Source: a virus (lineage: Duplodnaviria > Caudoviricetes). From it: a stretch of 42,913 nucleotides of DNA. The DNA lies in the IMG/VR virus record IMGVR_UViG_3300044472_000050, positions 1 through 42,913 of that record, one strand, 5' to 3'. The position numbers and the translations under genes are program-made. Shown piece by piece: positions 1 to 42,913 of this stretch. Position 1 is the first letter of the stretch; the number at the start of each line of letters is the position of its first letter. The notes under the pieces were generated by a model. The model worked only from the letters and a program-made list of their open reading frames with translations. It was not told where the DNA came from and made no database searches.

Positions 1-126
1 TCGGACACTTGGAAGGACAGCAAATCGGACAGCGGATTGCTCGTCTTAACCCTTCTCTGCCATCCATTTAGGAAAAGCGAATCCGAGATCCGGACAGCGG
101 ATCGGACAGCGAAAAGGACAGGGGAT
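1..126 (+). repeat. Terminal direct repeat (copy 1), circular-assembly overlap
   Basis: 1-126 identical to 42753-42878; first mismatch is at 127 vs 42879. Confidence 0.97.
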
Positions 127-259
127 TGGACACCACTCCTATATTAGAGGCCCCAAAACCGGACAGCGAAAAGGACAGTGGTTCGGACAGCAAAAAGGAC
201 ACCTCGCTAAAAGACCCCAGGGGCGAAAATCGGACACGTTTAAACAACAACAGCAAAAC
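3..259 (+). repeat. Iteron-like array / probable replication origin inside the initiator gene
   Basis: GGACA(G/C) cores at 3,15,27; 92,104,116,128; 161,173,185,197; 232 (exact 12-bp period within each block), followed by A/T-rich GTTTAAACAACAACAGCAAAAC. Confidence 0.75.
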
Positions 260-800
260 CCTACCTCCCGTCCCTCCGTCTCCAGGCGAAAGGGGGGTCC
301 GGGGGGATCTCGAGCGCCTGCTCGGAGGGGCCGGCAAGGAGGGGGGAGGGGATCCGCCTGGCCATCCGGCTGATCTTCGGCATCCCATGCTTGGATTCCC
401 CAATCCCCGCCGGGCTCTCGAGCTTATGGCGACGATCGGACTCGGGCGGGCCATCGCCCGACCGTGCTCCGAGCAGCTTCCCCTGGGCCGCGTCTTCGAC
501 GTCGTCATCGCCGCCCGAGGGCACCCGAAGCCGGGAGGCTGGGCCCGGACGGCCTTCGTCGAGGGGTTCGAGGTCCCGCGGGCCAACGGCGAGGACCTGA
601 AGCGCCTGGTCGGTCTGCTCGAGGGGGACCGCGCGAATCTCGCCCGGCTGTACGGCGAGGCCTCGTCCCGGCCCCGCGATCCGGCTCTCGATCGCCGCCC
701 CGGGGAGAGCGAGAGCGATTGGCTCGGGCGGGCCATGGAGCATCATCGCGGACGTCTGGGGAAGGCCAGCTCCAGCCGGAAGAAAGAGGCCTCCCCATGA
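72..800 (+). CDS. C-terminal part of phage replication initiator (frame continues from 42435 via an apparent -1 shift)
   Basis: Frame open from 72 (track ORF 126..800); Ser/Asp iteron-encoded linker, then NNNSKTLPPVPP, typical of phage initiator linkers; no convincing independent start. Confidence 0.6.
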   Translation, partial: EKRIRDPDSGSDSEKDRGLDTTPILEAPKPDSEKDSGSDSKKDTSLKDPRGENRTRLNNNSKTLPPVPPSPGERGVRGDLERLLGGAGKEGGGDPPGHPADLRHPMLGFPNPRRALELMATIGLGRAIARPCSEQLPLGRVFDVVIAARGHPKPGGWARTAFVEGFEVPRANGEDLKRLVGLLEGDRANLARLYGEASSRPRDPALDRRPGESESDWLGRAMEHHRGRLGKASSSRKKEASP

Positions 801-997
801 ACGATCGTCTCGAGACTTGCCCTTTCTGCGGGGGCTGTAGCGCGGACATCGTGAGTCCGCGTCTGGGGGCGGACAGCACCTACGTCTTTTGCCCCTGCGG
901 CGGGCGAGGCCCTGGCGCGGATTCGGTGCCGGAGGCGGCCGCCCTCTGGAATTCGCGGGCGATTTCGGCGGCAATCGATCGGGAGGCTTCGGCATGA
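797..997 (+). CDS. Lar-like restriction-alleviation zinc-finger protein
   Basis: ATG at 797 overlapping the upstream stop; CPFCGG...FCPCGGRGP...EAAALWNSR matches the Lar-family pattern. Confidence 0.7.
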   Translation: MNDRLETCPFCGGCSADIVSPRLGADSTYVFCPCGGRGPGADSVPEAAALWNSRAISAAIDREASA

Positions 998-1335
998 CCA
1001 AAGAACAGAAACTTCGCGCGATCATCCGGCGGGACGTAACGACCGGGTTCATGTACAACCTGGAAAGGCAACTCCGCGCGCACGCCTACTACGTCCAGAA
1101 GCTCGCCGCCCACCCCCGGTTCCTCGAGCAGCTGATTGATGAGATGGTCGACTACCAGCTCGGGATCTATGGCCGCGTGAGCGACGAGGCCGCCGATCTG
1201 GCCTATAAGTTCTTCATCCAGGAGCCGGCCGGGAAAGAGTGGTGCCAGCTCGCGGCCGAATTCAATAGCGGCCTGGCGGAGTGGAGTCAGCGCTTCGCGC
1301 GGGACATCATCCGGCGACTTGAGAACCTGAATTGA
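994..1335 (+). CDS. Hypothetical protein
   Basis: GGAGG then ATG at 994 (MTKEQKLRAII), ATGA-coupled to the Lar stop. Confidence 0.75.
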   Translation: MTKEQKLRAIIRRDVTTGFMYNLERQLRAHAYYVQKLAAHPRFLEQLIDEMVDYQLGIYGRVSDEAADLAYKFFIQEPAGKEWCQLAAEFNSGLAEWSQRFARDIIRRLENLN

Positions 1336-1348
1336 GGAGGCGGAGGGC

Positions 1349-1618
1349 ATGGATGAAAAGATGAAGATCGAGGAGTACCAGGGCGCGGTCCAGGGGGTGG
1401 TCCTCTGCGCGCGCCTGATCGAGCAATACGACATCCCGAAGTTGCTCGAGGCGATTGAGCGGGCGGATGCGTTCGGCGGCATGCTGGACCCGACGCTCTG
1501 GCGGGGCAAGCACGGAGCCATGATGGAGGACAAGGCGGTCCTCGAGGCTGGGTTGCCGTTGTGGAGGCTCGCGAAGAAGATCCGCGAATCGATCGCGGAG
1601 CCGGCGAAGACGGCCTAA
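1349..1618 (+). CDS. Hypothetical protein
   Basis: GAGGAGG SD, ATG, phage-like codon usage. Confidence 0.75.
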   Translation: MDEKMKIEEYQGAVQGVVLCARLIEQYDIPKLLEAIERADAFGGMLDPTLWRGKHGAMMEDKAVLEAGLPLWRLAKKIRESIAEPAKTA

Positions 1619-1635
1619 CTTTTCAGGAGAGAGAG

Positions 1636-2292
1636 ATGGGTATTACCGAAGCACCCACGCGCACGCTCGAGGACGTCATCAAGGCGGAGACGGCCCTCAA
1701 GGTCAAGCTCGCGGAGGCGAATGCTGTCCTGAATTCGATATCGGTTGATCGGAATAGGGCGGCCGAGCGGATCCAGGACCTCGAGGGCCAGTGCCAGATC
1801 CTTCGCAAAGATCTCGATGCCGCCCACGCGACGGTCGCCGCTCGGGAGAACGGGATCAACCTGGCGAAGTCCAATGCCGCCGAGCACCTTCTCCGCCGGC
1901 GGAAGGCCGAGGAGGTCGTCGAGCCCCTTCGTCGCGAGCTCCGGATGGCCCACGACTCGGTCAAGCAGCTGCGCGAGGTGGAGGAGAAGCTGCGCGCCGA
2001 CGTGACGACCGAGCGCCATGCCAGGCTCGACATCCAGCGAAGGCTCGAGGCGTCTCTCGAGACCTGCGCCATGATGCAGGGATCGCGCGATCGGGCGCAG
2101 CGCGAGTGCCACGAGGCGAAGGTGGTGGCGGCCAAGGAGCGCGAATGCACCGATGGCCTCGATCGCCAGGTGAAAGCCCTGCGCGGCAAGATCGAAGAGC
2201 TCGAGGCGCAGCTCCGTGATGCCCAGAAGCTCGCCGCTGGCGCGCTCAAGAAGGGCGTCGATGCTCTCGGGAAGGTGGTCGCGAAAGCGTGA
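1636..2292 (+). CDS. Long coiled-coil protein
   Basis: AGGAGAG SD then ATG at 1636 (MGITEAPT); heptad-like E/K/R/L/A-rich sequence. Confidence 0.75.
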   Translation: MGITEAPTRTLEDVIKAETALKVKLAEANAVLNSISVDRNRAAERIQDLEGQCQILRKDLDAAHATVAARENGINLAKSNAAEHLLRRRKAEEVVEPLRRELRMAHDSVKQLREVEEKLRADVTTERHARLDIQRRLEASLETCAMMQGSRDRAQRECHEAKVVAAKERECTDGLDRQVKALRGKIEELEAQLRDAQKLAAGALKKGVDALGKVVAKA

Positions 2293-2516
2293 GCGACGAA
2301 ACCACCCGTCGAGAGGATCTGGCGGTCCGCCTGCGCGCGGCCCTCGCCGAGCTCGAGAGCGTGAAGAAGGAGCGCGATGAGTTCCAGCGCGAGCTGATCC
2401 AGGTGCGCGAGAAGAAGGAGCGGATCGGCGCGGCGGTCAAGGCTATGGTGCCTGACATTGCCAATCTCCAGCACCTGGTGCCGGACTTCGTCAGGCTGAG
2501 GGAGTTGGTAGATTGA
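2289..2516 (+). CDS. Small coiled-coil hypothetical protein
   Basis: GTGA-coupled to the upstream stop; helical charged sequence. Confidence 0.7.
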   Translation: MSDETTRREDLAVRLRAALAELESVKKERDEFQRELIQVREKKERIGAAVKAMVPDIANLQHLVPDFVRLRELVD

Positions 2517-2767
2517 GAATGCTGATGCTCCTCGTCCTGGCTCTGGCCGGCTGCTGCCTGGCTCAAGATCCAGAGGATGGCAAGGTCTGGGTGCGCGTGC
2601 AGAATGCAACCGACCGTCCGATCCATGCCTTCCTAGATGCCGGGCCAATTGGTCCATGGCCCATCACCGTCCCTCCTCGATCGACGAAGGAGTACTGGAT
2701 GCTGCGCGCGTTCCTTCCGAACCGTGTCACGCTCTCGATCATAGAGCGGCAGGAGGAGCGGCGATGA
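2513..2767 (+). CDS. Putative small lipoprotein
   Basis: MRMLMLLVLALAGC: basic N-terminus, hydrophobic core, LAGC lipobox. Confidence 0.65.
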   Translation: MRMLMLLVLALAGCCLAQDPEDGKVWVRVQNATDRPIHAFLDAGPIGPWPITVPPRSTKEYWMLRAFLPNRVTLSIIERQEERR

Positions 2768-2916
2768 AGATTGGCTGGGTCTGTATACGAACTAGGCAAT
2801 TTCCGGGTCCTTCCCGGGGTCGGTACGGATGGGGCCCCTGCGCTTTCGCGTTTCCCACACGAGCGCTGCCTAAAACCCCAAGGGCAGCACTGCTAAGGAC
2901 GCTTGGCATCCGATGA
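2764..2916 (+). CDS. 50-aa small protein ending in the repeat-encoded peptide ALPKTPRAALLRTLGIR
   Basis: GGAGGAG SD, ATG at 2764 coupled to the lipoprotein stop. Confidence 0.45.
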   Translation: MKIGWVCIRTRQFPGPSRGRYGWGPCAFAFPTRALPKTPRAALLRTLGIR

Positions 2917-2923
2917 GACGAGC
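2863..2923 (+). repeat. 61-bp perfect direct repeat, copy 1
   Basis: Identical to 4392-4452 (GCGCTGCCTAAAACCCC...GATGAGACGAGC). Confidence 0.97.
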
Positions 2924-2987
2924 CGGACAGCGGGGAGCTCCATGAGAAGTGGCCGCTTGAGCATTACGACGTGAGGAAGGAGAAAGA

Positions 2988-3665
2988 GTGATCACGCATT
3001 CGGGAATCTGGGTTACGCCGACGACTGGCCTCGTCCCCTCGCCACTCGACATCGCGGTCCATAGCGGCCGCATCACCCGGTACGCCGGCGCGCTCTGGTC
3101 GCCGCTCCTGGCTCACATGGTCTTCGTCGCGGAGATCACCTGGTCGGAGCTCATGATGCGGACGGGGCCGGGCGGCTGCCCGAACTTCGACTATCCCACG
3201 TGGGCCTGGTCGCTCCTCCACGACGCGCACGAGACGTTCATGGGCGAGATCCCGCGGCGATGGAAACTGCCCGAGCGGAAGGCGCAGGAGAAGGAGGCCG
3301 ACCGCCGGATTGCGGCGGCGTACGGGCTCCTCGGGTCAGTGATCGACCACGCCCTCATCAAGGAGGCGGATGAGCGCGCGCTCCTCGCGGAGGCAGTGAC
3401 GCTCAAGCTGCCCGGCTTCCCGGAGAAGTACACCGCCGAGAACAACCTGCTCGCCTTCCCGGATCCACCAGGCGGCGATCTCGAAATGATGGAGGCGCTC
3501 GTCCGTTCGGGCTTCTACCAGATCGAGCAGTGCACGAACCCCGCCTCGCCGGCGGTGGTGGGGATCGCTCGCGTCCTCACGTTCATCCAGGGCGGCCACC
3601 TTGCCGACGCCCTCTTCGCCTTCCGGGAGATCCTGAACGAGGTGCTCCCGGAGGTGAAGGCGTGA
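2988..3665 (+). CDS. HD-domain phosphohydrolase (YfdR/YfbR-like nucleotidase)
   Basis: DIA...RYAG...LAH...LLHDAHETFMGEIPRRWK...IKEAD motif order; AAGGAG SD. Confidence 0.8.
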   Translation: MITHSGIWVTPTTGLVPSPLDIAVHSGRITRYAGALWSPLLAHMVFVAEITWSELMMRTGPGGCPNFDYPTWAWSLLHDAHETFMGEIPRRWKLPERKAQEKEADRRIAAAYGLLGSVIDHALIKEADERALLAEAVTLKLPGFPEKYTAENNLLAFPDPPGGDLEMMEALVRSGFYQIEQCTNPASPAVVGIARVLTFIQGGHLADALFAFREILNEVLPEVKA

Positions 3666-3862
3666 AGCGCATCGAAGCGCGAGGCCTCTGCGAATGCGGC
3701 TGCGGCCAACGAGCCGGCCCCTACGCGCGCACCGAGCTCAGCCGAGGGATGGTCCGGGGCCAGCCGCGCCGATTCATCGAGGGCCACAACTCGCGGGTCT
3801 CGGGGTACGGGCGCAATTTCGATCTCCTCAGGATCCGGAGCGAGAGGAAGCGGAGAGCATGA
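3662..3862 (+). CDS. Small protein with CECGCG...F.EGH zinc-binding module
   Basis: GGAGGTGA SD, GTG at 3662; motif often seen N-terminal to phage HNH nucleases, but no HNH domain follows. Confidence 0.65.
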   Translation: MKRIEARGLCECGCGQRAGPYARTELSRGMVRGQPRRFIEGHNSRVSGYGRNFDLLRIRSERKRRA

Positions 3863-4368
3863 AACGGATCGAGATCCAACGCGCGCCAATTTCCGAACGG
3901 CCGAACCGTTGGCGGATCCTCGAGTTTGGCCGGAATCAGGCATGGGCCTCCTATTGGAGGACCGCCCGCCAGGCCCGACGCGTCGCGAGGACGCTCCGGA
4001 TGGCCACCGGCGGCGAACAGCTCGGCCTCGTCGAATGCTGTAGCTGCGGATATCTCGGCGCCTTCCCATGCGTCGCGCCCTGGGACGCTTCCCAGCAGGG
4101 CTACGCCTGGGAGGAATGGGAGTACCTCTGTGGGGACTGCGCGGAGAAGCAGGGCTATTGCCGTGGCTGCGGTTATGCCTGGGCCGGTGTCGAGAGCTTC
4201 GAATTCAGCCGGATCAAGGGCTACTGCGAGAACTGCGTCTTCGAAATCGAGGCCGACAACCACAGCGGCGAGGATGAGGAGTATTACGACCCCGAGGATT
4301 ACGACCCTGCCGAGCCGGTCTCTTCCGAGTCTGATCTGGACGTGCCGACAGAGAGGAGCGACTGGTGA
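3859..4368 (+). CDS. Cys-rich hypothetical protein with acidic tail
   Basis: ATG at 3859 (MKRIEIQ); several CxxC pairs; D/E-rich C-terminus. Confidence 0.7.
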   Translation: MKRIEIQRAPISERPNRWRILEFGRNQAWASYWRTARQARRVARTLRMATGGEQLGLVECCSCGYLGAFPCVAPWDASQQGYAWEEWEYLCGDCAEKQGYCRGCGYAWAGVESFEFSRIKGYCENCVFEIEADNHSGEDEEYYDPEDYDPAEPVSSESDLDVPTERSDW

Positions 4369-4445
4369 GCACCGGAGAGAAGCGCTCGATCGCGCTGCCT
4401 AAAACCCCAAGGGCAGCACTGCTAAGGACGCTTGGCATCCGATGA
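4365..4445 (+). CDS. 26-aa micro-ORF MSTGEKRSIALPKTPRAALLRTLGIR
   Basis: GAGGAG SD, GTG coupled to the upstream TGA, own TGA overlaps the TerS ATG; same C-terminal 17 aa as 2764-2916. Confidence 0.4.
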   Translation: MSTGEKRSIALPKTPRAALLRTLGIR

Positions 4446-4452
4446 GACGAGC
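4392..4452 (+). repeat. 61-bp perfect direct repeat, copy 2 (contains the TerS start codon)
   Basis: Identical to 2863-2923. Confidence 0.97.
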
Positions 4453-5008
4453 GACGAAGAAGAAGACCGAAGCCCCTCGAGGCCTGCTCTCGACGCGCGC
4501 GCTCCTCGAGAAGCTCGGCTTCTCCGAGCGCACGCTCTACAAATACTGCCAGCAAGGCCTCCCCATCGCGAAGCGCGGGAAGGGCCGCGCGCTCTCCTTC
4601 TTCCGGCTCTCCGACGTCGAGGAATGGATCGCCGAGCATGTCGAAGGCGCGGTCGAAAAGGACTTTCGCGATTCCGATGAGACGAGCCCCTTCCTTGAGA
4701 AGTACCGCGAGGAGCGCTATCGCCGCGAGAAGCGCCTGAACGACATCGCCGAAGGCCGGCTCCTCGAGATGGATCAGGCGCGCGAGGAGCTCCAGGTCAT
4801 CTTCGGAAAGCTCCGGGCCCGGCTCGAGGCCGTCGGCCGCGCGCACGGCCCGGCCGTCGCCGACGCCCTGAAAGATGCGATCGACGGCGCCGCGCAGGAC
4901 GCGGAGGAAAAATTCCCCGCGCCACCTTCGATCGAGCCCGCGGCGGCGCCGGCGTCGCCGGAGCCGCAGCCAGCGGCCCCCGCGAGCGGGGAGGCGAAGG
5001 CTTCGTGA
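4442..5008 (+). CDS. Terminase small subunit (Nu1-like winged HTH)
   Basis: N-terminal HTH (LGFSERTLYKYCQQGLP...FRLSDVEEW), helical ERYRREKRLNDIAEGRLL segment, directly upstream of TerL. Confidence 0.8.
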   Translation: MRRATKKKTEAPRGLLSTRALLEKLGFSERTLYKYCQQGLPIAKRGKGRALSFFRLSDVEEWIAEHVEGAVEKDFRDSDETSPFLEKYREERYRREKRLNDIAEGRLLEMDQAREELQVIFGKLRARLEAVGRAHGPAVADALKDAIDGAAQDAEEKFPAPPSIEPAAAPASPEPQPAAPASGEAKAS

Positions 5009-6963
5009 GCGCCGCGCTCCGTCTCGAGTTCCGCCGGTCGGCCTTCGGGATGCTCCGCCTGGCCAAGTGGCGGAAGCCCCTCGAGTTCGCCGAGCGGGAG
5101 ATCATCCTCGCCGACGGGCCCCGCCAGGGCCACCGCTTCCGCGCGGATTTCATGCCGTTCAGCCGCCTCGTCCTCGAGGAGTTCGACCGCTCGCGGTACC
5201 GCCGCTTCTTCGGAATGGGCCCGACCCAAAGCGGGAAGACGCTCCTCTTCTACCAGATCCCGGCGCTCTACCATCTCTTCGAGATCGGCGAGAACATCAT
5301 CCTGGGCGGCCCGACCGCGGAGCTCGCCTACTCGATCTACCTCGACCGCCTCCTCCCTTCGATCCGCGCAGGCCGATACGAGGATCTTCTCCCGCGCGCC
5401 GGCGCCGGCTCGCGCGGCGGGAAGACGCTGGCCATCCGGTTCCGGAACGGCGCGGTCGCGCGCTTCATGGGCGCCGGCGGCGGCGACCAGCAGCGATCGA
5501 GCTATACCGCGCGCGTCATCATCATGAGTGAGATGGACAAGATGGACCGCCCGGGCAAGGCTTCGCGCGAGGCAAGTCCGATCGCGCAGATGGAGGCCCG
5601 CGCCTCGGCCTTCGGAGAATACGCCCGGATCTATGGCGAATGCACGGTCTCGATCGAGCGGGGAAGCATCAACCAGGAGACGATGGTCTACGGCACCGGG
5701 AGCTCCGTGCAGTTCGACTGCCCGGCATGCTCCAAGCCGACGCCTCTCGAGCGTGAAGACTTCCATGGGTGGCAGGCCGCGGCGGACCTCGCGGCCGCGC
5801 GCGCGAACGGCCACTTCGTCTGCCGGGCCTGCGGAAAGCCGTGGAGCGAGCGGGACCGGCAGGAGGCGCTCCGCCGGCCACGCCTGGTGGCGAGATCGCA
5901 ATCGGTCGACGCGGAGGGCCAGGTCGTGGGCGAGCCGCCGGCGACCAACACCTTCGGGGTCCGGTGGACGGCGGGCGCCTCGCGATTTCTGAGCCAGGCC
6001 GACATCGCCGAGCGGGAGTTCAAGGCCGACAGCGGCGACGACGAGGTGAAGCGCGGGCTCATGCAATGGGTCTGGACCCGTCCCTTCGAGGGCGAGGCGG
6101 CCGACTTCCAGCGCCTCGAGGCGGACCAGGTCCTCCGGAAGATGGTCGGGCACGAGCGGAAGGTCGCGCCCAAGGATACGCAGAAGATCACGCTCTTCAT
6201 CGACGTCGGGAGCTATGCCTGCTGGTGGGCACTCGTCGCCTGGCAGGCGGACGCCTCCGGCCATGTCATGGACTTCGGGAAGATCGAGGTCCCGAACGAC
6301 CGCGCCCGGGGCCCGAACCCCCTCGCCGTGCTCGGCGCGCTTCAGGGGTTCCGCGAGCACACGATCGCGCCGGGCTGGCTCTTCGGCCGGCGGCCGGATC
6401 TCATTCTCGTCGACTCCGGTTACGAGCATGACATGGTCTACAAATTCGTTCAGGAGAGCGGCCAGGGGCCTTATCTCGCCTCGAAGGGCTTTGGAACCTC
6501 AAAGCAGCTCCGGTGGCACGCCCCGCGCGTCTCGAGCCATGACCGTCAGGTGGGGAACGAATGGACCGTAAGCCTTCAGGAGGGCGGGATCCAGCTGGTT
6601 GAGATCCATTCCGATTATTGGAAAGGCGTGGTCCATGACGGCTTCCAGGCCGCAGTCGGCTCGCCCGGGTCGATCACGATCTTCAACTGGCCCAAGAGCG
6701 ATGACGCCCTCCGGAAGTTCGCCCAGCAGGTGACCGCGGAGCGCCGGCACGTCGAGCGGCCGCCCGGCAAGGAAGCGGTCATCTACTGGGTCGTCGAGAG
6801 CCGGGCGAACCATTACCTCGATTGTCTGGTCGGCTGTCGCGCGGCCGCCGATATGCTTGGGATCAAGCTCGTTCCCGTGGGGAAGCCGCCCGCGCCGCCG
6901 GCCGCGGCCGCGGCCGCTCCGGACGGCGGCAAGCGGGAGGGCTGGCTCCGTTCCCGATATTAA
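5005..6963 (+). CDS. Terminase large subunit, lambda GpA family
   Basis: Walker A GPTQSGKT, Walker-B-like IIMSEMD, CPAC/CRAC zinc motif, nuclease IDVG...VDSGY...KG...NHYLDC. Confidence 0.92.
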   Translation: MSAALRLEFRRSAFGMLRLAKWRKPLEFAEREIILADGPRQGHRFRADFMPFSRLVLEEFDRSRYRRFFGMGPTQSGKTLLFYQIPALYHLFEIGENIILGGPTAELAYSIYLDRLLPSIRAGRYEDLLPRAGAGSRGGKTLAIRFRNGAVARFMGAGGGDQQRSSYTARVIIMSEMDKMDRPGKASREASPIAQMEARASAFGEYARIYGECTVSIERGSINQETMVYGTGSSVQFDCPACSKPTPLEREDFHGWQAAADLAAARANGHFVCRACGKPWSERDRQEALRRPRLVARSQSVDAEGQVVGEPPATNTFGVRWTAGASRFLSQADIAEREFKADSGDDEVKRGLMQWVWTRPFEGEAADFQRLEADQVLRKMVGHERKVAPKDTQKITLFIDVGSYACWWALVAWQADASGHVMDFGKIEVPNDRARGPNPLAVLGALQGFREHTIAPGWLFGRRPDLILVDSGYEHDMVYKFVQESGQGPYLASKGFGTSKQLRWHAPRVSSHDRQVGNEWTVSLQEGGIQLVEIHSDYWKGVVHDGFQAAVGSPGSITIFNWPKSDDALRKFAQQVTAERRHVERPPGKEAVIYWVVESRANHYLDCLVGCRAAADMLGIKLVPVGKPPAPPAAAAAAPDGGKREGWLRSRY

Positions 6964-7005
6964 AACTGCGATCGTTGAGATTCGGCTGGCTGGAAAGGAG
7001 AGAGA

Positions 7006-7254
7006 GTGCCCAAAAAAAAGGTCTCCGCGCCTTCAGCTTTAACGGTCGGCGCCGTCAATGAATGCAGACGTCTGCAAAGCGAGGTCCCGCCGAGCCTCCC
7101 GAAAGAAGAGTATGCCTTTCCGAGCCGCGTCCGCTGCGAGCGGTGCGGCTCGCCGAATAGCAAGGTCTATGGGACCAAGGGCGCGACGCAATACAGGGAA
7201 TGCCAGGTCGCCGTCTGCCGATGGAGGTTCAAGACGCCCGGAAAATCGCTCTGA
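7006..7254 (+). CDS. Ogr/Delta-like C4 zinc-finger protein
   Basis: CERCGS...YRECQVAVCRWRFKT resembles the P2 Ogr / P4 Delta finger; AAAGGAG SD. Confidence 0.55.
   Translation: MPKKKVSAPSALTVGAVNECRRLQSEVPPSLPKEEYAFPSRVRCERCGSPNSKVYGTKGATQYRECQVAVCRWRFKTPGKSL
7063..7076. promoter_or_regulatory. 14-bp palindrome TGCAGACGTCTGCA, copy 1 (candidate protein-binding site)
   Basis: Perfect palindrome; identical copies at 33186 and 38440. Confidence 0.55.
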
Positions 7255-7479
7255 ATATGCCACTTTTTCATTCTAAAACGCATCTGAACGTGCTTTTGGG
7301 GCCCCTAATGCGGACTTCCGCGGGGCGGAAACAGCCCCTTTTTATTCGGGTCCCATTCGTGTAAATAGAGTCATCTGCGCGTAGGCGGCTGATCCCCGCC
7401 GAGGGCTCCTGGGGGCTGAGGTCTCTCCCAGGGAGCCTCGCCCCCGGGGCCACGCGCCTCCTGGGGGAAGGGATGAGGG

Positions 7480-7764
7480 TTGGCTGCCAGCGGCTGGGCA
7501 TACTCGGATTGGATCACCCTCGAGGCCGGGAGCGCCTCGCGCCTTGAGCGGCTCCGCCTTCACATCCGGGAAGTCTCCGACAAGATCTCGACGGGGAGCT
7601 ATTCCGTCGAGGGGAAGTCCCACGACTTCGACGCGGTCCAGAGATACCTCGACCGGCTCCTGACGGCCGAGAAGGAGGAGATGTCGGGCGGCTCGACCGC
7701 GGCCGCCACCGAGACGGTCTTCGTGCGTGCCGTCCCGATCCGCCCCGGCGGAGGCGCGCCGTGA
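7480..7764 (+). CDS. Head-tail joining protein (gpW-like)
   Basis: Between TerL and portal; helix, SYSVEGKS hairpin, helix layout as in gpW-like proteins. Confidence 0.6.
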   Translation: MAASGWAYSDWITLEAGSASRLERLRLHIREVSDKISTGSYSVEGKSHDFDAVQRYLDRLLTAEKEEMSGGSTAAATETVFVRAVPIRPGGGAP

Positions 7765-9314
7765 AGGGCTTCCTCTCCCGCCTGGCCTTCTGGCGCCGGC
7801 CGAGCGCTCCCGGCGCCGAGCCCCAACCGACGAGCTACCGCGGGGTCTATACCGCGACCGGCTACCACGTCGTCCGCGTCGCCGTCCGGGACGGAGCGCT
7901 GGGGACCCAGGGCTCGGGCAACTTCCACGAGAAGCTCGACCGGGTACGCCTCCTTGATCTCTCCCGGGAGTTCTACCGGGATAACCCGATCTATTCCGGC
8001 GTCATCAACCGCGCCGCGGCCTATACCGTGGGGAACGGCTTCGGCCTTCAGTGCCGATCCTCGGACGAGGGCTGGAACCGCCTGGCCGAGACCTGGTGGA
8101 GGGCCTACTGGAAGCGGCCGGAGATTCGGCAGATGCTCTCCGGGCCCGGCGTCGAGCGGATGTTTGCCAAGGAGCTCTTCCGCAGCGGCGAAGGAAGCTC
8201 CGTGAAGACCAGTTTCGGCACGCTTCAGCTCATCGAGGCCGAGCAGATCGCCGGGCCAGCGATGATGGACGATGGGATTCGCCGCGGGCCCTACGGCGAG
8301 CCGCTCGGCTATCGCGTCTGTCCCTACTTCCAGAGCGGCGGGGTCGACGTCTCGAGCGGAAAGGAATTCTCGCCCCTCAATTTCATCTATGCCTGCGATC
8401 CGGATCGGCCGACCTCGAGCCGCGGGGTGCCGCCGCTTCAGTCGACCTTCTCGATGCTCCGCCGGATCGATGACATCTTCAATTCAGAGGCCCTCGCGCG
8501 GCAGATCCAATCTCGCCTGGCGCTTTCGATCACGAAGGAGTCAGGCGGCGTCTGGGGCCAGCAAGCGTCGACCCCGGACCCGACGAAGACCGCGACCGAC
8601 GGCGACGTCGCCGGTCGGATCATGCAGTGGGACGGCGGCCTCATCTTCACCGGGAAGCCCGGCGAGAAGGTCGAGTCGATCTCCCGGGGAACGCCAGGGC
8701 CGGACTTCGAGCGCGAGCTCATCCCGTTCATCCGCACCCTGGGAGCTCCTCTCGGGATCCCGCTCGAGTTCATCTTCATGGACTGGACGAAGACGAACTA
8801 CAGCCAGTCGCGGGCGATCCTCGAGCAGGCGGCCGTCACTTTCCTGGGATGGCAGATCCTCATGGAGCAGTTCTTTCATACGCCGGTCTTCGAATGGGCC
8901 CTCGCGCGCGCGATCGAGCGGAAGGATCTCCCGACCCCTCCGGTCGACGACTGGGATTCCCATGAGTGGATCAAGCCGGCCTTCCCCTGGATCGACCAGC
9001 TGAAGGAAGCCCAAGCCTACGGCGAGCAGCTCGATCGCGGCTTCACGACGCATGCGAACGTCCTCAAGTCCCGCAACATCGACCGCGGGGACTTTCTCGA
9101 GCAGCGCGAGCGAGAAGCCAGGAGCGCGATCGAGATCGTCCAGCGGATCGAGAAGGATACCGGCGTCAAGCTGGCGCCGGAGATCTTCATGGGCATGAAA
9201 GCCGCGACGGCGCCACCCCCACCGCCTTCCCCGGCCGCCCAGGATGATCCGCAGACCGATGAGCCGGTCCAGGCCCCCGCGGGCGAGCTGCCCCAGAACG
9301 GGAGAAAAGCATGA
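7761..9314 (+). CDS. Portal protein, lambda family
   Basis: SREFYRDNP...VGNG, LQLIEAEQI, RGVPPL, D..KTNYSQSR, W..P.FPWIDQLKE motifs. Confidence 0.92.
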   Translation: MKGFLSRLAFWRRPSAPGAEPQPTSYRGVYTATGYHVVRVAVRDGALGTQGSGNFHEKLDRVRLLDLSREFYRDNPIYSGVINRAAAYTVGNGFGLQCRSSDEGWNRLAETWWRAYWKRPEIRQMLSGPGVERMFAKELFRSGEGSSVKTSFGTLQLIEAEQIAGPAMMDDGIRRGPYGEPLGYRVCPYFQSGGVDVSSGKEFSPLNFIYACDPDRPTSSRGVPPLQSTFSMLRRIDDIFNSEALARQIQSRLALSITKESGGVWGQQASTPDPTKTATDGDVAGRIMQWDGGLIFTGKPGEKVESISRGTPGPDFERELIPFIRTLGAPLGIPLEFIFMDWTKTNYSQSRAILEQAAVTFLGWQILMEQFFHTPVFEWALARAIERKDLPTPPVDDWDSHEWIKPAFPWIDQLKEAQAYGEQLDRGFTTHANVLKSRNIDRGDFLEQREREARSAIEIVQRIEKDTGVKLAPEIFMGMKAATAPPPPPSPAAQDDPQTDEPVQAPAGELPQNGRKA

Positions 9315-10789
9315 CGAATCGAGCCTGGCCGGCGGAGCTTCAGGGTGAGCCCTGGCTCATGGAGCGCCGGGCGTTCGAGGTGTTTGCCGCACGCGTGGCC
9401 GAAGCGTCGGAGGGTGCCCTGGCCGCTTCGCCCCCCGCCCCTTCCGCCGCATCCCGGAATCTCCCGGTCGAACCGGATGGGACCGCCGTTATTCCGGTCA
9501 GCGGCGCCCTGATGAAGAGCGTCCCCTGGTACTACAAGGTCTATGGGATTGCGGCCACCGCCTACCCCGATATCGAGGCGGATCTCGCTGCGGCCCTCGC
9601 CGATCCGAAGGTCTCGGCCATCCGGCTCGAGGTCGATTCCCCCGGCGGGAGCTCGATGGGTCTCAAGCGCGTCGCCGACGCCGTCTACGGCGCCCGCGGG
9701 AAGGGCAAGCCGATTTATGCCCGCGTGGACGACCTGGCTGCCTCGGCCGCCTACTGGCTGGCCTCACAGGCCTCCGAGATCTCGGCCGGCCCGATGGCGA
9801 ACGTGGGCTCGATCGGGGCCTACATCACCGTGGTCGACATCGCCCGGGCGGCCAAGAACGCCGGGATCGAGGTCGATGTCATCAGCTCGGGAAGCCTGAA
9901 GGGCGCGGGGATGCCGGGCACATCGCTCAGCCCCGAGCAGCGCGCGGATCTCGAAAAGTACGTCGGCGACATCAAGGCGCAGTTCGTCCGCGACGTCGCG
10001 CGCGGCCGAGGCGCCGTCGAGTCCAAGATGGATTCCCTGGCTACGGGGGCCACCTGGCTCTCGGAGGAGGCGCTCAAGCTCGGCCTGGTCGACCGCATCG
10101 AATCGCCCCAGCAGATGACGGCGCGCCAGGGAGCTGCGCGGGCCGCGGCCGCCCGAATCACGCATCTCGACGATGCCATTCACATCCACGGAGAAACCGT
10201 GTCGGCGGATGTTCCGCCGGCCGCGAAGTCTGCGACCCAGGAGAAGCAGGAGGAAACCATGGCGGAGAACCAGAAGGCCGCGGACGACGCGGTCGCGGCC
10301 GAGCGCAAGCGCGTGGCCGACATCCAGGCGGCGTTCTCCAAGAACCCCGCCTTCGCCATCGAGGCGATCGGCGCGGGATGGAGCGTCGTCGAGGCGCGCG
10401 CCAAGTATGCCGACATCCTCGAGGTCAAGGCCGAGGAGGACCGGAAGGCCCTGGCGGCGGCCCAGGCGGATGCCGAGAAGGCCAAGGCCGATGCCGAGAA
10501 GGCGAAGAAGGCCCTGATCGCCGGCGCCGAGCCCATCAGGGCCGGCGGAAACGGCGGAGAGGGGACCCAGGCCTCGAAGGGCGACTTCATGGCCGTGGCG
10601 ACGGAGTACCGCGAGAAGCAGGGCTTCACCGTGGTCAACGGGAAGAAAGTCTGGATCTGCACCATGGTCGAGGCCATGAAGCACGTCCGGAAGACCCAGC
10701 CGGAGCTTCACCACTCGTTCCTCGAGGCCGCCGCCGCGAAGGCGCCCCAGGTGAAGGAGCGGAAGGATTCCCTGGGGATGAAGGACTAG
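9311..10789 (+). CDS. S49 (SppA-type) prohead protease with C-terminal scaffold region
   Basis: VDSPGG, AASAAYWLAS, VGSIG, GLVD motifs; helical C-terminal region. Confidence 0.9.
   Translation: MTNRAWPAELQGEPWLMERRAFEVFAARVAEASEGALAASPPAPSAASRNLPVEPDGTAVIPVSGALMKSVPWYYKVYGIAATAYPDIEADLAAALADPKVSAIRLEVDSPGGSSMGLKRVADAVYGARGKGKPIYARVDDLAASAAYWLASQASEISAGPMANVGSIGAYITVVDIARAAKNAGIEVDVISSGSLKGAGMPGTSLSPEQRADLEKYVGDIKAQFVRDVARGRGAVESKMDSLATGATWLSEEALKLGLVDRIESPQQMTARQGAARAAAARITHLDDAIHIHGETVSADVPPAAKSATQEKQEETMAENQKAADDAVAAERKRVADIQAAFSKNPAFAIEAIGAGWSVVEARAKYADILEVKAEEDRKALAAAQADAEKAKADAEKAKKALIAGAEPIRAGGNGGEGTQASKGDFMAVATEYREKQGFTVVNGKKVWICTMVEAMKHVRKTQPELHHSFLEAAAAKAPQVKERKDSLGMKD
10259..10789 (+). 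CDS. Nested in-frame scaffolding protein (lambda Nu3-like)
   Basis: AGGAGG SD followed by in-frame ATG (MAENQKAADD) inside the protease gene, as in lambda C/Nu3. Confidence 0.6.
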   Translation: MAENQKAADDAVAAERKRVADIQAAFSKNPAFAIEAIGAGWSVVEARAKYADILEVKAEEDRKALAAAQADAEKAKADAEKAKKALIAGAEPIRAGGNGGEGTQASKGDFMAVATEYREKQGFTVVNGKKVWICTMVEAMKHVRKTQPELHHSFLEAAAAKAPQVKERKDSLGMKD

Positions 10790-10860
10790 GCCGTCGCCCG
10801 GGGCCCGGGGCCCCGTCGCGGGACTGATTTTCCAGAACCGTAAAACCAAGGAGATAAGGG

Positions 10861-11733
10861 ATGGCCCAGGAAAACGAAGTCGGAATCAAGACCTTCACGG
10901 CCGGCGAGGCCCTCGAAGCCGACCGCCGCGTGAAGCTGAACGCCGCGGGGACCGCGGTCGTCTATGCGGGCGTCGGCGACCGGATGATCGGCCTGACCCG
11001 GGACAAGGCCGCCAACGGCGGCCAGGTCGAGATCAAGCTCCGGAACTTCCCCGGCACCCGTCGGATGGTCGCGGCGGCCGCGATCGCGGCGGGCGCCCGG
11101 ATCTACGGCGCCGCGAGCGGCAAGATCGACGACGACTCGACGACCACGGGCCCCTGCGAGGGGTACGCCCTGGCCGACGCGAGCGGTGACGGCTCGGTGA
11201 TCGAAGTCCTGCCCCTCCCGGGCGGGAGCGAGTTCCCCGGGGGTTCGGTCCTCCTCTTCGCCGCCGTCGGCGACTCGGCCGCGCTCGGCACCGGCTCGGC
11301 CGCGGAGGCGACCTTCTCGAACGGGAGCTACTCGCTCGCGGCCGGGTTCCTGAAGAAGGGCGATATCCTCCGGGTCAAGGCCAAGGGCCGGCTCGATGCC
11401 ACCCATGCGGCCGACACCTTCACGGCAAAGCTCAAGGTCGGCACGGAGGTGATCGCGACGACCCCGAACCCCGATGCCGTGAATGGCGACATCTTCATGA
11501 TCGACGCCGAGATCGCCGTGAACGACGACGGCGCGGGCGGGAAGCTGGAAGCGATGGGCTATGTCCTGAACGGCGCGCTCGCGGCCGGCCTGGCCCTCCC
11601 CTTCCACAAGGCCCAGGCCGCGGAAGACCTCTCCGTCGCGTGCGACGTGAATGTGACCGGCCAGTTCGACGCGGCCGATGCGGGGAATACCGCGAAGCTC
11701 GACCACTTCACAGTGGAGCTCCTCCGGAAGTAA
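10861..11733 (+). CDS. Head decoration/cement protein (DUF2190-like N-terminus) with C-terminal extension
   Basis: TFTAGEAL..RRVKL...AAAIAAGARIY...G.AL..ASGDGSVIEV pattern in the first ~120 aa; between protease and capsid genes. Confidence 0.7.
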   Translation: MAQENEVGIKTFTAGEALEADRRVKLNAAGTAVVYAGVGDRMIGLTRDKAANGGQVEIKLRNFPGTRRMVAAAAIAAGARIYGAASGKIDDDSTTTGPCEGYALADASGDGSVIEVLPLPGGSEFPGGSVLLFAAVGDSAALGTGSAAEATFSNGSYSLAAGFLKKGDILRVKAKGRLDATHAADTFTAKLKVGTEVIATTPNPDAVNGDIFMIDAEIAVNDDGAGGKLEAMGYVLNGALAAGLALPFHKAQAAEDLSVACDVNVTGQFDAADAGNTAKLDHFTVELLRK

Positions 11734-11810
11734 TCCGGGCCGCAAGGCAAGGCGCCGCGCGCCCGCCGTAAGGCGCGCTAGGACTCAAGGAGAACCAGGA
11801 GACCGAACAA

Positions 11811-12770
11811 ATGATTTACAACGGAACCTACGCGACCCCCCGGGCCGACCTCGGCGCGGCCTACCAGGAATACATGGAGCAGCTCGGGACGTTCATCGCG
11901 ACGCTCGTGGCCCCCGAGCTGCCCGTGCCCTTCAAGAAGGCGACCTATCCGGCCAGGACCCGGGAGTCGATCCTTAAGGTCGCCGACGTCAAGCGGGCGG
12001 CCACCGGCGGCTACAACCGGATCAACATGCAGGCTGAGGACAAGAGCTACGAGTGCGAGGCCTACGGCCTCGAGCAGCCGATCGACTACTCCCAGCGCGC
12101 ATTCTACGCGAACGACTTCGACCTCGAGGTCGCCGGCGCCGAGGAGCTGTCCTTCAAGGTCAAGCTCGCGCGCGAGATCCGCACGGCGGCGGCCCTCTTC
12201 GACACCGCCGTCTGGACCGGCGCGGCGCTCTACACGGACCATTCGGGCGCCCCGTGGGACGACGCGGCCAACGGCAAGCCGATCTCCGACGTCAACGCCG
12301 CCAAGCTCAAGGTCTACCAGAGCACCGGCGTCTGGCCGGACTCCCTCATCCTCGGCGGGACCCAGATGCAGAACCTCCTCGTCAGCGCCCAGATCCTGGC
12401 CCGCTTCCCCGGCGCGAGCGAGGTCAGCGAGGAGCAGGTCCGGCAGTCCCTCCAGCGGATCTTCGGCCTGAAGAACATCTTCGTGGGCTACGCCCCGAAG
12501 GACACGGCCGACGAGGGCCAGGATGCGTCGGTCTCCGAGGTCTGGGGCGACGACTATGCCATGGTCTGCAAGGTCGCGGCCCAGGGCGCGCCGGTGAACG
12601 AGATGTGCGTCGCCCGCTCGCCCCGGTGGACGGTCGAGAGTCCCGCGGAGCTCGTCTTCGATCAGTACTACGAGGCCCAGACCCGGAAGGACGTCCTCCG
12701 GGCCCGGCACGACGTCGACGAGCTCGTGCAGGACAAGTTCATGGGCCACCTGATGAAGGTCGACGCCTAA
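11811..12770 (+). CDS. Major capsid protein (lambda gpE-like)
   Basis: Position, 319 aa, FIATLVAP...REIRTAAAL...WDD...PISD pattern, strongly biased codons. Confidence 0.8.
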   Translation: MIYNGTYATPRADLGAAYQEYMEQLGTFIATLVAPELPVPFKKATYPARTRESILKVADVKRAATGGYNRINMQAEDKSYECEAYGLEQPIDYSQRAFYANDFDLEVAGAEELSFKVKLAREIRTAAALFDTAVWTGAALYTDHSGAPWDDAANGKPISDVNAAKLKVYQSTGVWPDSLILGGTQMQNLLVSAQILARFPGASEVSEEQVRQSLQRIFGLKNIFVGYAPKDTADEGQDASVSEVWGDDYAMVCKVAAQGAPVNEMCVARSPRWTVESPAELVFDQYYEAQTRKDVLRARHDVDELVQDKFMGHLMKVDA

Positions 12771-12830
12771 AGCGACCTGACACCCCCTCGGGGCGCGGCT
12801 GGCGATCGTCCAGCCTATAAAGACGGCCCT

Positions 12831-12860
12831 GCCGGGGCTCGGGGAAACCTGGGCCCCGGC
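12831..12860 (+). other. 13-bp GC-rich hairpin with GAAA loop after the capsid gene
   Basis: GCCGGGGCTCGGG-GAAA-CCTGGGCCCCGGC; no U tract, so more likely an mRNA-stabilising stem than a terminator. Confidence 0.4.
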
Positions 12861-12909
12861 GGCCTCTACCTGGCCTCCCGCGCGGAGGCCGGATGGAGGC
12901 GGAGGAATC

Positions 12910-13503
12910 ATGGGGAGCTATCAGAGTTCGATCCGGGGACAGCTCTCGGCATTCGAGAGCGAGGCTGAGCGCCTGACCCGGCTTACGCTCCTCGAGGGTC
13001 ACCGCCGTTTCCGGGCCCGCCTGATCCGGGAGCAGATGTCGAAGCCGCGGCCGGCCCGGACCGTGGGGCCCTGGGTGAAATCGAGGCCGGGAGAGGGGAT
13101 CAGCCGGAAGACCGGGACGGCGATCCGGAGCATCTTCGGCCAGGTGAAGAGCGAGGGCTCCTCCATCACGCTCACCTCCTCGATCGGGGGCAAGGGCGCC
13201 TACTACGTCGAGGATTTCGAGGACAGGGGCCTCATCAATTTCCGCGGCCTCTTCGCCGAGGAGGCGACGATTACCAGCTCGAACCTCGCCCATCGGTTCG
13301 CCTTCCTCGCGCGGAACCCGAACCTCCGCGCCTCGGTCGGCGAGGTCTCCTCCGATGTCTCTGCTGAGGTTGCCCAGGCCGCCCAGGAGCTGAAGGCGCA
13401 TATCCGCGGCGTCCGGGCGCTCCGGAAAGTTCGCCGCGCAGTCGCGCGCCTGGCCAAGGTCCGGGCGAACATCTTTGATTATTCCGGCTTGAAGAGGGCC
13501 TGA
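12910..13503 (+). CDS. Basic neck/tail-completion-like protein
   Basis: Position after capsid; Arg-rich, RKTGTAIRSI motif. Confidence 0.5.
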   Translation: MGSYQSSIRGQLSAFESEAERLTRLTLLEGHRRFRARLIREQMSKPRPARTVGPWVKSRPGEGISRKTGTAIRSIFGQVKSEGSSITLTSSIGGKGAYYVEDFEDRGLINFRGLFAEEATITSSNLAHRFAFLARNPNLRASVGEVSSDVSAEVAQAAQELKAHIRGVRALRKVRRAVARLAKVRANIFDYSGLKRA

Positions 13504-13961
13504 TGGCCGACGATCTCGAGGAGCGGATCGCGAAAACGATCCTCGCGAAGTTCCAGGCGGGGCTTGCCGGCGTCACCGTCGCCCGTCCGCCCGGGCCGGC
13601 GCTTGAAATCGCGCCCGGGGACTGCCCCGCGGTCAGCCTCCGGAAGGGCCGGAAGACGACCTCCCAGCATCTCCGGGGCGCCGAGGAATTCCTGACGCCC
13701 TTCACCGCGATCTGCCTCGTCGACGGCGCCGCGGCCGATCCGAGCGGCGAGCTCTCGGCTCTCCGCTCTCGTGTGAAAGCCGTCGTCGAGGCGAACCGGC
13801 TCTGGAACGACGGCAGCGGGAACCTCGCCGCCGAGACCGACATCACGGCCGACTGCGAGCACGAGACCGAGATCGTCGAGGGCACGAAATCGGGCTTCCT
13901 CGAGTTCGTGGTCCACGCCTACGCGGACCGCGAGAATCCCGCGAACGTGAAGGCGATCTGA
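13503..13961 (+). CDS. Tail terminator-like protein
   Basis: Size, position and alpha/beta pattern. Confidence 0.5.
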   Translation: MADDLEERIAKTILAKFQAGLAGVTVARPPGPALEIAPGDCPAVSLRKGRKTTSQHLRGAEEFLTPFTAICLVDGAAADPSGELSALRSRVKAVVEANRLWNDGSGNLAAETDITADCEHETEIVEGTKSGFLEFVVHAYADRENPANVKAI

Positions 13962-13962
13962 G

Positions 13963-14454
13963 ATGAGCGAGACCCCCGATCGTGCGACGGTGCGGGCGGC
14001 GATTGTCTCCGCGATCGACGCCGTCAACCCCGCCTGGGGGACGGTGCTCTCTTCGGATCTCCGCTTCGAGAGCGAGCTCCAGGCGATCAAGGCCTACCAG
14101 CAGGGTTCGGGCGGGAACCAATGGGCGATCGACCTCTGGGCCGTGAAGCTCGAGAAGTCCCCGCACCGTCAGGGGAAGGCGGTCGGCGAGGTCTACGTCG
14201 ACCTCGGTTTCGTGGCCCAGTATTGGAATGTCCGCTCGGCGGATTCGGTGTGGGAGGCGACCGCCGATACGCAGGTCAAGACGGCCGTCGCGGCGATCAG
14301 TGGGAACTCCGGGATCTTCCGGATCGGCGGCCAGATCCAGATCGGGGGTACGCCCGAGATCGCCGTCGTCGAGAGCCAGGGCTTCGAGATGCTCGAGGAG
14401 ATGAAGGTCTACAAGGCCAAGATCCTGATCCCGGTCGAATCGAGGTTCGCATGA
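13963..14454 (+). CDS. Neck/tail-completion protein, hypothetical
   Basis: Contiguous in the structural operon. Confidence 0.5.
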   Translation: MSETPDRATVRAAIVSAIDAVNPAWGTVLSSDLRFESELQAIKAYQQGSGGNQWAIDLWAVKLEKSPHRQGKAVGEVYVDLGFVAQYWNVRSADSVWEATADTQVKTAVAAISGNSGIFRIGGQIQIGGTPEIAVVESQGFEMLEEMKVYKAKILIPVESRFA

Positions 14455-15425
14455 GCGCGACGAACGTTCGCGCAGGCCTCGTCACGGCGCTCCTGGCGGC
14501 TTTCCAGGCCGTCAAGGGCACTCAGGTCTCGGACTTCACTTCCGGGGCGTCCACGAGGCTCTGGACTGGCGAGGCGCCAATCCAGGCCGCCCAGGAGCCG
14601 CAGGGCCGGACGTTCATGGACACCGAGCGCGGCCCCGGGCTCTCGGCCGCCTACCTCGATCCCGACCGGCCGGCCGACGTCCTCCGGGTGCTCGGGACGC
14701 CAACGGCTCTACAGTGGCTCCTCAAGTCGAACTTCGGGCCCTATGTGGCGCCAGACTTCACCCTCGCCACCCAGGTCGCCCTCGACCGCTACCTGACGCT
14801 CGCTTGGGTCGAGAACGTCGGCGGCGGCACCCAGCAGCTCGTCCGGATCCGGGACGCCTGGATGCACCGCCTGGACCTGGTCGTGGAGGGCCCGAACGGG
14901 TGGCTCGAGATCTTGGCCCACTACGCCGGCCGCGGGGTCCATACCCAGGCGCTCAATGCCGGCGGCATCACCCTCCCGGCCTCCCCCATGGCGCCGAGCA
15001 AGGTGCCCTTCCCGGCCGCCCAGGTGGAGCTTCGCCGCGATCCCGCCGGCGCGAACGTGGCGCTCCGCTGGCGGAAGATCCGCCTGACGCTCGACCAGAA
15101 CGAGGGGATCCAGCCCCACAAATGGGACATGGGCGCCGGCGCCTACGACGTCTACAAGCGCGGGAGCTGCGCGGCCGAGCTCGAATTTGAGAGCGACTGG
15201 TCGGACGAGACCTGGCAGATCCTCTCGAACAACCGCTCGAGGATCTTCGAGACCTACCGGCTGAAGGCCACGGCTGAGGACGGTCGGATCCTGACCTGCG
15301 ACCTGCACAACGTCGTCTTCAAGATCGACCCGCCTGGGCACGACGCGATTCTCTACAAGCCGTTCCGGGCGGTCGGGCGGGCGCGCGAATCTGGATCGGA
15401 CTTCGTTTCGCTGTCGCTGACCTAG
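14451..15425 (+). CDS. Probable tail tube (major tail) protein
   Basis: ATG at 14451 (MSATNVRAG) coupled to the upstream stop; beta-rich, 324 aa, position before chaperone and tape measure. Confidence 0.5.
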   Translation: MSATNVRAGLVTALLAAFQAVKGTQVSDFTSGASTRLWTGEAPIQAAQEPQGRTFMDTERGPGLSAAYLDPDRPADVLRVLGTPTALQWLLKSNFGPYVAPDFTLATQVALDRYLTLAWVENVGGGTQQLVRIRDAWMHRLDLVVEGPNGWLEILAHYAGRGVHTQALNAGGITLPASPMAPSKVPFPAAQVELRRDPAGANVALRWRKIRLTLDQNEGIQPHKWDMGAGAYDVYKRGSCAAELEFESDWSDETWQILSNNRSRIFETYRLKATAEDGRILTCDLHNVVFKIDPPGHDAILYKPFRAVGRARESGSDFVSLSLT

Positions 15426-15436
15426 AGAGGGGAGCC

Positions 15437-16996
15437 ATGACGATCGACTATGAAGTCCTCCCGGGCGAGCTCGCGGCTCCGCTCGTGATCCAGGACTTCC
15501 TCCGCAAAGACTGGGAGGCGTATTCCTGGGACGATTCCTCCGGCCGGTTCTCCCGGAAGATCCTGGCGGCCTACGGCGCCTCCGACACCGAGGAGGCCGA
15601 CGCTTATGCGGGCTTCAAGGCCTTCTACGAGGCCGTTGCCTCCGAGATCGCCACTCGCTGGAGCAGCCATCGCGACCAGCTCCAATCCTCGGAGAAGGGT
15701 TTCTTCGCCATCCTCGAGCGGGACCTCACCGCCTCCGATGCGAAGGAAGCGGGGGGCGCGATCGAATACGAGCACGAGGACACCGACGGCCAGGTCGACA
15801 TCAAGACGAAGACTGGCCTCTGGCCGGCCCTCGCGGACGACATGGTCGCGAACAAGCGCCATTTTCTTGCCTCGGCGATCACCATCGGCTCCTTAGAGGC
15901 AAAGTCGACCAATCGCGGGTCGCTGACGAAGGTGGCCGCGACGGCCTTCCAGCACATCCTCCGTGGCAAGGCCTCCGGGGCGCTCATCCTGACCGTCGAC
16001 GACGACAATGTCGGAGCCCCTAAGCTCAATGTCCAGGTCCAGCTCGACACGCCGCTTCCGGATGGGAAGAAGCTGTTCGACGGCGGCACGTGGAAGCTGC
16101 AGCCGGAGAAGACCTATCAGAACGGCGACGTCGGCGCAGACGTCTTCCAGTTCGATCGGCCGGGTCTGACGGCGCCGACCAAGACGGGCGATTCGACAAA
16201 CATCCTGAGCGGCGCAGTCTTCTCCGATCCGGCGGAGGGGGATATGCCGGGTGGCGTCGTCTCCTATCGCATCCTCCACCAGGGCGGCTCGACTCCCTGG
16301 CTGGTCGAGCTCTATTCGGACCAGGAGCGGAAGGCCTCGCAGCGTGTCGGCTCGAAGGCTTTCGCGGGAGTCACCGGGATCGAGTCCCTCATCATCCCGC
16401 TCCGGAACAAGACGGAGCTTGCGATCGACTTCGACATCGACCTGGCTTTGGCCGTCGGCGGAATCCCGAATGAGGATGACGAGAAGGTCGGGACTTTCGA
16501 CGTCCTGACCCCGCAGGAAGGCGACCGCTGGACGATGGCGATCGCGAGCGACCAGGCGGGCAAGTTCGGGACGAAGCTCGCCTCGATCGGGCCGATCTCG
16601 CTGCCCGTCGGGCCCGCGAAGCCCGGATCCGCCTGCACGGCGGCGCTCGCCGGCGCCGGCGCGGGCAATGTCGACAACGGCACGCACACCTGGAAGTACA
16701 CCTATGTTTCGGCCCTGGGCGAATCCGAGGGCGCGACGGCCTCCAACGTGCTCAACGTCGTCGACAAGACCATCAATGGGAAGGTCGACCTGACCGGGAT
16801 CGCGAACGGTCCGGCCGGGACGACCGCGAAGAAGATCTACCGGCGAATCGCCGGCGATATGGGGAAATGGAAGCTGGTCGGGACCATCAACGACAACACG
16901 ACGACGACCTTCCAGGACAACATCGCCGACAGCGGGCTCGGGGCGGACGTCCCGATCCAGTTCGACGAGAGCCTGGCGGCGGACATCACAGTCTAA
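15437..16996 (+). CDS. Virion structural protein with C-terminal FN3/Ig-like module
   Basis: WKYTYVSALGES...KIYRR...TTTFQD is a pattern common in phage Ig/FN3-like domains. Confidence 0.55.
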   Translation: MTIDYEVLPGELAAPLVIQDFLRKDWEAYSWDDSSGRFSRKILAAYGASDTEEADAYAGFKAFYEAVASEIATRWSSHRDQLQSSEKGFFAILERDLTASDAKEAGGAIEYEHEDTDGQVDIKTKTGLWPALADDMVANKRHFLASAITIGSLEAKSTNRGSLTKVAATAFQHILRGKASGALILTVDDDNVGAPKLNVQVQLDTPLPDGKKLFDGGTWKLQPEKTYQNGDVGADVFQFDRPGLTAPTKTGDSTNILSGAVFSDPAEGDMPGGVVSYRILHQGGSTPWLVELYSDQERKASQRVGSKAFAGVTGIESLIIPLRNKTELAIDFDIDLALAVGGIPNEDDEKVGTFDVLTPQEGDRWTMAIASDQAGKFGTKLASIGPISLPVGPAKPGSACTAALAGAGAGNVDNGTHTWKYTYVSALGESEGATASNVLNVVDKTINGKVDLTGIANGPAGTTAKKIYRRIAGDMGKWKLVGTINDNTTTTFQDNIADSGLGADVPIQFDESLAADITV

Positions 16997-17014
16997 GGCG
17001 CGGTGGGAGGCGAA

Positions 17015-17452
17015 ATGGCGGAGGCGGCGGCAGAAAAAGCTCCCCAGTCGGCACCGTCCTCGAATGGCGCGGCGGCGGATCAGCCTGGAGCTTGGGAATG
17101 GACCGAAAAGGGCGTCAGGATCGGCGAAAAGGAGTTCGCGTTCGCCAAGACCGAGCCCGGCCAGATCCAGGAATACGCCGGTCGTCTCCTTGAGGTGACC
17201 GAAGCCTTCCGGTCGATGCTCCGCCTACGAGCCGTCTTCGAGAGCGGCCGCCTGGAGAGCTTTGAGGGCGCCTGGGAGAAGTCCCGCCAGGTCTTCCGGG
17301 AGGTCCAGAAGGCGGAACTCGCCCTGGCCGAAACGACTTCGGGGATTTCGATCTTCTTCGAGCCTGCGGACATCGCGCGGGAGTTCGACGGCGAGAGCAA
17401 GCTCCTCAAAGGCTTCATCGAAGAAGCGATCGATCGGATCGGAGGAAGGTAG
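17015..17452 (+). CDS. Probable tail assembly chaperone
   Basis: GGAGG SD, ATG at 17015; acidic helical protein immediately before the tape-measure-like gene. Confidence 0.45.
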   Translation: MAEAAAEKAPQSAPSSNGAAADQPGAWEWTEKGVRIGEKEFAFAKTEPGQIQEYAGRLLEVTEAFRSMLRLRAVFESGRLESFEGAWEKSRQVFREVQKAELALAETTSGISIFFEPADIAREFDGESKLLKGFIEEAIDRIGGR

Positions 17453-18072
17453 TGGGCGAGATCAAAGAGGTCCTGAGCGTCGATCTATCCGATCTTCAGG
17501 GGAAGCTCCGGGCCGCCGACACCCAGACGAAGCAGCAGGAACAGGAGGCCGATCGGGCGCAGAAGACGGCCGACCTCAAGCTTAAGGCCACAATGCTCCG
17601 GATCAAGGAGGCCCAGGAGCAGATCAACCAGCTCTCGGAGGCGACCGAGGCCGGCTTCCACCACGTGAAACGATCGATCATCAGGGCGGGATTCGCCGAA
17701 GTGGCCGGCTCGATCGCCGACGAGATGGGCATCCCCGAATCCGCCCAGCCGCTCGTCCATTTCTCCAAGGCCGCCTACCAGGGCTTCGAGCTCGGCGGCC
17801 TGCCCGGCGCCGGGATCGCGGTCGTCATGGAGGGCTTGAAGGAGCTCCTCCATGAATTCCGCTCCGAGAAGGAGAAGCACGAGAAGCTCCGGCAGGATCT
17901 CCTCCAGTTCAAGCAGGAGCAGGAGCGCCGGAACGAGGCGATTCAACGGGAGAGCGAGGCGCACCAGAGATCGCTTGATGAACAAATTGAGAAAGCGAAG
18001 CTCGAGGCGACAGAAGAATTCAAGAAGTTCCTCGACGAATCGCGGCTTTCTTATGTCCGCTCCGCCTGGTAG
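17452..18072 (+). CDS. Very short tape-measure-like protein (206 aa)
   Basis: N-terminal LSVDLSDLQGKL plus coiled coil, GGLPGAGIAVV small-residue segment, helical C-terminus; canonical tape-measure position; no other candidate in the genome. Confidence 0.65.
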   Translation: MGEIKEVLSVDLSDLQGKLRAADTQTKQQEQEADRAQKTADLKLKATMLRIKEAQEQINQLSEATEAGFHHVKRSIIRAGFAEVAGSIADEMGIPESAQPLVHFSKAAYQGFELGGLPGAGIAVVMEGLKELLHEFRSEKEKHEKLRQDLLQFKQEQERRNEAIQRESEAHQRSLDEQIEKAKLEATEEFKKFLDESRLSYVRSAW

Positions 18073-18079
18073 GTGATCC

Positions 18080-19096
18080 ATGGCATGGACTGTTGAAATC
18101 CGAAAGCCGTCCAGGACGACGACACTCAATATCAATTTCATCTGGGGGATCAACCTCGAGCAGGAAATCGCCTCGCCCACAGAGATCAGCTCCGTCAACT
18201 GGGAGATCGATATCGATGGCGAGCTGGTCGACTCCGACCCGAGCGTGATCGGCGAGAATTTCTTCACCTATGCGGAGCTCGTCGCCAGCAACTTCGAGCC
18301 GGCCGAGATCGCCTTCATCCAGGACGGCACCGAGCGCAAGGTCCTGAAGCCAGAGGAAGGGTTTATCGGGCCATTCCTGACCAGCTTCAGCTCGGGCGAA
18401 AAGGACGGCGGAGAAGGAAAATCGAAGATGTCCTACCGCCTCAAGATCGTCTATAAATCCCGCGGAGGACAGACCGAGAAGAAGGAAGACGTCTACGAAC
18501 TGGCCACCTCCCTCTCCATCACCAAGAAGAACGGCATCGTGGTCCGCAAGGTCTGGAAGGCCTCGGCCAAATCGACGAGCGCCGAGTCTGCTGAGGCGGC
18601 GACGAAGACCTTCACCCCCAGCGAGAAGTTCATCACCGAGGAGAGCGAGGTCTTCTATAAGGATTTCCGGGCGACCCGGATCTGGGTCTGGGAGCTCGAG
18701 GCCAAGGGGATCAAACGCTGGCGCTGCTCGGTCTTCTATTTCGGCGGCGACGACTTCGAGGTGGTGACGAGGGCGGGGGCTCGCGCGAAAGCGGCGCGTT
18801 TCCTGAAACAGGCCACCCCCCGGCGGATCGAGGTCACGGGGGAGATCGTCGCCTTTACGGCCGACATCCCGATTCCCGCCGATCATTTCAAGACGGGCGA
18901 GGATCTCTGGAAGATCCCCGCCGCGGAGAAGTTCCAGAAGGGGTCGGTCATCTTCGACGAGAAGCACGGGGAATACCGGAGGGAGTACCACGAAGTCTAC
19001 GAGTGCGTCGGGCAGATTCCCGAGCCGAATCACGACGGGAACCATCACCTCATCAATGCGGGGAATCCGCCGGCGGCGGGGGCGGTGGCGGCGTGA
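18080..19096 (+). CDS. Tail-tip protein (distal-tail-like), hypothetical
   Basis: Directly after the tape-measure-like gene; beta-rich. Confidence 0.5.
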   Translation: MAWTVEIRKPSRTTTLNINFIWGINLEQEIASPTEISSVNWEIDIDGELVDSDPSVIGENFFTYAELVASNFEPAEIAFIQDGTERKVLKPEEGFIGPFLTSFSSGEKDGGEGKSKMSYRLKIVYKSRGGQTEKKEDVYELATSLSITKKNGIVVRKVWKASAKSTSAESAEAATKTFTPSEKFITEESEVFYKDFRATRIWVWELEAKGIKRWRCSVFYFGGDDFEVVTRAGARAKAARFLKQATPRRIEVTGEIVAFTADIPIPADHFKTGEDLWKIPAAEKFQKGSVIFDEKHGEYRREYHEVYECVGQIPEPNHDGNHHLINAGNPPAAGAVAA

Positions 19097-19098
19097 GC

Positions 19099-19428
19099 TT
19101 ACTTGTTCTCCCGGGCATGCTCGATGCGGGCCTTTTCGTAGAATTCCTTGAATTCCTTTGTCGCCTCTTCCTGCGCTTTCTTAATGTTATCGTCCAAGGA
19201 TTTTTGCCGCGTCTCGTTTTCGCTTCGAATGGCCGCGTTGATCCGGCGTTGCTCCGCCTTCGATTGCTCGATCTCTTCGAGGCGGGCCTGCTCTTCTTGG
19301 TGATGCCGGTTATAGAGCACCCATCCGGCGATGCACCAGGTGGAGACGATCAAGGCGATGAATGCGACGATAAAATAATTCGGTCCCACCTGGCGGGGTG
19401 GCATTACCAGAAGGCGGGGTTCTCTCAT
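19099..19428 (-). CDS. Membrane-anchored tape-measure-C-terminus paralogue (moron; putative superinfection exclusion)
   Basis: GGAGGT SD then ATG at 19428; one TM helix YFIVAFIALIVSTWCIAGWVLY; C-terminal 50 aa 25/50 identical to the 17452-18072 C-terminus; lower GC; opposite strand. Confidence 0.8.
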   Translation of the reverse strand: MREPRLLVMPPRQVGPNYFIVAFIALIVSTWCIAGWVLYNRHHQEEQARLEEIEQSKAEQRRINAAIRSENETRQKSLDDNIKKAQEEATKEFKEFYEKARIEHARENK

Positions 19429-19447
19429 CGCAAAACCTCCACGCCGA

Positions 19448-19476
19448 ATCCTATCCCACTCTTTACGTTCTGGCAA
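19448..19476 (-). promoter_or_regulatory. Sigma70-type promoter of the moron
   Basis: On the - strand TTGCCA (19476-19471), 17-nt spacer, TAGGAT (19453-19448), just upstream of the SD. Confidence 0.7.
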
Positions 19477-19487
19477 GGGGGGCTCGG

Positions 19488-21959
19488 ATGCTGAAGGGCG
19501 AGCTCCGCTGCGAATACGAATATCAGGGCTACAAAGCCCGGAAGGGCGCCTATCGCCGATCCGACGGCCTCCAGCCCGAGGGGGGCTTCGTCGAGCTCTT
19601 CGTCTCGGACTTCAAGAAGCTCACTTTCAACATCCCCGGGATCCAGTGGCGCGCGGTCAACGGATTCGAATTCGACAGCGGAATCAGCATCCGCTCCTGG
19701 GAGCAGATGAGAGGTCTGGCCACGATCACGGCGGACCGGCCGGCGGCGCCGGAACCGGGCGGCGACGGGATCAATCTCTTCGGCGACCTCGTCATGCGGA
19801 CCTTCGCCGGGGACGAGATGGTCCACGAGGTCCGATATTCGGATGTCTATGTCGACCTCAGCTATGACGAGGTGATCCGCGGCCTGGCCAACGTGAAGGA
19901 GCATAAGGAGGGGGTGATCCGCGTCCCCCTCACGGACATCCGGCGCTATTACCAGAACTACGGGGCCTTTTTCACGCGCATCAACTGCCGAAGGAAAAAT
20001 GGCAAGCGGGACCTGGATTCCTTCAGGATCAACGGCGAAGCGCACCCTCTCACCCATGCGCTCGAGATGATGTTCACGCAGCTTCCCGGCTCGCCCATGA
20101 TCCTCAAGCCGTGCGACCTCTACGAAGAGTTCTTCGATCCGCCTCAGGGGGTCGAAGGCGAGGGAGAGCCGGTCCTCGGACACCTCGAAAAGCTTCTCGA
20201 GCGGTTCGGCCTCAAGGCCCAGATGCAGCCCGGCGGGAACTACCTCATCAACCGGAAGTTTTCAACACGTCTCAAGAGGTTCCACATTCCGACCGCTCCT
20301 GGGAAGCAGGCAAGCGTCGAAGAGGACCTGCACGACGAGCGCTTCGCCTTCGTTTCAACGGACCGGCCGGCGGCCGCCGCGGGTCTCGGCGGTCGGCGCG
20401 TCAAGCGCATGACGGCGCTCTTTGTGCCCGTGCTCCGCGATTCGGACGGTCTCTGGTACACGCTCGATACGATCTGCGTCCGCTGGAAGTATTCCCTCAC
20501 CGCGCTCAACCGCCAGGTGCTCGCGCTCAACGAGAAGAGCTTCGACGACGTCCTGCCTGCGAAAGATGGTTCCGAGGAGGACCTCGCGCTTCATGACGAG
20601 CGCCGGGATATGCTTCGGATGGCCTATCGCCACTATCTCCCTGCCTTCCTCTTCGCTCGCAACCCGGACGGCGGGGTCGATCTGGGGGATGCCGATTCGG
20701 AGGAGCTCGGCTTTCTCCCCATGGTCGATTGCGCCTGGTACCGCCAGGAATTCGAGAACCAGCGCCTGGCGAAGATCATGCCCCGGCCTGAATCGAAAGG
20801 CGGGGACCTCGGCGAGATCTTCCTCATGCCGCCGATCGTCCGCGGAAGGACCATCGGGCAGACGCTCTTCCGAACTTTCAAGGAGGTCGAGGACCAATTC
20901 GAGGCGAACGACAAGGACCTTAAGATTCAGATCGACGACCTTCTGAAGCAGCGCAACTACGACCGGTTCGTCGCCCAGCTCGCCGGCGAATTCCTCTTCG
21001 CCTCCGAATCCACCGCCGAGAAGACCCTTGAGCATCTCCGGGAGAGGGGCGTCGCGATCGACAAGGTTGAGCTGGATCTTGGCGGCGACATCAAGGACGC
21101 CGGGCAGAAAGTCGGCGTCGTCATCCCCATGAAGAAGCACGTCGAGCTGAGCAAGAACACCAAAGCTGCCCGGGAGACGCTCCTCGCCTTCGGGGGAGAG
21201 CAGGGCGTCGGGTATTGGGACAAGTTGATTGATAAGGCTGTCACGGCTCGGGAAAAACTTAAGCAAAGATTCGCGGAATTTAAGAAAACCTGGGAAGACA
21301 CCACCCAGATCCCCTGCCGGTACAATAAACCTCTTCAGACTCTCTCCCTGAGACCCGATCGCGATACGGGACTTATCACCTCGCCGCGGCCGCTCTGCGT
21401 CGCGAAAGACCCGTTCTTTTTCACGGGCGACAGCCAAGAGGTCGCGCTCGATGGTTGCGTCACTGTGACATTCGGCTACGAGATCAAGGGCCAGGACATC
21501 GAGGCCTTCACGAACTATCTCTTCCGAGCCGAGGACGGCGGGGATCCCGATAAGATTGCGACGACGAAGTTCTGCGGTTGCCATCGTTCGACGCCCATCA
21601 AGTCGAGGGTCTTCCCGATCGAGTCGCGGGAATACCTCCAGGAGAACGGGCAGCCGATGAACCTCAATGCCTGTCTCACCGAGGCGAAGGGCAAGGCGGC
21701 CGCAATGCTGAACCAGCCCCGACGCGTGCCGGCCTGGGTGCTCGAGGTGATCGGGCTCCGGAAAGCGGTGCTCGATGCCGGCGCCACCTCGATCCAGCAT
21801 GTCTGGAACGGCGCCGCGGGTCTGACCCACGTCTTCGTCAATGCGATCGGGAACGGCGGGCCGATGGGGCCTCCGAATCTCCCGCCTTCGACCAACCGGG
21901 CCATGGCCGATTTGAGAGAGATGATGCAGCGCGAGGATTTCGCCTCGGAGCTTCGATGA
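19488..21959 (+). CDS. Large tail-tip/hub-like protein (823 aa)
   Basis: AAGGGGGG SD, ATG at 19488 (MLKGELRC); position after the distal-tail-like gene; internal coiled-coil region. Confidence 0.55.
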   Translation: MLKGELRCEYEYQGYKARKGAYRRSDGLQPEGGFVELFVSDFKKLTFNIPGIQWRAVNGFEFDSGISIRSWEQMRGLATITADRPAAPEPGGDGINLFGDLVMRTFAGDEMVHEVRYSDVYVDLSYDEVIRGLANVKEHKEGVIRVPLTDIRRYYQNYGAFFTRINCRRKNGKRDLDSFRINGEAHPLTHALEMMFTQLPGSPMILKPCDLYEEFFDPPQGVEGEGEPVLGHLEKLLERFGLKAQMQPGGNYLINRKFSTRLKRFHIPTAPGKQASVEEDLHDERFAFVSTDRPAAAAGLGGRRVKRMTALFVPVLRDSDGLWYTLDTICVRWKYSLTALNRQVLALNEKSFDDVLPAKDGSEEDLALHDERRDMLRMAYRHYLPAFLFARNPDGGVDLGDADSEELGFLPMVDCAWYRQEFENQRLAKIMPRPESKGGDLGEIFLMPPIVRGRTIGQTLFRTFKEVEDQFEANDKDLKIQIDDLLKQRNYDRFVAQLAGEFLFASESTAEKTLEHLRERGVAIDKVELDLGGDIKDAGQKVGVVIPMKKHVELSKNTKAARETLLAFGGEQGVGYWDKLIDKAVTAREKLKQRFAEFKKTWEDTTQIPCRYNKPLQTLSLRPDRDTGLITSPRPLCVAKDPFFFTGDSQEVALDGCVTVTFGYEIKGQDIEAFTNYLFRAEDGGDPDKIATTKFCGCHRSTPIKSRVFPIESREYLQENGQPMNLNACLTEAKGKAAAMLNQPRRVPAWVLEVIGLRKAVLDAGATSIQHVWNGAAGLTHVFVNAIGNGGPMGPPNLPPSTNRAMADLREMMQREDFASELR

Positions 21960-22303
21960 GCCAGACGATCATCGTCACCTACGACTCCTCTCCGACGCGG
22001 GTGATCGATCTGCCCAGCGATTTCCTCGCTGGCGTCGATGTGGATTCGCTCATCAAGCTCATCGTCAAGCGCGAGATGGACCTGCCGGACGAGGATAAGT
22101 TCTTCGATCTCGAGGCAACGATCTCCTTGGATGCCGATAGTAACGTGATCGTGACTCTCCATTTCACGCCGGCGGAGACGGCCCTTCCGGCCGGGACCTG
22201 GCCGGGGGCCTTGCGTGTCTGGAAGGACGGGGACGATTCTCATGAGCCCGATGATGTCGAGGCGGTCAACCTCGAGGTTGAGGAGGCGATCGATCTCCCA
22301 TGA
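21956..22303 (+). CDS. Small acidic beta-sandwich structural protein
   Basis: ATG at 21956 coupled to the upstream stop. Confidence 0.55.
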   Translation: MSQTIIVTYDSSPTRVIDLPSDFLAGVDVDSLIKLIVKREMDLPDEDKFFDLEATISLDADSNVIVTLHFTPAETALPAGTWPGALRVWKDGDDSHEPDDVEAVNLEVEEAIDLP

Positions 22304-24105
22304 GGCAGCCCGAGCCCTATCGTCCTGGACCTGAAGACGAGCGGACCTGGTCGATCCCTCTGGCCACAGCCGTCCTCTGGGATTATTCGGATCTCCCGGT
22401 CCTCAACCAGCCCCTGAAGAAGCTGGGCGCCAAGATGGCGATGCGCGGCGCCGCGGTCGAGGCCTGGGGAGACGATCCGAAGCTCCCGAAGATTGCCGAT
22501 GGCAGCAAGCGGAACGAGGATACGAGCGCCGGCAAAAGGACCCCGACGCTCTACAACGTCCTCCCCGACAACTGGGTCCTCCGCTACTTCCAGAAGGACG
22601 GCAAGGGCAACCTCTCCGCCTGGTGCCCCCGCCTGGTCGTCGACCAGACGAATCCCCATACCAGCCTCGAGAACCGCGGGACGATGTTCGTGGACTTCGA
22701 GGGGAGCCAGGTCTGGGCCTGGGGGAACGATCTCTGGCGCATGACGGGGATCTCCGCGGCCGTCGCCGACAAGGAGCTCGCCTTCAACGGCGCGGCCTAT
22801 CTCGGAATGCTTTACCCGGACGGGAAGGGCGGCGGGATCCAGGCCCGGAACGCGCTTGCGACCGAGATCTCGCTCAATCTGGGACACGTCGCGACCTCGA
22901 AAAAGGTCGGGCAATGGGCCCAGATCCTGACCTTCGTGGACCCGCCCGCGGATGCCGGGCCCGGGAAGACGAAGGCTGGCCCCGGGAAGACGAAAGGCGG
23001 CGCCGCCGGCCGCCCCGACAAGAAGGCCGAGCTCGCCCTCCTCCATCGGACGCCCTTCAAGCTCGCCAACGGCCTCAAGATCACGATGCCGCCGATCGAG
23101 CCCGCGCCGAAGACGGTGGACGATGGTGATGAGTATGTGGACGTCCATTTCTCGCCCGGGAAGCCCAATCCCCAGAAGCCCGACCTCGAGGAGAACAAGC
23201 TCTCGAACTTCAAGCCGATCGAGGTTGCGAACCATCCCCAGCTCGCCGCCTGGACGAAGCGGAAGCGGGCCTACAGCCCGACCCCGACCGGCCCGACGCA
23301 CTACGACGATTCCTATCACGGGCGGCCTCCCGAGAAGCCGGGCTATTCCGCCGGCGGCGGGGGATCGGGCGGATCCGGCGGCTCGGGCGGCGATGATGAC
23401 GGCTCGGGGGATCCTCTCCCCTGGCTGACCGATTACGACCGGCCCGGCTCGCCTTTCTATTCGCCGCCCGATGCCGGCGATGGCCTCCCGGTCGAGAATG
23501 GCGATACGAAGACCGATGCGGACGGCAATACCTATCACAAAGTCACCTGGCCCGATGGCACGACCTCCTGGGATCGCGACACGGCGCCGCCCAAGGCCGC
23601 CGGCACGAAGCAGGTCCAGCAGGGGCACTTGAAGGCGCAGAGCCCCAGCTTCACGCAGCGGACGAACAGCCACTGGTACGATTCGGCCCGGGACGTCGTC
23701 GCCCCCCACCAGGTCCGGAAGCCCGCCGGCTGGACCTCGATCATCCTCAAGACCGAGTTCAAGCTCTCCCGGATCCCGCAGGCCGGCGAGTGGGTGGAGC
23801 TCGCCATCTGCATGGTCGATCGCAACCGATCGGGGGATAGCACCCCGACGATCTACGGCTACTCCTGGGCGTTCGGTGAGGACTGCGGGGATCTCGAGTC
23901 GAAATGGTTCCTCCACCTGGTGAAGTTCTCCGACCTTCCGAAGGCGGAGCAGGAGCTCGAGGTGATCTTCGCGCTCATGGCCCACTACCCGACCGGCGGC
24001 GATTTTGGAGCCTCGACCGGCTTCGTGGCGCTCACCCCCGACGGCCTCCCCGGCCAGGTGCATCGCTCGGCCGTGACCCCGTTCTTCAGGGATTGGGTCG
24101 AATAG
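22300..24105 (+). CDS. Hypothetical virion protein with Gly/Pro-rich linker
   Basis: 601 aa, coupled start; AGPGKTK tandem duplication (22954-22995); GGGGSGGSGGSGG linker. Confidence 0.6.
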   Translation: MRQPEPYRPGPEDERTWSIPLATAVLWDYSDLPVLNQPLKKLGAKMAMRGAAVEAWGDDPKLPKIADGSKRNEDTSAGKRTPTLYNVLPDNWVLRYFQKDGKGNLSAWCPRLVVDQTNPHTSLENRGTMFVDFEGSQVWAWGNDLWRMTGISAAVADKELAFNGAAYLGMLYPDGKGGGIQARNALATEISLNLGHVATSKKVGQWAQILTFVDPPADAGPGKTKAGPGKTKGGAAGRPDKKAELALLHRTPFKLANGLKITMPPIEPAPKTVDDGDEYVDVHFSPGKPNPQKPDLEENKLSNFKPIEVANHPQLAAWTKRKRAYSPTPTGPTHYDDSYHGRPPEKPGYSAGGGGSGGSGGSGGDDDGSGDPLPWLTDYDRPGSPFYSPPDAGDGLPVENGDTKTDADGNTYHKVTWPDGTTSWDRDTAPPKAAGTKQVQQGHLKAQSPSFTQRTNSHWYDSARDVVAPHQVRKPAGWTSIILKTEFKLSRIPQAGEWVELAICMVDRNRSGDSTPTIYGYSWAFGEDCGDLESKWFLHLVKFSDLPKAEQELEVIFALMAHYPTGGDFGASTGFVALTPDGLPGQVHRSAVTPFFRDWVE

Positions 24106-24107
24106 CC

Positions 24108-24737
24108 ATGGTAGATCTCGCCCTCAACCGTCACGACAACTGGACCGGATCCGGGTGGGAAGGCTATCTCAAGACGCGCGTCAAGCGTGCCCATGACGGC
24201 GACGAGAACTTCTGGGCCTATGCGCCCTTCGACCAGGGCGACTGGACGAAGAAGGATCCGGTCGGGCAGTCGACCTACGAAAAATCCGTCGACGAGATCT
24301 CCCTCCTTGCCTTCGAGAAGGTGACCGCGGACGTCCTGGTCGCCGGGATCGGCACCCATCGGATCCGCCGGCGGCTCACGCTCCCCAGGAATTTCGGGCG
24401 TTCAGGGCCGAGCCCGATCGACTCGGGGACGCCGGACACCGCGCTCGGTCTTTTCCCGGCCGGCTCGATCGTGGGCTTCGCCTATCGGAGCGGCGCGATC
24501 TCTGATCTCCTGGCCACGCTCTACATCGACGGCGTCGCGGATCCGGGCGTGGACGTGATCTCGATCAAGCCGGTGGGCGCCGGGGCGTGGGAAATGTTCT
24601 CGCTCTCGCCCTCCTGGGCCTACCTCCCGGGCGCCGCCCTCACCTTCGAGATCGAATACGACGCCTCGGATCGCGGCGTCTTTGTCGGGCTCTCGGACCT
24701 CATCGTCAAGTACCGGACGGCGAGGGGGACCGCATGA
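24108..24737 (+). CDS. Hypothetical structural protein
   Basis: ATG at 24108 (MVDLALNRH), contiguous in the operon. Confidence 0.6.
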   Translation: MVDLALNRHDNWTGSGWEGYLKTRVKRAHDGDENFWAYAPFDQGDWTKKDPVGQSTYEKSVDEISLLAFEKVTADVLVAGIGTHRIRRRLTLPRNFGRSGPSPIDSGTPDTALGLFPAGSIVGFAYRSGAISDLLATLYIDGVADPGVDVISIKPVGAGAWEMFSLSPSWAYLPGAALTFEIEYDASDRGVFVGLSDLIVKYRTARGTA

Positions 24738-25396
24738 AGCTCGCCGTCACCTCGATCGCCTTCGGTAAGGATTATCTCCGCCTGGCGGAGGTCTCCTTCC
24801 CGACGTTCGACGCCTATGCTCGGAAGATCGGGGCCGACTTCGTCCCTCTCTCCAAGCGGAAGTTCCCGACCTGGTCGCCCTATTGGGAGAAGTTGCAGCT
24901 CGGGGACCTCCTGACGTTCTACGACCGTGTCGCCTTCATCGACTGCGACGCGATCGCGAGCCCGCGGGCGCCGTCGATTTTCGAGGCCGTCCCCGCAGAT
25001 TCCTTTGGCGCCGTCGACGAGGTCGCGCAGGGGTTCGTCCATCGCCGGGAAATGCTGACCGCCGTCGACTTCTACGGGTTCCATCCTCGGATCGCAAGCC
25101 TGCGCTGGCACTTCAACGCTGGCGTCATGGTCTTCGGGCGGCCGCATCAGGGGGTTTTCCAGATCCCCTCACGGGTGGATCCGCTCTCGACCATGCCCGA
25201 GGAGATCTATTTCAAGCTCCGGGTCCTGGCGCTCGGGATCCGCTTCCACTCGCTCCCCGCCACCTGGAACGCCATCTCCCAGCGATTCCCTAAAGGGCGC
25301 GACGGCTTGAACGTGATCCATTATGCCGGCGGGAAGGACCAGATCGACGGCATGATCGCCCAGATGAAACGGGATCTCTATAGGTGGGCGGCATGA
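24734..25396 (+). CDS. GT-A fold glycosyltransferase (GT8-like)
   Basis: ATG at 24734; W.KL, FIDCD (DxD), HFNAGVMVF, WN, IHYAG motifs in GT8 order. Confidence 0.8.
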   Translation: MKLAVTSIAFGKDYLRLAEVSFPTFDAYARKIGADFVPLSKRKFPTWSPYWEKLQLGDLLTFYDRVAFIDCDAIASPRAPSIFEAVPADSFGAVDEVAQGFVHRREMLTAVDFYGFHPRIASLRWHFNAGVMVFGRPHQGVFQIPSRVDPLSTMPEEIYFKLRVLALGIRFHSLPATWNAISQRFPKGRDGLNVIHYAGGKDQIDGMIAQMKRDLYRWAA

Positions 25397-25653
25397 GTTA
25401 CACCTTCTCCGTCCAGCCCCATCAGGTCTGCTCGCATGCGCCCGAATCGGGCTGCCCGCGCCGCTTCCAATGCGATACCGAGGCGGATCTCGCCACCGTG
25501 CTCGTCGAGCGGGCGCCACTTAACCCCGGGGACCGGGCCTTCGCGGCCGCCGAGGGGACATCCTGGATCACGAAAGACGGAACGACGTGGACGAGCTTCG
25601 GTGGGGGTATGACGCCCGCCCAGGTCGCTCTCCGGGTTCTCCTGAGAATCTGA
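25393..25653 (+). CDS. Small hypothetical structural protein
   Basis: ATGA-coupled to the GT stop; GDRAF...TSWITKDGTTW resembles fibre knob motifs. Confidence 0.55.
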   Translation: MSYTFSVQPHQVCSHAPESGCPRRFQCDTEADLATVLVERAPLNPGDRAFAAAEGTSWITKDGTTWTSFGGGMTPAQVALRVLLRI

Positions 25654-25654
25654 T

Positions 25655-28600
25655 ATGCCGATCCTCGACGCCACCACCAGGAAGATCGAGCTCAAGCTCG
25701 GCGGCGCAGTCACGACGAACGAGCTCGACATCACCGGCGGCTACGTCGATTGGGATGCACCCACGGTCTCGGTCGTCGAGGAGACCCCGGTCCTCGCCCA
25801 GTCGAACGGCGCGACTCCGGTCGCCATCATCGATGTCCCCGCCGGCGCCGACACCCGGCGCCATGGCAAGGAGCTCTTCGTCAGGAACCGGGACACCGTC
25901 GCGGCGACTGTCATCATCCAGTACAACGACAACGGCACGATCTACGAGCTCGGCTCCTGGACGCTCGATCCGGACGACACGCTTCAGTACATCGACGGGG
26001 ACGGCTGGCGGGTCGTCTCCCCGACGGGAGGCGTGAAGACCTCGACCGTCGCCTCGCCGCACAACATCCTCTCAGCCTCTCACGGCGATGCGGTCGTGGC
26101 GGCCGTCCAGGCGGGCGATCTTCTCTATGGCAACGGCACGCCCAAATGGGACCGCCTCGGGATCGCTCCGAACAACCGCCTGCTCTACGTTTCCGGTGGC
26201 CTCCCGGCCTGGTCGGACTCGAAACTCGCCTACGACGGAACGGACCTGACCACACCCCGAATCCTGCCCGCGACCGACAACACCTACGATCACGGAACGA
26301 TCACCAATCGCGTGCGCGCGGGGTACATGACGGCGCTTCATCTGCTCGGCGCGGCCGACAGCTCCATCGTCGAGACGACGACGAGCTTCGCGGATGGCGC
26401 CGACAAGTACCACACCGTGCTCGCGAACGGTCGGCATAATTGGTTCACCGATTCCGCCGACGCCACAGCCGCATTCTGGATCGGCGGCGGCTCCGGTACC
26501 GAGGGCGCGGGCGTGCTCGTGTGGCCGCAGAGCCCGGCCTTTCCGGCGCGCAAGACCTATATGTGGTCCGGCGCGAATGGGCCGTTTGCGATCGGCGCCG
26601 GTAATGTGGGGCTGATGGACCCCGACGGCCTAGCAGGCGCGTCGTGGTACATGTTTGATCCGAGCGGCGCGTTCGCGGCGTTCGGCATCGCGCTGACGAC
26701 CTTCGACGCCGTGATCGCCACTACCTCCAACCCCGGTCCGGTGGACGGCGGCATCGTCATGCAGCCTGCCGGTAATTACACGCATATCTCAAACGGCTTC
26801 GGAGCGCAGCTCTTCACCGTCGCCAATGTGGGCGGTACGGACTACGAGCGCTTCGAGGTGAACTGGCAGTCGGTCTCTAACGTCTGCAATCTCTGGACAA
26901 AGAAAGACGGCAGCGGATCTGTTCGCGTGATGCGGCTCGGCATCGGCGGCACGGGCTACTGGGCGATCGACACGTCGGGCAATTACGTGGCGGTCACCGA
27001 CGCGGCGAACGACTGGGGCGACGCGACTCACCGGCCCAGGGATCTCCACCTCTCTCGCGACCTCTACCTCGGCGGCACGTCGCGCTACAGCGTCCTCTCG
27101 GTCGGCGCGAGTGACAAGGTCCAGGGCGTCTCGCCGAACACGACAACGACCCGGAAGTTTCTCCGCCAGGTGGGGGATGGGGTCAACTCGGCGGATCCGG
27201 CCTGGGACACGATCGTGGTCGGAGATCTCCCGACGTTCACCCTGGCGGGGACCGCGAACCAGGTCTCGCTCTCGGCCTCCGGAGCCAATACCATCCTCTC
27301 GCGGAACATCACGCTCTCACTTCCGCAGGACATTCACACGGGCGCGACGCCGACCTTCGCCGGGATGACCCTGACCGGGAACCTGCTCTTCAGCGCGGAT
27401 GCGACCTACGACGTCGGCGACGCGACGCACCGTCCCCGAGATCTTCGCCTCTCGCGCGACATCTACCTAGGAGGCGTTGCTCAATGGAGCGTCCTTTCCA
27501 TCGGCGCCTCGAGCAAGGTGCAGGGGGTGTCCCCGAACACTACGACCACGAGGAAGTTCCTGCGGCAGGTCGGCGATGGCGTGAGCTCCGCCGATCCTGC
27601 GTGGGATACCATCGTCGTGGGGGATCTCCCGACCTTCACGCTCACCGGCACGGCCAACCAGGTGAGCCTTTCGGCTTCCGGGGCGAACGTTCTTCTCTCC
27701 CGGGATCTCACTCTCTCCCTGCCCCAGAACATCCATACGGGGGCCGCGCCGCAGTTCGCTGGCCTGACACTCACCGGCGAGCTCGTCTTCAGCGCCGATG
27801 CGACGGTCGACCTAGGAGACGCGACGCACCGTGCTCGGAATCTCTGGCTCTCGAGCCTTACCTCCGGTCGGGTGACCTATGCGACGGCCAGCGGCCAGCT
27901 TACCGACAGCGCCAATCTGCTCTTCGACGGGACGAATCTCACGCTCGGGTCCGGTTCGGCTCTAAAGTGGTCCACCGATCTCATCCTGGTCCGTGACGGC
28001 GCTGGGGTCATCGCCCAGAAAGACGGCGTGAACGCCCAAACGCTTCGGATCTATGGAACAACCACCGGTCCTAAATATCTCGCTCTTCTACACGATGGGG
28101 TCGAAGGGGTTATCCAAACGAATGCCGGCGGCGGTGCGTTGGTGTTAAACGTCCAAGGGACCAGTTATTGGCAGATCAACACCAGCGGTCACTGGCTCGC
28201 GTGGACCGACAACGTATCGGACTTCGGCGCGACAGGGGCGTCTCGTCCACGTTCGATCTATTGGGGAACGCAGGCATTCGGCCCTGACGGCTCTGCCGCA
28301 AATCCATCGTATTCATTTGCGAACTCGACCAGCACCGGATTTTATCGTCTTGATGCGTCGAACGTCATTTACAGCATCAGCGGGGCTGCACGGATTCTTT
28401 TCGGGCTCAACGGACAAGCAGAGCCTGGCATCTACATTGGATCAACGGCCGTTTTTGGTTGGGACAATGGCACAGTTGGCAGCGGCAACGTCGTCGTCAA
28501 GCTCTATCAGAACGGTACCGGCATCCTTGAGCAGAAGAACGGCACCACCGCTCAGGAGCACCGAATCTACGGCACGACGACGGGCCCGAAGTACATTTCG

Positions 28601-29098
28601 ACCCTGCACAACGGCACCGACGGCTACATCGACGCGCACGGCAGGATCTTCGTGGCGACCACGAACGCGACATCGACCAGGTTCGGATCGCCGGTCTATC
28701 CGCAGGTCGACAATACGACGGATTTTGGCGCCGCGTCCCTGCGTTGGGCGTCCGGCTATTTCAGCACCGCCCTCATCGTCGGGACGACCCCCGCGACCGC
28801 CGGGCTCATCCGGACCCCCAACGCCACCGCTATTAATTTCCGGAACCAAGCCAACGGCGCCGATTACACCCTGATCGAGAGCCTGACCCGGAATTCGGTG
28901 AACGACTGCGTCCGAGTCGGCGGGTCGAGCGCGGGCGTGATCTTTGCCATCCGCTCCAAGAACGGGATGCCCACCACGAGCGATCTCCTCGACGGGGAGG
29001 CGGCCGTCTTCAGGGATACGGGCCGCGGCGAAATGTATCTCTGGGTCAACGACGGCGGAACGCTGGTCGCCGCCCAGCTCTTCGTGACTTCCTACTGA
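25655..29098 (+). CDS. Long tail fibre / receptor-binding protein (1147 aa)
   Basis: G/T/S/A-rich; GDLLYGNG, DNTYD.G, GSAANPSYSF...TGFY fibre motifs; internal repeats. Confidence 0.8.
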   Translation: MPILDATTRKIELKLGGAVTTNELDITGGYVDWDAPTVSVVEETPVLAQSNGATPVAIIDVPAGADTRRHGKELFVRNRDTVAATVIIQYNDNGTIYELGSWTLDPDDTLQYIDGDGWRVVSPTGGVKTSTVASPHNILSASHGDAVVAAVQAGDLLYGNGTPKWDRLGIAPNNRLLYVSGGLPAWSDSKLAYDGTDLTTPRILPATDNTYDHGTITNRVRAGYMTALHLLGAADSSIVETTTSFADGADKYHTVLANGRHNWFTDSADATAAFWIGGGSGTEGAGVLVWPQSPAFPARKTYMWSGANGPFAIGAGNVGLMDPDGLAGASWYMFDPSGAFAAFGIALTTFDAVIATTSNPGPVDGGIVMQPAGNYTHISNGFGAQLFTVANVGGTDYERFEVNWQSVSNVCNLWTKKDGSGSVRVMRLGIGGTGYWAIDTSGNYVAVTDAANDWGDATHRPRDLHLSRDLYLGGTSRYSVLSVGASDKVQGVSPNTTTTRKFLRQVGDGVNSADPAWDTIVVGDLPTFTLAGTANQVSLSASGANTILSRNITLSLPQDIHTGATPTFAGMTLTGNLLFSADATYDVGDATHRPRDLRLSRDIYLGGVAQWSVLSIGASSKVQGVSPNTTTTRKFLRQVGDGVSSADPAWDTIVVGDLPTFTLTGTANQVSLSASGANVLLSRDLTLSLPQNIHTGAAPQFAGLTLTGELVFSADATVDLGDATHRARNLWLSSLTSGRVTYATASGQLTDSANLLFDGTNLTLGSGSALKWSTDLILVRDGAGVIAQKDGVNAQTLRIYGTTTGPKYLALLHDGVEGVIQTNAGGGALVLNVQGTSYWQINTSGHWLAWTDNVSDFGATGASRPRSIYWGTQAFGPDGSAANPSYSFANSTSTGFYRLDASNVIYSISGAARILFGLNGQAEPGIYIGSTAVFGWDNGTVGSGNVVVKLYQNGTGILEQKNGTTAQEHRIYGTTTGPKYISTLHNGTDGYIDAHGRIFVATTNATSTRFGSPVYPQVDNTTDFGAASLRWASGYFSTALIVGTTPATAGLIRTPNATAINFRNQANGADYTLIESLTRNSVNDCVRVGGSSAGVIFAIRSKNGMPTTSDLLDGEAAVFRDTGRGEMYLWVNDGGTLVAAQLFVTSY
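27017..27814 (+). repeat. Tandem 399-bp (133-aa) duplication within the fibre gene
   Basis: GDATHR starts at 27017, 27416 and 27815; near-identical peptides with many synonymous changes. Confidence 0.9.
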
Positions 29099-29122
29099 CG
29101 AATCGAACGAAAGGAGAGAGAG

Positions 29123-30421
29123 ATGAAGAAATTCGCGCCCTGGCTTTTCGCGATCGCCGCCCTCGGGATCCTCGGCTTCAAGGTCGTGGCCCCGGCCTAC
29201 ATCGTCCTGACCGGCGCCGCGGTCCCCTCAGCCCCGAGCTCCGGCTCGATCCAGATCCTCTCGGACAACACCGACGCCAACCGGGTCAAGTTCCAGGACT
29301 CCTCGGGCGCGCTCATCTTCCTCGACAATCCGAACAAGGGCAACTTCCTCCGGAACTCGGGGAAGTGGTTCGCCCAACGGCAGACGCCGGGGACCTTGAC
29401 GACCATTACCCAGAGCGCGACCGCGCGAAAACCGGCGTGCGATGGATGGGCTGCGACGATCGAGAACGCCGACCTCCAGTACAACCGCACCGATACCGGC
29501 GCCTCGAAAGAGACCGGACTTCAGGGGAAATATTACGGGACCGTAAAGAAGATCACCAATACCGGAAAGTTTTTCCTCTCCCAATGCATCGAGGGGAAGG
29601 ACTGCCAGGTTCTCCGCGGCCGCGCCGTCCGCTTCCAGCTCTGGATGAAGGCGAGCGGGAATAAGACGATCCGCCTCGCGGTCATCCAGAACAACTCCTC
29701 GGCGACGGAAGACTCGCTCGCCGCGACCTTCATCAGCGCCGTCGGGGCGAACTCGACCAACCCGACGCTCGGGACCAACCTCGCCTACGTCGCGCCGCTT
29801 TCCGCCGGTCTCGATCTCGCCACCGCTCCGGACGCCCAGGCGGCCTCTTGCGCCGTCACGACCGCATGGCAGCGGTTCGGCTTCTGCGTGACCGCGCCTT
29901 CCGACTTCAAGAACCTCCTCGTCATGATCTACAGCGACTCCCAATTCGCCGCGAACGATACCCTCTCCTGGTCCCAGGACTCGCTCACCGACGGCTATGA
30001 CATCCAGAACTGGGTGCCGCTCGCCTGGTCGCTCGAACTTCGGCGCGTTCAGCGGTACTTCTCGAAGACCTGCGATCCCGACTCGCTCCTGGGCGCGACA
30101 GCCCTCGGCGTCAACACCGGCGAGGCGAAGGGGATCGTCGGGAAGGCGGCGGCCGCGAGCGGCGACATGATCTTCTGGCGCTTCCCGGTCGAAATGGTCT
30201 CGACCCCGACCGTCACCGGCTTCAACCCCGTCACGAATTCCAGCGCCCACGTCCGGCAGATCACCCAGGCGGCTGACGCCTCCGCCGGCGCGACGATCAC
30301 CGTGAACAACACGACCTCCTGCAAGGTGATCGAGACGTCGCCGGCGTCCTCCGCGGTCGGCGACGAGATCGGGATCCATCTGACCGCTGATGCCTCCGGC
30401 ACCAACAACGAATTCGATTAA
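29123..30421 (+). CDS. Fibre-type carbohydrate-binding-like domain protein with N-terminal signal/anchor
   Basis: MKKFAPWLFAIAALGILG N-terminus; NFLRNS..W.AQR...ELRRVQRYF...FPVEM.STPTV pattern of phage fibre domains. Confidence 0.6.
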   Translation: MKKFAPWLFAIAALGILGFKVVAPAYIVLTGAAVPSAPSSGSIQILSDNTDANRVKFQDSSGALIFLDNPNKGNFLRNSGKWFAQRQTPGTLTTITQSATARKPACDGWAATIENADLQYNRTDTGASKETGLQGKYYGTVKKITNTGKFFLSQCIEGKDCQVLRGRAVRFQLWMKASGNKTIRLAVIQNNSSATEDSLAATFISAVGANSTNPTLGTNLAYVAPLSAGLDLATAPDAQAASCAVTTAWQRFGFCVTAPSDFKNLLVMIYSDSQFAANDTLSWSQDSLTDGYDIQNWVPLAWSLELRRVQRYFSKTCDPDSLLGATALGVNTGEAKGIVGKAAAASGDMIFWRFPVEMVSTPTVTGFNPVTNSSAHVRQITQAADASAGATITVNNTTSCKVIETSPASSAVGDEIGIHLTADASGTNNEFD

Positions 30422-30438
30422 CGAAAGGAGATACTCCG

Positions 30439-30924
30439 ATGGGCCTCAAGATCAAGCTGGAACGCGCGAAGACGACCGATGTCTCGAGCGAGTTCGTCTT
30501 CGTCGGAAGCGATCCGGATCGCCTGCCGGACTACGCGGGGACCGGCGCGACGCGCGAATGCTCGGGCGAGGACGGGCACACCTGCACCGTCGATCGCGAC
30601 TTCTGGATCGAGACCGTGAAGGAGAAGGGCCAGAAGATCACCCGGTCGAAGGTCATGCCGATCGAGGAGGCCATCGAGCACTGCAAGGCCTCCACGAACT
30701 GCGTCGAGAAGGCCCTCCTCGAGAAGAAGCTCCTCTGCACGAAGACGGTCGACCTGGTCAAGAAGGACGGCCAGGAGGAGGAAGCCGAGGAGCCGCATGT
30801 CCACGGTGACTCCTGCGATCGCACGCCCTCCGTCCAGGAGGAGCTGGGGGCCGCTCTCAACAACGTGGTGAAGTTCGAAGAGGCGAAGAAAGGCGAGGCG
30901 GACCTCCTCGCCCGGAAGGCTTAG
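30439..30924 (+). CDS. Hypothetical Cys/His-containing charged protein
   Basis: AAAGGAG SD, biased codons. Confidence 0.65.
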   Translation: MGLKIKLERAKTTDVSSEFVFVGSDPDRLPDYAGTGATRECSGEDGHTCTVDRDFWIETVKEKGQKITRSKVMPIEEAIEHCKASTNCVEKALLEKKLLCTKTVDLVKKDGQEEEAEEPHVHGDSCDRTPSVQEELGAALNNVVKFEEAKKGEADLLARKA

Positions 30925-30979
30925 ACGGCGCCGGGGGCGGCCGCTTTCAACGGCCCCCAGAAGGAGAAGGAGGCGGAAC

Positions 30980-31498
30980 ATGGCGGACACGAAGATGCAG
31001 CCCGGGGACATCCAGGTCTCGATGGACCGGGACCGGGGCATGGAGTTCTACAAGCAGATGAACCACGCGGTTGCCGCGAGCGTCTCGGAGAAGAACGCGC
31101 TCGGGCGCCTCGTCGACAAGCTCGAGGAGCTGGGCTACAAGGTGATCGAGGACGCCGGCGGCGTCGAGCGGATCTCGACTTCCGGGGTCCCGGGTCTGGT
31201 CTCGTTCATCGTCACGCGGGCGGAGCTCCGGGTCATCCGGAAGCGCTTCGTCGCGCTCATCATGCCGGGCTCCCAGCAGCAGGTCCCCTACATCTACGAG
31301 CGTCGGCGGGTGATGCCGATCCTCGAGGACCTCGGGATCCGCCGCGTGGTGGAGAAGGAGGCCTACGAGGGCGACAAGAGCAAGGAGGAGGCGGAGGAGG
31401 CCCTGACCGACGTCGAGCTGGCCGCGGAAGAGGCGAAAGAGAAGCCCGCCGCGAAGCCGGAGGCCCCGAAGGAGAAGGATCTCCTGAAGAAGGAATAA
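30980..31498 (+). CDS. Hypothetical protein
   Basis: AAGGAGG SD, biased codons. Confidence 0.7.
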   Translation: MADTKMQPGDIQVSMDRDRGMEFYKQMNHAVAASVSEKNALGRLVDKLEELGYKVIEDAGGVERISTSGVPGLVSFIVTRAELRVIRKRFVALIMPGSQQQVPYIYERRRVMPILEDLGIRRVVEKEAYEGDKSKEEAEEALTDVELAAEEAKEKPAAKPEAPKEKDLLKKE

Positions 31499-31575
31499 AC
31501 CGGAAAGAAAGCGGCCGGCGGGATTGAGAGAAATGCCCGCCAGCCGCTCCTGGCCTTGGGTGAGAGGAGGGTTGT

Positions 31576-31935
31576 ATGGCGGAAGGTACGGAGGTCCTCG
31601 GCGGCCGGAACGAGCCGCGGGAGCCGCAGTTCAAGCGGTTCACGGACCGTGTCCTGCTCTCGGCGTGCGGCCTCGTCATGGCGCTGGTCGGCCTGGTCTG
31701 GGCCCTGACCTGGAGGGGCTCCGAGGCCAAGATCCAGGAGGCTACCCAGCGCCTCAATGCCTCCGATGCGACCCAGAAGCAACACGCCGAGCGGATCATC
31801 AAGCTCGAGGTGTTGCAGGACCAAGCCGAGCGTCACCTCCAGTCGATCGACACCAAGCAATCCGTCATCGAGGGAAAGATCGACTCGACGCAAGGCTCCC
31901 TCAACCAGGTCCTGATCGAGATCCGGAAGAAATAG
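31576..31935 (+). CDS. Single-TM plus coiled-coil protein (holin/antiholin or spanin-like)
   Basis: TM VLLSACGLVMALVGLVWALTW followed by a heptad pattern; lysis position. Confidence 0.55.
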   Translation: MAEGTEVLGGRNEPREPQFKRFTDRVLLSACGLVMALVGLVWALTWRGSEAKIQEATQRLNASDATQKQHAERIIKLEVLQDQAERHLQSIDTKQSVIEGKIDSTQGSLNQVLIEIRKK

Positions 31936-31968
31936 GCGCACTGATTTTGGTGGAAGAAAGGAGACAGC

Positions 31969-32571
31969 ATGGCCGATGAATCGGCGGTCAATCCGGCCGC
32001 GGCGGTGAAGCCGGGATACAAGACGACGGAGTTCTGGCTGACGCTGCTCTCGATGCTGACGGGCGGCGTGATCTCGAGCGGGCTCTTCCCGGAGACGAGC
32101 CCGGTCATGAAGGGCGCGGGGCTTCTCGCGATGATCCTCGGGGCCTTCGGTTACACCGTCTCGCGCGGGATGGCGAAGGGCGCGAAGCTCCTCCTGGTCG
32201 GGATCCTGCTCTCGGCCGTCCTGGGCGGCTGCCGCTACGTCGACGAGAAAGCGGTGAAAGAGTTCCAGGTGGACGACGAGGCGATGATGGTCGAGCTCGC
32301 GAAGTACGTCTCGGCCGATCCCACCAAGCAGAAGCCCTCGCCGGCCCATCCTCAGTCGACGATCGCCCAAGACGAAGCGGCCGAGATCCAGAACCACCGG
32401 GCCGCGGTCGCCGGCGACGTCCGGGGCGTGGATCCGGCCGAGGAGCAGCGCCTCGTCGCGACGTTCCTGGCCTATGTCCAGAGCGACCCCCGGGCCTCGC
32501 CGGGCTTGAAGAAAGCCTGGTCGAACGTCGCCCGATCGCATCTGGATCTCTTCGCATCCGTCCATCGGTAG
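31969..32571 (+). CDS. Holin-like membrane protein with C-terminal lipobox-like segment and soluble domain
   Basis: KPGYKTTEFW holin-like start, three hydrophobic helices, the third ending VLGGC. Confidence 0.55.
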   Translation: MADESAVNPAAAVKPGYKTTEFWLTLLSMLTGGVISSGLFPETSPVMKGAGLLAMILGAFGYTVSRGMAKGAKLLLVGILLSAVLGGCRYVDEKAVKEFQVDDEAMMVELAKYVSADPTKQKPSPAHPQSTIAQDEAAEIQNHRAAVAGDVRGVDPAEEQRLVATFLAYVQSDPRASPGLKKAWSNVARSHLDLFASVHR

Positions 32572-32598
32572 ATCCCAGAGAGAGAAGGAGAAAAACTC

Positions 32599-32976
32599 AT
32601 GCCCGACCCCGCCGCCCCGGCCCCTGCGGGCCTCGACTGGTCCGCGATCGGGAACTCGATCGCGAACGACGCGATCGCCGTCGTGAAAGCGAAGGCCACG
32701 GGCTTCCTCGAGAAGCACCCGGATGCCCTCGCCCACATGAAGGAGTGCGCCTTCGACGCCGCGAAGGCCCTCGTCCTCTATGGCCTGACCTCCGACCCCG
32801 ACGCGAGGGCCGACTTCAAGAAGCAGGTCGAGCTCGACAACCAGGCGAGCCGCGAGGAGGCGCTCTCGATCATCAAGGACGCGGCCGACGAGGCGCCGTC
32901 GGTCTTCTGGACCGTGCTCGAGGACATCGGGAAGATCGCCCTCGGTCTCGCGCCGATCCTGCTCAAGGCGATCTAG
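32599..32976 (+). CDS. Hypothetical helical protein with amphipathic C-terminus
   Basis: AAGGAG SD; end of the late operon. Confidence 0.65.
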   Translation: MPDPAAPAPAGLDWSAIGNSIANDAIAVVKAKATGFLEKHPDALAHMKECAFDAAKALVLYGLTSDPDARADFKKQVELDNQASREEALSIIKDAADEAPSVFWTVLEDIGKIALGLAPILLKAI

Positions 32977-33060
32977 CAAGCTCCTTGCCGTCGGCCGTCC
33001 GCCGCCGGCGACCGCCTCCGGGGGCCAGGGCCCGCGCCTGGCCCCCTTGGAGCCGACGAC

Positions 33061-33165
33061 GTGAAGAAGGAAGCCAAGAACGGATTGCTCGACCTCGTCC
33101 TCGTGATCTGCGCGGCGGCGCTCGTCATGGGGATGGGGTTCTTGCTCGGCAGGATGACCCAGTGA
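33061..33165 (+). CDS. 34-aa single-TM peptide
   Basis: GTG...TGA; MKKEAKNGLLDLVLVICAAALVMGMGFLLGRMTQ; weak SD. Confidence 0.35.
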   Translation: MKKEAKNGLLDLVLVICAAALVMGMGFLLGRMTQ

Positions 33166-33185
33166 GCCCGGGCGCGGGCCTCGAG

Positions 33186-33199
33186 TGCAGACGTCTGCA
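33186..33199. promoter_or_regulatory. 14-bp palindrome TGCAGACGTCTGCA, copy 2
   Basis: Intergenic; identical to 7063 and 38440. Confidence 0.55.
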
Positions 33200-33431
33200 T
33201 AGAATAACCCCGTGGATGGGGGCTCGAGCCCCCATCACCCCCAGCCATGGGGGTCCGCCTCCGGGCGGGCGGTTTTCGCGTAACCCCGTGATCGTGCATG
33301 GATCTTGACTTCGGGTCCGGGGCGGCTATCATTGGGAAGCTGAGTGGCGATCTGAATCCTGCATTCCGGCTCGAGGAGAAGAGAAACCCTGGCAAGGATG
33401 GCCTTCGGGCGCTCGAGCAAGGTTTGATAAA

Positions 33432-33502
33432 TAGGGGCGGCGGGATTCGAACCCGCATCTCAAGGGTTCAAGCCAAGCGTCCTACCGTTAGACGACGCCC
33501 CC
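33432..33502 (-). tRNA. Atypical tRNA, anticodon read as UGA (Ser) on a short-variable-loop body
   Basis: GGGGGCG/CGCCCCT acceptor, GTC-TAACGGTAG-GAC D arm, GCGGG-TTCGAAT-CCCGC T arm; anticodon stem CTTGG/CCTTG has two U-U pairs; no encoded CCA. Confidence 0.7.
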
Positions 33503-33538
33503 GGGCTGACTCGACGTTGGGACGAAGGATCCAGTGGG

Positions 33539-33595
33539 TGCGGTAGGTGGCGCGGCCGGCAAAGCGCGCGGCCACCTACCGCATCTTTTATTTTC
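33539..33595 (+). terminator. Probable intrinsic terminator of the late transcript
   Basis: 13-bp inverted repeat TGCGGTAGGTGGC/GCCACCTACCGCA followed by TCTTTTATTTTC. Confidence 0.55.
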
Positions 33596-33812
33596 AAGGG
33601 CCGCCCACCGCGGCCGCGCGCCATGATTTCATCGCGACCTCCGTTCTCATCGGAATAGACCTCCAGATACGTTTCGCGCGCGGGCTTCTGCGACGTGCAG
33701 CGGCCCGGCTCGGACCTTCCGACAACCCTCTCCTACCCCAGCCAGGTCCGGCCTACCGCCTCAAAGGCTTGACCTGTCCTCCGCCTCTCTCACCGTTGGC
33801 GGGCAACTCTAG

Positions 33813-33842
33813 GTGGACGTTAATATATAACCATGCGCCATT
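33813..33842. other. Candidate attP, dif-like
   Basis: GTGGACGTTAA-TATATA-ACCATGCGCCA, an AT-rich island 100 bp past the integrase stop; shares TAATATA and ATGCGC with the E. coli dif sequence. Confidence 0.4.
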
Positions 33843-33941
33843 CGTGGATTCAACCGTTTCCTGAGAAATTCTCGCGACGCGGTGCCGGAAATCGGGCCCG
33901 GCCGACGCGTTCGGGGGCTCGAGTTTTCGGCTCTTTCTGAC

Positions 33942-34841
33942 CTAGGCTCGCGGGTGCGCTTTCCGATAGACCTCCTCCATTCGCGAGCTCGTGACGTGGA
34001 GGTAGATCCCCGTCGTGGAGAGATAGGCATGGCCGAGCAGCTCCTGGACCGTCCGGAGATCGGCGCCGCCCTCGAGAAGATGCGTCGCGAAGCTGTGCCG
34101 GAAGAGGTGCGGGTGGAGATGCTTCCTTAGTCCGGCCCGCTCGCCCAGGATTTCAAGCCGCCGGCGGATCGCGGTCAGGCACCATCGGCGGCCGCGGTTC
34201 GAGATGAAGAGCGCCCCCTCGCCGGCGCGGCCGCGCTTCCGGAGAGTTTTCTCGCGGGACGGGATCCAGGCCCGGATCGCCGCGATCGCGGCCGGCGTGA
34301 AGAGCATGATCCGGTCCTTCAGGCCCTTCCCGCGGATCCGCGTCCGGCCGCTTTCGAGGTCGATCTCGGGAAGGTCGATCGAGGCGACCTCGGAGATGCG
34401 CCCGCCCGTCGCGTAGAGGACCTCGACCAGGAGCACGTCCCGGACGTCCTTCAAGCTTTGGAGGAGCTGCGTGATCTCGGCCGCGGTCAGGTATTCCGGG
34501 AGCTTCCTGGCGACGCGGATCCGCCCGAGATCTTCGAAGGGGTTCTGGTAGAGATAGCCCTGCCGGCGGAGCCACCCGTACCAGTTTTTGGCGCGCGAGA
34601 CCTTGACCCGGACGGTCGAGGGCTCGAGCTCCTGGGCGCGGAGCGAGGCGACGTACTCCGTCACCTGGTCGAGCCCGATCTGGTCGTAGCGGAGACCGCG
34701 CGAATCGAGCCACCGCCCATAGCGCTCGACGTCGCCGGCGAGCACGCGGACCGTGTCTCTCGAATGACCGAGCGCGGTCAGATGGACCTTGTATTTTTCG
34801 ATGAGGGCCGCGACCGGGCCCCGGTCGATGCCGGACTCCAA
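33942..34841 (-). CDS. Tyrosine recombinase/integrase, XerC/XerD-like
   Basis: SAM-like N-domain; YATGGRISE, GKGLKDR, HPHLFRHSFATHLLEGGADLRTVQELLGH...TTGIY catalytic motifs. Confidence 0.93.
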   Translation of the reverse strand: MESGIDRGPVAALIEKYKVHLTALGHSRDTVRVLAGDVERYGRWLDSRGLRYDQIGLDQVTEYVASLRAQELEPSTVRVKVSRAKNWYGWLRRQGYLYQNPFEDLGRIRVARKLPEYLTAAEITQLLQSLKDVRDVLLVEVLYATGGRISEVASIDLPEIDLESGRTRIRGKGLKDRIMLFTPAAIAAIRAWIPSREKTLRKRGRAGEGALFISNRGRRWCLTAIRRRLEILGERAGLRKHLHPHLFRHSFATHLLEGGADLRTVQELLGHAYLSTTGIYLHVTSSRMEEVYRKAHPRA

Positions 34842-35011
34842 TCCTCCCTATCCACTCCCGGGCGTACCCTCTTTTCCCCTGCCCGGAAACTCCCTCCCGA
34901 GGAAACACCCCACCCCTATTCCCTCGGGGACTGCCCGGTCGCATTCTCTCTAACGGACCGCGGGCCGCGCGGGTGCATGAAATTTATTTTAAATTCCGCT
35001 CCATTTTGCAG

Positions 35012-35041
35012 TTGACTTTAAAGTCTTTCTCCGGGTAGAGT
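35012..35041 (+). promoter_or_regulatory. Early rightward promoter with overlapping palindromic operator
   Basis: TTGACT, 18 nt, TAGAGT; perfect palindrome GACTTTAAAGTC (35014-35025) over the -35; AT-rich AATTTATTTTAAATT upstream. Confidence 0.6.
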
Positions 35042-35153
35042 CCCCTTCGTCGAGCTCAAGGAGAAGAGGGCGGCCTGCGGTCACACCGAATCAAGCCTGA
35101 AACTGCTTGATTTCACGCATTCGTGACCTCGGGCCGCCTCGCAAGGAGGCGGC

Positions 35154-35438
35154 ATGCAGGACGGCGATCCGGGCCTGAGAGGGGGAGCCAACTTTTCCCC
35201 CTTGGAGGGCCCACCCCCGGCACCATCCGGGGACTGCCCTGTCGCGGGCCCTCTTCAATCTTCTTACCCGTCCCCCGTCCCGGCGGTGCGCTGCCACCGG
35301 TGCGGGGTCCTCGTCCATGGCGGCCTCGCGCCGGCGCGGCCGGGCATCTGCGCGCCCTGCGAGGCTTGGCTCACCTCGGGGATCCAGCTGCCGCCGCCCC
35401 CGCCCTTCGAGCCGCGTCATGAGGTGTCGTCGTGTTAG
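35154..35438 (+). CDS. Pro-rich protein with CxxC...CxxC
   Basis: AAGGAGG SD, first ORF after the promoter. Confidence 0.5.
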   Translation: MQDGDPGLRGGANFSPLEGPPPAPSGDCPVAGPLQSSYPSPVPAVRCHRCGVLVHGGLAPARPGICAPCEAWLTSGIQLPPPPPFEPRHEVSSC

Positions 35439-35617
35439 GGGACCTGGACGAGACGGTCCTGGCCCTTGACGCCCTCTGTCCGCGCCGGCGTTGGCGCGAG
35501 CCCTCGGACTGGCTCCTGGACGCCCACCGGCAGGGGCTTCTCCGCTGGGACGAGGCGCTGACCCTCTACCTCTGCTTCGTTCCGTGCGAGCGGATCGGAA
35601 AGGGGGGGCGGCCATGA
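35432..35617 (+). CDS. Small hypothetical protein
   Basis: GAGGTG SD; stop overlaps the next ATG. Confidence 0.5.
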   Translation: MLGDLDETVLALDALCPRRRWREPSDWLLDAHRQGLLRWDEALTLYLCFVPCERIGKGGRP

Positions 35618-35967
35618 GGGTCACTCAGACCGACATCGCCCGGCGCGCGCGCCTGGACGTCTCGAGCGTGAACAAGATCCTGAACCGGACGCCGGGGCCG
35701 AAGTTCCTACCGGCGACGGTGAAGAGAGTCCTCCGGATCGCGCGCGAGCTGGGCTATGACTTCGGCCGGGCGACCAAGGGGACGCTCGGCCGCGATCTCC
35801 AGGCGGCCAAGGAGGCGGGCGGCGCGCTCCTCCTCGCCGCGCGCGAGGCCCGGCGGGCGCTCGAAGCGGGCGAGGTCCTCTACAGGGACGGCTCGGCCGA
35901 TCGCGGCCTTGAGCGGCTGCTTGCGGCCGCGGTCGAGAAGGCCGAGAAAGCGGGGCTCGTCGCATGA
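35614..35967 (+). CDS. LacI-type HTH DNA-binding protein (headpiece only)
   Basis: ATG at 35614; VTQTDIARRARLDVSSVNKILN...ATVKRVLRIARELGY matches the LacI HTH; no sugar-binding domain. Confidence 0.8.
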   Translation: MRVTQTDIARRARLDVSSVNKILNRTPGPKFLPATVKRVLRIARELGYDFGRATKGTLGRDLQAAKEAGGALLLAAREARRALEAGEVLYRDGSADRGLERLLAAAVEKAEKAGLVA

Positions 35968-36269
35968 TGCCTCGGAAGGTGCCCTCGGCGAATCCCGAGA
36001 GCGTGGCGGCGCTCTCCTATGCTCGGAAGCGCTGGGGAATGGCGATCCGGAGGGTCGACAGCCACTCGCGGCTCTGCCGGCCGTGCAATCGGCAGCGTCA
36101 TCCGCATGCCTTCGCAGTCCTGTCCGGCGCTCTCACGAATCCCGGCGTCGAGGCCTATCAGCTCTGCCCGAAGGCCCGCGAGCTCTACGAAGAGGAGCGC
36201 CAGGCGCTCGCGGACTATCGGGCCCTGGGCGGGACGCTTCCAGTCGTGCGTGAAGGAGCCCGGGCATGA
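35964..36269 (+). CDS. Hypothetical protein (H..xCxxC...C)
   Basis: ATGA-coupled. Confidence 0.6.
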   Translation: MMPRKVPSANPESVAALSYARKRWGMAIRRVDSHSRLCRPCNRQRHPHAFAVLSGALTNPGVEAYQLCPKARELYEEERQALADYRALGGTLPVVREGARA

Positions 36270-36481
36270 GGCGCACCGAGAGCGAGATGGAATTCCGCCG
36301 CCTGGTCCGCGAATTCATCCGGCGCTGGCAGAAGAGCCTGATCGAGGACCGCCGGTCGCTGCGCGAGCTCCGCCGGCGGAAGGGTCCCGCCTCGGAACGT
36401 ATCGCGGCCTGGAGGGCTGGCTTCATCTGTTCAGCCGATCTTTTTCTCCGAGAGATGTCGGAGGCCCTAAAGGAGACCTGA
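36266..36481 (+). CDS. Small basic hypothetical protein
   Basis: AAGGAG SD, ATGA-coupled. Confidence 0.6.
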   Translation: MRRTESEMEFRRLVREFIRRWQKSLIEDRRSLRELRRRKGPASERIAAWRAGFICSADLFLREMSEALKET

Positions 36482-36587
36482 TCCCCCTCGAACCCTCCCT
36501 CATCTGAGGTGGGGCTTGCACGTTGGCGGCCCGGGCCAGCCGGGCCGCCAGGGTTCCGGCCCGAAGACGGAATAGGAGGAGGCGGAA

Positions 36588-38096
36588 ATGGCAGCCAGCG
36601 CGGCGGTCGAATCACCCTTCCGATTCATCCCTCTTGATGCGATCGAGGAATCGAAGGCGAATCCTCGGAAGACATTCGAGCCGGAGGCGCTCGAGGAGCT
36701 CGCGGTCTCGATCAAGGCTAAGGGGGTGCTCCAGCCGATCCTCGTCCGGCCTCAGAATGGGCACTTCGAGCTGGTCGCCGGGGCCCGGCGCGTCCGGGCG
36801 GCGAAGAAGGCGGGCCTGAAAGATATCCCGGCCGTCGTGCGCGAGCTCTCCGACGAGCAGGCCCTCGAGGCGATGGTCATCGAGAACCTCCAGCGGGCCG
36901 ATATCCATCCCCTCGAGGAAGCCGAAGGCTACCAGGCGCTCCTCAAGTTCAAGGGATGCGACGTCCCGGGCATCGCGAAGAAGGTGGGGAAGAGCGCGAG
37001 CTACGTCTACCAGCGCCTGAAGCTGGCCGAGCTCTCTCCCTCCCTCAAGGAGGCCTTCACAGGCGGCGCCATCACCCCGGGGCATGCGATCGAGCTCGCT
37101 CGCCTCCAGCGGGAGGATCAGGAGGAGGTCAAGTCGAAGTACCTCTTCATCGAAGAATACAGCCGTGCGACGGACTCGCGGGTCCGGGCCGTGGTTCCCG
37201 TCCGGGAGCTTCGGACCTGCATCGCCAAGCGGATCCATCGGAGCCTCGCCTCGGCGCCCTGGAAAAAGGACGACGCGACCCTTCTCGCGAAGGCGGGGCC
37301 CTGTACGACGTGCCCCTTCCGGGCGGCGAATCAGCCGGACGCCCCTAAAAAGGACGGTCAGGACCAGACCTGCACGAAACCTTCCTGCTACGAAGAGAAG
37401 CTCCGCGCCTATGCGGAGCGAAAAGTCCAGGAGCTCCGGAAGATCGACCGGAAGGCGACTCTGATCTCCGACGAGTACTCCGGAGGCCCCAAGGGCTCCC
37501 TGCCCTCCTCCAAATACGACGAGCTCTCCGGAAAGCAGAAGGATTGCCTGGGCACGACCAAGGGGGTCTTCGTCGATGGGGCAAAGGTCGGCCAGGTGGT
37601 CCGGATCTGCGCCGCCGGCGAGCGCTGCAAGGTCCACAACACCTACCACAGCACGAGGAGCTCGACCGATTGGGCGGCTCAGTCGCGCGCCGAGGCCCGT
37701 CGCAAGTTTCGCGAAGCCGAAGTCGCCAGGCGCGTCATGGATGCCTTCCTCCCCAAGGTGAAGGCCTTCAAGCGGGCCGATCTCGAAATGATCGCCCGAT
37801 CCTTCTTCGGCGATGTCTGGCATGAACGCCGGCGGAAGATCGCCGCCCGCCACGGCTGGAGCAATAGCTATGACGTCGGCTCCGGGAAGCTCGGGAAGAT
37901 GTCCGACCAGGACCTGGTCCGACTCATTCTCGAGATCGCTTGTACTCTCCGGCGGCCGGATCTTTTCGCAGCATCCAAGCGGCATGGCGTGAACGCGAAG
38001 CGGATCGAGAAGGCCTACCTCGCGGAGCTGAAAGCCAAGAAAGCGAAGAAGAAGGCGGCGAAGGCCGCGAAAGCTTCGGCCAAGAAGAAGCGATAG
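36588..38096 (+). CDS. parB: ParB/Spo0J-family protein with long C-terminal extension
   Basis: NPRKTF...GVLQPILVRP...ELVAGARRVRA...ENLQRADIHPLEEA, HTH IAKKVGKSASYVYQRLKL; Cys cluster; Lys-rich tail. Confidence 0.9.
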   Translation: MAASAAVESPFRFIPLDAIEESKANPRKTFEPEALEELAVSIKAKGVLQPILVRPQNGHFELVAGARRVRAAKKAGLKDIPAVVRELSDEQALEAMVIENLQRADIHPLEEAEGYQALLKFKGCDVPGIAKKVGKSASYVYQRLKLAELSPSLKEAFTGGAITPGHAIELARLQREDQEEVKSKYLFIEEYSRATDSRVRAVVPVRELRTCIAKRIHRSLASAPWKKDDATLLAKAGPCTTCPFRAANQPDAPKKDGQDQTCTKPSCYEEKLRAYAERKVQELRKIDRKATLISDEYSGGPKGSLPSSKYDELSGKQKDCLGTTKGVFVDGAKVGQVVRICAAGERCKVHNTYHSTRSSTDWAAQSRAEARRKFREAEVARRVMDAFLPKVKAFKRADLEMIARSFFGDVWHERRRKIAARHGWSNSYDVGSGKLGKMSDQDLVRLILEIACTLRRPDLFAASKRHGVNAKRIEKAYLAELKAKKAKKKAAKAAKASAKKKR

Positions 38097-38297
38097 GAGC
38101 CCGGGCGGATCCTGGCTGAGGGAGAGGGTTGATGGCGGGAGAGAGCGGAGACGCGACCGGGGAGAGGAGGGGACTGCCAACCCTCCCGAAAACTTCGTCC
38201 ATGAAGATCCCCCAGAGTGCGCCGGCGGCCCGCGGAGGCGGATAGCAGCAGCGCGCGGGCGGCCGGCGAAATCTTTCGGCGAGTGAGAGAGAGTGGA

Positions 38298-38948
38298 ATG
38301 GCGACGGAACCGGAGAGAGCGGCGACCCTGTGCGCGGAGCCCGAGGCAAGGGCCTTCCGCTGCCCGGAATGCGGGCACGAGGAGGCGACGGCCGAGGGCC
38401 TGGGCACCCACCTCGAGCGGCATCGCGAGGTCCTCCCGGTGCAGACGTCTGCACGGGGCCGGATCCTCACCTTCCCCTGCCCGAAGGGCTGCGGCCGGAA
38501 TTTCCGACCCGGAAACGCGGCCGGGCGGACTCCGAGCGCCGAGATCAGGCTCCACATCGAATCATGCGCCGGCCTGCCGCCGCTTCCGGCGGCTCCGCCG
38601 GCGGAGCATCGAAAGGAGGAGGCGGTGGCGAAGAAGTTCGTCTGCGAGAAGTGCCCCGGCGAGAAGTTCGACAGCCCGCAGGGCCTCGGCGCCCATCGGC
38701 GGCGCGAGCATCCGGGCACCGCGAAGCCTCGCCGCGGCGGGCGGCGGGCCGCGACCGCCGGGGAGGGCGCCGGCGAGACCGAGCGGGAGCCCCTCGTCGT
38801 CCCAGACACGAACGGCGAGGCCCGGCCGATCAAGGACCGGATCCTGGACCAGCTTGAGCTCGAGGAGGACCGCCTGGCGAAGGAGCTCGGGCACTGCAAA
38901 GCGTTGATCGCGGCCGTGAGAGAGACGCCGGGGGGGGGGTCGGCCTAA
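38298..38948 (+). CDS. Multi zinc-finger protein (C2H2, C2HC, C2H2) with C-terminal coiled coil
   Basis: CPEC-x12-HLERH; CPKGC...HIESC; CEKC-x13-HRRREH; ATG at 38298. Confidence 0.7.
   Translation: MATEPERAATLCAEPEARAFRCPECGHEEATAEGLGTHLERHREVLPVQTSARGRILTFPCPKGCGRNFRPGNAAGRTPSAEIRLHIESCAGLPPLPAAPPAEHRKEEAVAKKFVCEKCPGEKFDSPQGLGAHRRREHPGTAKPRRGGRRAATAGEGAGETEREPLVVPDTNGEARPIKDRILDQLELEEDRLAKELGHCKALIAAVRETPGGGSA
38439..38454. promoter_or_regulatory. Palindrome copy 3, extended to GTGCAGACGTCTGCAC
   Basis: 16-bp perfect palindrome about 340 bp downstream of parB. Confidence 0.55.
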
Positions 38949-39085
38949 GAAGCCGGACCCTTCGTAGCGCGGCCTGAGGCGTCGACGGCCGCGGCGCCGC
39001 GTGAGTGCGGGGAGTGCGGGCACTGGAAGGCCCGGGCCCTCGAGGCGGAGGCTGATTGGGAGACGATCGTCAAGTCGAAGATCCG

Positions 39086-39499
39086 ATGGATGCTATGGGC
39101 CAAGCGCGAAGGAATCCGGTTTCCCGAAAACGAGGAGCTCCACGAGCTCTGGCCTCTCGAGCACTACGATCTCCGTCCGGAGCGGCGGAGGCGGGCTGCG
39201 CGGGCCGGGAATTCTTCCGCCGGCTCCTCCGCTGGCCCCATCTTCCCCGATCGCCGCGGGTCCGGACCTGCATCGTCTGCGGCTGCACCGACCGGCGGGC
39301 CTGCCGCGGCGGATGCGGATGGGCCTACGACGCCTACGGCAGCGGGAGCAATTGGGGCCTCTGCAATGCCTGCACCGACAAGCGGATCTGTGGCATCGCG
39401 GAACGGCTGATCGTCGACGCCTTCGTCGGCGACCGATGGCGCGGGAAGGGCGGCTGCCCCTGCCCGATCTGCCTGGCGAAAGGAACTGGCCGTGGCTAG
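39086..39499 (+). CDS. Cys-rich protein (CxxCGCT...AC.GGC.W...LC.AC), start uncertain
   Basis: Common phage zinc-binding motif in the 3' half; the 5' part looks more protein-like in a different frame. Confidence 0.45.
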   Translation: MDAMGQARRNPVSRKRGAPRALASRALRSPSGAAEAGCAGREFFRRLLRWPHLPRSPRVRTCIVCGCTDRRACRGGCGWAYDAYGSGSNWGLCNACTDKRICGIAERLIVDAFVGDRWRGKGGCPCPICLAKGTGRG

Positions 39500-39517
39500 G
39501 GAGCGGAGGAGATTTCA

Positions 39518-39868
39518 ATGAGCGACCTCAGTTTCGACGCGCTCCGGCTCGCGAATGGCAGCCGCTGCGCGCGCTGGCATCCGCCCGAGTCCACCCCCTG
39601 GACCGCGGCGGATTGGTCGAACGCGACGTGCGGCGAAGCCGGCGAGATGGCGAATGTCATCAAGAAGATTCGGAGGTACGAGACGGGCGCGATCAACGAA
39701 GGCGACCCGCCGCTCGAGAAGCTGAAGGGGCTTGCGGCCGATGAGATCGCTGATGTCGTGATCTACGCGGATCTCCTGGCGAAGTATCTGGGCGTCGATC
39801 TCGGCCAAGCGATCCGCGCCAAGTTCAACCGGACTTCCGAGAAGTACGGATTTCCCGAAAGGCTTTAG
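39518..39868 (+). CDS. MazG-like NTP pyrophosphohydrolase
   Basis: GEAGEMANVIKK...DEIADVVIY...GVDL..AI.AKFN. Confidence 0.85.
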   Translation: MSDLSFDALRLANGSRCARWHPPESTPWTAADWSNATCGEAGEMANVIKKIRRYETGAINEGDPPLEKLKGLAADEIADVVIYADLLAKYLGVDLGQAIRAKFNRTSEKYGFPERL

Positions 39869-39875
39869 GGGCCCG

Positions 39876-40865
39876 ATGGCGAAAACCGAGATCGAATGGA
39901 CCGACCAGGTCTGGAACCCGATCCGCGGCTGCACGCGGATCTCGGAGGGATGCCGGCACTGCTATGCCGAGCGCCAGGCGGTCCGCCTTTCCGGTCCCGG
40001 CTGGCCCTATGAGGGGCTGGTCCATTCGACGCCGGCGGGGCCGCGGTGGACCGGGAAGCTCTCCTTCGTGGAGGAGGTCCTCCGCTGGCCGCTCGGCCTC
40101 CGCGGCCGGCATCGGATCTTCGTCAACAGCATGTCTGACCTCTTCCATGAGGACGCCCCCGACGAGTGGATCGAGCAGATCTTCGCGGTGATGGCGCTCG
40201 CCGGCGGGCAGGTCTTCCAGGTCCTCACCAAGCGCGCGCGGCGGATGCGCCTCCTCCTCCAGGACGAGGCCTTCCAGGAAGGCGTCGCCCTCTTCATGGG
40301 CAAGCTTTCGAGGACGGCTCTCGGCGTCAGGACCTGGCCGCCTCCCAATGTCTGGCTCGGAGTTTCTGTCGAGAATGCCCCGGCCGTCGACGAGCGGATC
40401 CCGGAGCTGCTCGCGGCGCCGGCCGCCCTGCGATGGATCTCGGCCGAGCCGCTCCTGGGCCCGATCTCGGTGATGGGATACCTTCCTGGGCATCTGCCGG
40501 TCCATTCGGGGGCGAAGCTCGATTGGGTCGTGATCGGCGGCGAGAGTGGTCCGGGCGCGCGGCTCTGCCGCCCGAGCTGGATCCGCTCGATCGTCCGGCA
40601 ATGCCGGGCCGCGCTGGTGCCGGTCTTCGTCAAGCAGCTCGGCGCCCACGTCGTCGATCGGAACGACGCGGGATTCGACGGCTCCGAGCCCAAGGCCTGG
40701 CCGGATGGTACCGAGGCGGACCGCTGGGATCTCGATCCCGGGCGGCAGTACCAGGGCGCCGACGCCCGGATCCTGCTCGAGGACCGAAAGGGCGGCGACC
40801 CCGCGGAATGGCCCGAGGACCTCCGGATTCGCCTCTACCCGCAGACGGCGGAGGCCCGGCGATGA
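39876..40865 (+). CDS. Gp37/Gp68 (DUF5131) family protein
   Basis: IEWTD..WNP..GCT.IS.GC.HCYA, IFVNSMSDLFH, FQVLTKR, NVWLGVSVE, SAEPLLG, WVVIGGESG, FVKQ. Confidence 0.9.
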   Translation: MAKTEIEWTDQVWNPIRGCTRISEGCRHCYAERQAVRLSGPGWPYEGLVHSTPAGPRWTGKLSFVEEVLRWPLGLRGRHRIFVNSMSDLFHEDAPDEWIEQIFAVMALAGGQVFQVLTKRARRMRLLLQDEAFQEGVALFMGKLSRTALGVRTWPPPNVWLGVSVENAPAVDERIPELLAAPAALRWISAEPLLGPISVMGYLPGHLPVHSGAKLDWVVIGGESGPGARLCRPSWIRSIVRQCRAALVPVFVKQLGAHVVDRNDAGFDGSEPKAWPDGTEADRWDLDPGRQYQGADARILLEDRKGGDPAEWPEDLRIRLYPQTAEARR

Positions 40866-41095
40866 ATGGTTTCCGCTGCGTCCATTGCCGCGAGAATCCG
40901 GTCGCCGCGACCGGCCCCGTCCTTTGCGGGCCCTGCGCGGAGGAGCGCGAGCGCGATTTCGCCGAGATGGAACTCCGCCTCCGGCGCGAAATGGGCCTCT
41001 GCCCCTCGAGCGCGAAGTTCTGGCGGCAGCTTTTCCCCTGGCTTCTCCTCGAGGCCGCGGCGATCGCCGCGGCGCTCCTCTGGTGGCCGCGATGA
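40862..41095 (+). CDS. Small CxxC protein with C-terminal TM helix
   Basis: ATG at 40862; CVHC...CGPC; hydrophobic C-terminus. Confidence 0.55.
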   Translation: MNGFRCVHCRENPVAATGPVLCGPCAEERERDFAEMELRLRREMGLCPSSAKFWRQLFPWLLLEAAAIAAALLWWPR

Positions 41096-41463
41096 GCGAG
41101 TTCCTGAAGCCGTCCTGCCCTTACTGCAAGGGATCGGGCCTGGTCCAGCACGACCAGCCGGCGCAGATCTCCGACGAGGGCTGGTTCCGGTTCGTCGGGT
41201 TCGGCCATTGCCCGCTCTGTCGGGGCTTCAGCCGCGAGGACCGCCAGCTCTGCCGCATGGAGCTGACCCGCGCCGGCGGGGCCGCGGCCCTCTTCATGAT
41301 GAGGACGAAGGCGGACCGCGCGATCGTGGGATGCCCCCAGGCGGGCTGCCGGCAGTGGGCCGATATCACCGAATTCCTGACTCCCCGCCGGCGCGCGGGG
41401 GATCCGCCGGTCGCCGCCGCGTGCGCGGCGGGGCATCCGCTCACTCTTGAGATCGTGAACTGA
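41092..41463 (+). CDS. Cys-rich hypothetical protein (DnaJ-like CxxCxGxG)
   Basis: ATG at 41092; CPYCKGSG...CPLCRG. Confidence 0.55.
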   Translation: MSEFLKPSCPYCKGSGLVQHDQPAQISDEGWFRFVGFGHCPLCRGFSREDRQLCRMELTRAGGAAALFMMRTKADRAIVGCPQAGCRQWADITEFLTPRRRAGDPPVAAACAAGHPLTLEIVN

Positions 41464-41490
41464 CCGCGCGATCGCGGTCCTGGAAAGGAG

Positions 41491-41814
41491 ATGGCGATGG
41501 GCATCACCCCCCCCTTGGGCAGCCACGACGACAATCCCGACCAGGTCAGCATCCCTGGCCTGAAGGAGAAGGCCTTGACGCCGGATCAGAAGAAGGCGCT
41601 CGACTGCCTCCGCGCGCTCAAAGAGCACCGGAAGAATGCGAAGGAGGTCCGCCGCCAACTCAAGGACCGGGAGCAGGAGCTCCTCGAGGAGACGTTCGAG
41701 GTCCTGGATGGCCTCGAGCTCGTCGCCGGCAAGATCGGGCCCGCCACCTTCCGGAGCAAGGTGATCCGGAAGCTGGAGCTCGAGATCGCCGAGAAAAAGA
41801 AGGCGTCGAAGTAG
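41491..41814 (+). CDS. Hypothetical charged protein
   Basis: AAAGGAG SD. Confidence 0.65.
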   Translation: MAMGITPPLGSHDDNPDQVSIPGLKEKALTPDQKKALDCLRALKEHRKNAKEVRRQLKDREQELLEETFEVLDGLELVAGKIGPATFRSKVIRKLELEIAEKKKASK

Positions 41815-41827
41815 GCGCCGGGATCTG

Positions 41828-42391
41828 ATGACCCACGAGCTCCGAGTCCCGGGCGCGCCGGCCGCGCGGATCCTCCCCGCGATCGAGCGGCTTCTCGCCG
41901 GCCTCGCCGGCGCCTGCCAGCGGATCGAGCTGGCCGGCGCCGCGCGCCGCGGGGAGCGGAACCTCGACTGGGTGGACCTCCTCGCGATCCCGAAGATCGA
42001 GCCTGCGGGTCAGGGGGCCGCGGCGCACAACTACCTCTGGGCCACCCTCGAGGGGATGCCGGGCCTGGCCCGCCTCAAGTGGGGCGGGGCGCTCATGCGG
42101 AGCTTCTATTTCCCATACACCCCGGACGACGTCGTCCAGGTCAATCTCTACACGACCCGGCCGGAGAATTGGGGCATCGCGCATATCCATCGGACCGGGA
42201 GCGAGGGCTTCTGGCACTGGATCATGGCGAGGATGAAGGCGCGGAACCTGGCGCCGATCGACGGCCAGGTCCTCCGGATTCCCGAGAACCACATTGTACC
42301 GATCGCCGAGGAGGCGGATCTCTTCCGGCTCCTTGACATGCATGTCTTCCCGCCGAACACCCGAAAGGGGCCGGAGGCGAGCCGGTGGTAG
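41828..42391 (+). CDS. Truncated PolX (DNA polymerase beta-like palm/thumb), catalytic residues degenerate
   Basis: RIELAGAARRG...VDLL...QVNLY...WG...RTGS..F...EEADLFRLL..PP..R follows the PolX motif order. Confidence 0.75.
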   Translation: MTHELRVPGAPAARILPAIERLLAGLAGACQRIELAGAARRGERNLDWVDLLAIPKIEPAGQGAAAHNYLWATLEGMPGLARLKWGGALMRSFYFPYTPDDVVQVNLYTTRPENWGIAHIHRTGSEGFWHWIMARMKARNLAPIDGQVLRIPENHIVPIAEEADLFRLLDMHVFPPNTRKGPEASRW

Positions 42392-42434
42392 CCCGAACGA
42401 ATCTCCCGGGACCCTCCCTGGGGGGGGGTAGGCC

Positions 42435-42913
42435 GTGAAGGAGCATCCGAAAGATGAGGCCGATCGGATTGGCTGGTTCCCGATGCCGGCGTTCAGCCCG
42501 AGGACCCAATGGATCGGGGACGATTCCGAGACGCTCGCGGCCTGGACCAGGCTCTGGGCTTCCACGAAGTCGTGGCCCTCGAGCGCGCGATTCCGCGGCC
42601 GCAAGGTCCCCCTCGAGGTCGGGCAGCTGGCCACGACGTACCTCGGCTTCGCCGATCTCTGCGGCTGGAGCCGGAACCGCGTGAAGACTTTCTTCTCGGA
42701 ACTCATCAAGAGCGAGGAGCTGCTGGTGACGCCGCGCTCCTACGACCCCGAATCGGACACTTGGAAGGACAGCAAATCGGACAGCGGATTGCTCGTCTTA
42801 ACCCTTCTCTGCCATCCATTTAGGAAAAGCGAATCCGAGATCCGGACAGCGGATCGGACAGCGAAAAGGACAGGGGATGAGGGGAAAGGACAGGAAAAGG
42901 ACAGGGAAAGGAC
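42435..42913 (+). CDS. N-terminal part of phage replication initiator (winged-helix)
   Basis: GTG at 42435 after a G-run SD; GWFPMP...VPLEVGQLATTYLGFADLCGWSRNRVKTFFSEL typical of phage initiators; open to the window end, and on circular joining it stops at TAG 145-147. Confidence 0.7.
   Translation, partial: MKEHPKDEADRIGWFPMPAFSPRTQWIGDDSETLAAWTRLWASTKSWPSSARFRGRKVPLEVGQLATTYLGFADLCGWSRNRVKTFFSELIKSEELLVTPRSYDPESDTWKDSKSDSGLLVLTLLCHPFRKSESEIRTADRTAKRTGDEGKGQEKDRER
42753..42878 (+). repeat. Terminal direct repeat (copy 2)
   Basis: Identical to 1-126. Confidence 0.97.

Follow-up and report, generated by a model that had tools for sequence, protein, structure and literature searches.

A predicted membrane protein encoded antisense in a phage tail operon is a lineage-tracking paralogue of the putative tape measure tip

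The phage and its tail genes

The window, by which we mean the entire 42,913-nt stretch of DNA analysed, corresponds to one complete phage record, whose 126-nt terminal repeat implies a circle of 42,752 bp. Family matches identified genes for a terminase, a lambda-type portal, an S49 protease, a capsid protein, a tyrosine integrase and ParB. On this gene set the phage is likely temperate; integrases are encoded in the window and in the complete relative that carries the gene described below. The window proteins scanned for a repressor gave no clear candidate and a single weak LacI-type helix-turn-helix match. Scans of genome collections for the locus returned zero loci, a search of plasmids with the integrase yielded generic recombinase matches of only 34-39% among the 15 matches listed, and the hub protein was absent from all cultured phages searched. 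The tail genes central to this study are as follows.

17452..18072, plus strand: putative short tape measure protein, 206 aa (protein family, helical model, synteny, weak PHROG matches)
17911..18060, plus strand: tape measure segment matched by the antisense gene, variable within the family (alignment)
18080..19096, plus strand: conserved 338-aa tail gene between both copies, in the distal-tail position (synteny in all loci)
19488..21959, plus strand: baseplate hub protein, 823 aa, with a Mu gp44 / VgrG-like fold (Foldseek on the model)

The 206-aa protein is almost entirely helical, with a central hydrophobic Gly/Ala-rich stretch, and was modelled as three helices. In all loci its gene sits behind putative tail tube and chaperone genes and ahead of the distal-tail and hub genes, and the order of the tail genes (324-aa gene, ~400-540-aa gene, small gene, ~200-280-aa helical gene, ~340-aa gene, hub) is kept across related loci. 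The hub model (mean pLDDT 62) matched the MuSo2 43-kDa tail protein (3cdd) in Foldseek with E 1.3e-4 and probability 1.0, and the Atlas structure neighbours of the 823-aa protein were hub-type, each below the naming bar. Structural searches with the putative tube, chaperone and distal-tail proteins gave nothing, and these labels are positional only; the 338-aa protein had no hit in Pfam, PHROG or PDB. Word-index protein searches with the antisense gene product and with the 206-aa protein returned self-matches only, and single-protein locus scans found no locus. An index-free search with the 206-aa protein yielded 27 hits, mostly of 193-223 aa, and recovered the antisense gene product itself at 1.5e-4. 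Tape measure PHROGs weakly matched five of the 25 family members (best 3e-5), with no match for the 206-aa protein of the window, whose Atlas feature lead was TMP_2 at rank 12; a fold search of its model against viral structures gave no match. As the assignment draws on synteny, the fold of a neighbour and weak family matches, we consider the 206-aa gene likely, if indirectly, to encode the tape measure protein. One further protein, P0023 (125 aa), resembled a second truncated copy of the tape measure; because its cluster includes a 198-aa protein, we treated it as a fragment and did not consider it further.

Several other features of the record were noted. In every relative, putative tube and chaperone genes flank the conserved 400-540-aa gene (15437-16996 in the window), an odd slot for a tail gene; its versions in the window and in L059 carry a C-terminal extension, and the window version has a weak PHROG match. 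A 71-nt tRNA (33432-33502, minus strand) with anticodon TGA was called as Ser and lacks a long variable arm; lying ~440 nt from the integrase end, it is a possible attachment-site or recoding lead. A 61-nt perfect direct repeat (2863-2923 and 4392-4452, spacing 1,529 bp) just 5' of the small terminase gene brackets two genes and resembles an insertion with duplicated ends, while short GGACAG-containing repeats near the circle junction (81-201 and 42744-42896) are possible origin iterons. Small membrane genes clustered at 31576-32976, including one of 119 aa (a membrane segment, then a helix) and one of 200 aa (several hydrophobic segments and a lipobox-like motif), may make up a lysis cassette, although the proteins scanned included no identifiable endolysin. 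Finally, a 187-aa gene (41828-42391) has a weak DNA polymerase beta thumb match (3e-5, below the cut-off).

The antisense gene and its expression signals

Between the 338-aa gene and the hub gene lies a short gene on the opposite strand, which we refer to as the moron.

19428-19099, minus strand: moron gene, 109 aa from ATG (open reading frame, hydropathy, alignment)
19315..19377, minus strand: predicted transmembrane helix, residues 18-38, mean Kyte-Doolittle 2.22 (hydropathy)
19111..19260, minus strand: mimic segment, 50 codons, 25/50 aa and 96/150 nt identical to 17911-18060
19476-19448, minus strand: sigma-70-type promoter-like site, TTGCCA-17-TAGGAT, 9/12 match
19440-19435, minus strand: Shine-Dalgarno sequence GGAGGT, with the identical hexamer in L002 and L008
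19093..19494, plus strand: frame left open through the entire insertion, running from where the 338-aa gene stops to where the hub starts (open-frame scan)

A preliminary description of this DNA had reported the reverse-strand gene, its GGAGGT Shine-Dalgarno sequence and one N-terminal transmembrane helix, all of which were confirmed by sequence and hydropathy. The predicted protein consists of a short basic N-terminal tail, the single transmembrane helix and then a 71-residue helix, with the final 53 residues copying the tape measure C-terminus. The transmembrane helix aligns in register with a weakly hydrophobic helix of the putative tape measure. One 21-residue hydrophobic helix is predicted by hydropathy in each of the three distinct morons found (see below), with three, four and five lysines plus arginines before it versus two, four and three after it, a charge bias that points weakly to an N-in topology.

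The promoter claimed in the same description is present and recurs in relatives, although by itself the match is no better than chance (one site found, 0.5 expected). TTGCCT-17-TATAGT stands at the equivalent place in L008 and L002, where it is the sole promoter-like site in each scanned region, and the site in the window gains weight from this recurrence. The morons thus have in common the layout TTGCC-17-TA..T followed by GGAGGT. In the window, the -35 box lies opposite the hub gene's likely ribosome site, on the reverse strand.

A sense-strand frame of 127-133 codons is open in every moron locus (window 19093-19494, L002 11618-12001, L003 11606-11989, L008 1055-1438), beginning at the ~340-aa gene's stop and finishing on the hub start. 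Over the moron body, such an in-register antisense frame is expected; for the promoter stretch, the chance that the sense frame would meet its stop within the final 12 nt is ~0.07-0.09 per lineage. A Pfam scan of the window frame gave no match. The frame may preserve translational coupling, or may be a mere by-product.

The moron matches the C-terminus of the putative tape measure

Residues 57-106 of the moron align without gaps to residues 154-203 of the 206-aa protein, with 25/50 identical, and both proteins stop three residues past the matched segment. Under three shuffling schemes, each run 10,000 times, the Smith-Waterman score of 141 was never reached (maxima of 71 for the whole protein, 81 for the segment and 92 with heptads preserved), and BLASTP of the two proteins gave 3e-13. 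The match as first described, including its shared end, therefore survives composition-matched shuffling, and a chance coiled-coil likeness is rejected. All three distinct moron/tape measure pairs finish in exact register. In the window, identities fall at 17 of 37 polar and 8 of 16 hydrophobic positions; across the pairs they show no preferred helix face (p 0.05-0.94) and so indicate no specific interface. Across their 50 residues, the two segments have a net charge of +2 and of -2.

At the DNA level, the proposed diverged inverted repeat (17911-18060 and 19111-19260) was also borne out, with 96/150 nt identical and a longest exact run of 9 nt; a site-specific invertible segment was rejected as its explanation. 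The GC content of the segments, earlier put at about 50%, is 54.7% and 53.3%. Amino-acid content alone predicts 61% and 59%, accounting for about half of the drop below the genome level, the remainder being third-position GC (0.68 and 0.70, versus 0.87 and 0.86 expected).

Distribution among related phages

We compared the window with 11 related viral records sharing the tail module. A search through 27 capsid-gene loci, 24 of them script-screened and three already in the set, added one new lineage with this tail module. An antisense membrane gene occupies the equivalent site in three of the 11 records, G005 (loci L001/L008), G007 (L002) and G008 (L003), the last two being identical across the 180 nt compared. 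The equivalents, assigned by locus comparison, are as follows.

L002 11624-11944, minus strand: moron equivalent
L003 11612-11932, minus strand: moron equivalent
L008 1061-1381, minus strand: moron equivalent

In the other eight records the site holds no moron, and the ~340-aa gene adjoins or overlaps the hub gene. Whole-record profile searches found a second tape measure copy in G005, G007 and G008; the complete records G001, G003, G004 and G006 had no such copy, nor did G002 and G009 (~30% complete); two near-copies of G004 were examined at their loci only. Counted by lineage, three carry the moron, the window included, and six do not. The L001 and L002 morons differ from each other with pN 0.20 and pS 0.50, indicating purifying selection. 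Patchy presence, low third-position GC, a conserved promoter-like site and purifying selection together uphold the original designation of the gene as a moron. In two of the relatives, insertions of ~3-6 kb lie between the portal and protease genes (L031 2310-8095, L035 4981-7687).

The moron tracks the tape measure of its own lineage

When the last 60 residues were aligned from the stop, the morons shared 26 (window), 32 (G005) and 27 (G007) identities with their own tape measures, versus 4-8 across the two distant lineages. Among 28 tape measure C-termini scored, each moron ranked its own lineage top (136 for the window; 153 and 126-128 for the relatives), with the best outsider at 83. Within the family, the matched segment is the part that varies: tape measures other than the window's reach at most 16/50 against it. 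In a tree of the last 66 residues, each moron groups with the tape measures of its own lineage and a moron clade is rejected (p-AU 0.013), in a short alignment with many weak branches. An old shared domain without such tracking was rejected as an explanation of the likeness.

Between the two close relatives the signal is weak. At 12 sites compared between G005 and G007, cognate matches number 7 versus 2 cross matches, and the G007 moron scores 126 with its own tape measure and 128 with the other's, showing no preference for its own; the G005 moron does prefer its own. By these comparisons, the moron tracks the tape measure end of its own lineage, across two independent lineages only. Cognate pairs thus resemble each other more than non-cognate ones between distant lineages and only weakly so between close ones, which falls short of establishing the strict decoy-target specificity pair envisaged in the preliminary description. 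Separately, of the tape measures from outside its lineage, the window moron comes nearest to P0008 in C-terminal sequence (score 83-88, 16/50), making P0008 a candidate cross-target or bearer of a related moron.

Origin and maintenance of the likeness

The morons look orthologous in their front part. The first 55 residues are similar among them (p 0.0006 and 0.005, in block shuffles keeping the membrane helix in place), and in all of them the gap to the upstream stop is 2 nt. A profile built without the window and L002 tape measures matches all three morons, two from residue 22-24 and that of the window from residue 33; because the match begins within the membrane helix in two morons, the last ~85 residues probably derive from the 3' half of the tape measure gene. 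Trees of the hub and of the ~340-aa gene place the moron-bearing phages in one supported clade with the moron-less G002, implying either (i) one gain and one loss or (ii) two gains, of which we favour one gain. A count of three label changes on the hub tree was set aside, as ten proteins of uncertain moron status had been scored moron-less.

For L001 and L002, moron and tape measure differ with pN 0.35-0.44 and pS 0.74-0.87, keeping 45-53% of residues, and the codons they have in common (10/30 and 9/26) are not above chance (11.6 and 10.5 expected). As synonymous sites are saturated and there is no excess codon sharing, the likeness in these relatives is held at the protein level. In the window, five of ten rare codons are common to both genes (1.2 expected, P 0.003), so part of the likeness there may reflect recent copying rather than selection, probably a later DNA copy between the moron and the tape measure gene. 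Third-position GC at the window tape measure end is 0.71 versus 0.88, and it is likewise lowered in the moron-less relative L016.

We thus envisage that a single ancestral inverted duplication of the tape measure 3' half would have provided the moron body, in which a weakly hydrophobic helix became a true membrane anchor. The C-terminal helix would later have been re-matched to the resident tape measure by selection, probably with an extra DNA copy event in the window lineage.

A possible block to phage DNA entry

On these analyses the moron is a genuine paralogue of the putative tape measure tip, predicted to sit in the membrane, kept under selection and tracking its own lineage, and it likely acts as a dispensable superinfection-exclusion gene. 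Our main reading, to which we assign a probability of about 0.5, is that this membrane-anchored paralogue, likely expressed from its own promoter in lysogens, blocks DNA entry by phages with similar tape measures. The lysogen would make the moron from that promoter and insert it N-in/C-out in the membrane, where it would either substitute for one chain of the ejected tape measure helix bundle or occupy its docking site on the opened tail tip; entry of DNA from phages with a similar tape measure would then fail. A block at entry would also account for the phage being able to carry so close a copy of its own protein. The earlier proposal of exclusion by tape measure mimicry is supported in part, by the paralogy, its significance, the patchy presence of the gene and its tracking between distant lineages.

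Other phages offer precedents for such a step. Within the lambda tail tip, the tape measure C-terminus is arranged as a three-helix coil (PMC10721106). The processed tape measure of T5 docks, after opening, between hub subunits by its last 43 residues, and the hydrophobic stretch following the docked residues is proposed to insert into the outer membrane (10.1101/2022.09.20.507954); the moron has a like shape, a membrane helix and a C-terminal helix ending in register. Blocks by gp15 (HK97) and Ltp are escaped through tape measure changes (PMC10883804, PMC3952083). Geometry may tell against the proposal, as a 70-residue helix (~10 nm, by our estimate) on the inner membrane may fall short of a tail tip at the outer membrane.

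A cytoplasm-facing decoy that tethers the hub or tail chaperone to the membrane, and so blocks tail assembly by superinfecting phages in the manner of Tab, is rather unlikely. The charge counts leave the topology of the moron ambiguous, and tape measure C-termini form a three-helix coil in the tail tip (PMC10721106). However, on induction a moron so like the phage's own tape measure would poison assembly of that phage itself, unless late transcription across the moron, or the sense-strand frame, spared the lytic cycle. That frame shares the moron's register, in which GC-rich DNA is expected to leave antisense frames open, and it gave no family match; nor would an assembly block need a conserved membrane anchor.

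Exclusion might instead be achieved by titrating a host envelope factor that the tape measure C-terminus requires, such as an inner-membrane protein or periplasmic chaperone, or by acting as a sponge for a tape-measure-sensing host defence. Identity at polar and hydrophobic positions alike fits a mimic of the whole surface, and host proteins and SNIPE associate with tape measures during injection (PMC13190303). Yet a constant host partner would tend to keep the segment alike among phages infecting a single host, and within the family this segment is the part that varies, a weak point; we regard this explanation as unlikely.

We find it harder still to view the moron as a recombination reservoir, an inverted copy trading DNA with the tape measure 3' end by double inversion or gene conversion, with the likeness as a by-product. 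The inverted pair does flank a single gene, and the window shows both the shared rare codons and lowered third-position GC at its tape measure end. Against this, the longest exact matches are 9-11 nt, codon sharing in L001 and L002 is not above chance despite the proportion of residues kept, and the moron-less L016 also has lowered third-position GC at its tape measure end.

An inner-membrane spanin or other lysis accessory, with the tape measure likeness marking its origin only, is most improbable: an Rz-like spanin profile weakly matches all three morons (best 1e-5), but a tape measure family member matches a spanin profile too, as expected for helix-after-membrane-segment shapes, and the gene runs against the late genes and has a promoter-like site to itself, shows no lipobox in the same-strand frames that cover or follow it in the three loci, is missing from eight of 11 related records, and would leave the cognate tracking unexplained.

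Returning to the block at DNA entry, we advance only tentatively the broader idea that phages make exclusion factors by duplicating their own tape measure tip, anchoring it in the membrane and keeping the match under drift, possibly as a class that recurs in unrelated phage groups. A paralogue serving as a decoy would be a new route to building an exclusion protein. If self-mimicry holds, the specificity of exclusion is legible from the sequence itself, and exclusion groups become predictable from genomes via self-alignment. The moron would then also be a natural dominant-negative probe of tape measure C-terminus docking and DNA conduit formation, and the sizes involved, a 206-aa tape measure and a 109-aa copy, suit direct biochemistry.

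Comparison with known systems

By sequence, the moron is outside every described superinfection-exclusion family. Pfam and PHROGs gave zero matches to such families, and in a PADLOC scan the window moron had no match and the other two had weak ones, at 2e-4 or worse. With the morons that exclude at the DNA entry step (gp15, Ltp, Imm, SieA) it does share patchy presence, a promoter-like site and Shine-Dalgarno sequence of its own, and a membrane anchor, here predicted from hydropathy. Full-text literature searches, with subscription journals largely outside their reach, found no defence protein described as a tape measure paralogue. To our knowledge, the tape-measure-directed exclusion proteins known so far bear no sequence relation to their target. 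The HK97 gp15 moron, a superinfection-exclusion gene that sits in the tail region under a promoter of its own, is a close parallel; we know of no indication that it is a tape measure paralogue, and the window moron differs from it in having no sequence likeness in the Pfam, PHROGs and PADLOC scans.

T4 Imm is likewise a small membrane protein that binds the tape measure of its own phage in the membrane, preventing pore formation (10.64898/2026.03.06.709160). It differs in having four helices in the membrane, in coming from a phage that is lytic and contractile, and in binding a helical-bundle domain, and the term "mimic" is absent from that paper. Ltp, from Streptococcus thermophilus phage TP-J34, is a prophage protein tethered to the membrane, for which contact with an incoming tape measure's C-terminal region has been proposed (PMC3952083). 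It is a lipoprotein with repeat domains acting by charge complementarity, whereas the window moron has no lipobox, and its segment and that of the tape measure are half identical.

Tab and anti-Tab of Pseudomonas phage JBD26 resemble the arrangement seen here, with an antisense, self-promoted gene in the late operon and an overlapping sense-strand partner, and sensitivity to Tab maps to the tape measure C-terminal region (PMC10884400). Tab itself, however, is a soluble protein that blocks assembly, its gene is placed between those for the terminase (PMC10884400), and it is not known to have tape measure homology. Set beside these Tab-type features, the moron loci have a predicted membrane helix and, in all cases, a sense frame, possibly a by-product. 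The prophage FimU mimics (P-FimU) are also look-alike prophage defences, which diversify with phage tail proteins; they copy a host pilus component and block adsorption (PMC12952977), whereas the model for the window moron appears to be a virion protein of the phage itself.
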